Shown here: positions 1 to 48,300 of the stretch, in pieces
Layout: each line of letters begins with the position of its first letter
Position numbering within the stretch: the first letter of the stretch is position 1
NCBI GenBank assembly: GCA_029288805.1
Contig: JARIGO010000024.1
Span: 1 to 48,300 of the forward strand
DNA: 48,300 nt
Direction of reading: 5' to 3'
Source: Candidatus Nomurabacteria bacterium
Lineage (GTDB): Bacteria > Patescibacteriota > Minisyncoccia > Phycocordibacterales > UBA9973
Made by a program: the position numbers and the translations under genes
Notes under the pieces: generated by a model
Databases searched by the model: none
The model's input: the letters and a program-made list of their open reading frames with translations, nothing else
What the model was told of the DNA's origin: nothing

Positions 1-125
1 CCCTTTGCAGTTCCTGCAAAGGGCGCTGCCTCGCACGCCGCAGCCGCGGCATCGTTCTGGGAAAAATAAGTTCAATACGGTCTCAATCATAGGAAAAACC
101 AGTTTTTACGTTATACTATTCATAT

Positions 126-1256
126 ATGGATAGTATCCTATCTGGCATAAAGAATATCTTTTCCGGTATTTTGGGCAAAGCAGGCGATGACCGAGCGGTA
201 GGCATTGATATTGGTACCTCATCTATCAAAGTAGTGGAGCTTAAAAAAGAAGGAAGTCGCGTCGTGCTTGATACGTACGGAGCTTTGGCATTGGGACAAT
301 ATAATGAAGGCGGCAAGGTGGGGCAGGTTACCAACCTCAGCCCGGAAATTCTCACGAAGGCTTTGACGGATGTTCTAAAGGAAACAAACATTACCAGCAC
401 CAATGTCGTCTTTGGCATTCCTTCAATGTCATGCATTATTTTCATCTTGCAATTGCCAACAGAAATTGAGGAAAAGAATCTTCCGACTGTCATTCCAAAT
501 GAATCAAAGAAATTCATTCCGGTACCGATAGAGGACGTCACTTTGGATTGGTACGTCTTGCCTCGTCACGAGGATTCAGGCACGGAAGCTCGAGTGCTGT
601 CAGAAACAGGCGGCGCATCAAGCATGTCTATTTTGGTGGTGGCAACGCTCAATGAGACGCTTACCAAATACACCGACGTTATTCAAAAAGCAGGATTGCC
701 AATCGACAGTTTGGAAATCGAAGTCTTCAGTCATATTCGTTCTGTCATGACTCGTGAACTCTATCCAGTCATGATCGTTGATATTGGTGCTTCAAAAACA
801 AAACTCACTATCGTGGAACATGGCATTGTGGAAACATTTCGTTTGGTAAACCGCGGTGCCCAAGACATTACCTTGGCTATCAGTCGAGCATTGGAGCTTT
901 CATTTGAGCAGGCGGAGAATCTTAAAAAAGAGCATGGCTTGGTACCGGTAGCGGAATACCCTCGTATGGTTGAGCCGATAAAGACCCAGTTGGCTGATAT
1001 TTTCCAGGAAACCAATGCCACTATCTTGGCATTTGAAAAACGCTACAACAAAAACATCGGTAAGATCATTTTCACCGGCGGAGGTTCCATGATGCAAGGA
1101 TTGGTGGAATATGCAAAGCAAAGTTTTGCCGCAGAGCTCGCTATCGCTGACCCATTTGCCAAAGTTGAATCACCAGTATTCTTGGCCGGCGTCCTAAAAA
1201 ACACCGGACCGGAGTTTTCAGCTGCTATTGGATTAGCATTGCGAAAAATTCAATGA
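126..1256 (+). CDS. pilM: Type IV pilus assembly protein PilM (actin/FtsA-like)
   Basis: VGIDIGTSSIKVVEL, VDIGASKT and FTGGGS actin-fold motifs; first gene of the pilus cluster. Confidence 0.92.
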   Translation: MDSILSGIKNIFSGILGKAGDDRAVGIDIGTSSIKVVELKKEGSRVVLDTYGALALGQYNEGGKVGQVTNLSPEILTKALTDVLKETNITSTNVVFGIPSMSCIIFILQLPTEIEEKNLPTVIPNESKKFIPVPIEDVTLDWYVLPRHEDSGTEARVLSETGGASSMSILVVATLNETLTKYTDVIQKAGLPIDSLEIEVFSHIRSVMTRELYPVMIVDIGASKTKLTIVEHGIVETFRLVNRGAQDITLAISRALELSFEQAENLKKEHGLVPVAEYPRMVEPIKTQLADIFQETNATILAFEKRYNKNIGKIIFTGGGSMMQGLVEYAKQSFAAELAIADPFAKVESPVFLAGVLKNTGPEFSAAIGLALRKIQ

Positions 1257-1272
1257 TATAATTTTTATATCA

Positions 1273-1956
1273 ATGGAACCAATTGTCTCAACATCGTTCA
1301 TTCCAAAACGCCCTGTCTCAACTGAACCGGTTGCTCCAAAGCAACGAAGTGGAGCAGTTGGGCTTTTGTCGTTCATTACTTTTATTATTGTCCTCGGTAC
1401 GGCTGTTGCATTTGTTGGTGTGTACCTGTATGGCAAGTCACTCGATTCACAAAAGGCACAATTGCAATCTCAGCTTGCTCAGGCAGAAAACGGATTGGGA
1501 AGCAGTTTCATTTCCGACATGCAACGTCTCAGCCAGCGCATTACCGGCGTGAAGACACTGATCAACAATCACGTTGTGGTCTCTCCGATCTTTGCAGCAT
1601 TACAGGCCACAACGCTGCAATCAGTACAGTATAAAAACTTTACATACCAATTTGTAACTGACCCTACTACTAGTGCAAAAATGGTGCAGGTAACAATTAC
1701 CGGCGTTGCCAAAAACTACGCGACACTTGCATTGCAGTCTGATGCGTACGCGAAGAGCAGCATCATTCGCAATCCTGTATTTTCAGACCTGACCGTTGAA
1801 GACAAGACACAAAACATCGATTTCAAACTGATCTTCAGCGTTGCCGCAAGCGATTTGTCATACACTACATTTATTAATAACCTTACCCAGCAGGGAGTGG
1901 TGCCAGCAACCGATGTAACCAATGGTGCCGTAACGCCTGCCACGGCTACACAATAA
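1273..1956 (+). CDS. PilN-like pilus alignment protein
   Basis: N-terminal SFIPK motif, single TM helix, coiled coil and VTITGVA ferredoxin-like segment; follows pilM. Confidence 0.65.
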   Translation: MEPIVSTSFIPKRPVSTEPVAPKQRSGAVGLLSFITFIIVLGTAVAFVGVYLYGKSLDSQKAQLQSQLAQAENGLGSSFISDMQRLSQRITGVKTLINNHVVVSPIFAALQATTLQSVQYKNFTYQFVTDPTTSAKMVQVTITGVAKNYATLALQSDAYAKSSIIRNPVFSDLTVEDKTQNIDFKLIFSVAASDLSYTTFINNLTQQGVVPATDVTNGAVTPATATQ

Positions 1957-1957
1957 T

Positions 1958-2563
1958 ATGAGATATTTTTTCCTACTATTACTCATAGTCGCTTCAATCG
2001 GAATTTTCATTGCGATTATTATTCCTCGGTATGACGTTGTGAAGACACAGCGCACTGACATCGCCTCATATCAGGCAAACCTTGATACTGCAAAACAATT
2101 GCAGCAGTCTCGCGATTCGCTCATTGCTCAATACAACAATATCTCTCAGACAGATCTTTCCAACCTTCAAACATTGCTTCCTGACAGCGTCAACAATATT
2201 CGCCTCATCATTCAGATCGACTCATTGGCAACAAAGAACAACCTGTCTTCATTGCGAAACGTAGACTACAGTCCTGACCAGATCGCTGCTGCAACTCCGG
2301 GCACTGCTGGTGCCACAACCACCGCTGCCGCTACAACTGATGCCGCCACTGCCAATAAGCCATACGGTCAGTTTGTAATGTCATTCCAAACTTCCGGTTC
2401 ATATGCAAACTTCCTATCATTCCTTTCTGACTTGGAGCAAAACCTTCGCCTTGTTGATATTACTGACATTGAATTCACTCCAGACACCGCTGTCGGTACG
2501 CAAACTGCGGGAAGTACTATAGACTATAAGGTAACCATCCAAACCTATTGGTTAAAGAAATAA
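1958..2563 (+). CDS. PilO-like pilus alignment protein
   Basis: N-terminal TM, coiled coil, LLPDS and GSYANFLSFLSDLEQNLRLVDI motifs typical of PilO. Confidence 0.75.
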   Translation: MRYFFLLLLIVASIGIFIAIIIPRYDVVKTQRTDIASYQANLDTAKQLQQSRDSLIAQYNNISQTDLSNLQTLLPDSVNNIRLIIQIDSLATKNNLSSLRNVDYSPDQIAAATPGTAGATTTAAATTDAATANKPYGQFVMSFQTSGSYANFLSFLSDLEQNLRLVDITDIEFTPDTAVGTQTAGSTIDYKVTIQTYWLKK

Positions 2564-2564
2564 T

Positions 2565-3233
2565 ATGAGTAAAACAGTTAAAATCTTTGCAATAGTTGTC
2601 GGTATAATCATTGTCTTGATTCTTGCTTTTACCTATCTTGGTAATAGCAGTAACACTGCAACCAGTTCTACTCCTGCTGATACAGGGCTTTCCAGTTCTG
2701 TGCCAATGCAAACTGCTGCTACTTCAACTGGTGAAGGGGCAGAAGCTGCGCCTATTAGCAATGCCAACTTCACAATACTGCTTTCTAGTATCAAGAGCAT
2801 CACGTTGGATACTTCCATCTTTTCTAACCCAGGGTACAAGGCATTGCGTGACAATCCGATATCGCTCGGTACTGCCGTTATCGGTCGTCAAAATCCATTT
2901 GCACCAATCGGTGTTGATAGTACGACTGGACAAAGTACCGGTACTCTAGCGGTACAGACATTAACGCCAACTAAGGTCACAGCAACCACTGCGCAGTTTG
3001 GTGCATTGGTCAGTGCAGGAAGCATGGCTGGCACGAGTGTGGTGTTTCAATACGGTACTGATGATACGCTGAGTTCAGCCACTGGTCCTGTTAATGTCAC
3101 ATCAACAGGCACTGCATTGTTTAATGTTACCGGTCTCACTCCGGCAACAACGTATTATGTCAACACGACTGCAGTACAAGGGTCGAATACTGCCACCGGT
3201 ACTATCATGACATTCACTACTCCAAAAAAGTAG
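2565..3233 (+). CDS. Membrane-anchored pilus-associated protein with C-terminal FN3-like domain (PilP position)
   Basis: N-terminal TM, GRQNPFAP motif (compare PilP RDPF), VTGLTPATTYY FN3-like signature. Confidence 0.55.
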   Translation: MSKTVKIFAIVVGIIIVLILAFTYLGNSSNTATSSTPADTGLSSSVPMQTAATSTGEGAEAAPISNANFTILLSSIKSITLDTSIFSNPGYKALRDNPISLGTAVIGRQNPFAPIGVDSTTGQSTGTLAVQTLTPTKVTATTAQFGALVSAGSMAGTSVVFQYGTDDTLSSATGPVNVTSTGTALFNVTGLTPATTYYVNTTAVQGSNTATGTIMTFTTPKK

Positions 3234-3240
3234 CCGTACA

Positions 3241-4995
3241 ATGTTTCTCGACTTTCTTCTTTCCCAACACATCATTACGGAGTTCCAATACAATCGCGTA
3301 ATGGCTGAACTCGATCACGAGTATCATGGCGATATGACGGCAGCGCTTGTCGCTATTGGTCTGACTGAAGATGCGGTCACGCAAGCCAAGGCAACGTTTT
3401 ACCGATTGCCATACATCAAGCTTGATCCCAATAAGGTTTTTGCGGAAGCGGTGAAGTACATTCCTGAGGAAGCTGCCAAGCAATACAAGTTTATTCCTAT
3501 CGCATTCAGTGATGGGGTGCTTTCTATTGGGGTGACAGAACCGGAAAACATGGAGGCTATGAATGCCTTGCAGTTTATCTCTGTAAAACTTGGTGTGCCG
3601 TTCAAGATTTTCCTCATTTCTCCAAGTGATTTGGCAAAAGTTATGGAAGGGTACAAGGCTGCTACTACTCAGAATGAAGGTGACAAGGAAGTCAATGAAT
3701 TAAACAGTGAGCTTGAATTGGCCAATAAGCCCGATGCGCCGATTATCGGCACTGCTGGTGCAAAAAACTTTCTCAAAACTGACGGTCCGGTAAAGCAGGA
3801 GGAAAAAATCGTTGAAGATGCGCCGATTATTAAAATCGTAGCAATCATTATTGATCATGCTGTAGAAGGTGGTGCTTCCGATATTCACATTGAAAACAAT
3901 GGTAAGGCAGTGAATGTGCGATATCGTGTGGATGGAACGTTGCATACCACGCTGGTGCTGCCACTCAGTAGCTTCGACGGCATCATTGCTCGTATCAAGA
4001 TTTTGGCGAAACTGCGTTTGGATGAAAAGCGCAAGCCACAGGATGGAAGTTTCTCTACAACTGTTGATGGTAGAAAGATTGAGTTCCGTACTTCCACATT
4101 TCCTGCGTACTACGGTGAAAAGGTTGTGCTTCGTATTTTGGACTCTGAGCATGGTGTAAAAGGCTTGGATGACATTGATATGGCGCCCGAAGATTTGGCC
4201 ATGATCAAAGAGAGTCTTCGCAGACCGTATGGTTTGATTTTGATTTCCGGTCCGACCGGTTCAGGTAAAAGTACGACCTTGTACTCTATGCTTGGTCAGG
4301 TTGATCGCGAGGGAAGTAACGTTGTGTCGTTGGAAGATCCAGTGGAATATCAGATTCCGGGGGTGACACAGTCACAGGTCATGCCGGAAATTGGCTATAC
4401 CTTTGCTTCCGGTCTTCGTTCTATCCTGCGTCAGGACCCGAACATTATCATGGTGGGAGAAATACGTGATAAGGAAACTGCCGAGCTCGCCATTCAGGCA
4501 GCGCTCACTGGTCACATGGTGCTTTCTACTATCCACACCAACAGTGCTATTGGTATTATTCCGCGTTTGGTGGATATGGGTATCGATCCGTATTTGATCG
4601 CGCCAACGTTGGTCTTGGCCATTGCGCAACGCTTGGTGCACGGTGTGCATGAAAGTTCACGCCATCAGGTGCCAATGGATGAGGCGACAAAGGAATTCAT
4701 CGCCAAAGAGTTTGCTGACTATCCGGCTGATAAGTTCGCTGAATTGAAGCTTCCTACCGACACTATGTACGAAGTCCGTCCTTCTTCAGAAGCGCCGTCC
4801 GGGCTAAAAGGACGTGAAGCGGTTTTTGAAATGTTTACTGTTGATCGAGAATTACAGCAGATCATCTTGAAGAGTCCGACTGAACCTGAAATTTATAAGG
4901 CCGTTCGCGCCAGGGGTATGCTTACCATGAAAGAAGATGCGTTGCGCAAGGCACTTGAAGGGAAGGTGCCAATGCAGGAAGTGTTCGGTTTATAA
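3241..4995 (+). CDS. pilB: Type IV pilus assembly ATPase PilB/GspE
   Basis: ASDIHIE, Walker A GPTGSGKSTT, LRQDPNIIMVGEIRD, TGHMVLSTIHTN. Confidence 0.93.
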   Translation: MFLDFLLSQHIITEFQYNRVMAELDHEYHGDMTAALVAIGLTEDAVTQAKATFYRLPYIKLDPNKVFAEAVKYIPEEAAKQYKFIPIAFSDGVLSIGVTEPENMEAMNALQFISVKLGVPFKIFLISPSDLAKVMEGYKAATTQNEGDKEVNELNSELELANKPDAPIIGTAGAKNFLKTDGPVKQEEKIVEDAPIIKIVAIIIDHAVEGGASDIHIENNGKAVNVRYRVDGTLHTTLVLPLSSFDGIIARIKILAKLRLDEKRKPQDGSFSTTVDGRKIEFRTSTFPAYYGEKVVLRILDSEHGVKGLDDIDMAPEDLAMIKESLRRPYGLILISGPTGSGKSTTLYSMLGQVDREGSNVVSLEDPVEYQIPGVTQSQVMPEIGYTFASGLRSILRQDPNIIMVGEIRDKETAELAIQAALTGHMVLSTIHTNSAIGIIPRLVDMGIDPYLIAPTLVLAIAQRLVHGVHESSRHQVPMDEATKEFIAKEFADYPADKFAELKLPTDTMYEVRPSSEAPSGLKGREAVFEMFTVDRELQQIILKSPTEPEIYKAVRARGMLTMKEDALRKALEGKVPMQEVFGL

Positions 4996-5053
4996 AGAAA
5001 TAATAAAAAGGTACCTGGTACTATTTATAACTCCACGCTATACTACATACAAC

Positions 5054-6199
5054 ATGGATTATAAAAAATCATTTGAGGATCTCTTGGACATTTTGGTACG
5101 TGAAGGCGGTTCAGACCTTCACTTGGCTGCAGGTCGCGTACCGGCCGTGCGCGTAAACGGGGAATTGGTTTTTTTGCTCAATCATCCTGTAGAAAGCCAG
5201 GAAGATCTTTCCGGTATTCTCAAGGCTATTCTTACAGAAGATCACTATAAGCACTTCATGGAAGTGGAAGAGCTGGACTTTTCATACGAATATCATCCCG
5301 CGTCGGCTGCTGCACCGGTCAGCATGCCTACTATTGATCCTGCTACTGGCATCCCGCAGGCTCCCCAAGCTGCCGTTGATACAAAGCCTCTTCGTCTCCG
5401 TGGAAATGCATTCATTCAGCAAGGCAGAATTGGTTTAGTGTTTCGTCTCATTCCCGAGGTGAAGTCATTTGAAGAGTTGGGACTTCCACCGATTTTGGCA
5501 GAATTCGCTCGTAAGCGACAAGGGTTCTTTCTTGTGGTTGGTCCGGTAGGACAAGGTAAGTCAGCAACTATGGCTGCCATGGTTCGCCTCATCAACGAAG
5601 AACGTTCAGCACACATTTTGACTATTGAAGATCCTGTTGAGTATACCTATCCACAAGGCAAGTCCATTATTGACCAGCGTGAAGTCGGTATTGATACCGC
5701 AGACTTTGCCATTGCCTTGAAACAAGCCCTTCGTCAGGACGTGAATGCCATCTTGGTGGGAGAAATGCGCAATGCAGAAACCATCGGTACTGCAGTGACC
5801 GCTGCCGAAACTGGACACTTGGTGCTCTCAACACTTCACACCAACAACGCGTCACAAACTGTTGACCGTATCATCGACTCATTCCCGGCAGGGCAGCAGG
5901 ACCAGGTTCGCGTACAGCTTGCAAGTTCATTGCTTGGCATCTTCTCTCAGCGTTTGATCCCTCGCATTTCTGGAGGACGTATTCCTGCATATGAATTACT
6001 CATCAACAACAATGCCGTGGCAAACCTCATTCGTGAAAAACGCACTCATGAAATAGACATGGTCATTGAAACTGGCTCCGAGTCCGGCATGATCGACATG
6101 AATCGCTGTCTTATTGACTTGGTACGACGTGGGGAAATCACCATCGAAAACGCGTACACATACTCATTCAATCCTACTAACTTGCAGCGTCTTCTATAG
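5054..6199 (+). CDS. pilT: Type IV pilus retraction ATPase PilT
   Basis: GSDLHL, GPVGQGKSAT, TIEDPVE, AAETGHLVLSTLHTN, AVANLIRE (AIRNLIRE-like). Start placed at ATG 5054 downstream of TATACT. Confidence 0.9.
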   Translation: MDYKKSFEDLLDILVREGGSDLHLAAGRVPAVRVNGELVFLLNHPVESQEDLSGILKAILTEDHYKHFMEVEELDFSYEYHPASAAAPVSMPTIDPATGIPQAPQAAVDTKPLRLRGNAFIQQGRIGLVFRLIPEVKSFEELGLPPILAEFARKRQGFFLVVGPVGQGKSATMAAMVRLINEERSAHILTIEDPVEYTYPQGKSIIDQREVGIDTADFAIALKQALRQDVNAILVGEMRNAETIGTAVTAAETGHLVLSTLHTNNASQTVDRIIDSFPAGQQDQVRVQLASSLLGIFSQRLIPRISGGRIPAYELLINNNAVANLIREKRTHEIDMVIETGSESGMIDMNRCLIDLVRRGEITIENAYTYSFNPTNLQRLL

Positions 6200-6202
6200 C
6201 AT

Positions 6203-7408
6203 ATGAATTACGTTTACACTGCTATCACTGATAAGGGAGAAAAACGCGAAGGAATGATTGAGGCAGTCAATCAGGAACTTGCCATTGCCGGACTACAACG
6301 CCGTGGCTTAATCGTTACCTCCATCAAGGACGAAGAGCATGCCAAGAAATGGTTTGAGATCACATTGTTTGAGCACGTACCAATGAAGGACGTGGTGATC
6401 TTTTCTCGTCAGGTATCGACATTGTTTGAAGCCCAGGTTTCAGCCTTGAAAGCCTTCACATTGCTTTCAGAAAACACTGAAAACAAGCTCTTGGGCCGAA
6501 AGCTCAGTACTATCGTTTCTGATTTGCAGGCCGGCTCATCAATTGCCGGAGCCATGGCGAAACAAAGCGATGTCTTTTCTGACTTCTATGTGAACATGGT
6601 CAAGGCCGGGGAAGAGTCCGGTAAGCTTACTCAGGTTTTCTCATTCTTGGCTGATTATTTGGACCGTCAGTATGCTCTTACTACCAAGACAAAAAACGCA
6701 TTCGTATATCCGATTTTCGTTATCAGCGTCTTTTTCATCGTGATGATCTTGATGTTCACGGTCATTGTGCCGAAGCTGTCAGACATTATTACGCAGTCTG
6801 GTCAGCCTATCCCAGTCTATACGCAAATAGTCTTTGCCATCAGTAATATTTTTATAAATTACGGTATCTTCATGCTGATCTTCGTGGTGCTGGCAGTAGC
6901 TGCTCTCATTTACATGGCTCGTACTCCAAAGGGCAAACAGGTTGTGGATGACATCAAGTTCGGTTTTCCTGTTGTAGGCAACCTATACAGCAAGCTCTAT
7001 CTCGCTCGTATTGCCGACAACATGGATACCATGCTTTCTTCCGGTATTCCTATTGTGCGTGCCATTGAAATTACCGCTCAAGTGGTGGGTAATAAGCGTT
7101 ACCAGGGTATCATGATGAATACCATGGAAGGAGTGAAGGCAGGTAAGTCCTTTTCGCAAGCATTGGCAGAACATCCGGAAATACCAAAGCTCATGCCACA
7201 GATTATTCGCGTTGGTGAGGAAACAGGTTCAGTTGGCTCTATCTTGAAAATGTTGGCGAAGTTTTACAATCGTGAAGTGGACCAGGCTATTGATACGCTC
7301 GTCGGTTTGATTGAGCCGTTTATGATCGTCTTCCTTGGTATTGGTGTTGGTATTCTGCTTGTTTCAATCCTTGTGCCGATTTATAACATTGCTGGTGGTA
7401 TTCAGTAA
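6203..7408 (+). CDS. pilC: Type IV pilus platform protein PilC/GspF
   Basis: Two T2SSF repeats (MVKAGEESGKL, IRVGEETGSV), LIEP motif, TM helices. Confidence 0.93.
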   Translation: MNYVYTAITDKGEKREGMIEAVNQELAIAGLQRRGLIVTSIKDEEHAKKWFEITLFEHVPMKDVVIFSRQVSTLFEAQVSALKAFTLLSENTENKLLGRKLSTIVSDLQAGSSIAGAMAKQSDVFSDFYVNMVKAGEESGKLTQVFSFLADYLDRQYALTTKTKNAFVYPIFVISVFFIVMILMFTVIVPKLSDIITQSGQPIPVYTQIVFAISNIFINYGIFMLIFVVLAVAALIYMARTPKGKQVVDDIKFGFPVVGNLYSKLYLARIADNMDTMLSSGIPIVRAIEITAQVVGNKRYQGIMMNTMEGVKAGKSFSQALAEHPEIPKLMPQIIRVGEETGSVGSILKMLAKFYNREVDQAIDTLVGLIEPFMIVFLGIGVGILLVSILVPIYNIAGGIQ

Positions 7409-7473
7409 GTGGTATACTTTTAGCATTACATTTTTGTAATACTTACATTATTAATAAGATCCTTGGAATTTTT

Positions 7474-7941
7474 ATGAAGAAAACACTACAACGTGGTTTC
7501 ACTCTTATCGAACTTTTGGTGGTTATCGCCATCATCGGTATTCTCGCATCCGTGATCTTGGCATCGCTGAACTCAGCGCGTGCAAAGGGAACTGACGCAG
7601 CAGTGAAATCCGACCTTGAAAATGCTCGCCCTCAGGCGGAAATTTATTATGATGGTAAGGGCAATACATACCTTTCTGCATGTTCTACCGCTACATCGGC
7701 AACTCCTGTTGGTGGTATCAATACCATGATGACAGACGCTGCTAGTAAAAACGGTACTACGCTCGTAACAACGCTTGCAACCGCTGGAACAGCAACAACC
7801 ACAGTATGTCACGACAGTGCTACTGGCTGGGCAGCCGCTGCTCCTACGAAGTCAGTGACCGGCTACTGGTGCGTGGACTCAACAGGAAAGGCGGAGCAGA
7901 CAACATCCGTGCTTGCTGCTAGTTCTGTAACGTGTCCATAA
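7474..7941 (+). CDS. Type IV major pilin, copy 1
   Basis: RG|FTLIELLVVIAIIGILA prepilin motif; WCVDSTG; four Cys. Confidence 0.92.
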   Translation: MKKTLQRGFTLIELLVVIAIIGILASVILASLNSARAKGTDAAVKSDLENARPQAEIYYDGKGNTYLSACSTATSATPVGGINTMMTDAASKNGTTLVTTLATAGTATTTVCHDSATGWAAAAPTKSVTGYWCVDSTGKAEQTTSVLAASSVTCP

Positions 7942-7965
7942 GCGCTACAAAAGATTAGATATCCA

Positions 7966-7997
7966 CATAAAACCTCCTGAAATAGGGAGGTTTTATG
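7966..7997 (+). terminator. Intrinsic terminator after pilin 1
   Basis: CATAAAACCTCC...GGAGGTTTTATG inverted repeat. Confidence 0.7.
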
Positions 7998-8092
7998 CTT
8001 TTATTAGGCCTTATCATGCTATAATTTGTCTGTTACAAGTCATTGTAATAATCGATTATTATTTATTAATTAAACGTTCTAAAACTATTTCT

Positions 8093-8557
8093 ATGAAGAA
8101 AGCTTTAAACAAAGGTTTCACCCTGATCGAACTTTTGGTGGTTATCGCCATCATCGGTATTTTGGCATCAGTTATTCTTGCGTCTCTTAACTCAGCTCGT
8201 GCCAAGGGTACTGATGCTGCCGTAAAGTCAGACCTTGAAAATGCTCGCCCTCAGGCGGAAATCTTCTACGATGCAAGTAACAACTCATATGCTGGTGCTT
8301 GTACCGCTGCAACAAGTGCAACTCCAGGTGGTATCAACACCATGATGAGTGATGCTGCTAGTAAGATCGGCGGAACACTTGTGACAACATTTGCAACGGC
8401 TGGTACGTCTACTACTGTTGTATGTCATGACTCAGCTGCCGGCTGGGCAGCCGCTGCTCCTACGAAGTCAGTGACCGGCTACTGGTGCGTGGACTCAACA
8501 GGAAAGGCGGAGCAGACAACTACTGCTCTTGCTGCTTCATCAATTACTTGTCCATAA
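8093..8557 (+). CDS. Type IV major pilin, copy 2
   Basis: KG|FTLIELLVVIAIIGILA; close paralog of 7474..7941. Confidence 0.92.
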   Translation: MKKALNKGFTLIELLVVIAIIGILASVILASLNSARAKGTDAAVKSDLENARPQAEIFYDASNNSYAGACTAATSATPGGINTMMSDAASKIGGTLVTTFATAGTSTTVVCHDSAAGWAAAAPTKSVTGYWCVDSTGKAEQTTTALAASSITCP

Positions 8558-8573
8558 TCTTAGGCAGGTAAGT

Positions 8574-8611
8574 GCAAAAAGAGCCGATCACTGCGTGATC
8601 GGCTCTTTTGC
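8574..8611 (+). terminator. Intrinsic terminator after pilin 2
   Basis: GCAAAAAGAGCCGATCAC-TGC-GTGATCGGCTCTTTTGC hairpin. Confidence 0.75.
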
Positions 8612-8648
8612 TATTTTGTTTCACTCTAATACTTGTTACAATGTATGC

Positions 8649-9440
8649 ATGTTACTTCTTCCGATTTTTATATTCATTCTCGGACTGATCATCGGAAGCT
8701 TTTTGAATGTCGTGATCCTGCGCATCAACACCGGCCGCAGTATTGCCAAGGGCCGCTCCATCTGTTTTCGCTGCAGTAAGGAACTTTCCTGGTACGAACT
8801 CATTCCTGTATTTTCATTTCTTGGATTGCGAGGGAAGTGCAAGACGTGCAAGGCTCCCATCTCATTTCAGTATCCGTTAGTGGAGCTTGTCACCGCTATT
8901 ACCTTCACTGTTCTCTATACTACTGCTATCACCAGTTTTGGTTTTAGTCTGATGGCGCTGCTAAGCTTCCTATTTTCAGCAACAGTGGCTTCGCTGCTTA
9001 TCGTTATATTTGTGTATGACATCAAACACACCATCATTCCTGACATGATCGTGTATCTGTTCATCATCCTTTCTCTCGTTTCAATATTATGGCAGGCATT
9101 AACCATTCCTCATTTCGGCATTCTTAATGCATTGTTTGCGGGAGTATTTGTAGCGTTGCCATTTTTCTTGTTGTGGGCATTTTCCAAAGGACGCTTTATG
9201 GGCTTTGGTGATGTGAAGCTTGCGCTTGGCATGGGATGGCTGTTGGGATTGGTTGGCGGCTACAGTGCCGTACTCTTCTCGTTTTGGATCGGCGGCATTG
9301 TGGGCATTATTTTATTGGCATTGTCCCGCAAGTATTCCATGCGCTCTCAAATCCCATTTGCTCCATTTCTCATCGCAGGAACATTTATCGTTGGCGTATG
9401 TGGCATTACTATTCTTTCATTGTTCCAAATATGGTCATAA
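8649..9440 (+). CDS. pilD: Prepilin peptidase PilD
   Basis: GSFLNVVILR, two CxxC pairs, YDIKH and MGFGDVKL catalytic Asp motifs, IPFAPFL; start at ATG 8649. Confidence 0.92.
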   Translation: MLLLPIFIFILGLIIGSFLNVVILRINTGRSIAKGRSICFRCSKELSWYELIPVFSFLGLRGKCKTCKAPISFQYPLVELVTAITFTVLYTTAITSFGFSLMALLSFLFSATVASLLIVIFVYDIKHTIIPDMIVYLFIILSLVSILWQALTIPHFGILNALFAGVFVALPFFLLWAFSKGRFMGFGDVKLALGMGWLLGLVGGYSAVLFSFWIGGIVGIILLALSRKYSMRSQIPFAPFLIAGTFIVGVCGITILSLFQIWS

Positions 9441-10114
9441 GAAATGCACAATCAGGCTTTACCCTTGTCGAAATGCTGATAGTCATCGCTATTGTGGCTG
9501 TCATGGCAACCGTACTGCTCTTTAATTATTCCGACTTCAGTACGGGGGTAGGGATTCGTAACCTGGCAGAACAAATGGGACTCAGCATTCGTGAAGCGCA
9601 AAGTTATGCAACCAGTGTTCGCAGTATTAACGGTACCGCTGGTATCTATAGTGATACGTACCCTGCCTATGGCATCAGTTTTTCCGTAAACGGTACCGCT
9701 CAACAAATGTACAGCCCTAGCACTACTAACTTCGCATTATTTGTCGATGTTTCTCCTAGCAACTTAGGAACAGATAACGACAAATTGTACGGTAATGACG
9801 GCATATGCGGCTCACCGACAAATGATGGTCATCAGGAGTGCGTTGAAAACTTTGCATTGGCCGGAGGCAATACTATCACATCACTGTGTACCGATGCGCC
9901 AACTCAAAATAGCTGCTTCACTTCAACCAATCCTGGCACGGTGAACGTGGTATTTCATCGTCCAAATCCTGACGCATACATTTGTGTAGTGAATAGTACA
10001 GGGGATAGCTGTATTGATCAGCAGGCGTCATACTTAAAAGTGACGGTGCAATCCATTAAAGGTCTGCAGCGTACGGTAACAATCTGGAATACTGGCCAGA
10101 TAAGTGTCAATTAA
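9431..10114 (+). CDS. Minor pilin (FimT/GspH-like)
   Basis: SG|FTLVEMLIVIAI prepilin motif from ATG 9431. Confidence 0.85.
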   Translation: MVIRNAQSGFTLVEMLIVIAIVAVMATVLLFNYSDFSTGVGIRNLAEQMGLSIREAQSYATSVRSINGTAGIYSDTYPAYGISFSVNGTAQQMYSPSTTNFALFVDVSPSNLGTDNDKLYGNDGICGSPTNDGHQECVENFALAGGNTITSLCTDAPTQNSCFTSTNPGTVNVVFHRPNPDAYICVVNSTGDSCIDQQASYLKVTVQSIKGLQRTVTIWNTGQISVN

Positions 10115-10115
10115 T

Positions 10116-10709
10116 ATGAAGAATCAAGACGGATTTACATTAGTAGAATTATTGGTATCGCTGGCATTGTTCAGTATCGTTGTCATTGCCGCCATTGGAT
10201 CCTTGTATACTATTAATGAAGCTTCTCAACGCGTCACTGCCATGCGTACGGTGCTGGATAACTTGAACTTTGCCACTGAATCCATGACACGCACTATCCG
10301 TACCGGAGATACTATTGTATGTGGAGGGGTGGAATCAAGCTTTGGCAGTGCTGGTGAGGCAAACTGTCCGCTTGGTAGCAGCGATGGTTCAGATACGATT
10401 TCTCTCAACAGTACTATTGATGGCAGTGGCATTGAATACCGTTGGCGTCAGGATACTGTTACCAATAACCGAGAAATACAGAAGTGTACGCTTACTGACA
10501 GCGGTCAGCTCGATACTGATAAGTGTGTTGCCATTACTGATCCTCAGATCGACATTACAAACTTTAAGTTCTACGTTGACGGGGCTGATGCCAATGACGG
10601 CAAGCAGCCTGGTGTCAGTATCTTCATGCAGGGTGTTGCCAATGCCGGACCAAATAACGTTCAGCCATTTGCCATCCAAACATACGTATCGCAACGTGCG
10701 GGAGAATAA
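10116..10709 (+). CDS. Minor pilin (PilW/GspJ-like)
   Basis: DG|FTLVELLVSLAL prepilin motif from ATG 10116. Confidence 0.85.
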   Translation: MKNQDGFTLVELLVSLALFSIVVIAAIGSLYTINEASQRVTAMRTVLDNLNFATESMTRTIRTGDTIVCGGVESSFGSAGEANCPLGSSDGSDTISLNSTIDGSGIEYRWRQDTVTNNREIQKCTLTDSGQLDTDKCVAITDPQIDITNFKFYVDGADANDGKQPGVSIFMQGVANAGPNNVQPFAIQTYVSQRAGE

Positions 10710-10712
10710 TAT

Positions 10713-11291
10713 ATGAATAAACAAGCAGGATTTACATTAATAGAAACGCTGATTGCCATCTTTATCTTGACGCTTACCATTGGCGGTCTTTTGACACTCG
10801 CTGCAAATGGCTATTATTCCGTTCGGTATTCTCGCAACCAAATTACTGCTAACGACCTCATCGAGGAATCATTGGAATACTTTCACAACAGTCGCGACAG
10901 TGCGGCACAGCAAGGTGTTGGCTGGTCTCAGTGGACTGCAGATTTTAATGTTTCTGATGACGGTACAGTGCTGGGTGGTTCCACTCCTCAGGGGTGCTAT
11001 GCTGATTCAGGCTGTACGGTTGATCTGTATACCACTAACAACCATGTTAAGGCATGCGACAGTACCTGTCCGTTTATTTATTACACGACGAATGGATACT
11101 ATGGATATGACAGTTCCTCATACCCGCTATCGATTGATGCTGGTACTCCTACCCTTACCACATATAAGCGCACCATTACCATGCACATGAATGGACCAGA
11201 CCAGCTTATCGTTACGTCGACAGTGACATGGATGAATGGCAATACTAGCAAGAGTGCTTCACAGTCCATCTTACTAACCAATTGGAAATAA
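10713..11291 (+). CDS. Minor pilin (PilV/GspI-like)
   Basis: AG|FTLIETLIAIFI prepilin motif. Confidence 0.85.
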   Translation: MNKQAGFTLIETLIAIFILTLTIGGLLTLAANGYYSVRYSRNQITANDLIEESLEYFHNSRDSAAQQGVGWSQWTADFNVSDDGTVLGGSTPQGCYADSGCTVDLYTTNNHVKACDSTCPFIYYTTNGYYGYDSSSYPLSIDAGTPTLTTYKRTITMHMNGPDQLIVTSTVTWMNGNTSKSASQSILLTNWK

Positions 11292-11292
11292 C

Positions 11293-13786
<2,494 letters not shown>

Positions 13787-13793
13787 TGTCTAC

Positions 13794-14081
13794 ATGAGTA
13801 CTAATCTTAGTAATGACGATATTAAAAGACTGGCGAATTTGGCGCGTTTGACTGTGCCGGAAGCGGAACTGGAAGCTGTGGGAAAGGACATAACCAATAT
13901 CCTCGGCTTTGTGGACACTATTCAGTCAGTGCAGCTCGGTGATGCAAACAACCAGGAGCCGGATCGTGCAAATATTTTTCGTGAAGATGTCGTGCAGCCA
14001 ATACAGCCATCACATGACCTTATCGAGGCAGCACCGTTGCATCAGGATCATTTTGTAAAAGTGCCAAAAGTTATTGAATGA
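13794..14081 (+). CDS. gatC: Asp/Glu-tRNA amidotransferase subunit C
   Basis: IKRLANLARL, FREDV, FVKVPKVI; immediately upstream of gatA. Confidence 0.92.
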   Translation: MSTNLSNDDIKRLANLARLTVPEAELEAVGKDITNILGFVDTIQSVQLGDANNQEPDRANIFREDVVQPIQPSHDLIEAAPLHQDHFVKVPKVIE

Positions 14082-14082
14082 T

Positions 14083-15480
14083 ATGGAATACCCAACAATA
14101 GAACAATTGCATACGAAACTCGTGAACGGAGAAGTGACTGTCGCTGCTCTTGTCGGTGAATACGTGACACGTGCCAAGGCTAGTGACTTGAATGCCTTCC
14201 GAGAAATTTTTTCTGATGAAGATATTGCAGGGCAGATAGCAAAAGCTGAAGCCATGTTTAAAGACGGTACCGCTACAACACTAACCGGTATTCCTATTGC
14301 AATTAAGGACAACATTTTATTTGCTGAACATACGGTGAGTGGTAGTTCAAAAATGCTTGAACACTATAAGGCTTCATATGATGCTACTGTTATCACAAAG
14401 ATGAAAGCAGCTGGAGCTGTCATCATTGGCCGCACCAATATGGACGAATTTGCCATGGGTTCTTCTACTGAAAACTCTGCATATGGCGTGACAAAAAATC
14501 CTCATGACACAAGCAAGGTTCCGGGCGGTTCATCCGGTGGTTCTGCGGCTGCAGTAGCAGCAGGATTTTGCGTGGCTGCATTTGGTTCAGACACTGGAGG
14601 CTCCATTAGACAACCCGCTGCATTCTGCGGCATCGTTGGCATGCTTCCGACATACGGTACTGTTTCTCGTCATGGCTTGATGGCTATGGGATCGTCATTG
14701 GACGTTATTGGTCCCTTTGCTCATACAGTGGGTGATGCAGAAATTTTTTACAATACTTTCAAGGGCGATGATATGTATGATGGCACATCAGCGGTAGAAG
14801 CTTCATCAGTAAGTTTGAAAAAGCGATTGGCTATTCCGAAAGGCGTATTGGGAAACGGGGGATTGGATGCAGAAGTCGAAGCTAATTTCAAAGACATGGT
14901 TGAAAAGCTGAAAGGCCAAGGATATACCATCGATGAAATTGACTTGCCGCACTTTGCTGATTCTTTGGCTGTCTACTATATCTTGATGCCTGCAGAAGTG
15001 TCTTCAAACTTGGCGCGTCTCGACGGTATTCGGTATGGCGATCGTGCAGAGAGTGCGTCTATCAATGATGTGTATGGTGATACGCGCGGCGCATTGTTTG
15101 GCGCTGAAACTCGTCGCCGTATCTTGCTTGGAACATATGTGCTTTCACATGGATATTATGATGCGTACTACAACAAAGCCGTGGCGTTGCGCAGTACTAT
15201 TCGCAAGGAATTAGAGAATGCATTGCAGAACTACGATGCCATCCTCACTCCAACCACTCCAACTCCGGCATTCGGCATTGGCGAAAAGGTAAATGATCCC
15301 GTCAGCATGTACCTGTCTGACTTGTTTACCGTACCTGCAAACATTGCGCATCATCCCGCTATTTCTGTGCCATCAGGCAAAAGCAGTGCCGGCCTACCAT
15401 TCGGTATTCAGTTCATCGGTCCACGATATGGTGAAGACCTACTCTTTACCCTTGGCAAAGTCATAGAAGATATACGATAA
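14083..15480 (+). CDS. gatA: Asp/Glu-tRNA amidotransferase subunit A
   Basis: IAIKDN, TNMDEFAMGSSTENS, PGGSSGGSAAAV, GSDTGGSIRQPA amidase signature. Confidence 0.96.
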   Translation: MEYPTIEQLHTKLVNGEVTVAALVGEYVTRAKASDLNAFREIFSDEDIAGQIAKAEAMFKDGTATTLTGIPIAIKDNILFAEHTVSGSSKMLEHYKASYDATVITKMKAAGAVIIGRTNMDEFAMGSSTENSAYGVTKNPHDTSKVPGGSSGGSAAAVAAGFCVAAFGSDTGGSIRQPAAFCGIVGMLPTYGTVSRHGLMAMGSSLDVIGPFAHTVGDAEIFYNTFKGDDMYDGTSAVEASSVSLKKRLAIPKGVLGNGGLDAEVEANFKDMVEKLKGQGYTIDEIDLPHFADSLAVYYILMPAEVSSNLARLDGIRYGDRAESASINDVYGDTRGALFGAETRRRILLGTYVLSHGYYDAYYNKAVALRSTIRKELENALQNYDAILTPTTPTPAFGIGEKVNDPVSMYLSDLFTVPANIAHHPAISVPSGKSSAGLPFGIQFIGPRYGEDLLFTLGKVIEDIR

Positions 15481-15487
15481 TACTATC

Positions 15488-16096
15488 GTGCAGCCTGTCC
15501 CTACATATACTCAGTCAGACCCTATAAGCTTCCATCCGCTTGTAGTCTTTGCTCAGCATGTCTTTGCAGATATTTTTTCTGCAGGTTTTTTGTATTTTAT
15601 ATATGTAGTGGCGGCAATCATACTGGTTGCATTAATCACGCTTACCATATGGCTCTTTATTCGCATGTATGAAATTCGCGAGGAAGATAAGAAAAAGAAA
15701 AAACCCGTTGTCATAACAGCTACCACCACTACTCATATGCAAGGTGATACGATTGAAATTGCTGGCCTGCCAGTAGAAAAGGACAATCCCACATGGAAAC
15801 ATATTCGCCAGGAACTGCTTTCTGAAAATCCTGCTGATTGGAAGTTAGCCATTATAGAAGGGGACATATATCTGGACAAGGTGCTTGATGATAAGGGCTT
15901 TCATGGAGATACGACCAGTGACAAATTGAAACAGGTTACTCCCGACAAGTTGCCTTCAATACAGCTTGCTCGCGAAGTGCACTTTATCCGTAACCGCATT
16001 GCCCATGATGGCGCGGCCTTTGTCCTGACCATGCCAGAAGCGCGACGACTGCTTTCATCATATGAAATTGTCTTTACTGATTTGGGAGTAATATAG
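15488..16096 (+). CDS. Conserved-looking hypothetical membrane protein
   Basis: 202-aa ORF with one TM helix and a helical C-terminal domain (WKLAIIEGD...RNRIAHDG); function not recognised. Confidence 0.7.
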   Translation: MQPVPTYTQSDPISFHPLVVFAQHVFADIFSAGFLYFIYVVAAIILVALITLTIWLFIRMYEIREEDKKKKKPVVITATTTTHMQGDTIEIAGLPVEKDNPTWKHIRQELLSENPADWKLAIIEGDIYLDKVLDDKGFHGDTTSDKLKQVTPDKLPSIQLAREVHFIRNRIAHDGAAFVLTMPEARRLLSSYEIVFTDLGVI

Positions 16097-16141
16097 GCTT
16101 GCAATATTTCTGAGGTAATTGTAGAATGCAGACCTATACAT

Positions 16142-16212
16142 CGCGGGGTAGAGAAGTGGTATCTCGTAAGGCTCATAACCTTAAGGCAGCTGTTCGATTC
16201 AGCTCCCCGCAA
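16142..16212 (+). tRNA. tRNA-fMet (CAT), initiator
   Basis: Cloverleaf CGCGGGG/CCCCGCA with C1:A72 mismatch, A11:U24, loop CTCATAA, TTCGATT T-loop; CCA not encoded. Confidence 0.92.
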
Positions 16213-16218
16213 CAATAC

Positions 16219-16255
16219 GCAAAAGGGCTTTTCCTTACAGGAAAAGCCCTTTTGC
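16219..16255 (+). terminator. Terminator after tRNA-fMet
   Basis: GCAAAAGGGCTTTTCCT/AGGAAAAGCCCTTTTGC perfect inverted repeat. Confidence 0.8.
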
Positions 16256-16315
16256 TATCTTGAAATATCGTTTATATATGCTATAGTCTTGTGGCACTAA
16301 TACAAAAAGAGATAT

Positions 16316-16392
16316 GTCGGCGTAGCTCAGTTGGTTAGAGCGTAGCACTCATAAAGCTAAGGTCGGAGGATCGTTCCCTCCCGCCGACACCA
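16316..16392 (+). tRNA. tRNA (CAT), probably elongator Met; Ile2 not excluded
   Basis: GTCGGCG/CGCCGAC acceptor stem, loop CTCATAA, encoded CCA; atypical T-loop ATCGTTC. Confidence 0.85.
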
Positions 16393-16455
16393 TACCGGAT
16401 TTATCTGGTATAATCGAAAAACGTACAGCATGCACCAGCCGCTGTACCTACATAC

Positions 16456-16512
16456 TTGCGGTCGTACCCGCCCGAACGACGTTCAGTCGGGCGGGGCTCA
16501 GCTGGTTAGAGC
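16456..16512 (+). repeat. Duplicated 5' end of tRNA-Asp interrupted by a 29-nt GC-rich hairpin
   Basis: TTGCGGTCGTA-[CCCGCCCGAACGACGTTCAGTCGGGCGGG]-GCTCAGCTGGTTAGAGC; without the bracket it is identical to 16780..16807. Confidence 0.92.
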
Positions 16513-16551
16513 TTGCCCGAATGTGCGGGCGAGTGTCCGTCGATAAAATAT

Positions 16552-16791
16552 ATGTTTATTGTCTACGTCTTACAAGATGAAAATGGTAAATTCTATAAAG
16601 GGTTTACAAATGATCTTGCAAGACGTTTCAGCGAACATGTTTCCGGGCAAACAAAAACAACCAGAAAAATGCCCGGTTTAAAAATTGTCTATACTGAAGA
16701 GTACGAAACTTTAACAGAGGCTCGTGCGAGAGAAGTCTATTTTAAGACTGCTGCAGGTAGAAAATTTTTAAAAAACAAATTGCGGTCGTAG
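16552..16791 (+). CDS. Small stand-alone GIY-YIG nuclease (UPF0213-like)
   Basis: MFIVYVL...FYKGFTNDLARRFSEH...AREVYFK: GIY-YIG strands plus conserved Arg, His and Glu; 79 aa from ATG 16552. Confidence 0.88.
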   Translation: MFIVYVLQDENGKFYKGFTNDLARRFSEHVSGQTKTTRKMPGLKIVYTEEYETLTEARAREVYFKTAAGRKFLKNKLRS

Positions 16792-16855
16792 CTCAGCTGG
16801 TTAGAGCGCCCGCCTGTCACGCGGGAGGTCGGCGGTTCGAGCCCGCTCGATCGCG
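16782..16855 (+). tRNA. tRNA-Asp (GTC)
   Basis: GCGGTCG/CGATCGC acceptor stem, CCCGC-CTGTCAC-GCGGG anticodon arm, TTCGAGC T-loop, G73. Confidence 0.96.
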
Positions 16856-16858
16856 CAA

Positions 16859-16892
16859 AGAAAAACACCTTGTATTATCAAGGTGTTTTTCT
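16859..16892 (+). terminator. Terminator after tRNA-Asp
   Basis: AGAAAAACACCTTG/CAAGGTGTTTTTCT inverted repeat. Confidence 0.8.
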
Positions 16893-17105
16893 GTAGACCT
16901 AATGGACGCTGGAACCAAAGGGTTTTAAAGGAAAGTGTGGTAACGCCCCCGCAACCTTTTAGTGCCATTTTTACCTCCGAAAATGCAACGTAATCCTTCA
17001 AATTCGTTTCAAGTTGCATGTCCAAGCGCCGTTTGAGCCTTTAAAATGGGCACACTGTTTCCGAGTTGGTCCCTAAAATGCAACTTGGTATGCTACTGTA
17101 CTCCA

Positions 17106-17402
17106 ATGAATGAAGAAACAAATAAAACAGGGGAACAGGTCGAGTACTGGCCGACATCAGCGATAGCATGTCTGCTAAATGCGAACAGGACGACCATCTT
17201 CCGTAACATTCGGTCAGGGAAGCTTGCTGCAATAAAGGAGAAGGGCGACTACTGGGTCTCAATCGAGGATGCCGAATACTTCAGCTTTCGCTACAAGCAC
17301 CCCAAGGCATACAGGAGGGCAAGGGAACTTCTCCGTCCGATGGTTCAGGAACTCATCGCCACCGTCTCCGAGGAGAATCTTGAAGAGGTAGGAAATAAGT
17401 AA
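17106..17402 (+). CDS. Excisionase/MerR-type helix-turn-helix DNA-binding protein
   Basis: TSAIACLLNANRTTIFRNIRSGKLAAIKEKGDYWV matches the HTH_17-type pattern. Confidence 0.72.
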   Translation: MNEETNKTGEQVEYWPTSAIACLLNANRTTIFRNIRSGKLAAIKEKGDYWVSIEDAEYFSFRYKHPKAYRRARELLRPMVQELIATVSEENLEEVGNK

Positions 17403-17434
17403 ATCTGATATAGGTGACCAGCGCATTTTTTTTC

Positions 17435-17463
17435 TTGACTCTCATTTTTTTACTTGCGATAAT
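17435..17463 (+). promoter_or_regulatory. Sigma70-type promoter upstream of structured noncoding element
   Basis: TTGACT-17 nt-GATAAT with extended -10 TG. Confidence 0.6.
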
Positions 17464-17710
17464 AGTATTGTTCTCATGTAAGACAAATACATGAGCTTGG
17501 CCGAAAGGTAACGAACAGTACTCATAAAACTATTTACTAGAATATTTAAGAACTCTACAATTATAGAACCATTATTTTGACTAGTACTTAGGCAGGAGGA
17601 GAACCGAAGGGTTCGAATCCAAGTCTTAGTTTGTCCCTAAAATTTGGGCGTTCGGCTGCAGTGCCTAACTCCTGAATGAGTACTGTTCAAAGTTGATGGT
17701 TCTTTTTTTT
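17464..17710 (+). ncRNA. Putative structured noncoding RNA / attenuator of unknown class
   Basis: Promoter upstream; hairpins 17473-17495 and GCC-GAAA-GGT; ~31-bp irregular helix (17565-17598 with 17669-17703) containing G-U pairs, followed by a T-tract. Confidence 0.5.
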
Positions 17711-17770
17711 GTGCGTGGTTTAAAAATCATAAGCTAGTTGAAAGCACCACAAGAAATAATTTTCTAAGAA

Positions 17771-17908
17771 ATGAACAAAAAACAAACTAGTACAAAAGTA
17801 GCCACAATAGCTTCGCATGAGGCTAAAGGCAAGAAAACAACACAGAAACAAAAAATGTCTGTGATCATGAGCGATCTAGCTCAAGCCCGAGGTAAGGGTA
17901 AAAAATAA
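17771..17908 (+). CDS. Small basic protein, 45 aa (absent from ORF track)
   Basis: MNKKQTSTKVATIASHEAKGKKTTQKQKMSVIMSDLAQARGKGKK; clean ORF with A-rich leader. Confidence 0.6.
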   Translation: MNKKQTSTKVATIASHEAKGKKTTQKQKMSVIMSDLAQARGKGKK

Positions 17909-17989
17909 ATCAATAAATGTAAATGCTTTCCCGTGTTGGATTAATCACTTTGCTAAGCTAGTCAGAAGCGACAAGTAAGTTTTACACTC

Positions 17990-18130
17990 ATGATTTACGT
18001 TCATTGTGTCATCCAGCCGGATGGCAAGGTACGATGTCAGCACTTTGACGGCACTTGGTGGCCTGAGGAGAGCAATGCTGGTCAAAAAGAAAAAGACTCG
18101 ACGGGAAGCGAGTCTAATTCAAGAAAATAA
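17990..18130 (+). CDS. Putative microprotein, 46 aa (absent from ORF track)
   Basis: MIYVHCVIQPDGKVRCQHFDGTWWPEESNAGQKEKDSTGSESNSRK; followed by a terminator. Confidence 0.4.
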   Translation: MIYVHCVIQPDGKVRCQHFDGTWWPEESNAGQKEKDSTGSESNSRK

Positions 18131-18148
18131 AATTAAATAGTGACAAAC

Positions 18149-18178
18149 ACAAAGGCATTCGGAAACGGGTGCTTTTGT
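18149..18178 (+). terminator. Intrinsic terminator
   Basis: ACAAAGGCATTCG-GAAA-CGGGTGCTTTTGT. Confidence 0.7.
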
Positions 18179-18437
18179 ATTTTCATTATACCACCGACAA
18201 CGGTGTCGCCAACATATTACTTTTCCACAATGTTTTGTCAATCTTTTTCAGTAGTTTTCAGGTCTAATAAAATTTTTAAATACCCGTTTTGTGTTTTTTT
18301 CATTTAAAACCTGCACGTAGCATATGTTACTCTTACATCATCCACTAGCTACGCTCTGCTGAAAAAGCTAATTTTTATTCTCATTCTTCATGCCGTCTTC
18401 GGTTCCAACTCGTCCTCGTTCCTGACGTCCTCTATCA

Positions 18438-18513
18438 GGTTGCGCAACGAAAAAGAACCCAATTTCTAGGGTTCTTTTTCTTTAGGGTCAAACGGAATTT
18501 GAGCTGGTATACT
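18438..18513 (+). repeat. Cassette header: tRNA-Asp 3'-end-like sequence, terminator and promoter
   Basis: GGTTGCGCAACGAAAAAGAAC...GTTCTTTTTCT aligns with 16849..16892, then TTGAGCTGGTATACT. Confidence 0.7.
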
Positions 18514-18519
18514 TTAAAG

Positions 18520-19020
18520 ATGTTAAAAACCCCAGAAACATCAAATGATTTTTTTCAAATTGCGGCTATTCACAATAAAGCTGTTATCCCATTTCTATCA
18601 ATTTATTCCGAAGAAGAAAAAAATGATAAGGGGCTATTCAATGAAACAGAGGAATCGATGATAGAAATGAGTCATTCAAGAAACATATTTTGTTTTGAAG
18701 ATAAAAATAACATTGTTGGGTATATTGCATTTAGAAAAAAGAATAATGATACTGCTTGGGTCAGTTCATTATATATAGATCCACAATCACAAGGTAAGGG
18801 AATCGGTTCAGAATTATTGAAAGCAGTAGAAATATTTGCAAAAGAACAAGGCTGTATTGTTGTAGCCTTAGAAACACATAAAGATGCAACATGGGCTCTC
18901 AATTTTTATGAAAAAAATGGATATAAAATCATAAATGATGAAATTTCTTCCTACCCATATAATAAGATTTTAGATAAACCCCCGGTACCTAATAGGCCAT
19001 TGTTGGCAAAGGTTCTATAA
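18520..19020 (+). CDS. GNAT family N-acetyltransferase
   Basis: LYIDPQSQGKGIGSELL acetyl-CoA motif, ALNFYEKNGY; AT-rich. Confidence 0.9.
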   Translation: MLKTPETSNDFFQIAAIHNKAVIPFLSIYSEEEKNDKGLFNETEESMIEMSHSRNIFCFEDKNNIVGYIAFRKKNNDTAWVSSLYIDPQSQGKGIGSELLKAVEIFAKEQGCIVVALETHKDATWALNFYEKNGYKIINDEISSYPYNKILDKPPVPNRPLLAKVL

Positions 19021-19035
19021 TAATTTCCTCAAACA

Positions 19036-19107
19036 GGTCGCACATAGAAAAAGAACCCTAGAAATGGGGTTTTTCTATATATTCAATAAAACTTGAGCTG
19101 CTATACT
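19036..19107 (+). repeat. Second cassette header
   Basis: GGTCGCACATAGAAAAAGAACCCTAGAAATGGGGTTTTTCT then TTGAGCTGCTATACT; same layout as 18438..18513. Confidence 0.7.
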
Positions 19108-19113
19108 AGATAT

Positions 19114-19989
19114 ATGAAAACATCGCTTCACCGAATACTCACAGAAGATGGTATTGAATTGGTCGGACTCTTGTATGAACCAGAAAATCCACCTACCAAG
19201 ATTCTTGTTCATGTCCATGGAATGGCAGGTAATTTCTATGAAAACCTTTTCCAGGATAACATTGCTCAAACACTGACTTTCAACGGGATTGCATTTTGTG
19301 TTTTTAACAATCGTGGCTGCGAATTTGTAAAAGACCTGACGAAGGTTGTGGACGGTAAGCGTACCATCGCCCGCTATGGAGATACATATGAAAGATTTGA
19401 AGATTGCTTGCTCGATATAAAACCAGTAATAGACTTTGCTGAGTCAAAGGGGTTTTCAGACATTCATCTTTCAGGGCACAGCCTCGCTAGTTCAAAGGTC
19501 GCATATTATGCCGCTGAACAAAACGATAAGCGCATAAAGTCTGTTACATTCTTATCTCCTGCAGACATGGTTGGCTTGGCAAAAGTAGAACCAGAATATA
19601 AGCGAGATATTGAAACTGTGGAGAAAATGGTTGCAGAGGGAAAAGGGGAAGAACTCATGCCGTTTCTTGTATGGGGAGAATGTCTCATGACGCCAAACAC
19701 TTACATAAGTATTGCTCATGAAAGTTCAAAAGTTGCTATCTTCAATTTTTATAATCCTAACGACTCCTTTTCTGTTCTTGGAAAAATCACTATTCCTAGC
19801 CTAACAGTTATTGGTAGAAACGATTACGCTATGACAATTCCAATTGAAGAAACAATGGAAAAGATTAAGAAAGCAATGGTAAATTCTCCAAAAGTTGAGA
19901 CTACGATTCTAGGAGATTCTGACCATGGTTTTCACGGCTATGAACAGCAACTGGCAGACGTCATAAATAATTGGATTAAGGAATCCTAA
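19114..19989 (+). CDS. Alpha/beta hydrolase
   Basis: HVHGMAG oxyanion motif, SGHSLA nucleophile elbow, GRND and DHGF triad residues. Confidence 0.85.
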   Translation: MKTSLHRILTEDGIELVGLLYEPENPPTKILVHVHGMAGNFYENLFQDNIAQTLTFNGIAFCVFNNRGCEFVKDLTKVVDGKRTIARYGDTYERFEDCLLDIKPVIDFAESKGFSDIHLSGHSLASSKVAYYAAEQNDKRIKSVTFLSPADMVGLAKVEPEYKRDIETVEKMVAEGKGEELMPFLVWGECLMTPNTYISIAHESSKVAIFNFYNPNDSFSVLGKITIPSLTVIGRNDYAMTIPIEETMEKIKKAMVNSPKVETTILGDSDHGFHGYEQQLADVINNWIKES

Positions 19990-20001
19990 AAACGCCCTAA
20001 C

Positions 20002-20523
20002 ATGCTTACAAAAATACTATTTCTTATTGTTACGCTCGTGATTCAGGAAGTAGTGCTGCTCAACAGTCTTTTTCTCGCAACTCATAATGGTTTGTATTCG
20101 CCAGTAGTGATATTCATACTGTTTGTCGTAGCAACGACACTCGATATCTGCATCGGTTTCCTTATCGGAAAGCAACTTCGACGAAAGACTGCCAACACCA
20201 AATTTGCCCGATATATACAAAAACAGTCTGAACGATTTTCCCTTTCAAAGGAATCCAAGAAGCGATGGTTTGCCTTTCTTGTGCTAGGGAATATTAGCTT
20301 CTGCTATATCAATGCCGCAGTTGCTGGATATCTAGATCTACCGTTTTGGGAAAGCCAGGCCTATAACTTTTTCGGCAACATATTGTCATATGTTCTCCTG
20401 TGGTATGCCGTCGGCAGCATATCCTCATTGTTTGGAAATCAATATACAGCCGCGGTTGCTGTAATAGCCATAACCGTTGTTTTGCTTTTAATACTAAGAA
20501 AGATGCACATAAAAAAGGTATAA
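20002..20523 (+). CDS. Multi-pass membrane protein (DedA-like)
   Basis: Several hydrophobic helices; DICIGFLIGK and NFFGNIL resemble the DedA/VTT pattern. Confidence 0.55.
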   Translation: MLTKILFLIVTLVIQEVVLLNSLFLATHNGLYSPVVIFILFVVATTLDICIGFLIGKQLRRKTANTKFARYIQKQSERFSLSKESKKRWFAFLVLGNISFCYINAAVAGYLDLPFWESQAYNFFGNILSYVLLWYAVGSISSLFGNQYTAAVAVIAITVVLLLILRKMHIKKV

Positions 20524-20541
20524 AACTGATATACTAATTAT

Positions 20542-21141
20542 ATGAATAAGCGCCCCTTGCCTCCAGGAACAAAACTACATTCAGAGCATTCAAAGAAAGT
20601 GTTTGAAGGTGTTCGCTGGGACATATATCAATGGGAGCAACCTCAGTTTGATGGAAGCGTTGCTACATTTGAAATAGCAAAACGAGATGATACAGTCATT
20701 ATTATTCCTATGATTGACGATGAACATGTTCTTGCTGTAAGTGAACGTCAACCTCACTGGGAGAAGGATGGCTTGGTACTTGTTGCCGGCATGGTTAAAA
20801 AAGAAGAGGATCTTGAGCTTGCAGCTCGGAGAGAATTAGAGGAGGAAACGGGATATGTGCTCAAGGACTTTTATCTTGTTGATATTGAGTATCCTACCCC
20901 GGGAGTAGAATGGGGAACATATACTTATATAGCAAAAAACCTTATTGAGCAGAAAGAAAAAACACTTGATCCTGGTGAACAAAACAGTATCGTCATTCTT
21001 TCAATTGAAGAACTAATTAAAAAAACTAGAGAACAAGCCTTTCTGTTTCGTCCTGCATATATTGAAAACTTTTTCGTTCGGGATGACATTCAGGGTTTTT
21101 TGGATGTATTGAAGGATCCTGAGAAGTTTGAATTAAAATAA
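20542..21141 (+). CDS. NUDIX hydrolase
   Basis: AGMVKKEEDLELAARRELEEETG Nudix box. Confidence 0.88.
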   Translation: MNKRPLPPGTKLHSEHSKKVFEGVRWDIYQWEQPQFDGSVATFEIAKRDDTVIIIPMIDDEHVLAVSERQPHWEKDGLVLVAGMVKKEEDLELAARRELEEETGYVLKDFYLVDIEYPTPGVEWGTYTYIAKNLIEQKEKTLDPGEQNSIVILSIEELIKKTREQAFLFRPAYIENFFVRDDIQGFLDVLKDPEKFELK

Positions 21142-21142
21142 T

Positions 21143-21472
21143 ATGGAATCAAAAAAACGTTACAAAATAGTTCTCTATGTTCCAGAGTCGCATTCAGAAC
21201 AGCTTCGCGAAGCTATCGGCAATGCGGGCGCTGGGATAATCGGAAATTATTCTCACTGTACTTTTACCATAAAAGGTACCGGTAGGTTTAAGCCGTTAGA
21301 CGGCGCGAATCCAACCATTGGAGAAGTTGGAAAGCTTGAGGAAGTGCAGGAAGATCGTATTGAAACAGTTTGTGAAGAAGATAAACTCAAAGCTGTTCTA
21401 AAAGCCATTAAGGATGTTCATCCGTACGAGGAACCGGCAACCGACGTTTATCCAATTGAAGTTATTGAATAA
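21143..21472 (+). CDS. Stand-alone NIF3/YqfO PII-like domain protein
   Basis: AGAGIIGNYSHCTF, GTGRFKP, HPYEEPA motifs. Confidence 0.85.
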   Translation: MESKKRYKIVLYVPESHSEQLREAIGNAGAGIIGNYSHCTFTIKGTGRFKPLDGANPTIGEVGKLEEVQEDRIETVCEEDKLKAVLKAIKDVHPYEEPATDVYPIEVIE

Positions 21473-21473
21473 G

Positions 21474-22391
21474 ATGCAAGAAAACACACAGCGATCTGAC
21501 GAGATTGCTAAACTTATAAGTGGCAATGGGTATAATAAACAGGTAAGCGAGATATCAGTTTCTATTATTGATCTCAAAAACCCTTCAGAAATTTTTGGAA
21601 CAAACATGGATTTGTTTATGTATCCTGCAAGTGTCTTTAAGATTTTTATTGGAGCTGAAATATTACGACAAATAGAAATAGGGAAATACAGTCTTGATCA
21701 GGAAATTACAATAAAGCCTCTCAATGGAATACCCAAGGAGCTCAAGTTGTATCCTGACCCAAGAACAACGTTAAAAACTGGAGACAAGGTCAGCATTGAT
21801 CATGCGCTCTACCTTATGCTTGCCGTCAGCGATAACACCGCATCAAATGCTTTATATGAATTAGTAGGAGTGGAAAGCATTGTAGAAAACGCCATTGAAC
21901 CCAATGGTTGGAACGGTACCGGTCCTACTAAATATTTTCTTGGTCGGTTAAAAGCTCGCAAGCCATATCGTCATACGGAAATGATACAAACATCCGCTCG
22001 GCATGTTGCCGAATTCTTTGCTCTGGTTGAACAGGAAAAGCTTATCAGTCCGTTTGTTTCGGAAAAGCTCAAGGACCACATGTCAAAATACGACAAGACC
22101 GTAAAGCGTGGATATTCCATTCCTCACTTTCTTCAATATCACAAGAGCGGCTATTTGGAAACGAATCTCTACACTTCGAAAAGATTTGGTTCGCTTGTCA
22201 AAAATGTCATCACCAAGGGGTGGGCGTTCCAGCGATATATGCATGATGCTGGGGTGGTGAAAGGGCAGAATTCTCATTATGTCATTGCCATTTTCACCCT
22301 TTCAAAACAGCTTAATCCAAGAAAGTATTTTCACATGGATAGGTTGGCGAAGGATATTTTTGAGTATATGGAAAATAAAAATGAGTCGTAA
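21474..22391 (+). CDS. Serine hydrolase, class A beta-lactamase-like / PBP-related
   Basis: PASVFK (SxxK), SDN, HKSG (KTG-like), HDAG. Confidence 0.82.
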   Translation: MQENTQRSDEIAKLISGNGYNKQVSEISVSIIDLKNPSEIFGTNMDLFMYPASVFKIFIGAEILRQIEIGKYSLDQEITIKPLNGIPKELKLYPDPRTTLKTGDKVSIDHALYLMLAVSDNTASNALYELVGVESIVENAIEPNGWNGTGPTKYFLGRLKARKPYRHTEMIQTSARHVAEFFALVEQEKLISPFVSEKLKDHMSKYDKTVKRGYSIPHFLQYHKSGYLETNLYTSKRFGSLVKNVITKGWAFQRYMHDAGVVKGQNSHYVIAIFTLSKQLNPRKYFHMDRLAKDIFEYMENKNES

Positions 22392-22408
22392 TAAACGACT
22401 CATTATTT

Positions 22409-22651
22409 TTAAAAATTTGTTTCCTTAAAGGTGGTGTCAACGATAGCTTGAATTATTTCATCCATCTCCTTAAGCTCCTCTTTCCTTTGCTTTTCTTGGT
22501 CATACGAAGGACCACTTCCTTTATTTAAAAAAGTTCCATGAGTACCATCGGGTACTAGACGTGTTTGGTAATGCAAAACGGGCTTACCCTTGCTTCCAAA
22601 AGTACCTCCATATGTTAGTACTTTCACTTTTCTATGATTGCTATTGTCCAT
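22409..22651 (-). CDS. Hypothetical protein
   Basis: 80-aa ORF filling the gap, converging on a hairpin at about 22379-22405. Confidence 0.45.
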   Translation of the reverse strand: MDNSNHRKVKVLTYGGTFGSKGKPVLHYQTRLVPDGTHGTFLNKGSGPSYDQEKQRKEELKEMDEIIQAIVDTTFKETNF

Positions 22652-22764
22652 ATACTATTTTTTCTAACTCTACTTTATTGGAGAACTTTGTCAATTTAAA
22701 GATTAACTGTATAGACAAAACCTAGCAGTAGGCTAAGTTTTTCTTTTCATGGTATCGTTTATAT

Positions 22765-23007
22765 ATGAAAAATAAATTCATCAGTTTTCTTGGATGGTAT
22801 GGGCTTGTGACGGTGGTAGGGGCGTATGTTTTGGTGAGCTTTTCTCTGGTTGGTCCAACCAATCTCGTATACCAGCTTTTGAATTTCACCGGTTCGATCG
22901 GTATTACTATTGAAACCTGGTATAAGAAAGACTATCAGCCGTTTTGGCTCAATCTTATTTGGGCATTGATCGCATTGGTGGCCATGGCAAGTGTTTTTGT
23001 TAAGTAA
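22765..23007 (+). CDS. Small three-TM membrane protein
   Basis: LGWYG...YQLLNFTGS...WLNLIWALIAL, PQ-loop/SemiSWEET-like size and pattern. Confidence 0.7.
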   Translation: MKNKFISFLGWYGLVTVVGAYVLVSFSLVGPTNLVYQLLNFTGSIGITIETWYKKDYQPFWLNLIWALIALVAMASVFVK

Positions 23008-23013
23008 CGATCC

Positions 23014-24126
23014 ATGAAAAATTTTCTCGCACACATAGAACTCTCGAAGGAAAACCTTCTTCACAATATAGCCGCTTTTCGTTCCGTTCTCGGAGTTGAG
23101 AAAAAGCTGGTTGCCGTAGTAAAAGCAAATGCCTATGGTCATGGGGTGAAGGAGGTAGTCGCCATGCTTGAGGGTCATGTTGATTATTTCCAAGTTGACG
23201 ACATTGAAGAGTTACGGGAGCTAAGAAAAATCACAGACATGCCGACCCTCGTTTTAGGGTATGTACTAAAAGATGATCTTGAAGAACTTGTAAAACTAAA
23301 TGGCATTGCCACAATTTTTGATTGGGAGAGAATGCAAATTTTAAATGATATAGGCAAGAAAAATAATCAAAAAGTAATTGTGCATGTAGAGGTAGATGCG
23401 TTGTTGGGAAGACTTGGTTTGCTCGCAAATGAAGTAGAAGAGTTTGTCTTGAAAGCTAAGGAACTTGAATTCGTATCGATTGAGTCATTATATGCACACT
23501 TTGCCGATATTGAGGATTCAGAAAATCTTATTCATGCAAACAACCAGCAAGCATTGATTAAGTCTGTCGCCGAGAGGCTCAAGTTGCCATTTCATATATC
23601 TGCTACGGCAGGAGTATTAAGCGATCCTTCAAATAACTGGGGTGGGCATATATTGCGATTGGGGATAGGGATGTATGGATTATGGCCTTCGAAAAGACTG
23701 GAAGATGAATGGAAAGGAAAGGTTGATTTGGAACCAGTGTTGGGTTGGAAGACTAAGATTGCTCAAATCAAAACATTGCCCTCAGGTTATCCTATTGGAT
23801 ATGGATGTACCTATATCACTACCAAGAAAACTGTTATTGCGATTATTCCGCAAGGATACAGTGATGGATATGACAGAAAGCTTTCTAATAATGGCGAAGT
23901 CCTGATAGGTGGAAAACGTTGTCCAGTTTTGGGAAGAGTTGCAATGAACATGTTTACTGTAGATGTCACTGATGTACAAGAAGTTTCCGTGGAACAAGAA
24001 GTTGTACTTTTAGGGAAGCAGGGATCAGAAGAGATTACTGCTACCGAACTTGATGAGAGAATTGGAACGATTAGTTATGAGGTTGTCGCTAGAATCTCTC
24101 CACTTTTAAATAGAATTACGATATAA
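23014..24126 (+). CDS. alr: Alanine racemase
   Basis: AVVKANAYGHG PLP-lysine motif, IGYG, GYSDG, GRVAMN. Confidence 0.95.
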   Translation: MKNFLAHIELSKENLLHNIAAFRSVLGVEKKLVAVVKANAYGHGVKEVVAMLEGHVDYFQVDDIEELRELRKITDMPTLVLGYVLKDDLEELVKLNGIATIFDWERMQILNDIGKKNNQKVIVHVEVDALLGRLGLLANEVEEFVLKAKELEFVSIESLYAHFADIEDSENLIHANNQQALIKSVAERLKLPFHISATAGVLSDPSNNWGGHILRLGIGMYGLWPSKRLEDEWKGKVDLEPVLGWKTKIAQIKTLPSGYPIGYGCTYITTKKTVIAIIPQGYSDGYDRKLSNNGEVLIGGKRCPVLGRVAMNMFTVDVTDVQEVSVEQEVVLLGKQGSEEITATELDERIGTISYEVVARISPLLNRITI

Positions 24127-24128
24127 AC

Positions 24129-25025
24129 ATGCTATCTATTCCTAATCTCAAAACAGGGGAAATTCTTGCTCCCTATACTACCTATAAAATAGGCGGTCCA
24201 GCTGATTATTTTGTTGTTGTAAAAAATCAAGAAGAACTGGTCAATGCTGTTATAGAAGCAAGAAAAAATAATATTCCATATTTTATCCTCGGCACAGGAG
24301 CAAACATTCTTTTTGGTGATAAAGGCTTTCGAGGGCTGGTCATTAAGAATGAAGCTGATAATTTTAGATTTGAGAATACTGATCTCATAGCAGAGAGTGG
24401 TGTGACAATTGCTGACTTGATAATGGAAACTGCAAGGCAAGGGCTGTCTGGCTTTGAACATTTTGCAGGCATACCAAGCACTGTAGGGGGAGCTATGTGG
24501 CAAAACTTGCACTTCCTTTCTCCCGATAGAACGCGAACAGTTTTTATAGAAGAAATACTTCATAGCGCAAAACTTTTAAATGAGGACAATGAAATAATTA
24601 CGGTAAGCAAGGATTTTTTTAAATTTGATTATGACTATTCAATTCTTCACGATCAAAAGTTTGTTGTCATCGAGGCGGTTTTTAGATTGGAACAAAAGCC
24701 GCAAGAAGAAATACTAAAACAAATCAAAGACAATCTTGAATGGAGAAATGAGAAGCAGCCTTCCGTAGAACAGTATCCTTCATGCGGCTCAGTCTTCAAA
24801 AAGATTGAAGGAGTAGGGGCGGGAAGGCTCATTGAGAGAGTCGGCTTGAAAGGATATAAAATGGGCGGAATTCAGTCCTCACCTCAGCATGCTAACTTCT
24901 TGTTTAATATAGGAGAAGGTACCGCCGCTGATGTAATCGCTTTAATAAAACTTATTCAGGAAAAAGTGAAAAAAGAAACTGGATATGAATTGGAAACAGA
25001 GATTAGTTTCGTAGGAGATTTTTAG
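24129..25025 (+). CDS. murB: UDP-N-acetylenolpyruvoylglucosamine reductase
   Basis: TTYKIGGPA, LGTGANIL, GIPSTVGGA, SCGSVFK, HANF, LETEI. Confidence 0.93.
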   Translation: MLSIPNLKTGEILAPYTTYKIGGPADYFVVVKNQEELVNAVIEARKNNIPYFILGTGANILFGDKGFRGLVIKNEADNFRFENTDLIAESGVTIADLIMETARQGLSGFEHFAGIPSTVGGAMWQNLHFLSPDRTRTVFIEEILHSAKLLNEDNEIITVSKDFFKFDYDYSILHDQKFVVIEAVFRLEQKPQEEILKQIKDNLEWRNEKQPSVEQYPSCGSVFKKIEGVGAGRLIERVGLKGYKMGGIQSSPQHANFLFNIGEGTAADVIALIKLIQEKVKKETGYELETEISFVGDF

Positions 25026-25098
25026 CAAGGATAGCAAGAAACATGCGGAGCGATACGTATGATATAATGACAGTATTAGCAGGTAACGATTAATCTAT

Positions 25099-25359
25099 AT
25101 GTATTACGGAATTTTTGACCCTATTAGTATTCTTTTCCATGTTGTTTTCTGGATCCTCTTTGTTTGGTTCGTTGTGTGGCTTATTCGAGGAGCGCATCGC
25201 CGTCGCGGCATGATGGGCTATCGAGGACACTGGCACACTGATGAAAATTGTGACCACCCAAGTCATGGTGGCCGCGCCCTTGAAATGCTCAAGGAACGCT
25301 TTGTAAAAGGCGAAATCAGCAAAGAAGAATTTGAAGAAAAGAAGAACGCACTTATGTAA
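25099..25359 (+). CDS. SHOCT-domain membrane protein
   Basis: TM helix then ALEMLKERFVKGEISKEEFEEKK. Confidence 0.85.
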   Translation: MYYGIFDPISILFHVVFWILFVWFVVWLIRGAHRRRGMMGYRGHWHTDENCDHPSHGGRALEMLKERFVKGEISKEEFEEKKNALM

Positions 25360-25400
25360 TAAAAAGCCAGCACTTGTGCTGGCTTTTTACATCCGATTTT

Positions 25401-26090
25401 ATGGCAGCAGACAAGCACAATCATACATGGGATGTTACGCCTACCGAAGCAGTGCAGATTCAGCGTGACTTGCAAGAGCAGGTACGCTTACAGCCGCTGA
25501 CAAAACCGATTCGTATCATTGCCGGTGTTGATGTCTCGCTCAATATGTTTGAGAAGGACATTTACGCAGGAGTTGTGTTGCTATCGTACCCAGACATGAT
25601 GGTTGTCGGACACAGCGTCGTTAAAAGTCGTACTGACTTTCCGTACATACCAGGACTGCTTTCATTTCGAGAAATTCCAGCATTGCTTGAGTGCTTTGAG
25701 AAACTTTCTGAAATGCCGGACGTAGTAATGGTAGATGGGCAAGGCATTGCTCATCCCAGACATTTCGGCATAGCGTCGCATCTCGGTGTACTGCTTGATA
25801 TGCCAACAATCGGTTGTGGCAAAAGCAGACTCTATGGCGCATACGTTGAACCGGAAGTAGTGGGGCAAGCCGAAGACATTATTGATCCCAAAACAAAAGA
25901 ACTTTTAGGTAAGGCATTAAAAAGCAAGAATCGCTCCAAGCCATTACTGATCTCACCAGGAAACAAGATAACCGTGGACGAAGCATTGTCTGTCGCACAA
26001 CACTGCTTACAGGGATATCGTTTACCAGAACCGACTCGACAGGCACATCTACTGGTCAATGCCTTTCGTCGAGGAGAAATAACGGAATAA
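25401..26090 (+). CDS. nfi: Endonuclease V
   Basis: AGVDVS, FPYIPGLLSFREIP, DGQGIAHPR, YRLPEPTRQAH. Confidence 0.95.
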   Translation: MAADKHNHTWDVTPTEAVQIQRDLQEQVRLQPLTKPIRIIAGVDVSLNMFEKDIYAGVVLLSYPDMMVVGHSVVKSRTDFPYIPGLLSFREIPALLECFEKLSEMPDVVMVDGQGIAHPRHFGIASHLGVLLDMPTIGCGKSRLYGAYVEPEVVGQAEDIIDPKTKELLGKALKSKNRSKPLLISPGNKITVDEALSVAQHCLQGYRLPEPTRQAHLLVNAFRRGEITE

Positions 26091-26093
26091 CAC

Positions 26094-27329
26094 ATGAATA
26101 TACAATCAACGTGGCAAGAAGTATCTGCAATATCAGCACCAACGCTTGAAGGTAGTACGCAAACAGAGGTTATCATTATCGGTGGCGGTATTGCCGGCAT
26201 CACTACAGCATACTTACTCGCTAAGGCAGGGAAGAAGGTTGTAGTGGTAGAAAAGGGGAATACGCATGACAGCAGTGTCACTGCCTATACTACTGCATTC
26301 CTTACGCACTCTCTCGATACAGATCTTGTAGACCTCAAAAAAATATTTGGCACGCGTGATACCAAGAAAATCCTGCAATCACATGAAGACGCTATCGATT
26401 TGGTAGAAAAAATTATCAAGGATGAACATATTGAGTGTGGTTTTGTGAAGGCACCGCATTATTCAATCGCGCTCTCACAATCTGGCGCTGAGGACTTTAA
26501 AAAAGAAAAAGACCTTTCCAACCAGTTAGGATTTACCGCTACGTGGAAAGAGTCTTCATTCTTTCCGTTTCAAAACTATGGCGCCATGGTGTTGGACAAG
26601 CAAGCCATGTTTCACCCCTTGAAATACATCAATGGTGTTCGTGCGGCGTTTGAAAAAATGGGAGGAACGTATTTTGATAATACAGAAGCCAAAGCCATTG
26701 AAGGTGATATCAGGGCCACTGTTACTACTAATCACGGCACTGTCACCGGAAATGCAGTTGTTATCGCTACATACAATACATTCATCCAACCCTGGTGGTA
26801 CATATTTAAGAAAGGCATGTACAAGTCATATGTGTATGAGCTAACGATTCCCAAAGGCAGTATTCCAGACGGCATGTATGAAGATGAGGAAAATCCGTAT
26901 CACTACTTTCGCGTTGAAGGTGAGCGCATGATTGTTGGAGGAGAAGATCATCGTATTGAGATTAAGTTTGACCCTGAAAATGCCTACAGTAGATTGCGAA
27001 AGTATGTTGAAGAGAAGCTTGGTATTGTTGACTACAAGATAGTGCACAAATGGAGCGGTCCAATTTTGGAGCAAGTCGATGGCATACCGCTCATTGGCTT
27101 GTATAGTGGCTCGTACAAAAACAGATATGTAGAAACGGCCTTTTCAGGAAACGGTATGACTAACGGCACTATTGCCGCAATGGTTGTCAGTGACCTTATT
27201 CTTGGCAAAAAGAATACCTATGCTCAGCTCTATAGTCCGAGTCGTCGCATACGGTTAATGGCAATACTAGTGAAGAGTAGAGATTACATTCAAGAATTTT
27301 TTAACGCCCCATTTGACAAGAAAAATTAA
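26094..27329 (+). CDS. FAD-dependent oxidoreductase (DAO/YhfW-like, no Rieske domain)
   Basis: IIGGGIAGITTA FAD motif, FHPLKY, GGEDH, FSGNGMT. Confidence 0.85.
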   Translation: MNIQSTWQEVSAISAPTLEGSTQTEVIIIGGGIAGITTAYLLAKAGKKVVVVEKGNTHDSSVTAYTTAFLTHSLDTDLVDLKKIFGTRDTKKILQSHEDAIDLVEKIIKDEHIECGFVKAPHYSIALSQSGAEDFKKEKDLSNQLGFTATWKESSFFPFQNYGAMVLDKQAMFHPLKYINGVRAAFEKMGGTYFDNTEAKAIEGDIRATVTTNHGTVTGNAVVIATYNTFIQPWWYIFKKGMYKSYVYELTIPKGSIPDGMYEDEENPYHYFRVEGERMIVGGEDHRIEIKFDPENAYSRLRKYVEEKLGIVDYKIVHKWSGPILEQVDGIPLIGLYSGSYKNRYVETAFSGNGMTNGTIAAMVVSDLILGKKNTYAQLYSPSRRIRLMAILVKSRDYIQEFFNAPFDKKN

Positions 27330-27416
27330 TAATGTTATCATATTGGCATTACTTAAACGTATTGTGTTATTGACTATCTGAGTCTGAATGACACAGTAAT
27401 AGAAAATAATATAAAT

Positions 27417-28751
27417 ATGACTATGAAAACAGCCGTTCGCGGCAACAGCTTCTCTCGTTCAGAGGGAAGTTCTAGAGGTCCACGTCCGGCTCGTTCTGGT
27501 GGTGGTTCATCACAAGGCTCTTCTTTTGGCCGTCGCCCAAGCGCCGGAGGTTTCTCATCACGTGGACCGCGTCCAATGGCTGGTGGATACCGCGGCGGTA
27601 ACGGAGGAGGACGATCATTTGGTGGCGGTAAGCGCCGTTCATTTAAGGGTGACGCAATCGATACTTCACGATTCATTAATCGTGCTGTTGACGCAGTAGA
27701 AGAAGTGGCACACGTCGCAAAGCATACGTTTGCAGACTTCGGTGTGCATGAATTGCTTGCAAAAAACTTGGTACAAAAAGGATACGTACAACCTTCACCA
27801 ATTCAAGATCAGGCTATTCCTGTAGCGTTGAAAGGAGGGGATGTGATCGGTATTGCAAATACTGGTACTGGTAAGACAGCAGCATTTCTTATTCCTATCA
27901 TTAACAAGCTTGTCAGTGACAAAAACCATAAGGCTATGGTACTGACACCAACTCGTGAATTGGCTCAGCAAATCGAACAGGAATTCCGTTCAATGACTGT
28001 CGGCATGCGCTTGTGGACTGTAGCTGCGGTTGGAGGACTTCCAATCATGCGTCAGATTCGCTCTCTTGAAATGGGGGTAAATATCGTTATCGGTACTCCA
28101 GGTCGCGTGAAGGATTTGATTGCTCGCAACAAGATCGTTATGTCTCAGTACAACACTATTGTGCTTGATGAAGCGGACCGTATGCTTGATATGGGATTCA
28201 TCGACGACATGCGCGTGATCTTGGGTGCGATGCCAAAAGAGAAGCAGGGCCTCTTCTTCTCAGCGACATTCTCTCCAGAAATCAAGGCATTGTGCAGTGA
28301 CTTCTTGAAAGATCCTATCACTGTTGCCATCAAGACTCGTGATACTGCTGCAAGTGTTGATCAGGATGTCATTCATGCGCATCCTTCTGAAAAGCTTGAT
28401 AAGCTTCATGACTTGCTCAACAAGCCCGACTTCAAGAAAGTGCTGATCTTCCGCGAAACAAAGCATCACACTGATGAATTGGCTCGTGAATTGCGTGATC
28501 GTGGATTTGCAGTTTCTGCATTGCACGGTGACATGCGTTCTCGCGAACGTTCTCGCGCTGTTGAAGCGTTGTCAAAGGGCCAGATCCAGGCAGTAATCGC
28601 AACTGACGTTGCCGCTCGTGGTATTGATATTCCTGACATCACTCACGTTATCAACTACGATACTCCGTCTACCTATGACACCTATGTTCACCGTATCGGC
28701 CGTACCGGCCGCGGTAACAAGAAGGGTGTTGCACTGACATTCGTTCGATAA
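27417..28751 (+). CDS. DEAD-box RNA helicase with RGG-rich N-terminus
   Basis: Q motif PSPIQ, TGTGKT, PTRELA, DEAD, SAT, HRIGRTGR. Confidence 0.95.
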   Translation: MTMKTAVRGNSFSRSEGSSRGPRPARSGGGSSQGSSFGRRPSAGGFSSRGPRPMAGGYRGGNGGGRSFGGGKRRSFKGDAIDTSRFINRAVDAVEEVAHVAKHTFADFGVHELLAKNLVQKGYVQPSPIQDQAIPVALKGGDVIGIANTGTGKTAAFLIPIINKLVSDKNHKAMVLTPTRELAQQIEQEFRSMTVGMRLWTVAAVGGLPIMRQIRSLEMGVNIVIGTPGRVKDLIARNKIVMSQYNTIVLDEADRMLDMGFIDDMRVILGAMPKEKQGLFFSATFSPEIKALCSDFLKDPITVAIKTRDTAASVDQDVIHAHPSEKLDKLHDLLNKPDFKKVLIFRETKHHTDELARELRDRGFAVSALHGDMRSRERSRAVEALSKGQIQAVIATDVAARGIDIPDITHVINYDTPSTYDTYVHRIGRTGRGNKKGVALTFVR

Positions 28752-28753
28752 GT

Positions 28754-28785
28754 AAAAGGCCGATCACTACGTGATCGGCCTTTTA
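28754..28785 (+). terminator. Terminator after DEAD-box helicase
   Basis: AAAAGGCCGATCAC-TAC-GTGATCGGCCTTTT. Confidence 0.8.
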
Positions 28786-28842
28786 TATTGAAAATATCTT
28801 CTTTTGTGGTATCTTTTAAGGCGAGCAGGAATTATTTCGCTG

Positions 28843-28870
28843 GCCATTGTAAGTAGAGCTTCCAATGGCT
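28843..28870 (+). repeat. Collapsed partial copy of tRNA-Thr(GGT) in its own leader
   Basis: GCCATTGTA-A-GTAGAGC-TTC-CAATGGCT reproduces tRNA nt 1-9, the D-arm 3' strand and the acceptor 3' strand. Confidence 0.7.
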
Positions 28871-28914
28871 TCGCTCGGACACTGAGTAAGCAAGCTTTCT
28901 CGTGCTCCTCGCTC

Positions 28915-28990
28915 GCCATTGTAGCTCAGTTGGTAGAGCACTCCATTGGTAATGGGGAGGTCTCCGGTTCAATCCCGGACAATGGCTCCA
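28915..28990 (+). tRNA. tRNA-Thr (GGT)
   Basis: GCCATTG/CAATGGC acceptor stem, loop TTGGTAA, TTCAATC T-loop, encoded CCA. Confidence 0.96.
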
Positions 28991-29037
28991 CGTAAAAGAA
29001 TAGTAAAACCCCCGTTACGGATAACGAGGGTTTAAAG

Positions 29038-29676
29038 CTACGCGTACTGCACGAGAGGTTCTCTGCGATAACGCTTAGTAACTACGATCTTTTTCACCTT
29101 TTGCAGCAGCCTTCTGCAAAGCACTGTGATACCACGCCATAGCAGTTTGCATGTTGCGGCAATTTCATAACATATAGAAATAAATATTTCTATACAGTTG
29201 TCCGCTTTGTCATACGTTGCGGTGGTACCAACACAATGCATTTTGAATGTGCCCATGAATTTCCAGATCAGCCATATTCGGGGAATATGACACCCTGAAG
29301 AAACAACATAGATTTCGTGTGCATCTTCAGTTTGCAACATTGTTGCCATGGCCTGAGTTTCTTGAAAAGTGTTCCAGGTAGTTTCGGTACCGATGCAGGC
29401 AATTTCAGGAACTCTTCGAATGGTACCTTTTGCCTTTTCAGTTTCAAGCCGGTGCTTGCATTGCAGTCTCATTGCTTCGCGAAAAGTCCTTTTCCACCCA
29501 GCCTTAGGTTTTTGGCCCGCCGCAAGATAGATCGTAAAAAGAGTGTTTGGGTCAGTCTTGGTGAGGCTGATTACCAGGTCTACAGCCCTGCGAAGTCTTC
29601 GCTGGGTTTTGGGGCCACAAAATGGGACGTTCTGTCGGCTATCACCGGCATAAACGAGGATGCGAATCTTTTTCAA
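29038..29676 (-). CDS. Divergent YdcF/DUF218-like protein
   Basis: RRLRRAVDL, TWNTFQE and VVSSGCHIPR resemble the DUF218 motifs (NT.EN; VTS..H..R). Confidence 0.55.
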   Translation of the reverse strand: MKKIRILVYAGDSRQNVPFCGPKTQRRLRRAVDLVISLTKTDPNTLFTIYLAAGQKPKAGWKRTFREAMRLQCKHRLETEKAKGTIRRVPEIACIGTETTWNTFQETQAMATMLQTEDAHEIYVVSSGCHIPRIWLIWKFMGTFKMHCVGTTATYDKADNCIEIFISICYEIAATCKLLWRGITVLCRRLLQKVKKIVVTKRYRREPLVQYA

Positions 29677-29771
29677 GGTTAAAATTGGTTTTTCTTAAGA
29701 TTACTATTTTTATAGCCCTCGTCAAGGGAAAACTTTATTTTTTTGAAAATTCATGTATAATAACGGCTCTT

Positions 29772-31568
29772 ATGGAAATTCGAAACATTGCTATCATTGC
29801 ACACGTTGACCACGGAAAAACCACACTAACCGACAAAATGTTGGCTTTTTGTGGTGAAATCCTGGATGGCGGTTCAATGGACTCAAATCAAATTGAACGC
29901 GAGCGCGGCATTACTATTTATGCAAAAAACACCGCAGTAACGTACAAGGGTACTAAGATTAATATTGTGGACACACCAGGTCACGCCGACTTCGGTTCAG
30001 AAGTGGAGCGCGTCCTTCGTTCAATCGACTCAGTGTTGCTAATCGTTGATGCTCAGGAAGGTCCAATGCCGCAGACTCGCTTCGTGTTGAAGAAGTCTCT
30101 TGAACTCGGCCTGAAGCCAATCGTTGTTATCAACAAGATCGACAAGCCAGGTTCAGATGTTGCCGCAACTCATGATGCTGTTTTCGAACTTTTTATGGAG
30201 CTTGGTGCCAATGATGAACAGCTCGACTTCACGACTGTGTACGCTATTGGTCGCGATGGCGTTGCCATGATCAAACCTGATGATGAGCGCAAGGACCTTA
30301 CACCGCTCTTTGAAACTATTTTGGAAAAAGTTCCTGTTGCTGCAAACGACACAACGAAAACATTCCGTATGCAGGCATTCAACTTGGCGTATGACAACTT
30401 CTTGGGACGTTTGGCTGTTGGTCGCGTTTATGAAGGTGTCGTGAAAAGTGGCGATACTGTGTACATCAAAAGTGAAGGCACAGAAACTCGCACTGCAAAA
30501 ATCACCAAGCTCTTTACCTTCCACGGCTTTACTCGTGAAGAAGCCTCTGAAGCTCAGGCAGGTGACATTGTAATGCTTGCGGGTATTCCTGACATTTTCA
30601 TTGGTGAGACTATTAGTACCGTGAAGGAAATGGAATTGCTTCCCGCCATCACTATCGATGAACCGACTATCGTGTTGGACTTCTTGGTTAACAACTCTCC
30701 ATTTGCCGGTAAGGAAGGAAAGTTCGTGACATCCCGTCAGCTTCGTGAGCGCCTAGAGCGCGAGCTTGAAGTGAACGTTGGTTTGAAGGTGGACTTTTCT
30801 CCTGATGAAAATCGTATTGCTGAAGGCTTCAAGGTCTTTGGTCGCGGTGAAATGCACATTGCTGTCTTGCTCGAAACCATGCGTCGTGAAGGATATGAAA
30901 TCCAGATCTCTCAGCCGCAGGTTATCATCAAGGAAGTTGATGGCGTGAAAAGTGAACCGTTTGAAGAAGTTACCATCGATGCTCCAGCGGAACATCAGGG
31001 TATCGTTATTGAAAAGCTCGGCATGCGCGGCTTCATCATGGCTGACATGAACCTGAAGAACAACACTGTACGCATGGTCTTCACTGGTCCAACTCGTGGC
31101 TTGCTCGGATACCGTAACCAGTTCCTCGTTGATACAAAGGGTGAGGGTATCATGTCTTCTCGCGTGGTTGGCTTCCGTCCATATGCCGGGGAAATTACTC
31201 GTCGCCAGGTTGGCTCTATGATTTCTATGGAGTCAGGAAAGGCATTGGCATTCGCACTCTGGGGTCTTCAGGATCGTGGCGTACTGTATATCACTCCTAC
31301 AACAGAAGTGTATGAAGGTATGGTCATCGGTAACACTTCAAAGGGCGAGGAAATGAAAGTGAACCCTACCAAAGGTAAGCAGCTTACCAACATGCGCGCA
31401 TCAGGTTCTGATGAAGCGGTGACTATCATCCCGCCATGGCTTATGACTATCGAACGTGGCTTGGAAGTGATGCAGGATGATGAATTTCTAGAAGTGACAC
31501 CGCTCTCAGTTCGTCTTCGCAAACAATACTTGAACGAAAACGACCGCGTTAAGGCACGAAGAAAATAA
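29772..31568 (+). CDS. typA: Translational GTPase TypA/BipA
   Basis: [47 protein letters not shown]; start at ATG 29772. Confidence 0.97.
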
Positions 31569-31613
31569 AAAATGTGCAACATTTGATGTTGCACATTTTG
31601 CTATACTAAACAT

Positions 31614-32321
31614 ATGAACGAAAAGCGCTTAAAGGAATTTTGGAATCAGGAATATAAGGATCCGGAGTTTTTCGCATTGTCGGACGAGGCAAGTAGTGAC
31701 TTGCAGAAGTTCACGCGATGGCTGCAGAAGGAATACGGAAAGGATGTCTTGCGTCCTGACATAACAGTGCTGGATGCTGGTTGTGGAAACGGTCGTAATC
31801 TCTTGTGGCTCAATGACACGTTTCGCGTCAGAGGCTTTGGCTATGACATTTCCGATGTGGCTATTCGTCAGGCCACTGTTGCTGCAGAAAAGCAGAAGTG
31901 GGGAAGCAAGCTCGTATTCAAGACGCATTCAATCGCTTTGGATATTCCATTGCCGGATGAAAGTGTGGACATCGTGCTTGATATGATGGCGTCACACTTT
32001 CTCAAGGAAAAGGAACGCGCGATCTATTTCAAGGAAGTGGCGCGCGTTCTCAAGCCGCAAGGAGTGCTGTTCTTCAAGTCGTTTTACATGCAGGGTGACC
32101 AGCATGCCAAGGACCTGATCAAGAATGAAAGTGCAGGTGAGGAAAACGCCTACATCCATCCTCGTTTGAAAGTATACGAATACGTGTGGAGTGACGAAGC
32201 TATCGAAAAGCAATTTGAAAATGACTTTATCCTGCAGCACAAGGAAGCGTCACACAAACACAACATTCGTGGCAAGCCAAACAAGCGCCGTTCAGTTGTT
32301 TGTTATTTTGAGAAGAAATAA
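31614..32321 (+). CDS. Class I SAM-dependent methyltransferase
   Basis: VLDAGCGNGRN motif I, RVLKPQG. Confidence 0.9.
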   Translation: MNEKRLKEFWNQEYKDPEFFALSDEASSDLQKFTRWLQKEYGKDVLRPDITVLDAGCGNGRNLLWLNDTFRVRGFGYDISDVAIRQATVAAEKQKWGSKLVFKTHSIALDIPLPDESVDIVLDMMASHFLKEKERAIYFKEVARVLKPQGVLFFKSFYMQGDQHAKDLIKNESAGEENAYIHPRLKVYEYVWSDEAIEKQFENDFILQHKEASHKHNIRGKPNKRRSVVCYFEKK

Positions 32322-32349
32322 AAAAGCCGCGCTCTACGCGCGGTTTTTC

Positions 32350-32502
32350 TCAAGCACAATGTGGATGTTCCGCCCAGTCCTGCATTGCAGGACTGTTGCG
32401 GTCATCGTCGATGTCTTTGACTTCTCCTTCCTTTGGTGTCATCGGAATGATCGGTGTCGCATCGATGTGCGTTTGATTTTCTTGGTACTCAGAATAACTC
32501 AT
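32350..32502 (-). CDS. Putative small acidic protein, 50 aa
   Basis: MSYSEYQENQTHIDATPIIPMTPKEGEVKDIDDDRNSPAMQDWAEHPHCA; ends at the bidirectional hairpin 32320-32349. Confidence 0.4.
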   Translation of the reverse strand: MSYSEYQENQTHIDATPIIPMTPKEGEVKDIDDDRNSPAMQDWAEHPHCA

Positions 32503-32556
32503 AGTTTTGTAATTGGGATTTTATGTTACTATAATCTTTTGATAATCAAAGTCAAT

Positions 32557-32629
32557 GCCACCTTAGCTCAGCTGGTAGAGCACCGGTATCGTAAACCGTA
32601 GGTCCCGAGTTCGATTCTCGGAGGTGGCT
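32557..32629 (+). tRNA. tRNA-Thr (CGT)
   Basis: GCCACCT/AGGTGGC acceptor stem, loop ATCGTAA, TTCGATT T-loop; terminator at about 32636-32670. Confidence 0.93.
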
Positions 32630-32670
32630 CAAATGAAAATCCCCACATAACAAGGTTATGTGGGGATTTT

Positions 32671-33231
32671 TTAGGCTGCCTTGGCATGAATAAGTGGAAG
32701 ATGAAACACCTTCGCAACATTCTGTAGCTGGTTAGCAAACATGTGTAATTTCAAAAGCATCTTTTTGCGCAATGAAAAAGGTTCTCGCTCATAGAAAACA
32801 TCTTTTAAAAACGACAGAGCTTTCTTGTTTGGCACAGCGCTGTTGCTGAAGTAGCCTAACTGTTTCTGATTGGCTCGAATAATCAATCTTGTTTCCTGGT
32901 GGTCGTAATAATAAATTCTCTTCTGCGCTAATACATGTACAAATGTACGGTTCCTTTTTAAGGATTGAGTCAGCATTTGTTCAGGGATAAGCGACATGTT
33001 GCAAGGATGAGAATCCTTTCTAAGTTTGTCGGCGGCATTGCGGGTCAGTAAAACAAAATTGTCCCCATAGTTTTTTAGATGAGAAGTTCTAATAACGGCT
33101 ATGTAATAAAAATTCTGATACGGCTGACTTTTGTCATATCCGTATATGGCATTTACTAATTCATGGCTGTTTTTAGCAACATCAGAATACATCTGAATGT
33201 TAATCGAGTCTTCTTTCAGATAATTTTTCAT
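32671..33231 (-). CDS. Hypothetical protein
   Basis: 186-aa ORF filling the interval between tRNA-Thr and prfB; no firm motif. Confidence 0.55.
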   Translation of the reverse strand: MKNYLKEDSINIQMYSDVAKNSHELVNAIYGYDKSQPYQNFYYIAVIRTSHLKNYGDNFVLLTRNAADKLRKDSHPCNMSLIPEQMLTQSLKRNRTFVHVLAQKRIYYYDHQETRLIIRANQKQLGYFSNSAVPNKKALSFLKDVFYEREPFSLRKKMLLKLHMFANQLQNVAKVFHLPLIHAKAA

Positions 33232-33317
33232 AATTAAGGAATTTTTTATAAGTATACAACTTATTTTTTACAAGTAAATAAGGAGCAAAAATGGTATTTT
33301 TTTGGTACAGTACATGC

Positions 33318-34199
33318 ATGAACAAAGAGACAATTGCGGCTCGCATAACGGAAATTGAAACTGCCATGGGGCAGGCGGATTTTTGGAGTGACAAAAATGC
33401 GGCACAGGCAATGATCAAGGAATTGCAGGAATTGAAGGAGTCACTGGAAGGTCTTGGCAAGTACGACAAGGGTAATGCGGTCATTACTATTTTTGCCGGA
33501 GCAGGCGGGGACGACGCGGAAGATTTTGTCGGCATGTTGCTGACCATGTACATGCGCTACGCGGAAAAGAAAGGATGGCATATTGCATCACTTGAACAGC
33601 ATGCCAACGACCATGGAGGATATCGCAATGTCATGATCAGTGTGGAAGGCAAGCGCGCATACGGCACGCTCAAGAATGAGTCCGGCGTGCATCGTCTGGT
33701 ACGCATCTCGCCGTTCAATGCCAATGGTAAGCGTCAGACATCGTTTGCCATGGTGGAAGTCATTCCGGAATTTTCAAAAACTGATACTGAGATTGTCATC
33801 CCAGAAGGAGATCTTGAATATTCATTTGCCCGTGCTGGTGGTCCTGGTGGACAAAACGTGAACAAGCGAGAGACGGCAGTGCGTATCGTGCACAAGCCTA
33901 CTGGACTATCCGTGCATGTCACCAGCGAACGCAGTCAGGAGCAAAATAAGGAAAAGGGTTTGGAATTGCTGAAAGGAAAGATATACAAGCGTCAGGAAGA
34001 GGAACGCAAAGCCGCAGAGCACGGCATGCATATTTCCAAGACCACCGATAACGAATGGGGCAGTCAGATGCGTTCATATACTTTGCATCCTGATAAACGC
34101 ATTAAAGATCACCGCACTGGCGTGGAAGTAACAAACACCGAAAACGTTTTGGAAAAAGGCGACATTGATGTATTTGTGGAAGCCGAGGCTTCCTTGTAG
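33318..34199 (+). CDS. prfB: Peptide chain release factor 2 (compact form)
   Basis: [13 protein letters not shown] (RF2-specific SPF), [18 protein letters not shown]; prfB-ftsE-ftsX order. Confidence 0.9.
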
Positions 34200-34224
34200 T
34201 AGCGATATGGTATACTAAAAACTC

Positions 34225-34905
34225 ATGATTAAGTTTGTAAATGTATCAAAAGCTTACCCTAATGGTGCTGTAGCACTGGAAAATGTTAATTTGGAAATTG
34301 AAAAGGGTGAATTCGTTACCGTTGTTGGTCCGTCAGGAGCAGGGAAGACTACGCTCAATAAATTAATTATCGCGGAAGAAGAGCCGACAGAAGGAACAGT
34401 ACTATTTGAGAATCAGGACATTGATGCCTTTAACAGTGGGCAGGTGACCCGTCTTCGCCGTCGCATCGGTATGGTCTTTCAGGATTTTCGCTTGCTTTCA
34501 AATAAGACAGCATATGAAAACATTGCCTTTGCCATGGAAGCGTCAGGCAAGAGTGATGAGGAAATCGTTTCAGACGTACCGCACGTATTGCAGCTCGTGG
34601 ATCTTCAGGATCGCATGTTCCACTTTCCTGGGCAGCTATCTGGTGGAGAAAAGCAGCGTTTGGCAATTGCTCGCGCCATCATCAATCAGCCTGAAGTGTT
34701 GATTGCCGATGAGCCGACTGGCAACTTGGATGGCAAGAACACTATGGAGGTGATTGAAATCTTGAAAAAGATTAATGACTTGGGTACAACGGTCATTTTG
34801 ACTACGCATGATCAGCAGATGATCAAGGCAGTAGGGCAGCGCATTATCAGCATGGAGCGTGGACGTGTCGTAGGAGACGAGCAAAAAGCGCAAGTTAAGC
34901 TATAA
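34225..34905 (+). CDS. ftsE: Cell division ATP-binding protein FtsE
   Basis: GPSGAGKTT, LRRRIGMVFQDFRLL, LSGGE, ADEPTGNLD. Confidence 0.93.
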   Translation: MIKFVNVSKAYPNGAVALENVNLEIEKGEFVTVVGPSGAGKTTLNKLIIAEEEPTEGTVLFENQDIDAFNSGQVTRLRRRIGMVFQDFRLLSNKTAYENIAFAMEASGKSDEEIVSDVPHVLQLVDLQDRMFHFPGQLSGGEKQRLAIARAIINQPEVLIADEPTGNLDGKNTMEVIEILKKINDLGTTVILTTHDQQMIKAVGQRIISMERGRVVGDEQKAQVKL

Positions 34906-34912
34906 TACATAT

Positions 34913-35836
34913 ATGTTTTGGGTACGACTAAAAAGAGTTATAAAATCTGGATGGGTAAACTTTCGCCGCAATAGTGTTGTGTCATACGCAGCTATTTTGG
35001 TTACTACTATAACGCTCACCGTTGTGACAGCGTTGTTTGTATTCCAGGCTATTTTGAATGCAGGTATTGCTCAGGTACAAAGCAAAGTTGATATTGCCGT
35101 GTACTTTACGGTCAACGCTCCGGAAGACCAGATCTTGGCACTTGAAGGCAATTTACAAAAGCTTCCTGAAGTGGCTTCTGTTCAATATATTTCTGCTGAC
35201 CAGCAAGTTTTGGCATTCCGTGATCGTCACAGTGATGACTATCTGACACTGCAGGCCCTTGATGAGCTTGGGGACAACCCGTTTGGCGGTCTGCTTCAGA
35301 TTACTGCAAAGGATTCCAGTCAGTACGATGCCATTGCTCAGGTACTTGAAGGGAACACACCGATTGCTCAGGACAATTCTCAGATCATCTCTCGCATCAA
35401 CTACTCACAAAACAAGGAAGTTATTGATAACTTAAACTCACTGATCTTTGACGCACGACGTGTCGGTTTGGTTTTAACATTGGTATTGTCTTTGATCTCT
35501 GTCATCATCATGTACACCACTATTCGTCTCACTATCTACATGGCACGAGATGAAATCGGCATTATGCGTCTTGTGGGCGCCAGCGGCTCATATGTTCGCG
35601 CACCGTTCTTGGTCCAGGGTATCTTGTACGGCGTATTTGCATGGCTGGTAACCAATCTTATCTTCTTCCCATTAACGTACCTTGCTGGTGTAAAACTTAC
35701 GAACGTACTCGGTATCAACCTCTACAGTTACTACACAAGTCACCTCTTCTCAGTCAGCGGCCTGGTGCTTGTGATCGGTGTACTGCTCGGCATGATTTCC
35801 AGCCTGCTTGCGGTTCGACGATACCTGAACGTCTAA
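34913..35836 (+). CDS. ftsX: Cell division permease FtsX
   Basis: Four TM helices, TIRLTIY, EIGIMRLVGAS, VRRYL; follows ftsE. Confidence 0.92.
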   Translation: MFWVRLKRVIKSGWVNFRRNSVVSYAAILVTTITLTVVTALFVFQAILNAGIAQVQSKVDIAVYFTVNAPEDQILALEGNLQKLPEVASVQYISADQQVLAFRDRHSDDYLTLQALDELGDNPFGGLLQITAKDSSQYDAIAQVLEGNTPIAQDNSQIISRINYSQNKEVIDNLNSLIFDARRVGLVLTLVLSLISVIIMYTTIRLTIYMARDEIGIMRLVGASGSYVRAPFLVQGILYGVFAWLVTNLIFFPLTYLAGVKLTNVLGINLYSYYTSHLFSVSGLVLVIGVLLGMISSLLAVRRYLNV

Positions 35837-35888
35837 CGGGAAACAGCATAAAAGGCGCGATGCATATGCATCGCGCCTTGTTTGTTTT

Positions 35889-36164
35889 TTACGAACCCGC
35901 ATCTTCATTATCGCTTATCTCTCCTTCGCTTAGCAATGCAGCGCCTACGAGAGCACTCGGAGCAATGCCGACATCACTGTACGCTTCTTCATCAGCAGTG
36001 TCATTTTGATACGCCCGAATACTTATCGCTACAATGGCCACGATAGCGGCGAAACAAATACAAATCCCCGCAATCGTATATAGCAAGGGTTGGTGCTCCT
36101 TATGAATGGCAGCAAATTCATGGGTTTGCGAAAATACCTGCAAAAGTTGATATGGTTTTTTCAT
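35889..36164 (-). CDS. Hypothetical small membrane protein
   Basis: 91-aa ORF with one TM helix, converging on palindrome at about 35852-35879. Confidence 0.5.
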   Translation of the reverse strand: MKKPYQLLQVFSQTHEFAAIHKEHQPLLYTIAGICICFAAIVAIVAISIRAYQNDTADEEAYSDVGIAPSALVGAALLSEGEISDNEDAGS

Positions 36165-36317
36165 TATTCAAAATTTTAACTACTGTAAGGCATATCGTAA
36201 AAAGAAGCAACGTATCTCTTGTATGATAGGTAAGAGGTATATTGACTTTTTTACCAAAGTATGTTACTATAATAACAAAGTAAAAAACCTCACATTCTTT
36301 AAAAAACTTTAGAAAAA

Positions 36318-36950
36318 ATGAAAAAAAGCTTGTTTTTGCTACTTATTGCAGTAGCGTTTGCATCCTGCACAAAGGAAGTTATTGAAATACATAAAACATG
36401 TACGAATAAGCCGTCTACCGGCACGCCACAAGACACTATGAAGTATGTATCCGGTATTAATGTTACCTCAAATGGTGCCACAACCATTACTTATTCAAAT
36501 CCAGGTGGTTCACAAGTGCACGGTACATCAACAATGGTTATTCCGTTCGCTGTCACTGCATTTGGTAAAAACTGGTACATGTCATCAGCTACTCAGCGTG
36601 TAATTGTAGGATCAGTAAATGCTCCCACAGCTACGGCTGGCAACTACATTCAGTATGCTGTAGATAATGGCTCTACGTTGTCCCAAAATGGTGATATTGC
36701 TTCTGCTACTATTACCTATACAGGCAACGATGTCCTTACGGTAGATGCAAACGGCAACTATCAGATTCCTGTTGGTCAGACCAAGACATTCAACCTGGTG
36801 ATCACGTATACCGCAGCTACTACTGGTTCATACCGCGGTCAATTGGTAAATGTAAATGCAAACTCAACGGATTCAGGTAGCGACTATATTTCATTTTCGA
36901 GCCTATTGAACAGCAACCTGTTTCGCACGGGATACGTAGCTGCCCAATAG
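36318..36950 (+). CDS. Putative lipoprotein, beta-rich
   Basis: MKKSLFLLLIAVAFAS-C lipobox; upstream TTGACT/TACTAT-TATAAT promoter and downstream terminator. Confidence 0.7.
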   Translation: MKKSLFLLLIAVAFASCTKEVIEIHKTCTNKPSTGTPQDTMKYVSGINVTSNGATTITYSNPGGSQVHGTSTMVIPFAVTAFGKNWYMSSATQRVIVGSVNAPTATAGNYIQYAVDNGSTLSQNGDIASATITYTGNDVLTVDANGNYQIPVGQTKTFNLVITYTAATTGSYRGQLVNVNANSTDSGSDYISFSSLLNSNLFRTGYVAAQ

Positions 36951-37055
36951 CTTGGATAAAAAATTCAAATGCCCTTCACAGATGTGAAGGACATTTTTTG
37001 TTGATTTTTATCCAAAAAAACGCTATTCTACATCAGCCTTTACAGGTCATTATAT

Positions 37056-37126
37056 TGCGGGTTCGTCTAATGGTAGGACTACGGTTTCTGGTACCGTCTA
37101 TTGGGGTTCGAGTCCCTGACCCGCAG
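37056..37126 (+). tRNA. tRNA-Gln (CTG)
   Basis: TGCGGGT/ACCCGCA acceptor stem (U1-A72), loop TTCTGGT, TTCGAGT T-loop, G73. Confidence 0.94.
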
Positions 37127-37129
37127 CAA

Positions 37130-37585
37130 ATGTTTACAACACTAATTATTGCTCTCATAGTAATGACGGCTGCCGCATTTTTCTTGAGAGAATTTAGTGC
37201 TACTTCATCTCGACCAAAGCCAGATGCTTTTGGGAAAATGCTGTATAAACAGCGACGATTTCTTACAAAGTCAGAGCTTGATTTTTTTAGAACGCTTGAA
37301 GCGAAATATGCAAACGAATACTATATAGTTCCGCAAGTGCCCCTATCAAGTATCGTTGATGTTGATTTGCCAAAAAAATTTTATGCATACAAAGGCTATC
37401 GCTCAAAGATCGACAAGAAAACATTAGATTTTGTTCTATTTGAAAAAGTGAACCTTACCCCTGTGTTGGCATTTGAGTTGGATGACTATACCCATGAGAG
37501 GGAAGATAGAAAAGTTAGGGATGAGTTTGTTAACGTGGTAATGGAGAAAGTGGGTATTAAGCTTGAGAGAGTTAAGTCTTTCTAA
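37130..37585 (+). CDS. DUF2726-like protein with N-terminal TM
   Basis: LTKSELDFFRTL, PQVPLSSIV, LDFVL, FELDDYTH, RDEFVN; ATG 37130 chosen because the longer ORF overlaps the tRNA. Confidence 0.8.
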   Translation: MFTTLIIALIVMTAAAFFLREFSATSSRPKPDAFGKMLYKQRRFLTKSELDFFRTLEAKYANEYYIVPQVPLSSIVDVDLPKKFYAYKGYRSKIDKKTLDFVLFEKVNLTPVLAFELDDYTHEREDRKVRDEFVNVVMEKVGIKLERVKSF

Positions 37586-37653
37586 GAGAGCAAGGTTCCA
37601 AAATCGACCCAGACGGCCAGTCATATTTCTCTAAGGCTGATATAATTACCTCT

Positions 37654-38247
37654 ATGAAAATACAATCTCTAATCATACTAATTTCCTGGATATCGTTTGT
37701 GCTCTATTGGGCTGTTTCTTCCATTGGAGTCAAGAAGGATGTGGAAGGAAAGCGTTCATGGTTTTGGAGTACGCAAGGATTTATGCTCAGGTTGGCAGTG
37801 GCATTCGCCATTATTCTCTTTGCGGCGTTGCGAGGACATCTGCTCAATGCATATGACGTTGTGTTGCGCGGTCTTAGCGTATCGTCAGGTTCCGTGAGCA
37901 TGACTATAGGAACCATTCTAGTTGTGGTAGGTATCGGATATGCCATATGGGCGCGTGCGCATCTTGGAAGAAACTGGAGTTCCCATCCCGCATTGAAGGA
38001 ACATCCTGAACTTGTAACTTCTGGACCATATAGATATATTCGTCATCCTATTTACACCGGCATGCTTCTGGCCGTGCTCGGTTCAGCCATCGCAGTAAGC
38101 GTGTGGTGGTACATAATCCTGATCTTCGTAGGCGTCATGTTTGTGCGACGAGTATTCAAGGAAGAAGAGATCCTGACAAAGGAATTTTCAAACCAATATC
38201 TCGAATACAAAAAGAGAACCTGGGCGCTCATACCGTTTGTGTTTTAA
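37654..38247 (+). CDS. Isoprenylcysteine carboxyl methyltransferase family protein
   Basis: LGRNWS, LVTSGPYRYIRHPIYTG, EEEIL, YLEYKKRT. Confidence 0.9.
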   Translation: MKIQSLIILISWISFVLYWAVSSIGVKKDVEGKRSWFWSTQGFMLRLAVAFAIILFAALRGHLLNAYDVVLRGLSVSSGSVSMTIGTILVVVGIGYAIWARAHLGRNWSSHPALKEHPELVTSGPYRYIRHPIYTGMLLAVLGSAIAVSVWWYIILIFVGVMFVRRVFKEEEILTKEFSNQYLEYKKRTWALIPFVF

Positions 38248-38293
38248 AGACAAGTAATCGACAAAAAGCTAATTTACTGTACTATTTTGGTAT

Positions 38294-39052
38294 ATGAGTA
38301 AAAACATTGTTATCGGGATTTTAGTCGTCGTTATTTTAGGGGGCGGGTATCTTTTTTATAAACAGCAGCAAAAGGTACAGTCTATACAAGCAATTTCGCC
38401 GAGCGTTCCTACTGTCACCACTTCACAGGCGTCTAGTACCATGCCTTCTACAAAACAAATATCTTCTTCCGGCTCAGGGTCTTGTGGCACCGATATGGAC
38501 TGCTTTATCGCTCAAGCAAATACGTGCGGTCCGTCAAAGGTGGCCTTTTCTTTTCCTCTCTACGGTCATACTATTACTGCGAACTATGCTGTGAGTAAAA
38601 CAGCGACATCTGGCATGTGTTCATTTACGGACAGTGCCTATGGAACAAAGCAGGTATGTTCAGTGCCTTCAGCTGACCTGGTAGCGGTTCTTAAAAGATG
38701 GAAAGGCGGAACATTTGATTCTGGCGATTTGTCATCATACGCTTGCACCACCACAACTTCAGACGGAGCATCGTTTACTACTTCACCGACTTCTGGCGGA
38801 GCAGCTGTCTCAACCAGTGGGTACACGTACACGGAAACTGAACAAGTCGGAGGCTCGATGAGTGATACTGCGTTTTCATACAGCGTGTTGGCTATCGGAA
38901 CAAGTTCTGTGACTATGTCATTTACCAATAACCAAACTAATGAGACGGGAACAGTGACTGCGCAGCTTAACACTCCAGTTGTTGTTGCTGGATACACTAT
39001 TACCCTGAAAGGAATTACCGAAGACGGAGCAACGTTTACTATTAAGGAATAA
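38294..39052 (+). CDS. Membrane-anchored Ser/Thr-rich exported protein with Cys-rich domain
   Basis: N-terminal TM, low-complexity linker, CGTDMDCFIAQANTC, six Cys. Confidence 0.7.
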   Translation: MSKNIVIGILVVVILGGGYLFYKQQQKVQSIQAISPSVPTVTTSQASSTMPSTKQISSSGSGSCGTDMDCFIAQANTCGPSKVAFSFPLYGHTITANYAVSKTATSGMCSFTDSAYGTKQVCSVPSADLVAVLKRWKGGTFDSGDLSSYACTTTTSDGASFTTSPTSGGAAVSTSGYTYTETEQVGGSMSDTAFSYSVLAIGTSSVTMSFTNNQTNETGTVTAQLNTPVVVAGYTITLKGITEDGATFTIKE

Positions 39053-39056
39053 TCAT

Positions 39057-39656
39057 ATGAACATACTAAAACAAACAAGTGACGAAATCGTAACGAAAGA
39101 CAATGGGGGAGGATATTTCATAGGCGTAGTATTTCTTCTCATCGGTCTCGGAGGAATATATTTTTATTACCATACGGCACAAAGCTCCATTGGCGCTCTC
39201 ATCGTTCCTGGTATTTTTGCCCTTGTCGCCATTTTTATGATTCTTATGAAAAAGACGATCGTTGTTGATATCAACAAATCTACGGGTAAGATTTCCTTCT
39301 CAAAGAAAAGTCTCCTGAGCAATCAGTCGTCTGAATATGACATTGCCAATGCTCAGTCTGTGGAGCTTCGTGAGGGCAGTTATATGACGACCAATGATAT
39401 CGATCAGCCACAAGGCATCTCTTACGGTAACAACTATAATACTCGTCGTGTCCTAACACATCAGACTGTTCTTGTAATGAAGGATGGAACAGAGTTACCG
39501 CTTGAGTCTATAAAAAATTCCAACTCACAACTTACCGTTATGGGAGTTCAGACTGGTACGTTGATGTCTGGGCGCGGAAAAGTCTTTGTCACCTCAAACA
39601 TGATCGCACAATTTCTCGGCGTTCCGTTTAACGACGTAAACGGGACTGGTTTTTAG
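39057..39656 (+). CDS. Hypothetical membrane protein (2 TM plus beta-rich domain)
   Basis: 199-aa ORF closely spaced with neighbours. Confidence 0.7.
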   Translation: MNILKQTSDEIVTKDNGGGYFIGVVFLLIGLGGIYFYYHTAQSSIGALIVPGIFALVAIFMILMKKTIVVDINKSTGKISFSKKSLLSNQSSEYDIANAQSVELREGSYMTTNDIDQPQGISYGNNYNTRRVLTHQTVLVMKDGTELPLESIKNSNSQLTVMGVQTGTLMSGRGKVFVTSNMIAQFLGVPFNDVNGTGF

Positions 39657-39657
39657 G

Positions 39658-40449
39658 ATGGAACTATTTTACAAATTCGCAAACTCAATCCGGCGCATCT
39701 ACTGGTTTGTTGTCCGACCAAATACGATTGGTGTAAAGTGTCTTGTTGAATGTGATGGAGAATATCTTTTAATACAGACTTCGTACTCCGGAAGGTACTG
39801 GACGCTTCCAGGTGGCGGTGTAAAGAAAAATGAAAAGCCAAGAGAAGCTGCGAAAAGGGAAGTAAAGGAAGAGCTTGGCATTGGAATAGAGACAATACAG
39901 GAGCTTGGTTTTTATGATAGTACTGCCGAATACAAGAAGGACACGATTTATCTTTTTCGCGCAAAGACGGTAAGTAAGGACTTTAAGAAAAATTACGAAG
40001 TGAGGGCGACGCAATGGTTTGCAAAAGACAAATTACCAGACCAGATATCTAGGGCAATTAAAGAAATTATTCCTTCAGTCCGAACGAGGGATTTGTATAT
40101 GAGACTAGAAGACGCTCCTGTTCAGGAAAAACCCGAAATATTTTTGGAATATTGTAATGAGTGCATTAGTCAAAAAAGTGAAGGGATATTACGAGCCGAA
40201 GGTGTCGCATATAAGATAACGGGATGTATTTTTATAAAGGAGTTAAATGACATTCCTGAAATAGGAACAGTCATTGACTTTGCGAGTGAGATGGAGATTC
40301 CGAGGGAGGCCCATGGAGGGTCAGGCCTAGGAGTCAGCGAGAAATGGACTCAAGAAGGTGCTGCGGTGTACAAGGAGAAGCAGTATCAGGAACTGCTGGT
40401 GTTAATAGAAAAAGTCAGGGGGAAGTACTTAGGATCAGTAGAGAAATAA
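39658..40449 (+). CDS. NUDIX hydrolase with unrelated C-terminal extension (possible two-gene fusion)
   Basis: LPGGGVKKNEKPREAAKREVKEELG; in-frame internal ATG at 40099. Confidence 0.75.
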   Translation: MELFYKFANSIRRIYWFVVRPNTIGVKCLVECDGEYLLIQTSYSGRYWTLPGGGVKKNEKPREAAKREVKEELGIGIETIQELGFYDSTAEYKKDTIYLFRAKTVSKDFKKNYEVRATQWFAKDKLPDQISRAIKEIIPSVRTRDLYMRLEDAPVQEKPEIFLEYCNECISQKSEGILRAEGVAYKITGCIFIKELNDIPEIGTVIDFASEMEIPREAHGGSGLGVSEKWTQEGAAVYKEKQYQELLVLIEKVRGKYLGSVEK

Positions 40450-40472
40450 AAAAAGCCCCGTAACGGGGCTTT
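40449..40472. terminator. Bidirectional terminator
   Basis: AAAGCCCCG-TAA-CGGGGCTTT between convergent genes. Confidence 0.7.
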
Positions 40473-40500
40473 GGCGCTTATGAGTTTACTCATACGCGTT

Positions 40501-42837
40501 TTAGTTTTTAACTGTAAGGAACTCATTCCATCCAGGAAAGTTTTTATAAAACTGATTTGGGTGCACTGGAAACTTTTTGTCTTCACGGAACCTTTTTTTA
40601 TAATCACCACTAGTCCTAATGCCTAGTGCTAAGGCAGCTTTTGACGCTTCCTCCCAAGTTTTATAGAAAACTTTCTTTTCTCTACCGAGAAACTTATCCC
40701 AACCCGGAAAATCTTTATAGGTTTTCTGAGGGGTCGATGATAGCCTCGGATCTTTCCTAAAACTTCTTTTAAATTCCTCCCTGCTAACATTTATCCCTAA
40801 TGCCCGTGCGGCACTGCTGGCCTCTTGCCATGTAGGATAGAAGTCTTCATCTTTTAAGCCAAAGAATATTCTGGCTCCCGGATAATCTTCATAGTAAGCA
40901 CCAGGATTGACAGGTAAGCGTGGGTCAATAGATTTAGCAACTTTTTCAAGTTCTATACCCATAGTAATCCCATTTTTTATTACAACAGCAGACGCCTCTT
41001 GCCATGTTGGATAAATATCTACTCCGAAAAACTTGTCCCATCCGAGCCAATCGGAATAAAACGAATCAGGATTTGAAGGAAGACGGTTATCCTCCTTGTA
41101 CCTTTGTGTGTACTCACGACCGGTTTTTATACTCAGTCTTTTAGCTGCTTCCATTGCGTCCTGCAGGGTAGGATAGAAGTCCTCTTCGCGGATTCCAAGA
41201 AATTTCCAGAAGCCCGGAAAATCTTTGTAATAGGAATGCGGTGTTGCAGGTAGACGGGGATCAAGTTTCCTTTTTTCTGCATACTGCACAGCAGTCTTCG
41301 GGCCCAAAGCTTTTGCCGCCTCAGATGCCTCTTGCCAGGTTTTATAGAAGTTTTTTTCTGCATATCCGAAGAAAATTGGACTGCCAGGAAAATCTTCATA
41401 ATACCTTGCAGGGTAACTTACAAGTTTAGGATCCTCCTTAAATCTTTCTCTGTACATTGTGTCACCAGTTATGCCAAGTTTTTTTACAGTCTCAGCAGCC
41501 TCTTGCCATGTTGCATAGTATCCAGATCTAATGATTTTAATCGCCTCAATAAGCGGTACGATTTTTTCCTTAAACTCTACAGTTTCAATATTTAGCACAA
41601 AGGGGCCAGGTGTATCCCTCTTTTTGCGTGAGGTAAAGTGTGATGCTACGCCTTGTAGGGTATCCACAAATAAACCAGGTTTCGTACTTGCTTCATATTT
41701 TATGCCGAACGACTCGGTCACAGATGGAGCATAAGTGCCGCTCTGTGTCTTTACCTTTGACCAAAGCTCATACACCTGCATGATGCGGTCGCAGTTTGCG
41801 ACAAAATCTAGTACTCTTACAACCTTCTTCCCTTCATATAGCCGGCACCCCCTCATTAGTTGTTGGTAGAACACGGTAAGAGAGTCAGTTGCTCGTAGAA
41901 ATACCACCATGTTTATCTGAGGAACATCAAGTGACTCATTGAACATGTCAACGGAAATCAATATCTTGAATATGCCTTGTCTGAACAGCTCCAATCTTGT
42001 TTTTCGTTCCGCTTTGGGAATTTTACTATGGATTGGGATTGATCCAGGAAGCATTTCCGCAAGAAGTTCTGCGTGATCAGTCGACGAAACATAAATCATG
42101 ACGCAAGGATTTTCAATCTCATCAATGTTTGATTGAATGATCTTTACTATCTCCTCGTCGCGTTTCGGCACAAACACTGTGCGATTGAGGTGGTTAATGC
42201 TTAACCGGCCTCTCTGTGTCTGTAGTTTCTTGAGTGACCCTATTTCGTCAGACATGACTCTGTAGTCGACGGGGCACAGTAGGTTTCTGCATAATGCATC
42301 AACGAACGGCAGCGAATACACTGGCTCCCCATATAGCTCTCGGATATCGCGCCCATCCATACGATCGGATGTAGCAGTGACTGCGAGGATGAAATGGGGC
42401 ATAAAATAGGTGACAACGTTCTCATGCGTCGGGGCCTTTGAATGGTGACTTTCGTCAACAACAATGATATCGAATTCCTCAGGATGAAACATATCGAGGT
42501 TTTCTCTCATTGTCTGAAAGCTAGCAAGAAGGATATTCACTTGGTGAGAAACTTTCTTATCACCAGTGAAATATCCGTAAGTAGCATTCGGCAGAACCTT
42601 GATGTAATCAGTTTCCGCCTGCTCAAGATTTTCAGTCAAATGGCTTAAGAACAAGCAGCGTTTCTCGTGGTAAGTTTCGAACCTATGCCTCACATATAAG
42701 GCACTTGTAATAGTCTTTCCAAGGCCGCCCGCTTTTACCACAAGAGCAGTGTCTTGATGTTTTTCAGCTTTTTTAAGTACATCCAAGCACTCTTGCTGGT
42801 AGGGAAAAGGCACTATGGCCGGGGCAGTAAGTATCAT
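40501..42837 (-). CDS. SF2 (DExH, ResIII-like) helicase with six C-terminal ~55-aa repeats (integrase-repeat-unit-like)
   Basis: YQQEC, AGGLGKT, VVDESHH, VTAT, VDMFNESLDVP, QQLMRGCR; repeats FYxTWQEASxAAxALG...DPRLP..P..YxDFPGWxxFLG. Confidence 0.88.
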   Translation of the reverse strand: MILTAPAIVPFPYQQECLDVLKKAEKHQDTALVVKAGGLGKTITSALYVRHRFETYHEKRCLFLSHLTENLEQAETDYIKVLPNATYGYFTGDKKVSHQVNILLASFQTMRENLDMFHPEEFDIIVVDESHHSKAPTHENVVTYFMPHFILAVTATSDRMDGRDIRELYGEPVYSLPFVDALCRNLLCPVDYRVMSDEIGSLKKLQTQRGRLSINHLNRTVFVPKRDEEIVKIIQSNIDEIENPCVMIYVSSTDHAELLAEMLPGSIPIHSKIPKAERKTRLELFRQGIFKILISVDMFNESLDVPQINMVVFLRATDSLTVFYQQLMRGCRLYEGKKVVRVLDFVANCDRIMQVYELWSKVKTQSGTYAPSVTESFGIKYEASTKPGLFVDTLQGVASHFTSRKKRDTPGPFVLNIETVEFKEKIVPLIEAIKIIRSGYYATWQEAAETVKKLGITGDTMYRERFKEDPKLVSYPARYYEDFPGSPIFFGYAEKNFYKTWQEASEAAKALGPKTAVQYAEKRKLDPRLPATPHSYYKDFPGFWKFLGIREEDFYPTLQDAMEAAKRLSIKTGREYTQRYKEDNRLPSNPDSFYSDWLGWDKFFGVDIYPTWQEASAVVIKNGITMGIELEKVAKSIDPRLPVNPGAYYEDYPGARIFFGLKDEDFYPTWQEASSAARALGINVSREEFKRSFRKDPRLSSTPQKTYKDFPGWDKFLGREKKVFYKTWEEASKAALALGIRTSGDYKKRFREDKKFPVHPNQFYKNFPGWNEFLTVKN
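40504..41520 (-). repeat. Six tandem coding repeats within the helicase
   Basis: Units begin YYATWQEA, FYKTWQEA, FYPTLQDA, IYPTWQEA, FYPTWQEA, FYKTWEEA. Confidence 0.9.
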
Positions 42838-42957
42838 TTGTGACCTCCTTTTAAATTGTTAATTTTCTTTTTTATAATTAAAGCATATTTAACATAAAAG
42901 TCAATTAATGTATTGACTTTTTAAAAAATCATGATAATTTAAAGAAAACTTTAAAAA

Positions 42958-44526
42958 ATGAAGACAGAAAGAAATTTAACAGGGACTACAAGCCCTCTTC
43001 CACCTCAAATGGGTGAGCTGACTAAGCGATCTCGTAAATTACTAAATCATGTTCTTCAAGTAAGGAACATTACAACTGAGCAGATCACCGAATTTATCCC
43101 TCGGGGTACCAAAGGTATATCGCTTACCAACGCCATTGTAGCTATCACACAATTCTTCACCGATCAGGGCATATTCATAACATACACTACTCCTAGTAAG
43201 ATCTTGCTAAGAATCGCTCACTTAAGATCTGTCGCTGTTCCATCGGATCAAAAAACAGTTGAAGCCGAGATTGCCCCTATGAAGATAATCGACAGGCCCA
43301 CTGTGATTAACCAGTTACAAACGCTCAGGTTTCAGTTAGGGGCAACTCCAACTTATTCCGATATTAAAAAATCCTCTGACGAAGGGTTAATAGTGTCGGT
43401 CTCAACGATCTTGAAAATGTTTGGAAGCTATGAGAACTTGTTAATCGATGCGGGTATTAATCCTAATTCATATAAGTATGATAGGGAGAGCTTAGTCGAT
43501 GACTTAAGGTTCATTTATTTGGAACTGAACAGGGTACCGTCCCCTGAGGATATCATTGCATATTCCGAGAAAGGTCTAACCGCGGAGTTTGGGGCTTTTC
43601 AGAAAATGTTTAAAGGAATGGAGGATATTCAGGCAATAATTGACCTATATGTCATGCCTGGGATTGAGGTACCTAACACAAAGGAAAAAGCTCTGGGCAG
43701 ACCTCGAAAGAACCCTCTTTTACTCACCAAGGATCAGGAAAAGATCGTTGCATTAAAAATCGCTACAGGCGATGACAAGGCACGAGAAGATTTTGCAAAA
43801 GCGAACCTTCGCCTCGTGTACTGGGTTGCAAAGAAGTTTTTCGGCGACTTTGTAGACAATTCTGAGTTCGGCATAACCATTGACGACCTGTTTCAGGAAG
43901 GGTATCGGGGACTGCTTAAGGCGATTGATAAGTTTGACCCAACTATGGATTATAAATTCTCAACTTACGCAGTCTGGTGGATAAGGCAGACTATAGAAAG
44001 AAGCTTTAATCACACCAGCGAGACGGTCCGCATCCCTGTCCATATGATCGAAAAAATGAGGAAGTACAATAAGTTTGTTGCCAAATATTTTCGTAGAAAT
44101 GGCGTTCCTCCTTATGACTCTGTAGTGGAGGCGGAACTTGGGCTAAGCAGTGAAGAGTTGCACGAGATATTGAACACTACTCAAATCGTTTCAATTAAAT
44201 TGGAAGGAAGCTCTTCTGCTGAAGAAGACACTCCTGCCCCAATTGATGTTATCGAAAGCGATATGTCAACACCACCCGATGAAGCGGTTGATCTGTCATT
44301 ACTTAAGGAAAAAATCAAACAGATTATTTCAAAAATTGGTTTATCGGAAAGAGACTATGAAATGCTCTCGTTAAGATTCGGTCTTGATGGAAAAGGTGAG
44401 CATACCCTTGAAGAGATCGGTGAAAAATTCAACCTGACTCGGGAAAGGGTACGGCAAATTAACGAAAAAATCCTTCTTAAAATGCGATCCCACTTTTTGT
44501 CTGCAGATCTAAAAATGTTCTTCTAG
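42958..44526 (+). CDS. RpoD-like sigma70 factor with atypical N-terminal half
   Basis: ANLRLV, DLFQEGYRGLLKAIDKFD, KFSTYAVWWIRQ, RIPVHM, TLEEIGEKFNLTRERVRQI. Confidence 0.9.
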   Translation: MKTERNLTGTTSPLPPQMGELTKRSRKLLNHVLQVRNITTEQITEFIPRGTKGISLTNAIVAITQFFTDQGIFITYTTPSKILLRIAHLRSVAVPSDQKTVEAEIAPMKIIDRPTVINQLQTLRFQLGATPTYSDIKKSSDEGLIVSVSTILKMFGSYENLLIDAGINPNSYKYDRESLVDDLRFIYLELNRVPSPEDIIAYSEKGLTAEFGAFQKMFKGMEDIQAIIDLYVMPGIEVPNTKEKALGRPRKNPLLLTKDQEKIVALKIATGDDKAREDFAKANLRLVYWVAKKFFGDFVDNSEFGITIDDLFQEGYRGLLKAIDKFDPTMDYKFSTYAVWWIRQTIERSFNHTSETVRIPVHMIEKMRKYNKFVAKYFRRNGVPPYDSVVEAELGLSSEELHEILNTTQIVSIKLEGSSSAEEDTPAPIDVIESDMSTPPDEAVDLSLLKEKIKQIISKIGLSERDYEMLSLRFGLDGKGEHTLEEIGEKFNLTRERVRQINEKILLKMRSHFLSADLKMFF

Positions 44527-44532
44527 TAATTT

Positions 44533-44558
44533 AGCCCCTGGATATCCAGGGGCTTTTT
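44533..44558 (+). terminator. Terminator after sigma factor
   Basis: AGCCCCTGGA-TA-TCCAGGGGCT followed by T-tract. Confidence 0.75.
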
Positions 44559-44635
44559 ATTTGTTTTGACCAACGTGTTTTGTGGCTTAACTCACGATGC
44601 AGCTATCTTTGGCGGCGAAGTGGTATGATTGATGT

Positions 44636-45079
44636 ATGAACAAACGTCTCATTGCCATCATCATTCTCATCATCTACATTGCAATCCTGATCAATGTCGT
44701 GGTGTTTAAAAACATACCAACCATACATATCGGTCACATGATGTTTAGGTTTGGAGGAAGAGAGACGATTCATCCTGCAAACTTTGTACCGTTTAAAAAT
44801 ATTCTGTCATACCTGCTGGACAAGCACGGAATGATAATTGGATTTATTAATATAGCGGGAAATATTATTCCGTTCATACCGGTTGGCTTACTTATTCCTT
44901 TTGTATACAAAAACGTGACATGGCAGAAAGTGGTTCTCATCGCTCTTGCGCTCACGCTTGTTTTCGAACTGACAGAGGTAGTATTTCATATCGGCATATT
45001 TGATATTGATGACATTATCCTTAATACGTTTGGAGTGCTGATCGGCTATTGGGTATGGAAGTTGTTTGCTACAATCTAG
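44636..45079 (+). CDS. VanZ-like family membrane protein
   Basis: NFVPFK, GNIIPFIPVG, FDIDDIILNTFG. Confidence 0.88.
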   Translation: MNKRLIAIIILIIYIAILINVVVFKNIPTIHIGHMMFRFGGRETIHPANFVPFKNILSYLLDKHGMIIGFINIAGNIIPFIPVGLLIPFVYKNVTWQKVVLIALALTLVFELTEVVFHIGIFDIDDIILNTFGVLIGYWVWKLFATI

Positions 45080-45081
45080 CT

Positions 45082-45543
45082 ATGATCAAAAAAATTACAC
45101 CGTTTCTTATGTACGACCATGACCTGAACGAGGTTATGGATTTTTATGCGTCAGTATTTAGTGATTTCAAGCTTATTCATTCCATGAATGGACCGGAAGG
45201 TAATGGCATGGTTGCCACATTTGAGATCAAGGGACAGCAGGTTTATTGTTACAACGGTGGTCCGCATTTTAAGTTCAGTGATGCGGCATCTCTATTTATA
45301 GATTGCGAGACACAGGAAGACGTCGACTATTTGTGGGAAAAATTGTCAGAAGGTGGTGCAAAGAGTGAGTGCGGCTGGCTGATCGACAAGTTTGGCGTAC
45401 GATGGCAGGTCATCCCAAGTATTCTTATGGAACTCCAAAAGGATCCCAATCCAGCAAAAGCCCATGCTGTCGTACAGGCCATGCTCAAGATGAGTAAGAT
45501 CGTAATCGCGGACTTGGAAGCAGCCTACGCATCAGTTGAATAA
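45082..45543 (+). CDS. VOC / PhnB-like (3-demethylubiquinone-9 3-methyltransferase family) protein
   Basis: KITPFL, NGGPHFKF, CETQEDVDYLWEKL, CGWLIDKFGVRWQ. Confidence 0.9.
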   Translation: MIKKITPFLMYDHDLNEVMDFYASVFSDFKLIHSMNGPEGNGMVATFEIKGQQVYCYNGGPHFKFSDAASLFIDCETQEDVDYLWEKLSEGGAKSECGWLIDKFGVRWQVIPSILMELQKDPNPAKAHAVVQAMLKMSKIVIADLEAAYASVE

Positions 45544-45559
45544 ATAACACATCATCTAT

Positions 45560-46303
45560 ATGAATACGAAAAACATACTTTCAAAAGTTCCGGAAGCCAC
45601 TGTCATTTTTTGGATTACCAAAGTGCTCACAACCGGTATGGGAGAGACGGCGTCAGATTACTTCGTTACGCATTTGGTGCCGGCTGTTGCAGTGGCTCTT
45701 GGTGCCATCGGACTGATCGTGGTACTGCTTCTGCAATTCTCAACCAAGCGATATGTACCGTGGGTGTACTGGCTCACTGTTGTCATGGTCAGTGTCTTTG
45801 GCACAATGGCGGCAGACATATTGCATGTCGGACTTGGCATCCCATATATTGTGTCCACTATTTTCTTTATAGTCGTACTTTCCCTGATATTCATCATTTG
45901 GTACAGCACAGAGAAAACGCTTTCCATTCACAGTATTACTACGCGTCGTCGTGAAGTATTTTACTGGCTGACGATATTGACGACATTTGCACTCGGTACC
46001 GCTACTGGTGACCTTACTGCCACTACGCTGCACCTGGGGTATCTTGCTTCCGGCATATTATTTGCCATAGCAATTGCCATTCCCGCGGTGCTCTATGCGG
46101 TATTTAAGTTAAATGAAATATTCACATTCTGGTTTGCTTATATCCTGACACGGCCACTCGGTGCGTCTTTTTCTGACTGGATGGCGGTGTCTCATGCACG
46201 CGGTGGTCTTGCATGGGGAAGTGGTTCAGTGACATTTGCCCTCACAATCTTGATCGTACTTTTTGTCGGCTACCTGACGCTTAGCGATTCTCCATCTTCT
46301 TAA
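45560..46303 (+). CDS. DUF347/COG4705 repeat membrane protein
   Basis: KVPEATVIFWITK, GETASD, GTMAAD, GTATGD, YILTRPLGAS. Confidence 0.88.
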   Translation: MNTKNILSKVPEATVIFWITKVLTTGMGETASDYFVTHLVPAVAVALGAIGLIVVLLLQFSTKRYVPWVYWLTVVMVSVFGTMAADILHVGLGIPYIVSTIFFIVVLSLIFIIWYSTEKTLSIHSITTRRREVFYWLTILTTFALGTATGDLTATTLHLGYLASGILFAIAIAIPAVLYAVFKLNEIFTFWFAYILTRPLGASFSDWMAVSHARGGLAWGSGSVTFALTILIVLFVGYLTLSDSPSS

Positions 46304-46763
46304 GGATTCTCCCAACGGTTTTCCAGGTGCGAGTGGTAATGGCTTTGCCATGTTTCTTTTCAAGCCCTGACATGTAGCTTGTCGTAACCAAACCTTTGTC
46401 ATCAATGGTAAGGGTAGTGCACAGGTCTTTTTGTCTGTCTTTGAAAAATGTTACGACGAGATAGTTTGGCTTTTCATCTTTAATATTTTTAAATGGATTT
46501 TTCTTTACCAGCTTTTCGATTTCTTCACGGCTGCGAATGATAGTACTGCTGTTAAATCCAAGCTGAAGGGGAAGTTCCTTTTCTATTTTTGTCTCAAGCG
46601 CTGCGACATTGGTAGAAGGCGAATCAAACACCACATTGCCGCTGGCAATAACGGTTGCGACATTCTTGAAACCGAGTGATTCAAAAACAGCCTTGAGCTT
46701 CTCGCTCTTCATATTGGGGTTGGTGGGCATGATGCCTCGTAGGAGGGCGACGTAGGTGGTCAT
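46281..46763 (-). CDS. DUF1697 family protein
   Basis: MTTYVALLRGI, VATVIASGNVVF, TTRTWKT; start at ATG 46763. Confidence 0.88.
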   Translation of the reverse strand: MTTYVALLRGIMPTNPNMKSEKLKAVFESLGFKNVATVIASGNVVFDSPSTNVAALETKIEKELPLQLGFNSSTIIRSREEIEKLVKKNPFKNIKDEKPNYLVVTFFKDRQKDLCTTLTIDDKGLVTTSYMSGLEKKHGKAITTRTWKTVGRILKKMENR

Positions 46764-46815
46764 AGGGTAATGATACTGTAAAAGCCCCATCCATGAAATG
46801 GACGGGGCTTTTATG

Positions 46816-46950
46816 TTATTTTCTACTAGTTCGCTTTTTGCCTGTACTTTTTGCCGCAAGCATTTCCTTCTTGATTTCAAGGCGCTTTTTGGTCTTGTGG
46901 GACTTATTTGACTTTGGGTGAATTCCCAGTGTTTTATCTCGTTTTGCCAT
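46816..46950 (-). CDS. Small very basic protein, 44 aa (absent from ORF track)
   Basis: MAKRDKTLGIHPKSNKSHKTKKRLEIKKEMLAAKSTGKKRTSRK; TATAAT upstream and terminator at about 46780-46812 downstream. Confidence 0.65.
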   Translation of the reverse strand: MAKRDKTLGIHPKSNKSHKTKKRLEIKKEMLAAKSTGKKRTSRK

Positions 46951-47047
46951 ATGCGGACCATTATACACGAAATAAATCTAAAAGATATAGCGTAGTAATA
47001 TACAAATACCGTTCCTTTATTTATATTATCAGAATAGAAATATCATT

Positions 47048-47620
47048 ATGAAACTACTTTCAAGTATTATATTCTCATTGGTATTGCTGGTTGGCGTAGG
47101 ATTTGTTGCAACTGCCGCTCATGCTCAGACCGCCCCTACGACCTGTACCAGCACTTCCAGTGGTGTTACTTGTACCAACAGTAATGGCGTCACTACTACT
47201 AGTACCGCTAATGGCACAACAACGACCGCTCTTCCAGTAGGCTGTACCTCAACATCAGGATTCAGTACCACATCAGGCATGCCATGTAACAGTACTACTA
47301 CCGGAACAACCGGTGCCCTTAGTGTTGGTTCAAATGGATATATCAACGGCTGTACTTCCACCAGTGGAACCAGTACAGTAAGTGGCTATCCTTGTAACAC
47401 ACCTATTAACGGTGTCATTTATGCAGGTAATGGACAGACAGTGGTGGTAGATCCTGCAGCAGCAGGCATTTCAGTACCTACTACTCCTGTTGATACATCA
47501 TCACCAGGTCTTCCAACTACCGGTGCAGAAAATGTACCAGTAACTCTCGCAGTATTATTGGCTTCAGGTCTTGTTGCATTTTTCGGCGTTCGATACAGTA
47601 TTCGCCATGCGCGACAGTAA
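47048..47620 (+). CDS. Secreted Thr-rich surface protein with LPTTG sorting signal
   Basis: Signal peptide (AHA|Q), two GCTSTSG.ST.SG.PC repeats, LPTTG + TM + basic tail. Confidence 0.82.
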   Translation: MKLLSSIIFSLVLLVGVGFVATAAHAQTAPTTCTSTSSGVTCTNSNGVTTTSTANGTTTTALPVGCTSTSGFSTTSGMPCNSTTTGTTGALSVGSNGYINGCTSTSGTSTVSGYPCNTPINGVIYAGNGQTVVVDPAAAGISVPTTPVDTSSPGLPTTGAENVPVTLAVLLASGLVAFFGVRYSIRHARQ

Positions 47621-47675
47621 GTTACTATAAGAGATGGATGCAGTCGCCTGTATCCATTTCTTATATTTAGTTACC

Positions 47676-48272
47676 ATGAAAAAAATTAAAAGAACAATTG
47701 TCTTCATCATCACAGTCATCGCTATTGTTGTATTTGCGACGGTGCTTGTTCATGCTATTTTTTATTCCACGCCAACTGATATTACGGTGCCGGATGCCAA
47801 GGATGCCATCACTGTTCCCAAGGGGGATTATCCAGTGACATTGTCTATTCCTGCATTGAAGATCAATGCCAAGGTTCAGCAGGTTGGTGTTACCGGTACA
47901 GGCAAGATGGCAGTACCGACAAACTATACTGATGTTGGGTGGTACAAGTATGGTCCGGAGCCAGGGCAAGCAGGTAGCGTTGTTATTGATGGGCATGTGG
48001 ATGACGGCTTGGCATTGCCGGGAGTGTTTAGCAACCTGTCAGATCTCAAGAAGGGGGATGATATCTACATCACCATGAAAGATGGCGAAGTTATTCATTA
48101 CGCCATGCTCAGCAGCCAGACGTATGACAAGGACGTTGCCGATACCCAAAATATTTTTAAGCAAAATGGTAGTGAGTACCTGAAGCTTATTACCTGTACA
48201 GGAACGTGGCTTCCGGCACTTCGCACGCACAATGAGCGATTGGTAGTGACGGCAGTGCTGCAAAAGAAGTAG
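47676..48272 (+). CDS. Sortase (class F-like)
   Basis: N-terminal TM, VGWYKYGPEPG, DGHVD (His), LITCTG (Cys), ERLVV (Arg). Confidence 0.9.
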   Translation: MKKIKRTIVFIITVIAIVVFATVLVHAIFYSTPTDITVPDAKDAITVPKGDYPVTLSIPALKINAKVQQVGVTGTGKMAVPTNYTDVGWYKYGPEPGQAGSVVIDGHVDDGLALPGVFSNLSDLKKGDDIYITMKDGEVIHYAMLSSQTYDKDVADTQNIFKQNGSEYLKLITCTGTWLPALRTHNERLVVTAVLQKK

Positions 48273-48300
48273 GGATAACAAAAGGGCGACACCGTAGGTG

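What the first reader, a model, noticed from the sequence alone, without database searches (positions are those of the whole stretch)
16456..16855. Minimal GIY-YIG element inserted in tRNA-Asp, duplicating the tRNA 5' end: candidate integrase-free tRNA-targeting mobile element
Seen: promoter (TGGTATAAT at about 16406), then TT + the first 26 nt of tRNA-Asp (16456-16512, hairpin-interrupted), a second hairpin, a 79-aa GIY-YIG gene, then the same 28 nt (16780-16807) continuing into a complete tRNA-Asp. No integrase, transposase or reverse transcriptase lies in between. Established: integrative elements usually duplicate tRNA 3' ends, and GIY-YIG domains act in homing endonucleases. Inference: a ~300-bp element that enters at the D-arm, regenerates the tRNA downstream, uses the tRNA promoter, and could spread by nuclease-triggered recombination. 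I do not recognise this as a described element class.
Basis: partly seen in the sequence, partly recalled or inferred. Interest (0 to 1): 0.85.

Follow-up and report, generated by a model that had tools for sequence, protein, structure and literature searches.

The report
Tiny nuclease gene parasitising tRNA genes
A 324-base cassette holding only a 79-residue nuclease gene sits between the promoter and the body of this bacterium's only aspartate tRNA gene, and it belongs to a widespread, apparently mobile family that lodges in front of many different tRNA genes while keeping them intact.

Summary
A 79-aa GIY-YIG gene lies between a hairpin-interrupted copy of the first 26 nt of tRNA-Asp and the complete, sole tRNA-Asp gene.

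It is not a one-off.
- Among 107 GIY-YIG matches in 61 related genomes, 19 lie at most 40 nt upstream of a same-strand tRNA.
- Among close homologues, 29 of 32 (genome contigs) and 26 of 35 (metagenome contigs) do so. They cover at least 14 isotypes, and nearly all have the tRNA 5' part repeated upstream.
- In the same genus, 19 loci have the Met-Asp spacer empty (25-69 nt). Three loci, counting the window itself, carry the cassette.
- The ORF is under purifying selection (dN/dS 0.07-0.22).
- In 32 of 46 cassettes the ORF ends inside the tRNA, usually at T8-A9-G10.

The "hairpin" is a separate, dispersed GC-rich palindrome. One copy sits in frame in this genome's lepA.

Best reading: a selfish, free-standing, homing-endonuclease-like cassette. 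It is a bacterial, RNA-gene mirror image of fungal mitochondrial mobile endonuclease ORFs, and a minimal relative of phage SegB. Whether the nuclease cleaves tRNA genes, how it would avoid its own copy, and how the duplication arises were not shown. I rate it a new variant of a known kind, interest about 0.7.

The parts
16316..16392 (+). tRNA-Met (CAT), the upstream neighbour. In relatives it is followed directly by tRNA-Asp.
   Evidence: ARAGORN; Rfam 62 bits; synteny Met-Met-Asp.
16406..16414 (+). TGGTATAAT, an extended -10-like promoter motif of the tRNA-Asp unit. It lies upstream of the cassette.
   Evidence: Read. The same (c/g)tg(g/a)tataat motif precedes empty tRNA-Asp sites in L040, L045, L037 and L043. 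The consensus scanner did not list it, because it has no -35. Function is inferred.
16456..16466 (+). Upstream repeat, part 1: TT plus tRNA-Asp positions 1-9.
   Evidence: Exact copy of 16780-16790 (D5).
16467..16495 (.). 29-nt GC-rich palindrome ('H') inserted between tRNA positions 9 and 10 of the upstream copy. It belongs to a dispersed palindrome family.
   Evidence: I10. The pattern CCYGCCYG...CRGGCRGG is found twice in the own genome and in 30 of 61 related genomes, while the reversed-pattern control finds 0-2 per genome.
16496..16512 (+). Upstream repeat, part 2: tRNA-Asp positions 10-26 (D-arm).
   Evidence: Exact copy of 16791-16807.
16513..16533 (.). Second small hairpin. It is either a degenerate second palindrome at tRNA position 26/27 or a decayed anticodon arm.
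   Evidence: It fits the loose palindrome pattern and also aligns weakly to tRNA positions 27-43. The two readings were not resolved.
16552..16791 (+). 79-aa GIY-YIG (UPF0213/Slx1-like) nuclease gene. The last three sense codons and the TAG stop are encoded by tRNA-Asp flank position -2 to tRNA position 10.
   Evidence: Pfam; PDB UPF0213 relatives 1ywl E 6e-8 and 1zg2; AF2 pLDDT 88, fold nearest UPF0213, Slx1 and UvrC-N; dN/dS 0.07-0.22.
16457..16780 (+). The 324-bp insertion relative to empty alleles. The boundaries can be slid within the 11-nt repeat.
   Evidence: Empty Met-Asp spacers in the genus. A contig in run X1 joins 16456 to 16781, skipping 324 nt, with 10 letters fitting either side.
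16782..16856 (+). Complete tRNA-Asp (GTC), the only tRNA-Asp gene found in the genome.
   Evidence: The whole-genome ARAGORN scan finds 37 tRNAs and one Asp.
16859..16892 (+). Terminator-like hairpin closing the tRNA unit.
   Evidence: I2, 14-bp perfect arms. The consensus scan did not list it as a terminator. Function is inferred.

Best explanation
The region is a selfish, free-standing, minimal GIY-YIG endonuclease cassette living inside a tRNA transcription unit.

Shown:
- The 324-bp cassette lies between the promoter and the body of the sole tRNA-Asp gene.
- It is absent from the same site in most relatives.
- It belongs to a clade of about 80-aa nuclease genes in Patescibacteria that are almost always found immediately 5' of a tRNA gene, across at least 14 isotypes.
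- The first 16-48 nt of that tRNA are repeated upstream of the ORF.
- The protein is kept by purifying selection.

Inferred mechanism:
1. The ORF has no promoter of its own and is made from the tRNA precursor transcript.
2. It usually has no stop codon of its own and ends at the near-universal T8-A9-G10 of the tRNA. RNase P cleavage of the precursor would therefore cut off its stop codon and keep nuclease levels low.
3. The nuclease breaks an unoccupied tRNA gene, and repair copies the ORF together with a tRNA 5' portion into the break. The native 5' portion is displaced upstream as a dead fragment, and a whole tRNA is restored downstream. This is the mirror image of fungal mitochondrial endonuclease mORFs, which bring a spare gene end with them.
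4. The GC palindromes in the upstream fragment are separate small mobile elements. By splitting the direct repeat they probably slow loss of the cassette by repeat recombination.

The confidence of 0.6 is for the whole statement. I put about 0.85 on 'a mobile, selfish nuclease-gene family targeted to tRNA genes' and about 0.45 on 'the nuclease's own cut drives the spread'.
For: Anatomy.

Empty versus occupied sites: of the 20 genus loci I printed, 12 have 25-69 nt between tRNA-Met and tRNA-Asp and 3, counting the window's own (L033), carry the cassette. The empty sites keep the same promoter motif, and one (L040) has an identical tRNA-Asp. Seven further loci are short by the coordinates. Contigs in runs X1 and X3 show empty sites.

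tRNA adjacency:
- 19 of 107 matches in 61 genomes lie at most 40 nt upstream of a same-strand tRNA. By my arithmetic, about 0.1% of positions qualify by chance in a 680-kb genome with 37 tRNAs.
- 29 of 32 close relatives in genome contigs are adjacent.
- 26 of 35 in metagenome contigs are adjacent.

Duplication: the repeat scores z >= 5 in 11 of 19 adjacent loci against 3 of 85 other loci.

Phylogeny: a starred clade of 30 ORFs is entirely tRNA-adjacent, and the tRNA type changes at least 19 times among 43 adjacent rows.

Selection and decay:
- dN/dS is 0.07-0.22 in 15 pairs among 6 Asp cassettes.
- Decayed copies exist: L015 with a stop, the truncated L169, and L210, where only an FLKK-stop remnant of the ORF is left.

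Stop codon: it lies inside the tRNA in 32 of 46 cassettes, and at positions 8-10 in 22.

Mobility of a sister subfamily: two 88%-identical, 287-nt ORF units sit at unrelated loci of one genome.

Same spacer, another nuclease family: an unrelated LAGLIDADG endonuclease gene occupies the same Met-Asp spacer in G021.

Precedents in print:
- SegB recognises a tRNA T-loop motif (PMC2330249, abstract).
- SegB co-localises with tRNA genes (PMC13096335, sections 10 and 12).
- mORFs duplicate a gene end (PMC3630166, passages).
Against: - No cleavage, transcript or transfer was observed. Every mechanistic step is inferred.
- The protein is only the catalytic domain. It has no DNA-binding domain of the I-TevI/Seg kind (TIGR01453 18.7 bits against a cut-off of 56), so sequence-specific homing is not obviously possible.
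- The downstream tRNA is complete and identical to the upstream fragment. Any target site inside the tRNA therefore also exists in the occupied allele, and self-immunity is unexplained. In mORFs the two copies differ.
- Asp cassettes persist at one site across saturated synonymous divergence (pS up to 0.71). This fits long vertical residence or a host benefit as well as repeated homing.
- How the repeat comes to match each new tRNA after a switch of target is not explained.
- The upstream fragment stays nearly identical to the tRNA (0-1 differences in 23-26 nt across the three orthologous cassettes of the genus) although the ORF's silent sites diverged by 26-53% among them. This needs gene conversion or a function that I have not identified.
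- No run held the cassette itself, so no population data exist for this strain.
Confidence: 0.6

Rival explanations
1. Integrase-free 'Campbell' element. A small circle carrying the ORF plus a tRNA 5' segment integrates and excises by host homologous recombination within that segment. The nuclease at most stimulates recombination non-specifically.
For: A single crossover of such a circle gives exactly the observed order: fragment, ORF, whole tRNA, flanked by direct repeats. An empty-site contig (X1) has its joint inside the 11-nt repeat.
Against: - The repeats are only 16-48 nt and are usually split by palindromes, which makes them poor substrates for recombination.
- A circle would need a new tRNA segment for every change of target, and there are at least 19 changes.
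- No circular form was seen. Nothing was found in viral contigs, and no read data hold the cassette.
- It does not explain strong purifying selection on the nuclease.
Confidence: 0.13
2. The nuclease is chiefly the engine of the GC palindromes, in the way RAYT transposases serve REP elements. The tRNA-linked cassette is the autonomous 'home' copy, and the ORF-less palindromes are its non-autonomous partners. Both are inserted at single-stranded or hairpin positions of folded DNA.
For: - A palindrome of the consensus lies in the upstream fragment of 34 of 46 cassettes. Perfect GC hairpins occur upstream of 28 of 46 cassettes, against 67 of 2000 random own-genome windows.
- Palindromes are dispersed, up to 12 per genome. 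They sit in frame inside genes, in D-loops, T-loops and an anticodon loop, and one inside another (L237).
- The predicted fold is nearest to the structure-specific nuclease Slx1.
- Of the 10 genomes with no GIY-YIG match, 9 have no palindrome.
Against: - Copy numbers do not track each other. G049 and G050 have 6 ORFs but 3 and 1 palindromes; G043 has 2 ORFs and 12 palindromes.
- The genomes are related, so the co-occurrence is weak evidence.
- Palindrome and ORF are always separated by target-derived tRNA sequence.
- Some palindromes lie inside the D-stem (position 11/12 in L208, L210, L217).
- No target-site rule emerged from 21 flanks.
Confidence: 0.12
3. A domesticated host gene. A small Slx1/UPF0213-like repair nuclease has been placed under strong tRNA promoters, and the tRNA fragments are by-products of local rearrangement.
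For: There is strong purifying selection and long residence at the Asp site. UPF0213 proteins are ordinary single-copy genes in many bacteria (PDB entries from Bacillus and Enterococcus). A separate 36-row clade in these genomes is never 5'-adjacent to a tRNA and looks like a housekeeping copy.
Against: - Distribution is patchy: 3 of the genus loci examined are occupied.
- One genome can hold several copies at different tRNAs.
- Pseudogenes and remnants exist.
- The same architecture recurs at 14 isotypes.
- A housekeeping-like paralogue already exists in these genomes.
Confidence: 0.08
4. Chance: a decayed tandem tRNA-Asp duplicate with an unrelated small ORF between the copies.
For: Tandem tRNA duplicates with decayed copies do occur in these genomes (L212).
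Against: The same order of fragment, ORF and tRNA recurs in 19 + 29 + 26 loci (some rows overlap between collections). The repeat scores z = 13.9, and the ORF is conserved.
Confidence: 0.02

Closest known systems
Phage T4/T6 SegB, a free-standing GIY-YIG homing endonuclease in tRNA gene clusters (PMC2330249, abstract; PMC13096335, sections 10 and 12)
   Same: - A GIY-YIG nuclease gene standing free, in neither an intron nor an intein.
- Embedded among tRNA genes.
- A conserved tRNA motif is part of the SegB recognition site.
- The gene is present or absent between relatives.
- Cleavage provokes recombination and duplication of tRNA-containing segments.
- No preference for one isotype.
   Different: - SegB is a phage protein with a DNA-binding part, and the papers studied phage genomes.
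- The protein here is a 79-aa catalytic domain only, of the UPF0213/Slx1-like branch, in a cellular chromosome.
- None was found in viral contigs with this query, and phage records gave only weak hits.
- SegB loci are not described with a fixed ORF-tRNA overlap, a duplicated tRNA 5' fragment or GC palindromes.
Fungal mitochondrial mobile endonuclease ORFs (mORFs) that form gene hybrids in atp6, atp9, cox2 and nad3, first seen in Allomyces atp6 (PMC3630166, passages)
   Same: An endonuclease ORF is inserted into an essential gene together with a spare copy of one gene end. The gene therefore stays whole and the native end is left as a nearby duplicate. The ORF is co-transcribed with the host gene.
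   Different: - The arrangement here is a mirror image: the 5' end is duplicated, not the 3' end.
- The host gene is an RNA gene, not a protein gene.
- The host is a bacterium, not a mitochondrion.
- The two copies are identical here, while in mORFs the inserted copy is diverged and foreign.
- The nuclease here is much smaller.
tRNA-targeting integrative elements with tyrosine integrases (recalled general knowledge)
   Same: The target is a tRNA gene, direct repeats derive from the tRNA, and an intact tRNA is restored.
   Different: There is no integrase. The 5' end is duplicated rather than the 3' end, the element is 0.3 kb rather than kilobases, and it lies inside the transcription unit upstream of the tRNA.
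GIY-YIG ORFs in non-intron insertions of CPR rRNA genes (PMC11270868, passages)
   Same: The same bacterial group and the same kind of small nuclease ORF inside stable-RNA genes. The paper reports insertions at tops or bases of stem-loops. Two members of the present family lie in 16S rRNA (L030, L069).
   Different: That paper treats rRNA only; 'tRNA' occurs 0 times in its main text. It judged the GIY-YIG ORFs to be sparse and outside homing. No duplication of the host gene is described.
Mobile GC-rich palindromes of AT-rich genomes: yeast mitochondrial GC clusters (PMC4478555, abstract and introduction); Rickettsia palindromic elements (recalled)
   Same: This comparison concerns the hairpin only. 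They are short GC-rich palindromes scattered in an AT-rich genome, variable between relatives, able to sit in frame in protein genes, and able to nest or merge.
   Different: They occur here in a bacterium, with a marked habit of sitting in tRNA-derived sequence beside a nuclease gene. No mechanism is known in either case.

Membership tests
GIY-YIG nuclease superfamily (Pfam PF01541) | Profile match above the curated cut-off | tested here: met
   47.3 bits against a cut-off of 22.6, E 2.5e-12, residues 2-70.
GIY-YIG nuclease superfamily (Pfam PF01541) | Conserved catalytic-core residues (two Tyr, Arg, Glu; the roles are recalled, not tested) | tested here: met
   Y5, Y15, G17, R25, H29, T37 and K65 are invariant, and E61 is present in at least 90% of 16 tRNA-linked ORFs.
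GIY-YIG nuclease superfamily (Pfam PF01541) | Three-stranded sheet with flanking helices | tested here: met
   AF2 pLDDT 88.1, element order E-E-H-E-H-H. Foldseek finds 1zg2, 1ywl, Slx1 6seh (TMq 0.67, rmsd 2.6) and UvrC-N 1yd5.
UPF0213 / domain-only GIY-YIG proteins (YhbQ/YazA-like; these names are recalled) | Sequence relation to solved UPF0213 proteins and a single-domain size of about 80-100 aa | tested here: met
   1ywl E 6.1e-8 and 1zg2 E 7.8e-6. The protein is 79 aa.
Free-standing GIY-YIG homing endonucleases (I-TevI/Seg type) | C-terminal sequence-specific DNA-binding domain | tested here: not met
   The protein ends about 10 residues after the catalytic core. TIGR01453 scores 18.7 bits against a cut-off of 56, over residues 4-39 only. 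The search for longer fused forms was not run.
Free-standing GIY-YIG homing endonucleases (I-TevI/Seg type) | Presence/absence polymorphism at a conserved target in relatives | tested here: met
Free-standing GIY-YIG homing endonucleases (I-TevI/Seg type) | Site-specific cleavage of the allele that lacks the gene, and conversion that depends on the nuclease | not testable with these tools
   Needs enzyme and cross assays.
mORF-type gene-end-duplicating endonuclease elements | Endonuclease ORF inside a gene, with a duplicated gene end keeping the gene whole | tested here: met
   (mirror image, in an RNA gene).
mORF-type gene-end-duplicating endonuclease elements | The inserted copy differs in sequence from the native copy (foreign origin, target immunity) | tested here: not met
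   The copies are identical in the window and mostly identical elsewhere.
Integrase-borne tRNA integrative elements | Tyrosine or serine recombinase in the element | tested here: not met
   The cassette holds only the 79-aa ORF. None of the 10 ORFs scanned in 11780-25025 is a recombinase.
REP/MITE-like palindromic repeats (the hairpin only) | Dispersed multi-copy family, polymorphic between relatives | tested here: met
   Found in 30 of 61 genomes, up to 12 copies, with control counts of 0-2. The 27-nt in-frame lepA insert is absent from 7 genus relatives.
REP/MITE-like palindromic repeats (the hairpin only) | Target-site duplication or a cognate transposase of a known family | tested here: not met
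   The 21 flanks read show no duplication. No known transposase was sought beyond the nearby ORFs.

The most novel reading that the evidence does not exclude
The 79-aa protein is a structure-specific nuclease. It recognises folded, cloverleaf or hairpin DNA of heavily transcribed tRNA genes rather than a sequence. It acts as the engine of a new kind of DNA mobility, GIY-YIG-driven, with no integrase, HUH or DDE enzyme.

Under this reading the ORF cassettes are the autonomous form and the ORF-less GC palindromes the non-autonomous form. Staggered cuts at single-stranded positions of the cloverleaf would produce the long 5' duplications: the -1/+1 boundary, 9/10, the loops, 26/27 and 44-48.
Probability: 0.2. 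Interest if true: 0.9.

Novelty: new variant of a known kind. Interest (0 to 1): 0.72.

Why it matters
If the reading holds, it matters in four ways.

1. It shows how small an autonomous selfish DNA element can be: one 79-residue catalytic domain, no promoter, often no stop codon, everything else borrowed from a tRNA gene.

2. It extends two known ideas into the chromosomes of ultra-small Patescibacteria, whose genomes are otherwise stripped down:
   - endonuclease genes that ride next to tRNA genes in phages;
   - endonuclease ORFs that bring a spare gene end in fungal mitochondria.

3. It raises a sharp, testable problem. How does a nuclease with no DNA-binding domain find many different tRNA genes, and how does it spare the intact copy beside it? 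A structure-reading answer would be of interest for nuclease engineering.

4. It has practical use. The tRNA fragments and GC palindromes explain odd pseudo-tRNA sequences, short in-frame inserts in conserved proteins such as LepA, and some annotation errors in these genomes.

Tried and rejected
- Homodimer prediction of the nuclease gave no verdict. It is not used as evidence either way.
- Sequencing runs: no run held more than 0.23 of the sampled words. Laid contigs covered only the tRNAs and part of the leader. So there are no data on expression, excision circles or polymorphism in this strain.
- The X1 contig that skips the cassette differs from the window downstream of tRNA-Asp. It is therefore a relative's empty site, not an excision product of this strain.
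- RNA-level role of the palindrome: non-Watson-Crick oppositions in the outer stem were T.G 10, G.T 2, C.A 8 and A.C 1. There is no strand bias, so no support for selection on the sense RNA.
- Rfam found no ribozyme or other family in 15900-17300 at E <= 1 apart from tRNAs and three chance-level hits.
- Palindromes as ORF-less derivatives of the TIR-bounded subfamily: a pattern built from that TIR found 0 of 61 genomes.
- A fixed target sequence for palindrome insertion: none was seen in 21 flanks.
- Duplication starting upstream of tRNA position 1: identity runs only 0-7 nt into the leader. The counts for 0, 1, 2, 3, 4, 5 and 7 nt were 13, 15, 10, 3, 4, 1 and 1 (n = 47). The repeat therefore starts essentially at +1. 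I could not tell whether the slight excess over chance is composition.
- Phage origin: none in IMG/VR with the patterns used. There were 7 weak hits under 40% identity in phage records.
- PHROGs: no family.
- An integrative element at the tRNA 3' side: none of the 10 ORFs scanned in 11780-25025 is a recombinase.
- Literature: searches found no paper describing small GIY-YIG genes with duplicated tRNA 5' fragments in bacterial chromosomes. The library is partial. Supplements were closed; those of PMC13096335 and PMC11270868 might bear on this.
Full report
THE OBSERVATION. The window carries tRNA-Met, tRNA-Met and tRNA-Asp in a row. Between the second tRNA-Met (16316-16392) and tRNA-Asp (16782-16856) lie 389 nt.
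- TGGTATAAT lies at 16406-16414.
- TT plus tRNA-Asp positions 1-9 lie at 16456-16466.
- A 29-nt palindrome with perfect 9-bp arms lies at 16467-16495.
- tRNA-Asp positions 10-26 lie at 16496-16512.
- A small second hairpin follows.
- An ATG-started ORF at 16552-16791 follows that.

The 11-nt and 17-nt pieces are exact copies of 16780-16807. The ORF matches Pfam GIY-YIG well above the cut-off. Its TAG stop is tRNA positions 8-10. The repeat stands 13.9 standard deviations above shuffles.

THE HOST. The genome has 680,668 bases in 26 contigs and is 96% complete. Named relatives of the locus are Patescibacteria: Paceibacteria, Nomurabacteria and the like. It has 37 tRNA genes and a single tRNA-Asp, the one behind the cassette. 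That tRNA must therefore be functional, and it must be transcribed through or past the cassette.

EMPTY SITES. All 51 genomes of the genus match the tRNA region. I printed the Met-to-Asp spacer for 20 of the 30 loci returned.
- Twelve spacers are 25-69 nt.
- Three are the cassette (354-389 nt: the window, G006, G066).
- One holds a 223-aa LAGLIDADG endonuclease ORF.
- Two of 91 nt hold remnants of that ORF's end.
- Two are 171 and 218 nt of other sequence.

Seven of the ten loci not printed are also short by the coordinates; three had no hits. Several empty sites keep the same (c/g)tg(g/a)tataat motif. One (L040) has a tRNA-Asp identical to those of G006 and G066, two bases from the window's.

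In public runs no contig held the cassette. One 151-nt contig of run X1 joins 16456 directly to 16781. A 3,784-nt contig of X3 has 64 nt between the two tRNAs. The X1 contig differs from the window downstream of the tRNA, so it is a relative's empty site.

THE FAMILY. Fifty-one of 61 related genomes have GIY-YIG matches, 107 in all.
- Nineteen of the 107 lie at most 40 nt upstream of a same-strand tRNA. With 37 tRNAs in 680 kb, about 0.1% of positions would qualify by chance (my arithmetic).
- An upstream/downstream repeat with z >= 5 is found in 11 of these 19, against 3 of 85 other scored loci. Those three are L070, L090 and L127. All three lie near tRNAs in other arrangements.
- A pattern scan of one genome per species with the four closest ORFs returned 32 loci. 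Twenty-nine have a tRNA within 32 nt downstream, one has it at 95 nt, and the two least similar have none.
- A scan of metagenome contigs returned 37 loci, of which I analysed 35. Twenty-six are adjacent, and every locus of at least 53% identity has a tRNA within 172 nt except L241 and L242.
- At least two metagenome loci, probably four, are the same contigs or elements as genome loci, so the counts overlap.

The isotypes seen are Asp, Thr, Met, Phe, Ala, Ile, Val, Arg, Lys, Glu, Ser, Leu, Tyr and Gln. In nearly every case the first part of the tRNA is repeated just upstream of the ORF, reaching tRNA positions 16 to about 48.

PHYLOGENY. In a quick maximum-likelihood tree of 114 ORFs, tRNA-adjacent ORFs cluster strongly: 6 changes of the label against about 35 in shuffles. 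A starred clade of 30 is entirely tRNA-adjacent. The tRNA type changes at least 19 times among 43 adjacent rows. The alignment has only 87 columns, so many forks are open.

THE PROTEIN.
- It is related to the solved UPF0213 proteins.
- Its AlphaFold model (pLDDT 88) is closest to these, to Slx1 and to the UvrC N-terminal domain.
- The core Tyr, Tyr, Gly, Arg, His and Glu positions are conserved.
- It lacks any DNA-binding extension and fails the group I intron endonuclease model.
- Public sources call its roughly 90 close relatives only 'GIY-YIG nuclease family protein' or 'putative endonuclease'.
- Among six Asp-site cassettes dN/dS is 0.07-0.22, with silent-site differences of 26-71%. The protein has therefore been kept functional for a long time.

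Decayed copies also exist: an in-frame stop in L015, the truncated L169, partial matches at L111 and L121, and L210. In L210 only codons for FLKK-stop remain between a palindrome-bearing fragment and tRNA-Phe.

ORF-tRNA OVERLAP. In 32 of 46 cassettes the stop codon lies inside the tRNA, and in 22 it is T8-A9-G10. Linker lengths differ but the phase is kept. The unrelated LAGLIDADG ORF of G021 ends in the same way. I infer that these ORFs rely on the tRNA for termination. RNase P processing would then remove the stop codon and limit expression. This was not tested.

THE HAIRPIN IS A SEPARATE ELEMENT. The palindrome consensus occurs in 30 of 61 genomes, up to 12 times per genome. A reversed-pattern control finds 0-2.

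The own genome has a second copy inside lepA. It is 27 nt, in frame, and adds nine residues that seven genus relatives lack.

Other copies were read (21 flanks).
- Some lie in frame in other ORFs, with lengths of 27, 30, 42 and 45 nt.
- Some lie in tRNA fragments without an ORF.
- One lies in the T-loop of a dead tandem tRNA-Val.
- One lies inside another palindrome.

Thirty-four of 46 cassettes carry a consensus palindrome in the upstream fragment, some carry two, and others carry different GC hairpins. The usual positions are 9/10, 13/14 to 16/17 and 21/22 of the fragment. Positions 6/7, 11/12 and 36/37 also occur. The palindrome subfamily follows the genome; for example the 42-nt form occurs in several places in G045.

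WIDER HABITS OF THE GENE FAMILY.
- Fifteen of the other matches lie 21-190 nt downstream of a same-strand tRNA or tmRNA.
- One lies 50 nt upstream of a tmRNA gene.
- Two lie in 16S rRNA.
- One subfamily is bounded by 13-17-nt inverted repeats. It has two 88%-identical, 287-nt copies at unrelated loci of one genome. This is direct evidence that an ORF-only unit moves.
- A 36-row clade is never 5'-adjacent to a tRNA.

INTERPRETATION. The data fit the life cycle of a selfish endonuclease gene: patchy presence, precise empty sites, many targets, functional and decayed copies, and residence in conserved, highly expressed RNA genes.

Two described systems are closest.
- Phage SegB is a free-standing GIY-YIG endonuclease in tRNA clusters. 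Its site includes the T-loop motif, and its cleavage drives recombination and duplication (PMC2330249, abstract; PMC13096335, sections 10 and 12).
- Fungal mitochondrial mORFs are endonuclease ORFs that enter atp6, atp9, cox2 or nad3 together with a spare gene end and leave the native end as a duplicate (PMC3630166, passages).

The present cassette is the mirror image of a mORF in a bacterial RNA gene, with a far smaller nuclease.

WHAT DOES NOT FIT.
- The intact tRNA beside the ORF should carry any internal target site, so self-immunity is unexplained.
- The two copies are identical, unlike in mORFs.
- The upstream fragment stays identical while silent sites diverged, which calls for conversion or a function.
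- The way a new, matching 5' repeat is made at each change of tRNA is unknown.
- The repeat begins essentially at tRNA position 1 and ends at variable points.
- Together with the Slx1-like fold and the palindromes' liking for loops, this leaves room for a structure-reading nuclease that cuts folded tRNA-gene DNA. I give that bolder reading about one chance in five.

VERDICT. The finding is real, non-random and part of a large family. I rate it a new variant of a known kind, free-standing homing-endonuclease-like elements. Several features appear undescribed within the searches I could run. The mechanism is inferred, not shown.

Noticed in passing
L172:1501-1527 (own genome, contig C24:33687-33713; outside the window): A 27-nt GC palindrome of the same family lies in frame inside lepA. 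It adds nine residues (around PARMIRSGG) that seven genus relatives lack.
   Followed up: yes
L042:1753-2424 (G021); remnants in L044 and L046: An unrelated 223-aa LAGLIDADG endonuclease ORF fills the same tRNA-Met to tRNA-Asp spacer in another genus member. It also ends at T8-A9-G10 of tRNA-Asp. Two other genomes keep only remnants of its 3' end. The spacer is a hot spot for endonuclease genes.
   Followed up: partly
L017:1459-1744 and L067:662-941 (both G050): Two 88%-identical, 287-nt units consist of just a GIY-YIG ORF bounded by 13-17-nt inverted repeats, at unrelated loci. Other subfamilies have their own terminal inverted repeats (L011/L064, L020/L076, L072, L075, L063). No ORF-less palindromes of that repeat were found in 61 genomes.
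   Followed up: partly
L078, L102, L112, L119, L120, L123-L127, L131, L137, L077, L031, L094; L132; L030, L069: Other members of the gene family lie 21-190 nt downstream of a same-strand tRNA or tmRNA, 50 nt upstream of a tmRNA gene (L132), or inside 16S rRNA genes (L030, L069). In L127 a roughly 60-nt stretch of the tRNA's 3' flank is repeated on both sides of the ORF.
   Followed up: partly
L208:489-700 (G054), just after 5S rRNA: A full-length tRNA-like gene whose acceptor ends pair. It carries a 20-nt palindrome in the D-arm and a roughly 130-nt insert in the anticodon region. I did not determine whether it is a dead copy or is processed.
   Followed up: no
L212 (G045), downstream of tRNA-Val on the minus strand: A tandem second tRNA-Val copy has its 5' end replaced by half a palindrome and has a whole palindrome in its T-loop. 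It is a dead duplicate riddled with palindromes.
   Followed up: no
L237 and L238, upstream of the ORF: One GC palindrome is nested in the loop of another, reminiscent of the merging of yeast mitochondrial GC clusters.
   Followed up: no
window 16857-18498: A 1.6-kb stretch after tRNA-Asp has only one ORF of at least 110 aa (17046-17402, 118 aa, no Pfam family at E <= 0.1). It is gene-poor for so compact a genome.
   Followed up: no
L002:1501-1704 (own genome, C11:1614-1817): A second GIY-YIG gene in the same genome is 32% identical to the cassette's. No tRNA lies within 1.5 kb on either side.
   Followed up: partly

Follow-up and report, generated by a model that had tools for sequence, protein, structure and literature searches.

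The window analysed here, a stretch of 48,300 nt from the genome of a Candidatus Nomurabacteria bacterium, contains a tRNA-Asp gene behind which three related modules of about 100 bases are arranged in this 680-kb genome (Table 1). Each module, hereafter called a header, runs from a left arm ending in CGCGCA through a terminator hairpin and a spacer to an extended -10 promoter located 6 nt 5' of an ATG. The stretches between successive headers are referred to as unit 1 and unit 2, and an intact tRNA gene is present at one end of the array. Within positions 15500-23500, three tRNAs and no other Rfam family were detected. At a cutoff of E <= 1e-10, the GNAT gene of unit 2 is present in 4 of 401 genomes from the order, its best match (56% identity) coming from another family.

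Table 1. Features of the locus behind tRNA-Asp, in window coordinates
Feature	Position	Strand	Evidence or remark
tRNA-Asp(GTC), anchor	16782..16856	+	ARAGORN; Rfam tRNA, 65.8 bits
CGCGCA core common to the junctions	16852-16857		Last tRNA bases plus one
Copy 1 right arm	16858..16925	+	tRNA-stripped profile without this genome, E 2.2e-5 at 16858-16916
Copy 1 terminator hairpin	16861-16890	+	CACC variant; followed by spacer
Copy 1 decayed promoter remnant, TGGAACCAAAGGG	16910-16922	+	
Unit 1 interior	16926..18400	+	Probably a decayed element
Orphan HTH-like ORF, unit 1	17046-17402		
Structured-RNA candidate, unit 1	17465-17715		
Small ORFs, unit 1	17771-17908, 17990-18130		
Copy 2 left arm, type B	18401..18446	+	Ends TGCGCA; 3 mismatches to type B pattern
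Copy 2 terminator hairpin	18450..18479	+	GAACCC variant, flipped loop; 25/26 reverse-complement match to copy 3
Copy 2 extended -10 promoter (TG-n-TATACT)	18499..18513	+	Motif found in two headers only
GNAT acetyltransferase	18520..19020	+	Pfam PF00583, E 3e-21; sole cargo gene of unit 2
Copy 3 left arm, decayed	19011..19044	+	Ends GCACA; overlaps GNAT stop codon
Copy 3 terminator hairpin	19048..19074	+	Terminator scan; GAACCC variant, common loop orientation, 3-nt loss in 3' stem
Copy 3 extended -10 promoter	19093..19107	+	6 nt 5' of hydrolase ATG
Alpha/beta hydrolase	19114..19989	+	Pfam PF00561; first gene past the putatively oldest junction
Variable island	to about 27330		
DEAD-box helicase	27417-28751		Follows the island

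Header modules, promoters and unit interiors

Homology among the headers was assessed with a profile of eight headers, all taken from other genomes, with this genome left out. In a search of the 680-kb genome, this profile matched copy 2 at 18422-18517 (E 1.5e-17), copy 1 at 16823-16916 (E 7.6e-16) and copy 3 at 19027-19117 (E 9.3e-10), the best non-header match having an E value of 0.0089. With the tRNA columns stripped from the profile, copy 2 (E 9.1e-13), copy 3 (1.7e-6) and copy 1 (2.2e-5) were again recovered, and the best unrelated site in the whole genome reached E 0.0097; the headers are thereby separated at least 400-fold in E value from generic terminators across the 680 kb, which refutes the notion that they match no better than these. 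The three copies of the preliminary description were thus confirmed at their coordinates, its counts of 16/21 and 9/11 matches between copies 1 and 2 agree with a recount on the sequence, and the profile scan places exactly these three sites above any unrelated one. Its weaker look-alike at 22712-22744 was rejected as a fourth copy, giving no profile match at E <= 10. Copies 2 and 3 agree at 71% over 86 nt; copy 1 has no significant similarity to either by blastn alone, so that its membership in the header family is drawn from the profile search only.

All significant header copies fall inside 2.3 kb behind tRNA-Asp. A dispersed repeat of the REP or MITE kind was rejected, because the copies are not scattered over the genome, and so was a general promoter word, because the 13-nt word GARCTGNTATANT occurs genome-wide at two places only, in headers 2 and 3. 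The hairpins of copies 2 and 3 match each other at 25 of 26 positions in reverse-complement orientation (E 4e-6 in a search of all 680 kb), meaning that their loops are flipped relative to each other and bearing out the near reverse-complementarity earlier noticed in their 12-nt interiors. The flip sits in copy 2, TAGAAAT(A/G) being found in copy 3 and in six copies from other genomes. The promoter motif TTGAGCTG(G/C)TATACT follows the hairpins of copies 2 and 3 after 17 nt and 16-18 nt, respectively, and, as first described, begins 21 nt before the start of the ATGs at 18520 and 19114. The genome has 410 TGNTANANT motifs, of which 77 are spaced exactly 6 nt from the start of a downstream ORF of at least 80 aa. 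From the placement of the copy 2 promoter, the GNAT mRNA is predicted to be leaderless; promoter and terminator activities of the headers are likewise putative.

When the left arms were compared by local alignment with all 37 tRNAs of the genome and with the tRNA-Asp of five relatives, tRNA-Asp was not top-ranked. The proposal that the left arm is a decayed 3' half of tRNA-Asp was dropped, the arms of copies 2 and 3 resembling other tRNAs equally well; the CGCGCA core was kept, and it is the only segment that the three repeated att-like junctions have in common with the tRNA. The preliminary reading of the repeats as tRNA 3' ends holds for the tRNA flank and about 6 nt of the end, not for the tRNA 3' half. 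The left arm of copy 3, aligned by reading, matches that of copy 2 at 27 of 33 positions. As a separate observation, the left arm of copy 2 has the appearance of two overlapping partial copies.

Unit 1 (16857-18400) is not a single-gene cassette, and its interior is without any Pfam family. Its HTH-like ORF has weak matches to excisionase PHROGs (E 0.026 and 0.066), and its 45-aa ORF matches phrog_5079 (E 1.2e-4). No homologue of the HTH-like ORF (here 17106-17402) was found among proteins of 53-172 aa, and kinship with the HTH_17 protein of a recombinase-bearing element in the relative G006 was rejected for want of similarity. Recombinase remnants were sought in unit 1 by tblastn with the G006 recombinases and other element proteins, and the tRNA-antisense tail alone was recovered; a further search for such remnants gave nothing anywhere in this genome.

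The same junction in related genomes

The interval between tRNA-Asp and the conserved DEAD-box helicase or tRNA-Thr(GGT) is free of cargo in four relatives (1.6-2.2 kb); from tRNA-Asp to the helicase it measures 12 kb in this genome, and among relatives it ranges from empty (1.6 kb) to more than 12 kb. One of the 12 interval genes found here is common to the same interval in G001 and G006, and the helicase is 83-87% identical between close relatives whose island cargo differs almost wholly. A gene order fixed across relatives is thus refuted by cargo that differs between genomes. Across the genus, the cargo includes GNAT, alpha/beta hydrolase, kinases, NYN, Fic, nucleotidyltransferase and reverse transcriptase genes. 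In four relatives, assembly breaks occur at tRNA-Asp or at a header.

Two types of left arm were distinguished. The type A arm (27 nt) was found at 10 sites in 8 of the 51 genus genomes, a reversed-pattern control giving 0 matches, and the type B arm in 4 of the 51, copy 2 included, its other occurrences being in G006 (twice), G045 and G062. Taken together, arms of the two types are present in 11 of the 51 genomes and often bound one-gene units. Three arms in G001 bound NYN and Fic single genes, G006 has an arm-bounded NTP_transf_6 unit and G053 a zeta-like kinase unit, in G062 a single ORF is enclosed by two headers at a distance of 1062 nt, and a metagenome contig has an arm-bounded unit with one ORF. 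Scans of metagenomes and of a genome collection with an 18-nt degenerate header word, which yields mostly chance matches, located the header in at least three metagenome stretches among the 117 matches listed and in at least two genome-collection stretches among the 119 matches listed.

The right arm can be compared with the sequence following functional tRNA-Asp genes. In three relatives, the GAACC hairpin of copy 2 also stands behind the live tRNA-Asp; in four further relatives and in one of the genome-collection stretches, the order after the live tRNA-Asp is hairpin, spacer and a GGAACTGGTATAMT promoter. On this comparison, the right arm is the natural flank of tRNA-Asp.

In G006 and G057, a recombinase-bearing element of 8-9 kb stands at tRNA-Asp and has the same arm-core-hairpin junction at its far end. 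Its order is tRNA-Asp, serine recombinase, tyrosine integrase, HTH_17 protein, cargo, and the 27-nt arm followed by CGCGCA and the hairpin. The serine recombinase possesses Resolvase, Recombinase and Zn ribbon (Zn_ribbon_recom) domains, and its last ~13 codons lie antisense on tRNA-Asp. All seven recombinase genes examined in the clade are tail to tail with a tRNA 3' end (Asp twice, Gln twice, Arg, Ser and Asn). In G016, only recombinase residues 475-517 remain beside such an arm, and here decay is seen directly. Among the arm-bounded units examined, two are intact with a recombinase, one retains a fragment and most are without a remnant, so that plain decay of full elements would need many clean deletions.

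The present genome, which is 96% complete, contains no serine recombinase (PF00239, 0 matches) and one tyrosine recombinase (PF00589, 1 match), which lies on a contig other than that of the array; the lack of a local integrase that had been noted from the window is thereby confirmed. As for the single-gene cassettes with an att-like header that had been pictured as accreting behind tRNA-Asp, the variable cargo and the presence of the junction at recombinase elements support the accretion, and unit 1 does not conform to the single-gene form.

Origin of the array

We favour, with a probability of about 0.72, the interpretation that the three headers are recombination junctions arising from one site-specific integration after another at the extreme end of tRNA-Asp. 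An incoming unit would recombine inside CGCGCA, a stretch made up of three final acceptor bases, the discriminator and two bases of the trailer. Beside the tRNA would then lie the left end of the unit itself, bringing a terminator hairpin at which the tRNA transcript stops and then an extended -10 promoter 6 nt 5' of the cargo ATG for a leaderless mRNA, while its right-end arm would join whatever previously stood behind the tRNA. Because each new insertion would land beside the tRNA, older units would be pushed further away. Copy 1 would then be the live junction, copy 2 would close a decayed 1.6-kb unit and open the GNAT unit, and copy 3 would close the GNAT unit and open the older island from the hydrolase onward. 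As to the enzyme, the likeliest candidate is a large serine recombinase like the one whose gene runs into the end of tRNA-Asp in relatives; since this genome has none, its array would be a relic that stays inactive as long as no recombinase enters from elsewhere.

Serial integration is favoured by homologous modules confined to one locus, by the identity of the right arm with the natural tRNA-Asp flank, by cargo that differs between relatives, by intact recombinase elements closed by the same junction in G006 and G057, by the abutment of all seven examined recombinase genes on tRNA 3' ends, by the recurrence of the arms across the genus around small units, by the recombinase fragment in G016 and by the assembly breaks noted above. 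Several observations count against it. The left arm is without measurable tRNA origin, so that a duplicated piece of tRNA, the classic signature, is lacking; the recombinase is missing from this genome; unit 1 shows neither a recombinase remnant nor similarity to the G006 element; and the 51 genomes yielded no intact element bearing the arm type of copies 2 and 3 (type B). Moreover, copies 2 and 3 have the same kind of right arm, which simple serial integration would accommodate only if the units start with that arm.

A sharper form of this interpretation, rather than its opposite, is that the units are true non-autonomous cassettes (terminator, leaderless promoter, one to four genes and 27-nt arm) moved in trans by a serine recombinase from a co-resident or visiting element, with excision and insertion at the tRNA-Asp end, in the manner of an integron-like or SCC-like system. 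This would agree with the type A arm, which has 0-2 mismatches in 27 across eight species while the surrounding DNA has diverged, with the one-gene units bounded by the three G001 arms, with similar right arms before different cargo (the live tRNA of G045 and the third header of G001) and with the finding of a recombinase remnant in a single recombinase-less unit; a precedent, from PMC7029739, is ACME, which is without its own recombinase and mobilised by the ccrAB of SCCmec. Mobility in trans is nevertheless doubtful: no circular form, empty site or polymorphism between strains was seen, with no public sequencing run listed for positions 16300-20000, no identical cassette was found at two places, the copies here are diverged from each other and their genome is without such a recombinase, and arm conservation could equally stem from recent arrivals of full elements. 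Duplication of the headers by homologous recombination, with no site-specific enzyme, is improbable. In that case, a relative's DNA carrying a header and another gene would recombine through the common header, and a Campbell-type single or an unequal crossover would produce the order header-geneA-header-geneB. The likeness of copies 2 and 3 over the whole module, spacer ends and promoter included, the conservation across the genus of ~100-nt headers usable as homology and the lack of a recombinase here would all suit such events, yet these leave unexplained the conserved left arm that, in 11 of 51 genomes, stops precisely at CGCGCA, the closing of the recombinase-bearing elements of G006 and G057 by that arm, and the differing hairpin variants on successive junctions in one array.

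Least credible by far is a reading of the modules as generic punctuation, terminator plus promoter, whose likeness is due to convergence or chance and not to common origin. A-run/T-run hairpins are indeed common here (28 terminator-like sites in 16 kb), there are 410 -10 motifs genome-wide, TGnTATAnT boxes 6 nt 5' of ATGs are common, and the similarity of copies 1 and 2 is not significant by blastn alone. However, this reading is contradicted by the header profile, in which the three copies stand at least 400-fold apart from all other terminators in the 680 kb, and by the confinement of the 13-nt promoter word to two headers; the spacer and left arm are also common to the copies.

Relation to known islands and significance

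We regard the locus as a case of tRNA-island accretion, a known mode represented by tycheposons and SCC composite islands, in an unusual form. According to the preprint on the tycheposon islands of Prochlorococcus (bioRxiv 10.1101/2020.12.28.424599), 910 of the 937 elements in its set carry tyrosine recombinases, and their junctions are partial tRNAs. The two systems are alike in a streamlined genome, integration at a tRNA gene, inward displacement of earlier arrivals by later ones, degenerate remnants and extra att copies in the island, niche or defence cargo, and the fact that most genomes hold an island without an active element. Unlike tycheposons, the tRNA-abutting gene here is a large serine recombinase accompanied by a tyrosine integrase, ~6 nt of tRNA are common to the junctions, units often consist of a single gene that brings its own terminator and leaderless promoter, and no replication module was seen.

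CIMEs are decayed elements that keep attL and attR, and their tandem accretion is reviewed in PMC5704250, citing Pavlovic 2004 and Bellanger 2011. As outlined in that review, an element integrates at the 3' end of a target gene, its integration genes are lost and another element then enters there, which gives att-bounded, recombinase-less arrays comparable to the present one; the cases treated there are ICE- or IME-derived, linked to conjugation, mostly of the tyrosine-integrase type and from Firmicutes, whereas the present units lack transfer genes, are much shorter at 0.6-3 kb and reside in a member of the CPR. SCC islands (CcrAB/CcrC), as presented in PMC7029739, share a large serine recombinase (likened by type), a site at the 3' end of one conserved gene and composite arrays with short direct repeats between modules. 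The element-encoded large serine recombinase at a conserved 3' end is present in G006 and G057, not in this genome. SCC modules without a recombinase, such as ACME, are mobilised in trans; the likeness here lies in the att-bounded, recombinase-less structure. In contrast to the present locus, the same paper gives rlmH/orfX rather than a tRNA as the target and modules of 10-100 kb, and describes no terminator-promoter arm.

The comparison with integrons made in the preliminary description is retained as an analogy of cargo. In both, small and often one-gene accessory or defence units (here GNAT, kinase, NYN, Fic and nucleotidyltransferase) grow at one site, and the unit end is a conserved sequence resembling a recombination site. 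Unlike integrons, the array has no adjoining IntI, the only tyrosine recombinase being on another contig; its hairpins, by reading, are perfect A-run/T-run terminator stems rather than attC bottom-strand folds with R/L boxes; and each unit has its own promoter, with the -10 box 6 nt 5' of the ATG and no reliance on Pc.

Members of the CPR/Patescibacteria have tiny genomes, and to our knowledge little is known about how they gain genes. The targeting of tRNA ends is usually the domain of tyrosine integrases. A full-text literature search found no published account of tRNA-targeted serine-recombinase islands in this group. The locus, together with its relatives, represents a gene-gain hotspot behind tRNA-Asp, where accessory and defence units of one to four genes pile up at a defined junction, apparently through the action of serine recombinases aimed at tRNA ends. 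The combination of arm, CGCGCA and hairpin is a simple marker by which such islands can be mapped in fragmented metagenome assemblies, the pairs of recombinase and site are candidate integration tools, and the array in this genome would serve as a relic that dates and orders three insertions. Tentatively, the genus might run a serine-recombinase cassette system in which the tRNA-Asp end is the landing site, the 8-9 kb master elements insert and excise the small non-autonomous cassettes in trans and sister recombinases act likewise at tRNA-Asn, -Gln, -Arg and -Ser. If so, ultra-small genomes would have in this system a functional counterpart of integrons, and a fossil array of the system would lie in the window.

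Header copies behind tRNA-Asp

The window is contig C15 of a CPR/Patescibacteria genome of 680,668 bases (26 contigs, 96% complete), and the comparison set comprised 51 species genomes of the same genus (handles G001 and onward denote genomes of relatives). In addition to tRNA-Asp, ARAGORN identified two tRNA-Met genes in the window and a tRNA-Thr(GGT) gene 12 kb beyond tRNA-Asp. From the sequence alone, the preliminary description had proposed an array of single-gene cassettes anchored at tRNA-Asp and carrying a repeated header. This overall reading proved essentially right: the repeat is real, and its three copies lie where that description had placed them.

Features of the window and of related loci
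Feature	Position	Basis or remark
Partial tRNA-Asp 5' copy, 28-nt insert and GIY-YIG block	16459-16791	region
GIY-YIG ORF	16513-16791	Pfam, E 4e-12
tRNA-Asp(GTC)	16782-16856	ARAGORN
Header copy 1	16823-16916	
Unit 1	16857-18400	
Orphan ORF	17046-17402	ORF call, between tRNA-Asp and tRNA-Thr(GGT)
Candidate structured RNA	17435-17720 (+)	~240 nt
Lysine-rich ORF	17771-17908 (+)	45 aa
Header copy 2	18422-18517	
GNAT acetyltransferase	18520-19020	Pfam
Header copy 3	19027-19117	
Alpha/beta hydrolase	19114-19989	Pfam
VTT/DedA, NUDIX and small CutA/P-II-like proteins	tRNA-Asp to tRNA-Thr interval	Pfam/ORFs
Class-A beta-lactamase-like protein	tRNA-Asp to tRNA-Thr interval	Pfam/ORFs
Alanine racemase (Alr), upstream of MurB-like ORF	tRNA-Asp to tRNA-Thr interval	Pfam/ORFs
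Alr and next ORF	23014-25025	
MurB-like, EndoV-like and FAD-oxidoreductase-like ORFs	after Alr	named by reading translations, without family search
DEAD-box helicase	27417-28751	Pfam/ORFs
Serine recombinase ORF ending inside tRNA-Asp, opposite strand (G006)	L013 1447-3096	
Serine recombinase ORF ending inside tRNA-Asp, opposite strand (G057)	L290 8990-10642	
Two tandem mini-units	L133 1-400 (reverse strand)	metagenome contig
One mini-unit (G009)	L024, first 330 nt after tRNA-Asp	

In a whole-genome search, the hairpins of copies 2 and 3 matched each other at 25 of 26 positions in reverse-complement orientation (E 4e-6), with no further match in the window's genome, and the promoter word GARCTGNTATANT occurs in the 680 kb only at 18501 and 19095. 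Comparison of copy 1 with copies 2 and 3 by blastn alone stayed below significance. To avoid circularity, a profile was built from eight headers of other genomes only; scanning the window's genome with it recovered copy 2 (E 1.5e-17), copy 1 (7.6e-16) and copy 3 (9.3e-10); the strongest hit outside the three copies had E 0.0089. Removal of the tRNA columns gave E values of 9.1e-13, 2.2e-5 and 1.7e-6 for copies 2, 1 and 3, respectively, and 0.0097 for the best unrelated terminator. The weak fourth look-alike that had been suspected at 22712-22744 went undetected in the profile searches. Chance resemblance or convergence of the headers is excluded by the unique promoter word and by the profiles that leave this genome out.

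Alignments of about 35 headers resolved four parts, namely a left arm of ~27-45 nt ending in (C/T)GCGCA, a perfect hairpin between an A-run and a T-run, a spacer frequently beginning CTGTRGG, and an extended -10 box 6 nt before the ATG, which reads GGAACTGGTATAMT in relatives and TTGAGCTGNTATACT in the window's genome. The hairpin exists in three variants (GAACC(C)/GGGTTC, CACC/GGTG and GCACCC/GGGTGC), with pairing kept through double changes. For 77 of the 410 TGNTANANT motifs of the whole genome, an ORF of 80 aa or more begins exactly 6 nt downstream, and neighbouring distances account for 1-16 motifs each. This geometry thus appears to be the usual leaderless arrangement of the organism, with leaderless starts as the rule. 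Since the -10 box of the headers shares it, their promoter part is very probably functional, so that the GNAT and hydrolase genes would begin at 18520 and 19114. Copy 1 retains the hairpin and spacer but no longer has an intact -10 box (16910-22). Copy 3 and six copies from other genomes agree in loop orientation, whereas copy 2 has the opposite one, a small inversion across the palindromic stem.

The view that the header repeats the tRNA 3' end holds for one segment. CGCGCA, made up of the three final acceptor bases, the discriminator and a further two bases, is common to tRNA and junctions and is all that they share; the rest of the left arm is not demonstrably tRNA-derived. In alignments of the arms with the 3'-terminal 40 nt of the full set of 37 tRNAs from the window's genome, and with tRNA-Asp from five relatives, tRNA-Asp was never the clear best match, and the idea that the arm is a decayed tRNA-Asp 3' half was dropped. 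The remaining homology of copy 1 with copies 2 and 3 lies in the 3' flank of tRNA-Asp. There, the live tRNA-Asp is followed by exactly the hairpin of copies 2 and 3 in G021, G026 and G008, and by hairpin, spacer and promoter in G001, G002, G007, G053 and the stretch L153. Like L153, the public stretch L209 has the tRNA-Asp and the hairpin together.

On the 5' side of the same gene, the GIY-YIG ORF lies between tRNA-Met and tRNA-Asp and overlaps the start of the latter. The partial tRNA-Asp 5' copy upstream of it consists of an exact 11-nt TTGCGGTCGTA, the insert and a D-arm word, and the block recurs in G006 (77% over 543 nt); it looks like a homing-endonuclease-type insertion.

Variable intervals, recombinase elements and small units in relatives

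As the cassette proposal implied, gene order behind tRNA-Asp is not fixed across relatives, and both interval length and cargo vary. Between tRNA-Asp and tRNA-Thr(GGT) or the helicase there are 1.6-2.2 kb, free of cargo, in G018, G004, G020 and G017, 2.6-6.8 kb in G010, G022, G021, G026, G014, G005 and G015, 12 kb in the window's genome, and more than 6-14 kb in others. Helicase and TypA of G001 and G006 are 83-87% and 92% identical to those of the window's genome, and of the window's 12 interval genes only the beta-lactamase-like gene is present in their intervals. The GNAT gene is rare: a search of 401 genomes of the order at E <= 1e-10 detected it in 4, the highest identity (56%) being to a gene in another family. 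Alr and the next ORF fall within the variable interval; Alr was present in only two of five close relatives searched, on other contigs and at 53-58% identity. Several assemblies break exactly at tRNA-Asp or a header (G013:C6, G015:C24/C28, G062:C9 and G045:C6), as repeats or strain mixtures would cause.

Directly behind tRNA-Asp, G006 carries an 8.98-kb element whose first gene encodes a 549-aa large serine recombinase (Resolvase, Recombinase and Zn_ribbon_recom domains), followed by a tyrosine integrase, an HTH_17 protein and cargo. The far end of the element consists of a 27-nt arm, CGCGCA, the GAACCC hairpin and a promoter. The same element, its recombinase 77% and its integrase 82% identical, occupies this place in G057, where the same arm recurs at a distance of 8.4 kb. 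The last ~13 codons of the G006 recombinase are the antisense of tRNA-Asp; because the ORF ends within the tRNA gene, the attachment site lies inside the 3' end of the recombinase gene, and integration must therefore swap the last ~13 residues of the protein. Comparison of the G006 junctions with the uninterrupted G021 site would place the crossover inside CGCGCA. Related recombinase genes adjoin the 3' ends of tRNA-Arg (G007), tRNA-Gln (G063 and G008), tRNA-Ser (G003) and tRNA-Asn (G062). Since all seven cases examined are arranged tail to tail with the tRNA, the evidence suggests that the serine recombinase, and not the tyrosine integrase, is linked to the site. Across the genus, whose genomes measure 0.4-0.9 Mb, large serine recombinase homologues are very common and occur in 34 of 51 genomes at E <= 1e-5, with up to eight matches in one (G007).

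Eight of the 51 genus genomes carry the 27-nt arm (type A), at 10 sites in all, and a reversed-pattern control gave 0 matches. A second arm (type B) occurs in the window's genome, G006 (twice), G045 and G062, copy 2 being type B with three mismatches; together the two types reach 11 of 51 genomes, and a hairpin follows every arm. Many of the units so bounded are small. Three arms in G001 frame single NYN and Fic genes downstream of a four-gene unit, and the G006 element is followed by a unit of four genes, another consisting of NTP_transf_6 alone, and one more header. In G053, a single zeta-like kinase gene stands between tRNA and arm; two headers lie 1062 nt apart in G062, and two lie 745 nt apart with one ORF between them in the metagenome contig L075. 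Beside an arm in G016, recombinase residues 475-517 alone remain, and deletion of integration genes therefore does occur; searches for recombinase remnants in the other units found none. The ~190-nt mini-units behind tRNA-Asp in L133 and G009 each close with an exact copy of the last 16-17 nt of the tRNA and contain an inverted T-arm-like word; they appear to be a scar type distinct from the headers, with true duplication of the tRNA end.

Origin of the array

To judge from these comparisons, the reading of the array as what is left of successive recombinase-mediated insertions behind tRNA-Asp is essentially right. Copy 1 would be the live junction, where the left end of unit 1, the youngest unit and now decayed, adjoins the tRNA. 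Copy 2 would join the right arm of unit 1 to the left end of the GNAT unit. The GNAT unit's own arm, decayed and overlapping the GNAT stop codon, would be connected through copy 3 with the left end of an older island beginning with the hydrolase. With serial integration, the older unit should contribute its left end as the right part of each inner junction; given that copies 2 and 3 are both of the hairpin-promoter type, units would start with that arm, as many in relatives do. The claim that no recombinase is encoded locally extends, for serine recombinases, to the whole genome, and the sole tyrosine recombinase lies elsewhere in it; as the hairpins, by reading, are not attC sites either, the array is not an integron. 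The array, whose copies 2 and 3 match at only 71% across 86 nt, in a genome devoid of serine recombinases, is old and presumably now immobile.

Recombinase queries found no trace in unit 1, and its HTH-like orphan ORF yielded no homologues among proteins of 53-172 aa, with only weak excisionase matches (E 0.026 and 0.066). The lysine-rich ORF in the same unit matches phage family phrog_5079 (E 1.2e-4). The candidate structured RNA has its own TTGACT-17-(TG)GATAAT promoter and T-run terminator, an MFE of -82.9 kcal/mol (z = -6.1 versus shuffles) and no Rfam match. It is conserved at an unrelated G022 locus flanked by genes for peptidase A4 and a PIF1 helicase (82% column identity including promoter and terminator), with one T-A to C-G compensatory change in a long-range stem, seen by eye.

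Within serial insertion, the units could be full elements reduced to wrecks, or genuine non-autonomous cassettes mobilised in trans. The scarcity of recombinase remnants and the near-identity of the arm between species somewhat favour trans-moved cassettes over wrecks, although no mobility was observed and no master element with a type B arm was found. It is also possible that headers were duplicated by homologous recombination through the header itself, but this would leave unexplained both why the arm stops at CGCGCA and why it is linked to recombinase elements.

Serial insertion behind tRNA-Asp has counterparts in other systems. Integration into tRNA genes is described as leaving, as a standard mark, a partial copy of the target at the element's far end (PMC9897764), and arrays are outlined as forming by integration, decay to att-bounded units lacking a recombinase, and fresh integration (PMC5704250). 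Prochlorococcus tycheposons are reported to build tRNA-anchored islands by the same route, and these contain remnants as well as additional partial tRNAs (bioRxiv 10.1101/2020.12.28.424599), and movement of ACME by the ccrAB of SCCmec offers a precedent for movement in trans (PMC7029739). Compared with the tRNA-anchored islands and att-bounded arrays as outlined in such sources, the present system differs in that a serine recombinase adjoins the tRNA, very little sequence is shared with the tRNA, units are very short, and the left end combines a terminator with a leaderless promoter. Full-text literature searches returned no description of such islands for CPR bacteria. The genus-wide system is of greater interest than the window alone, which points to it.
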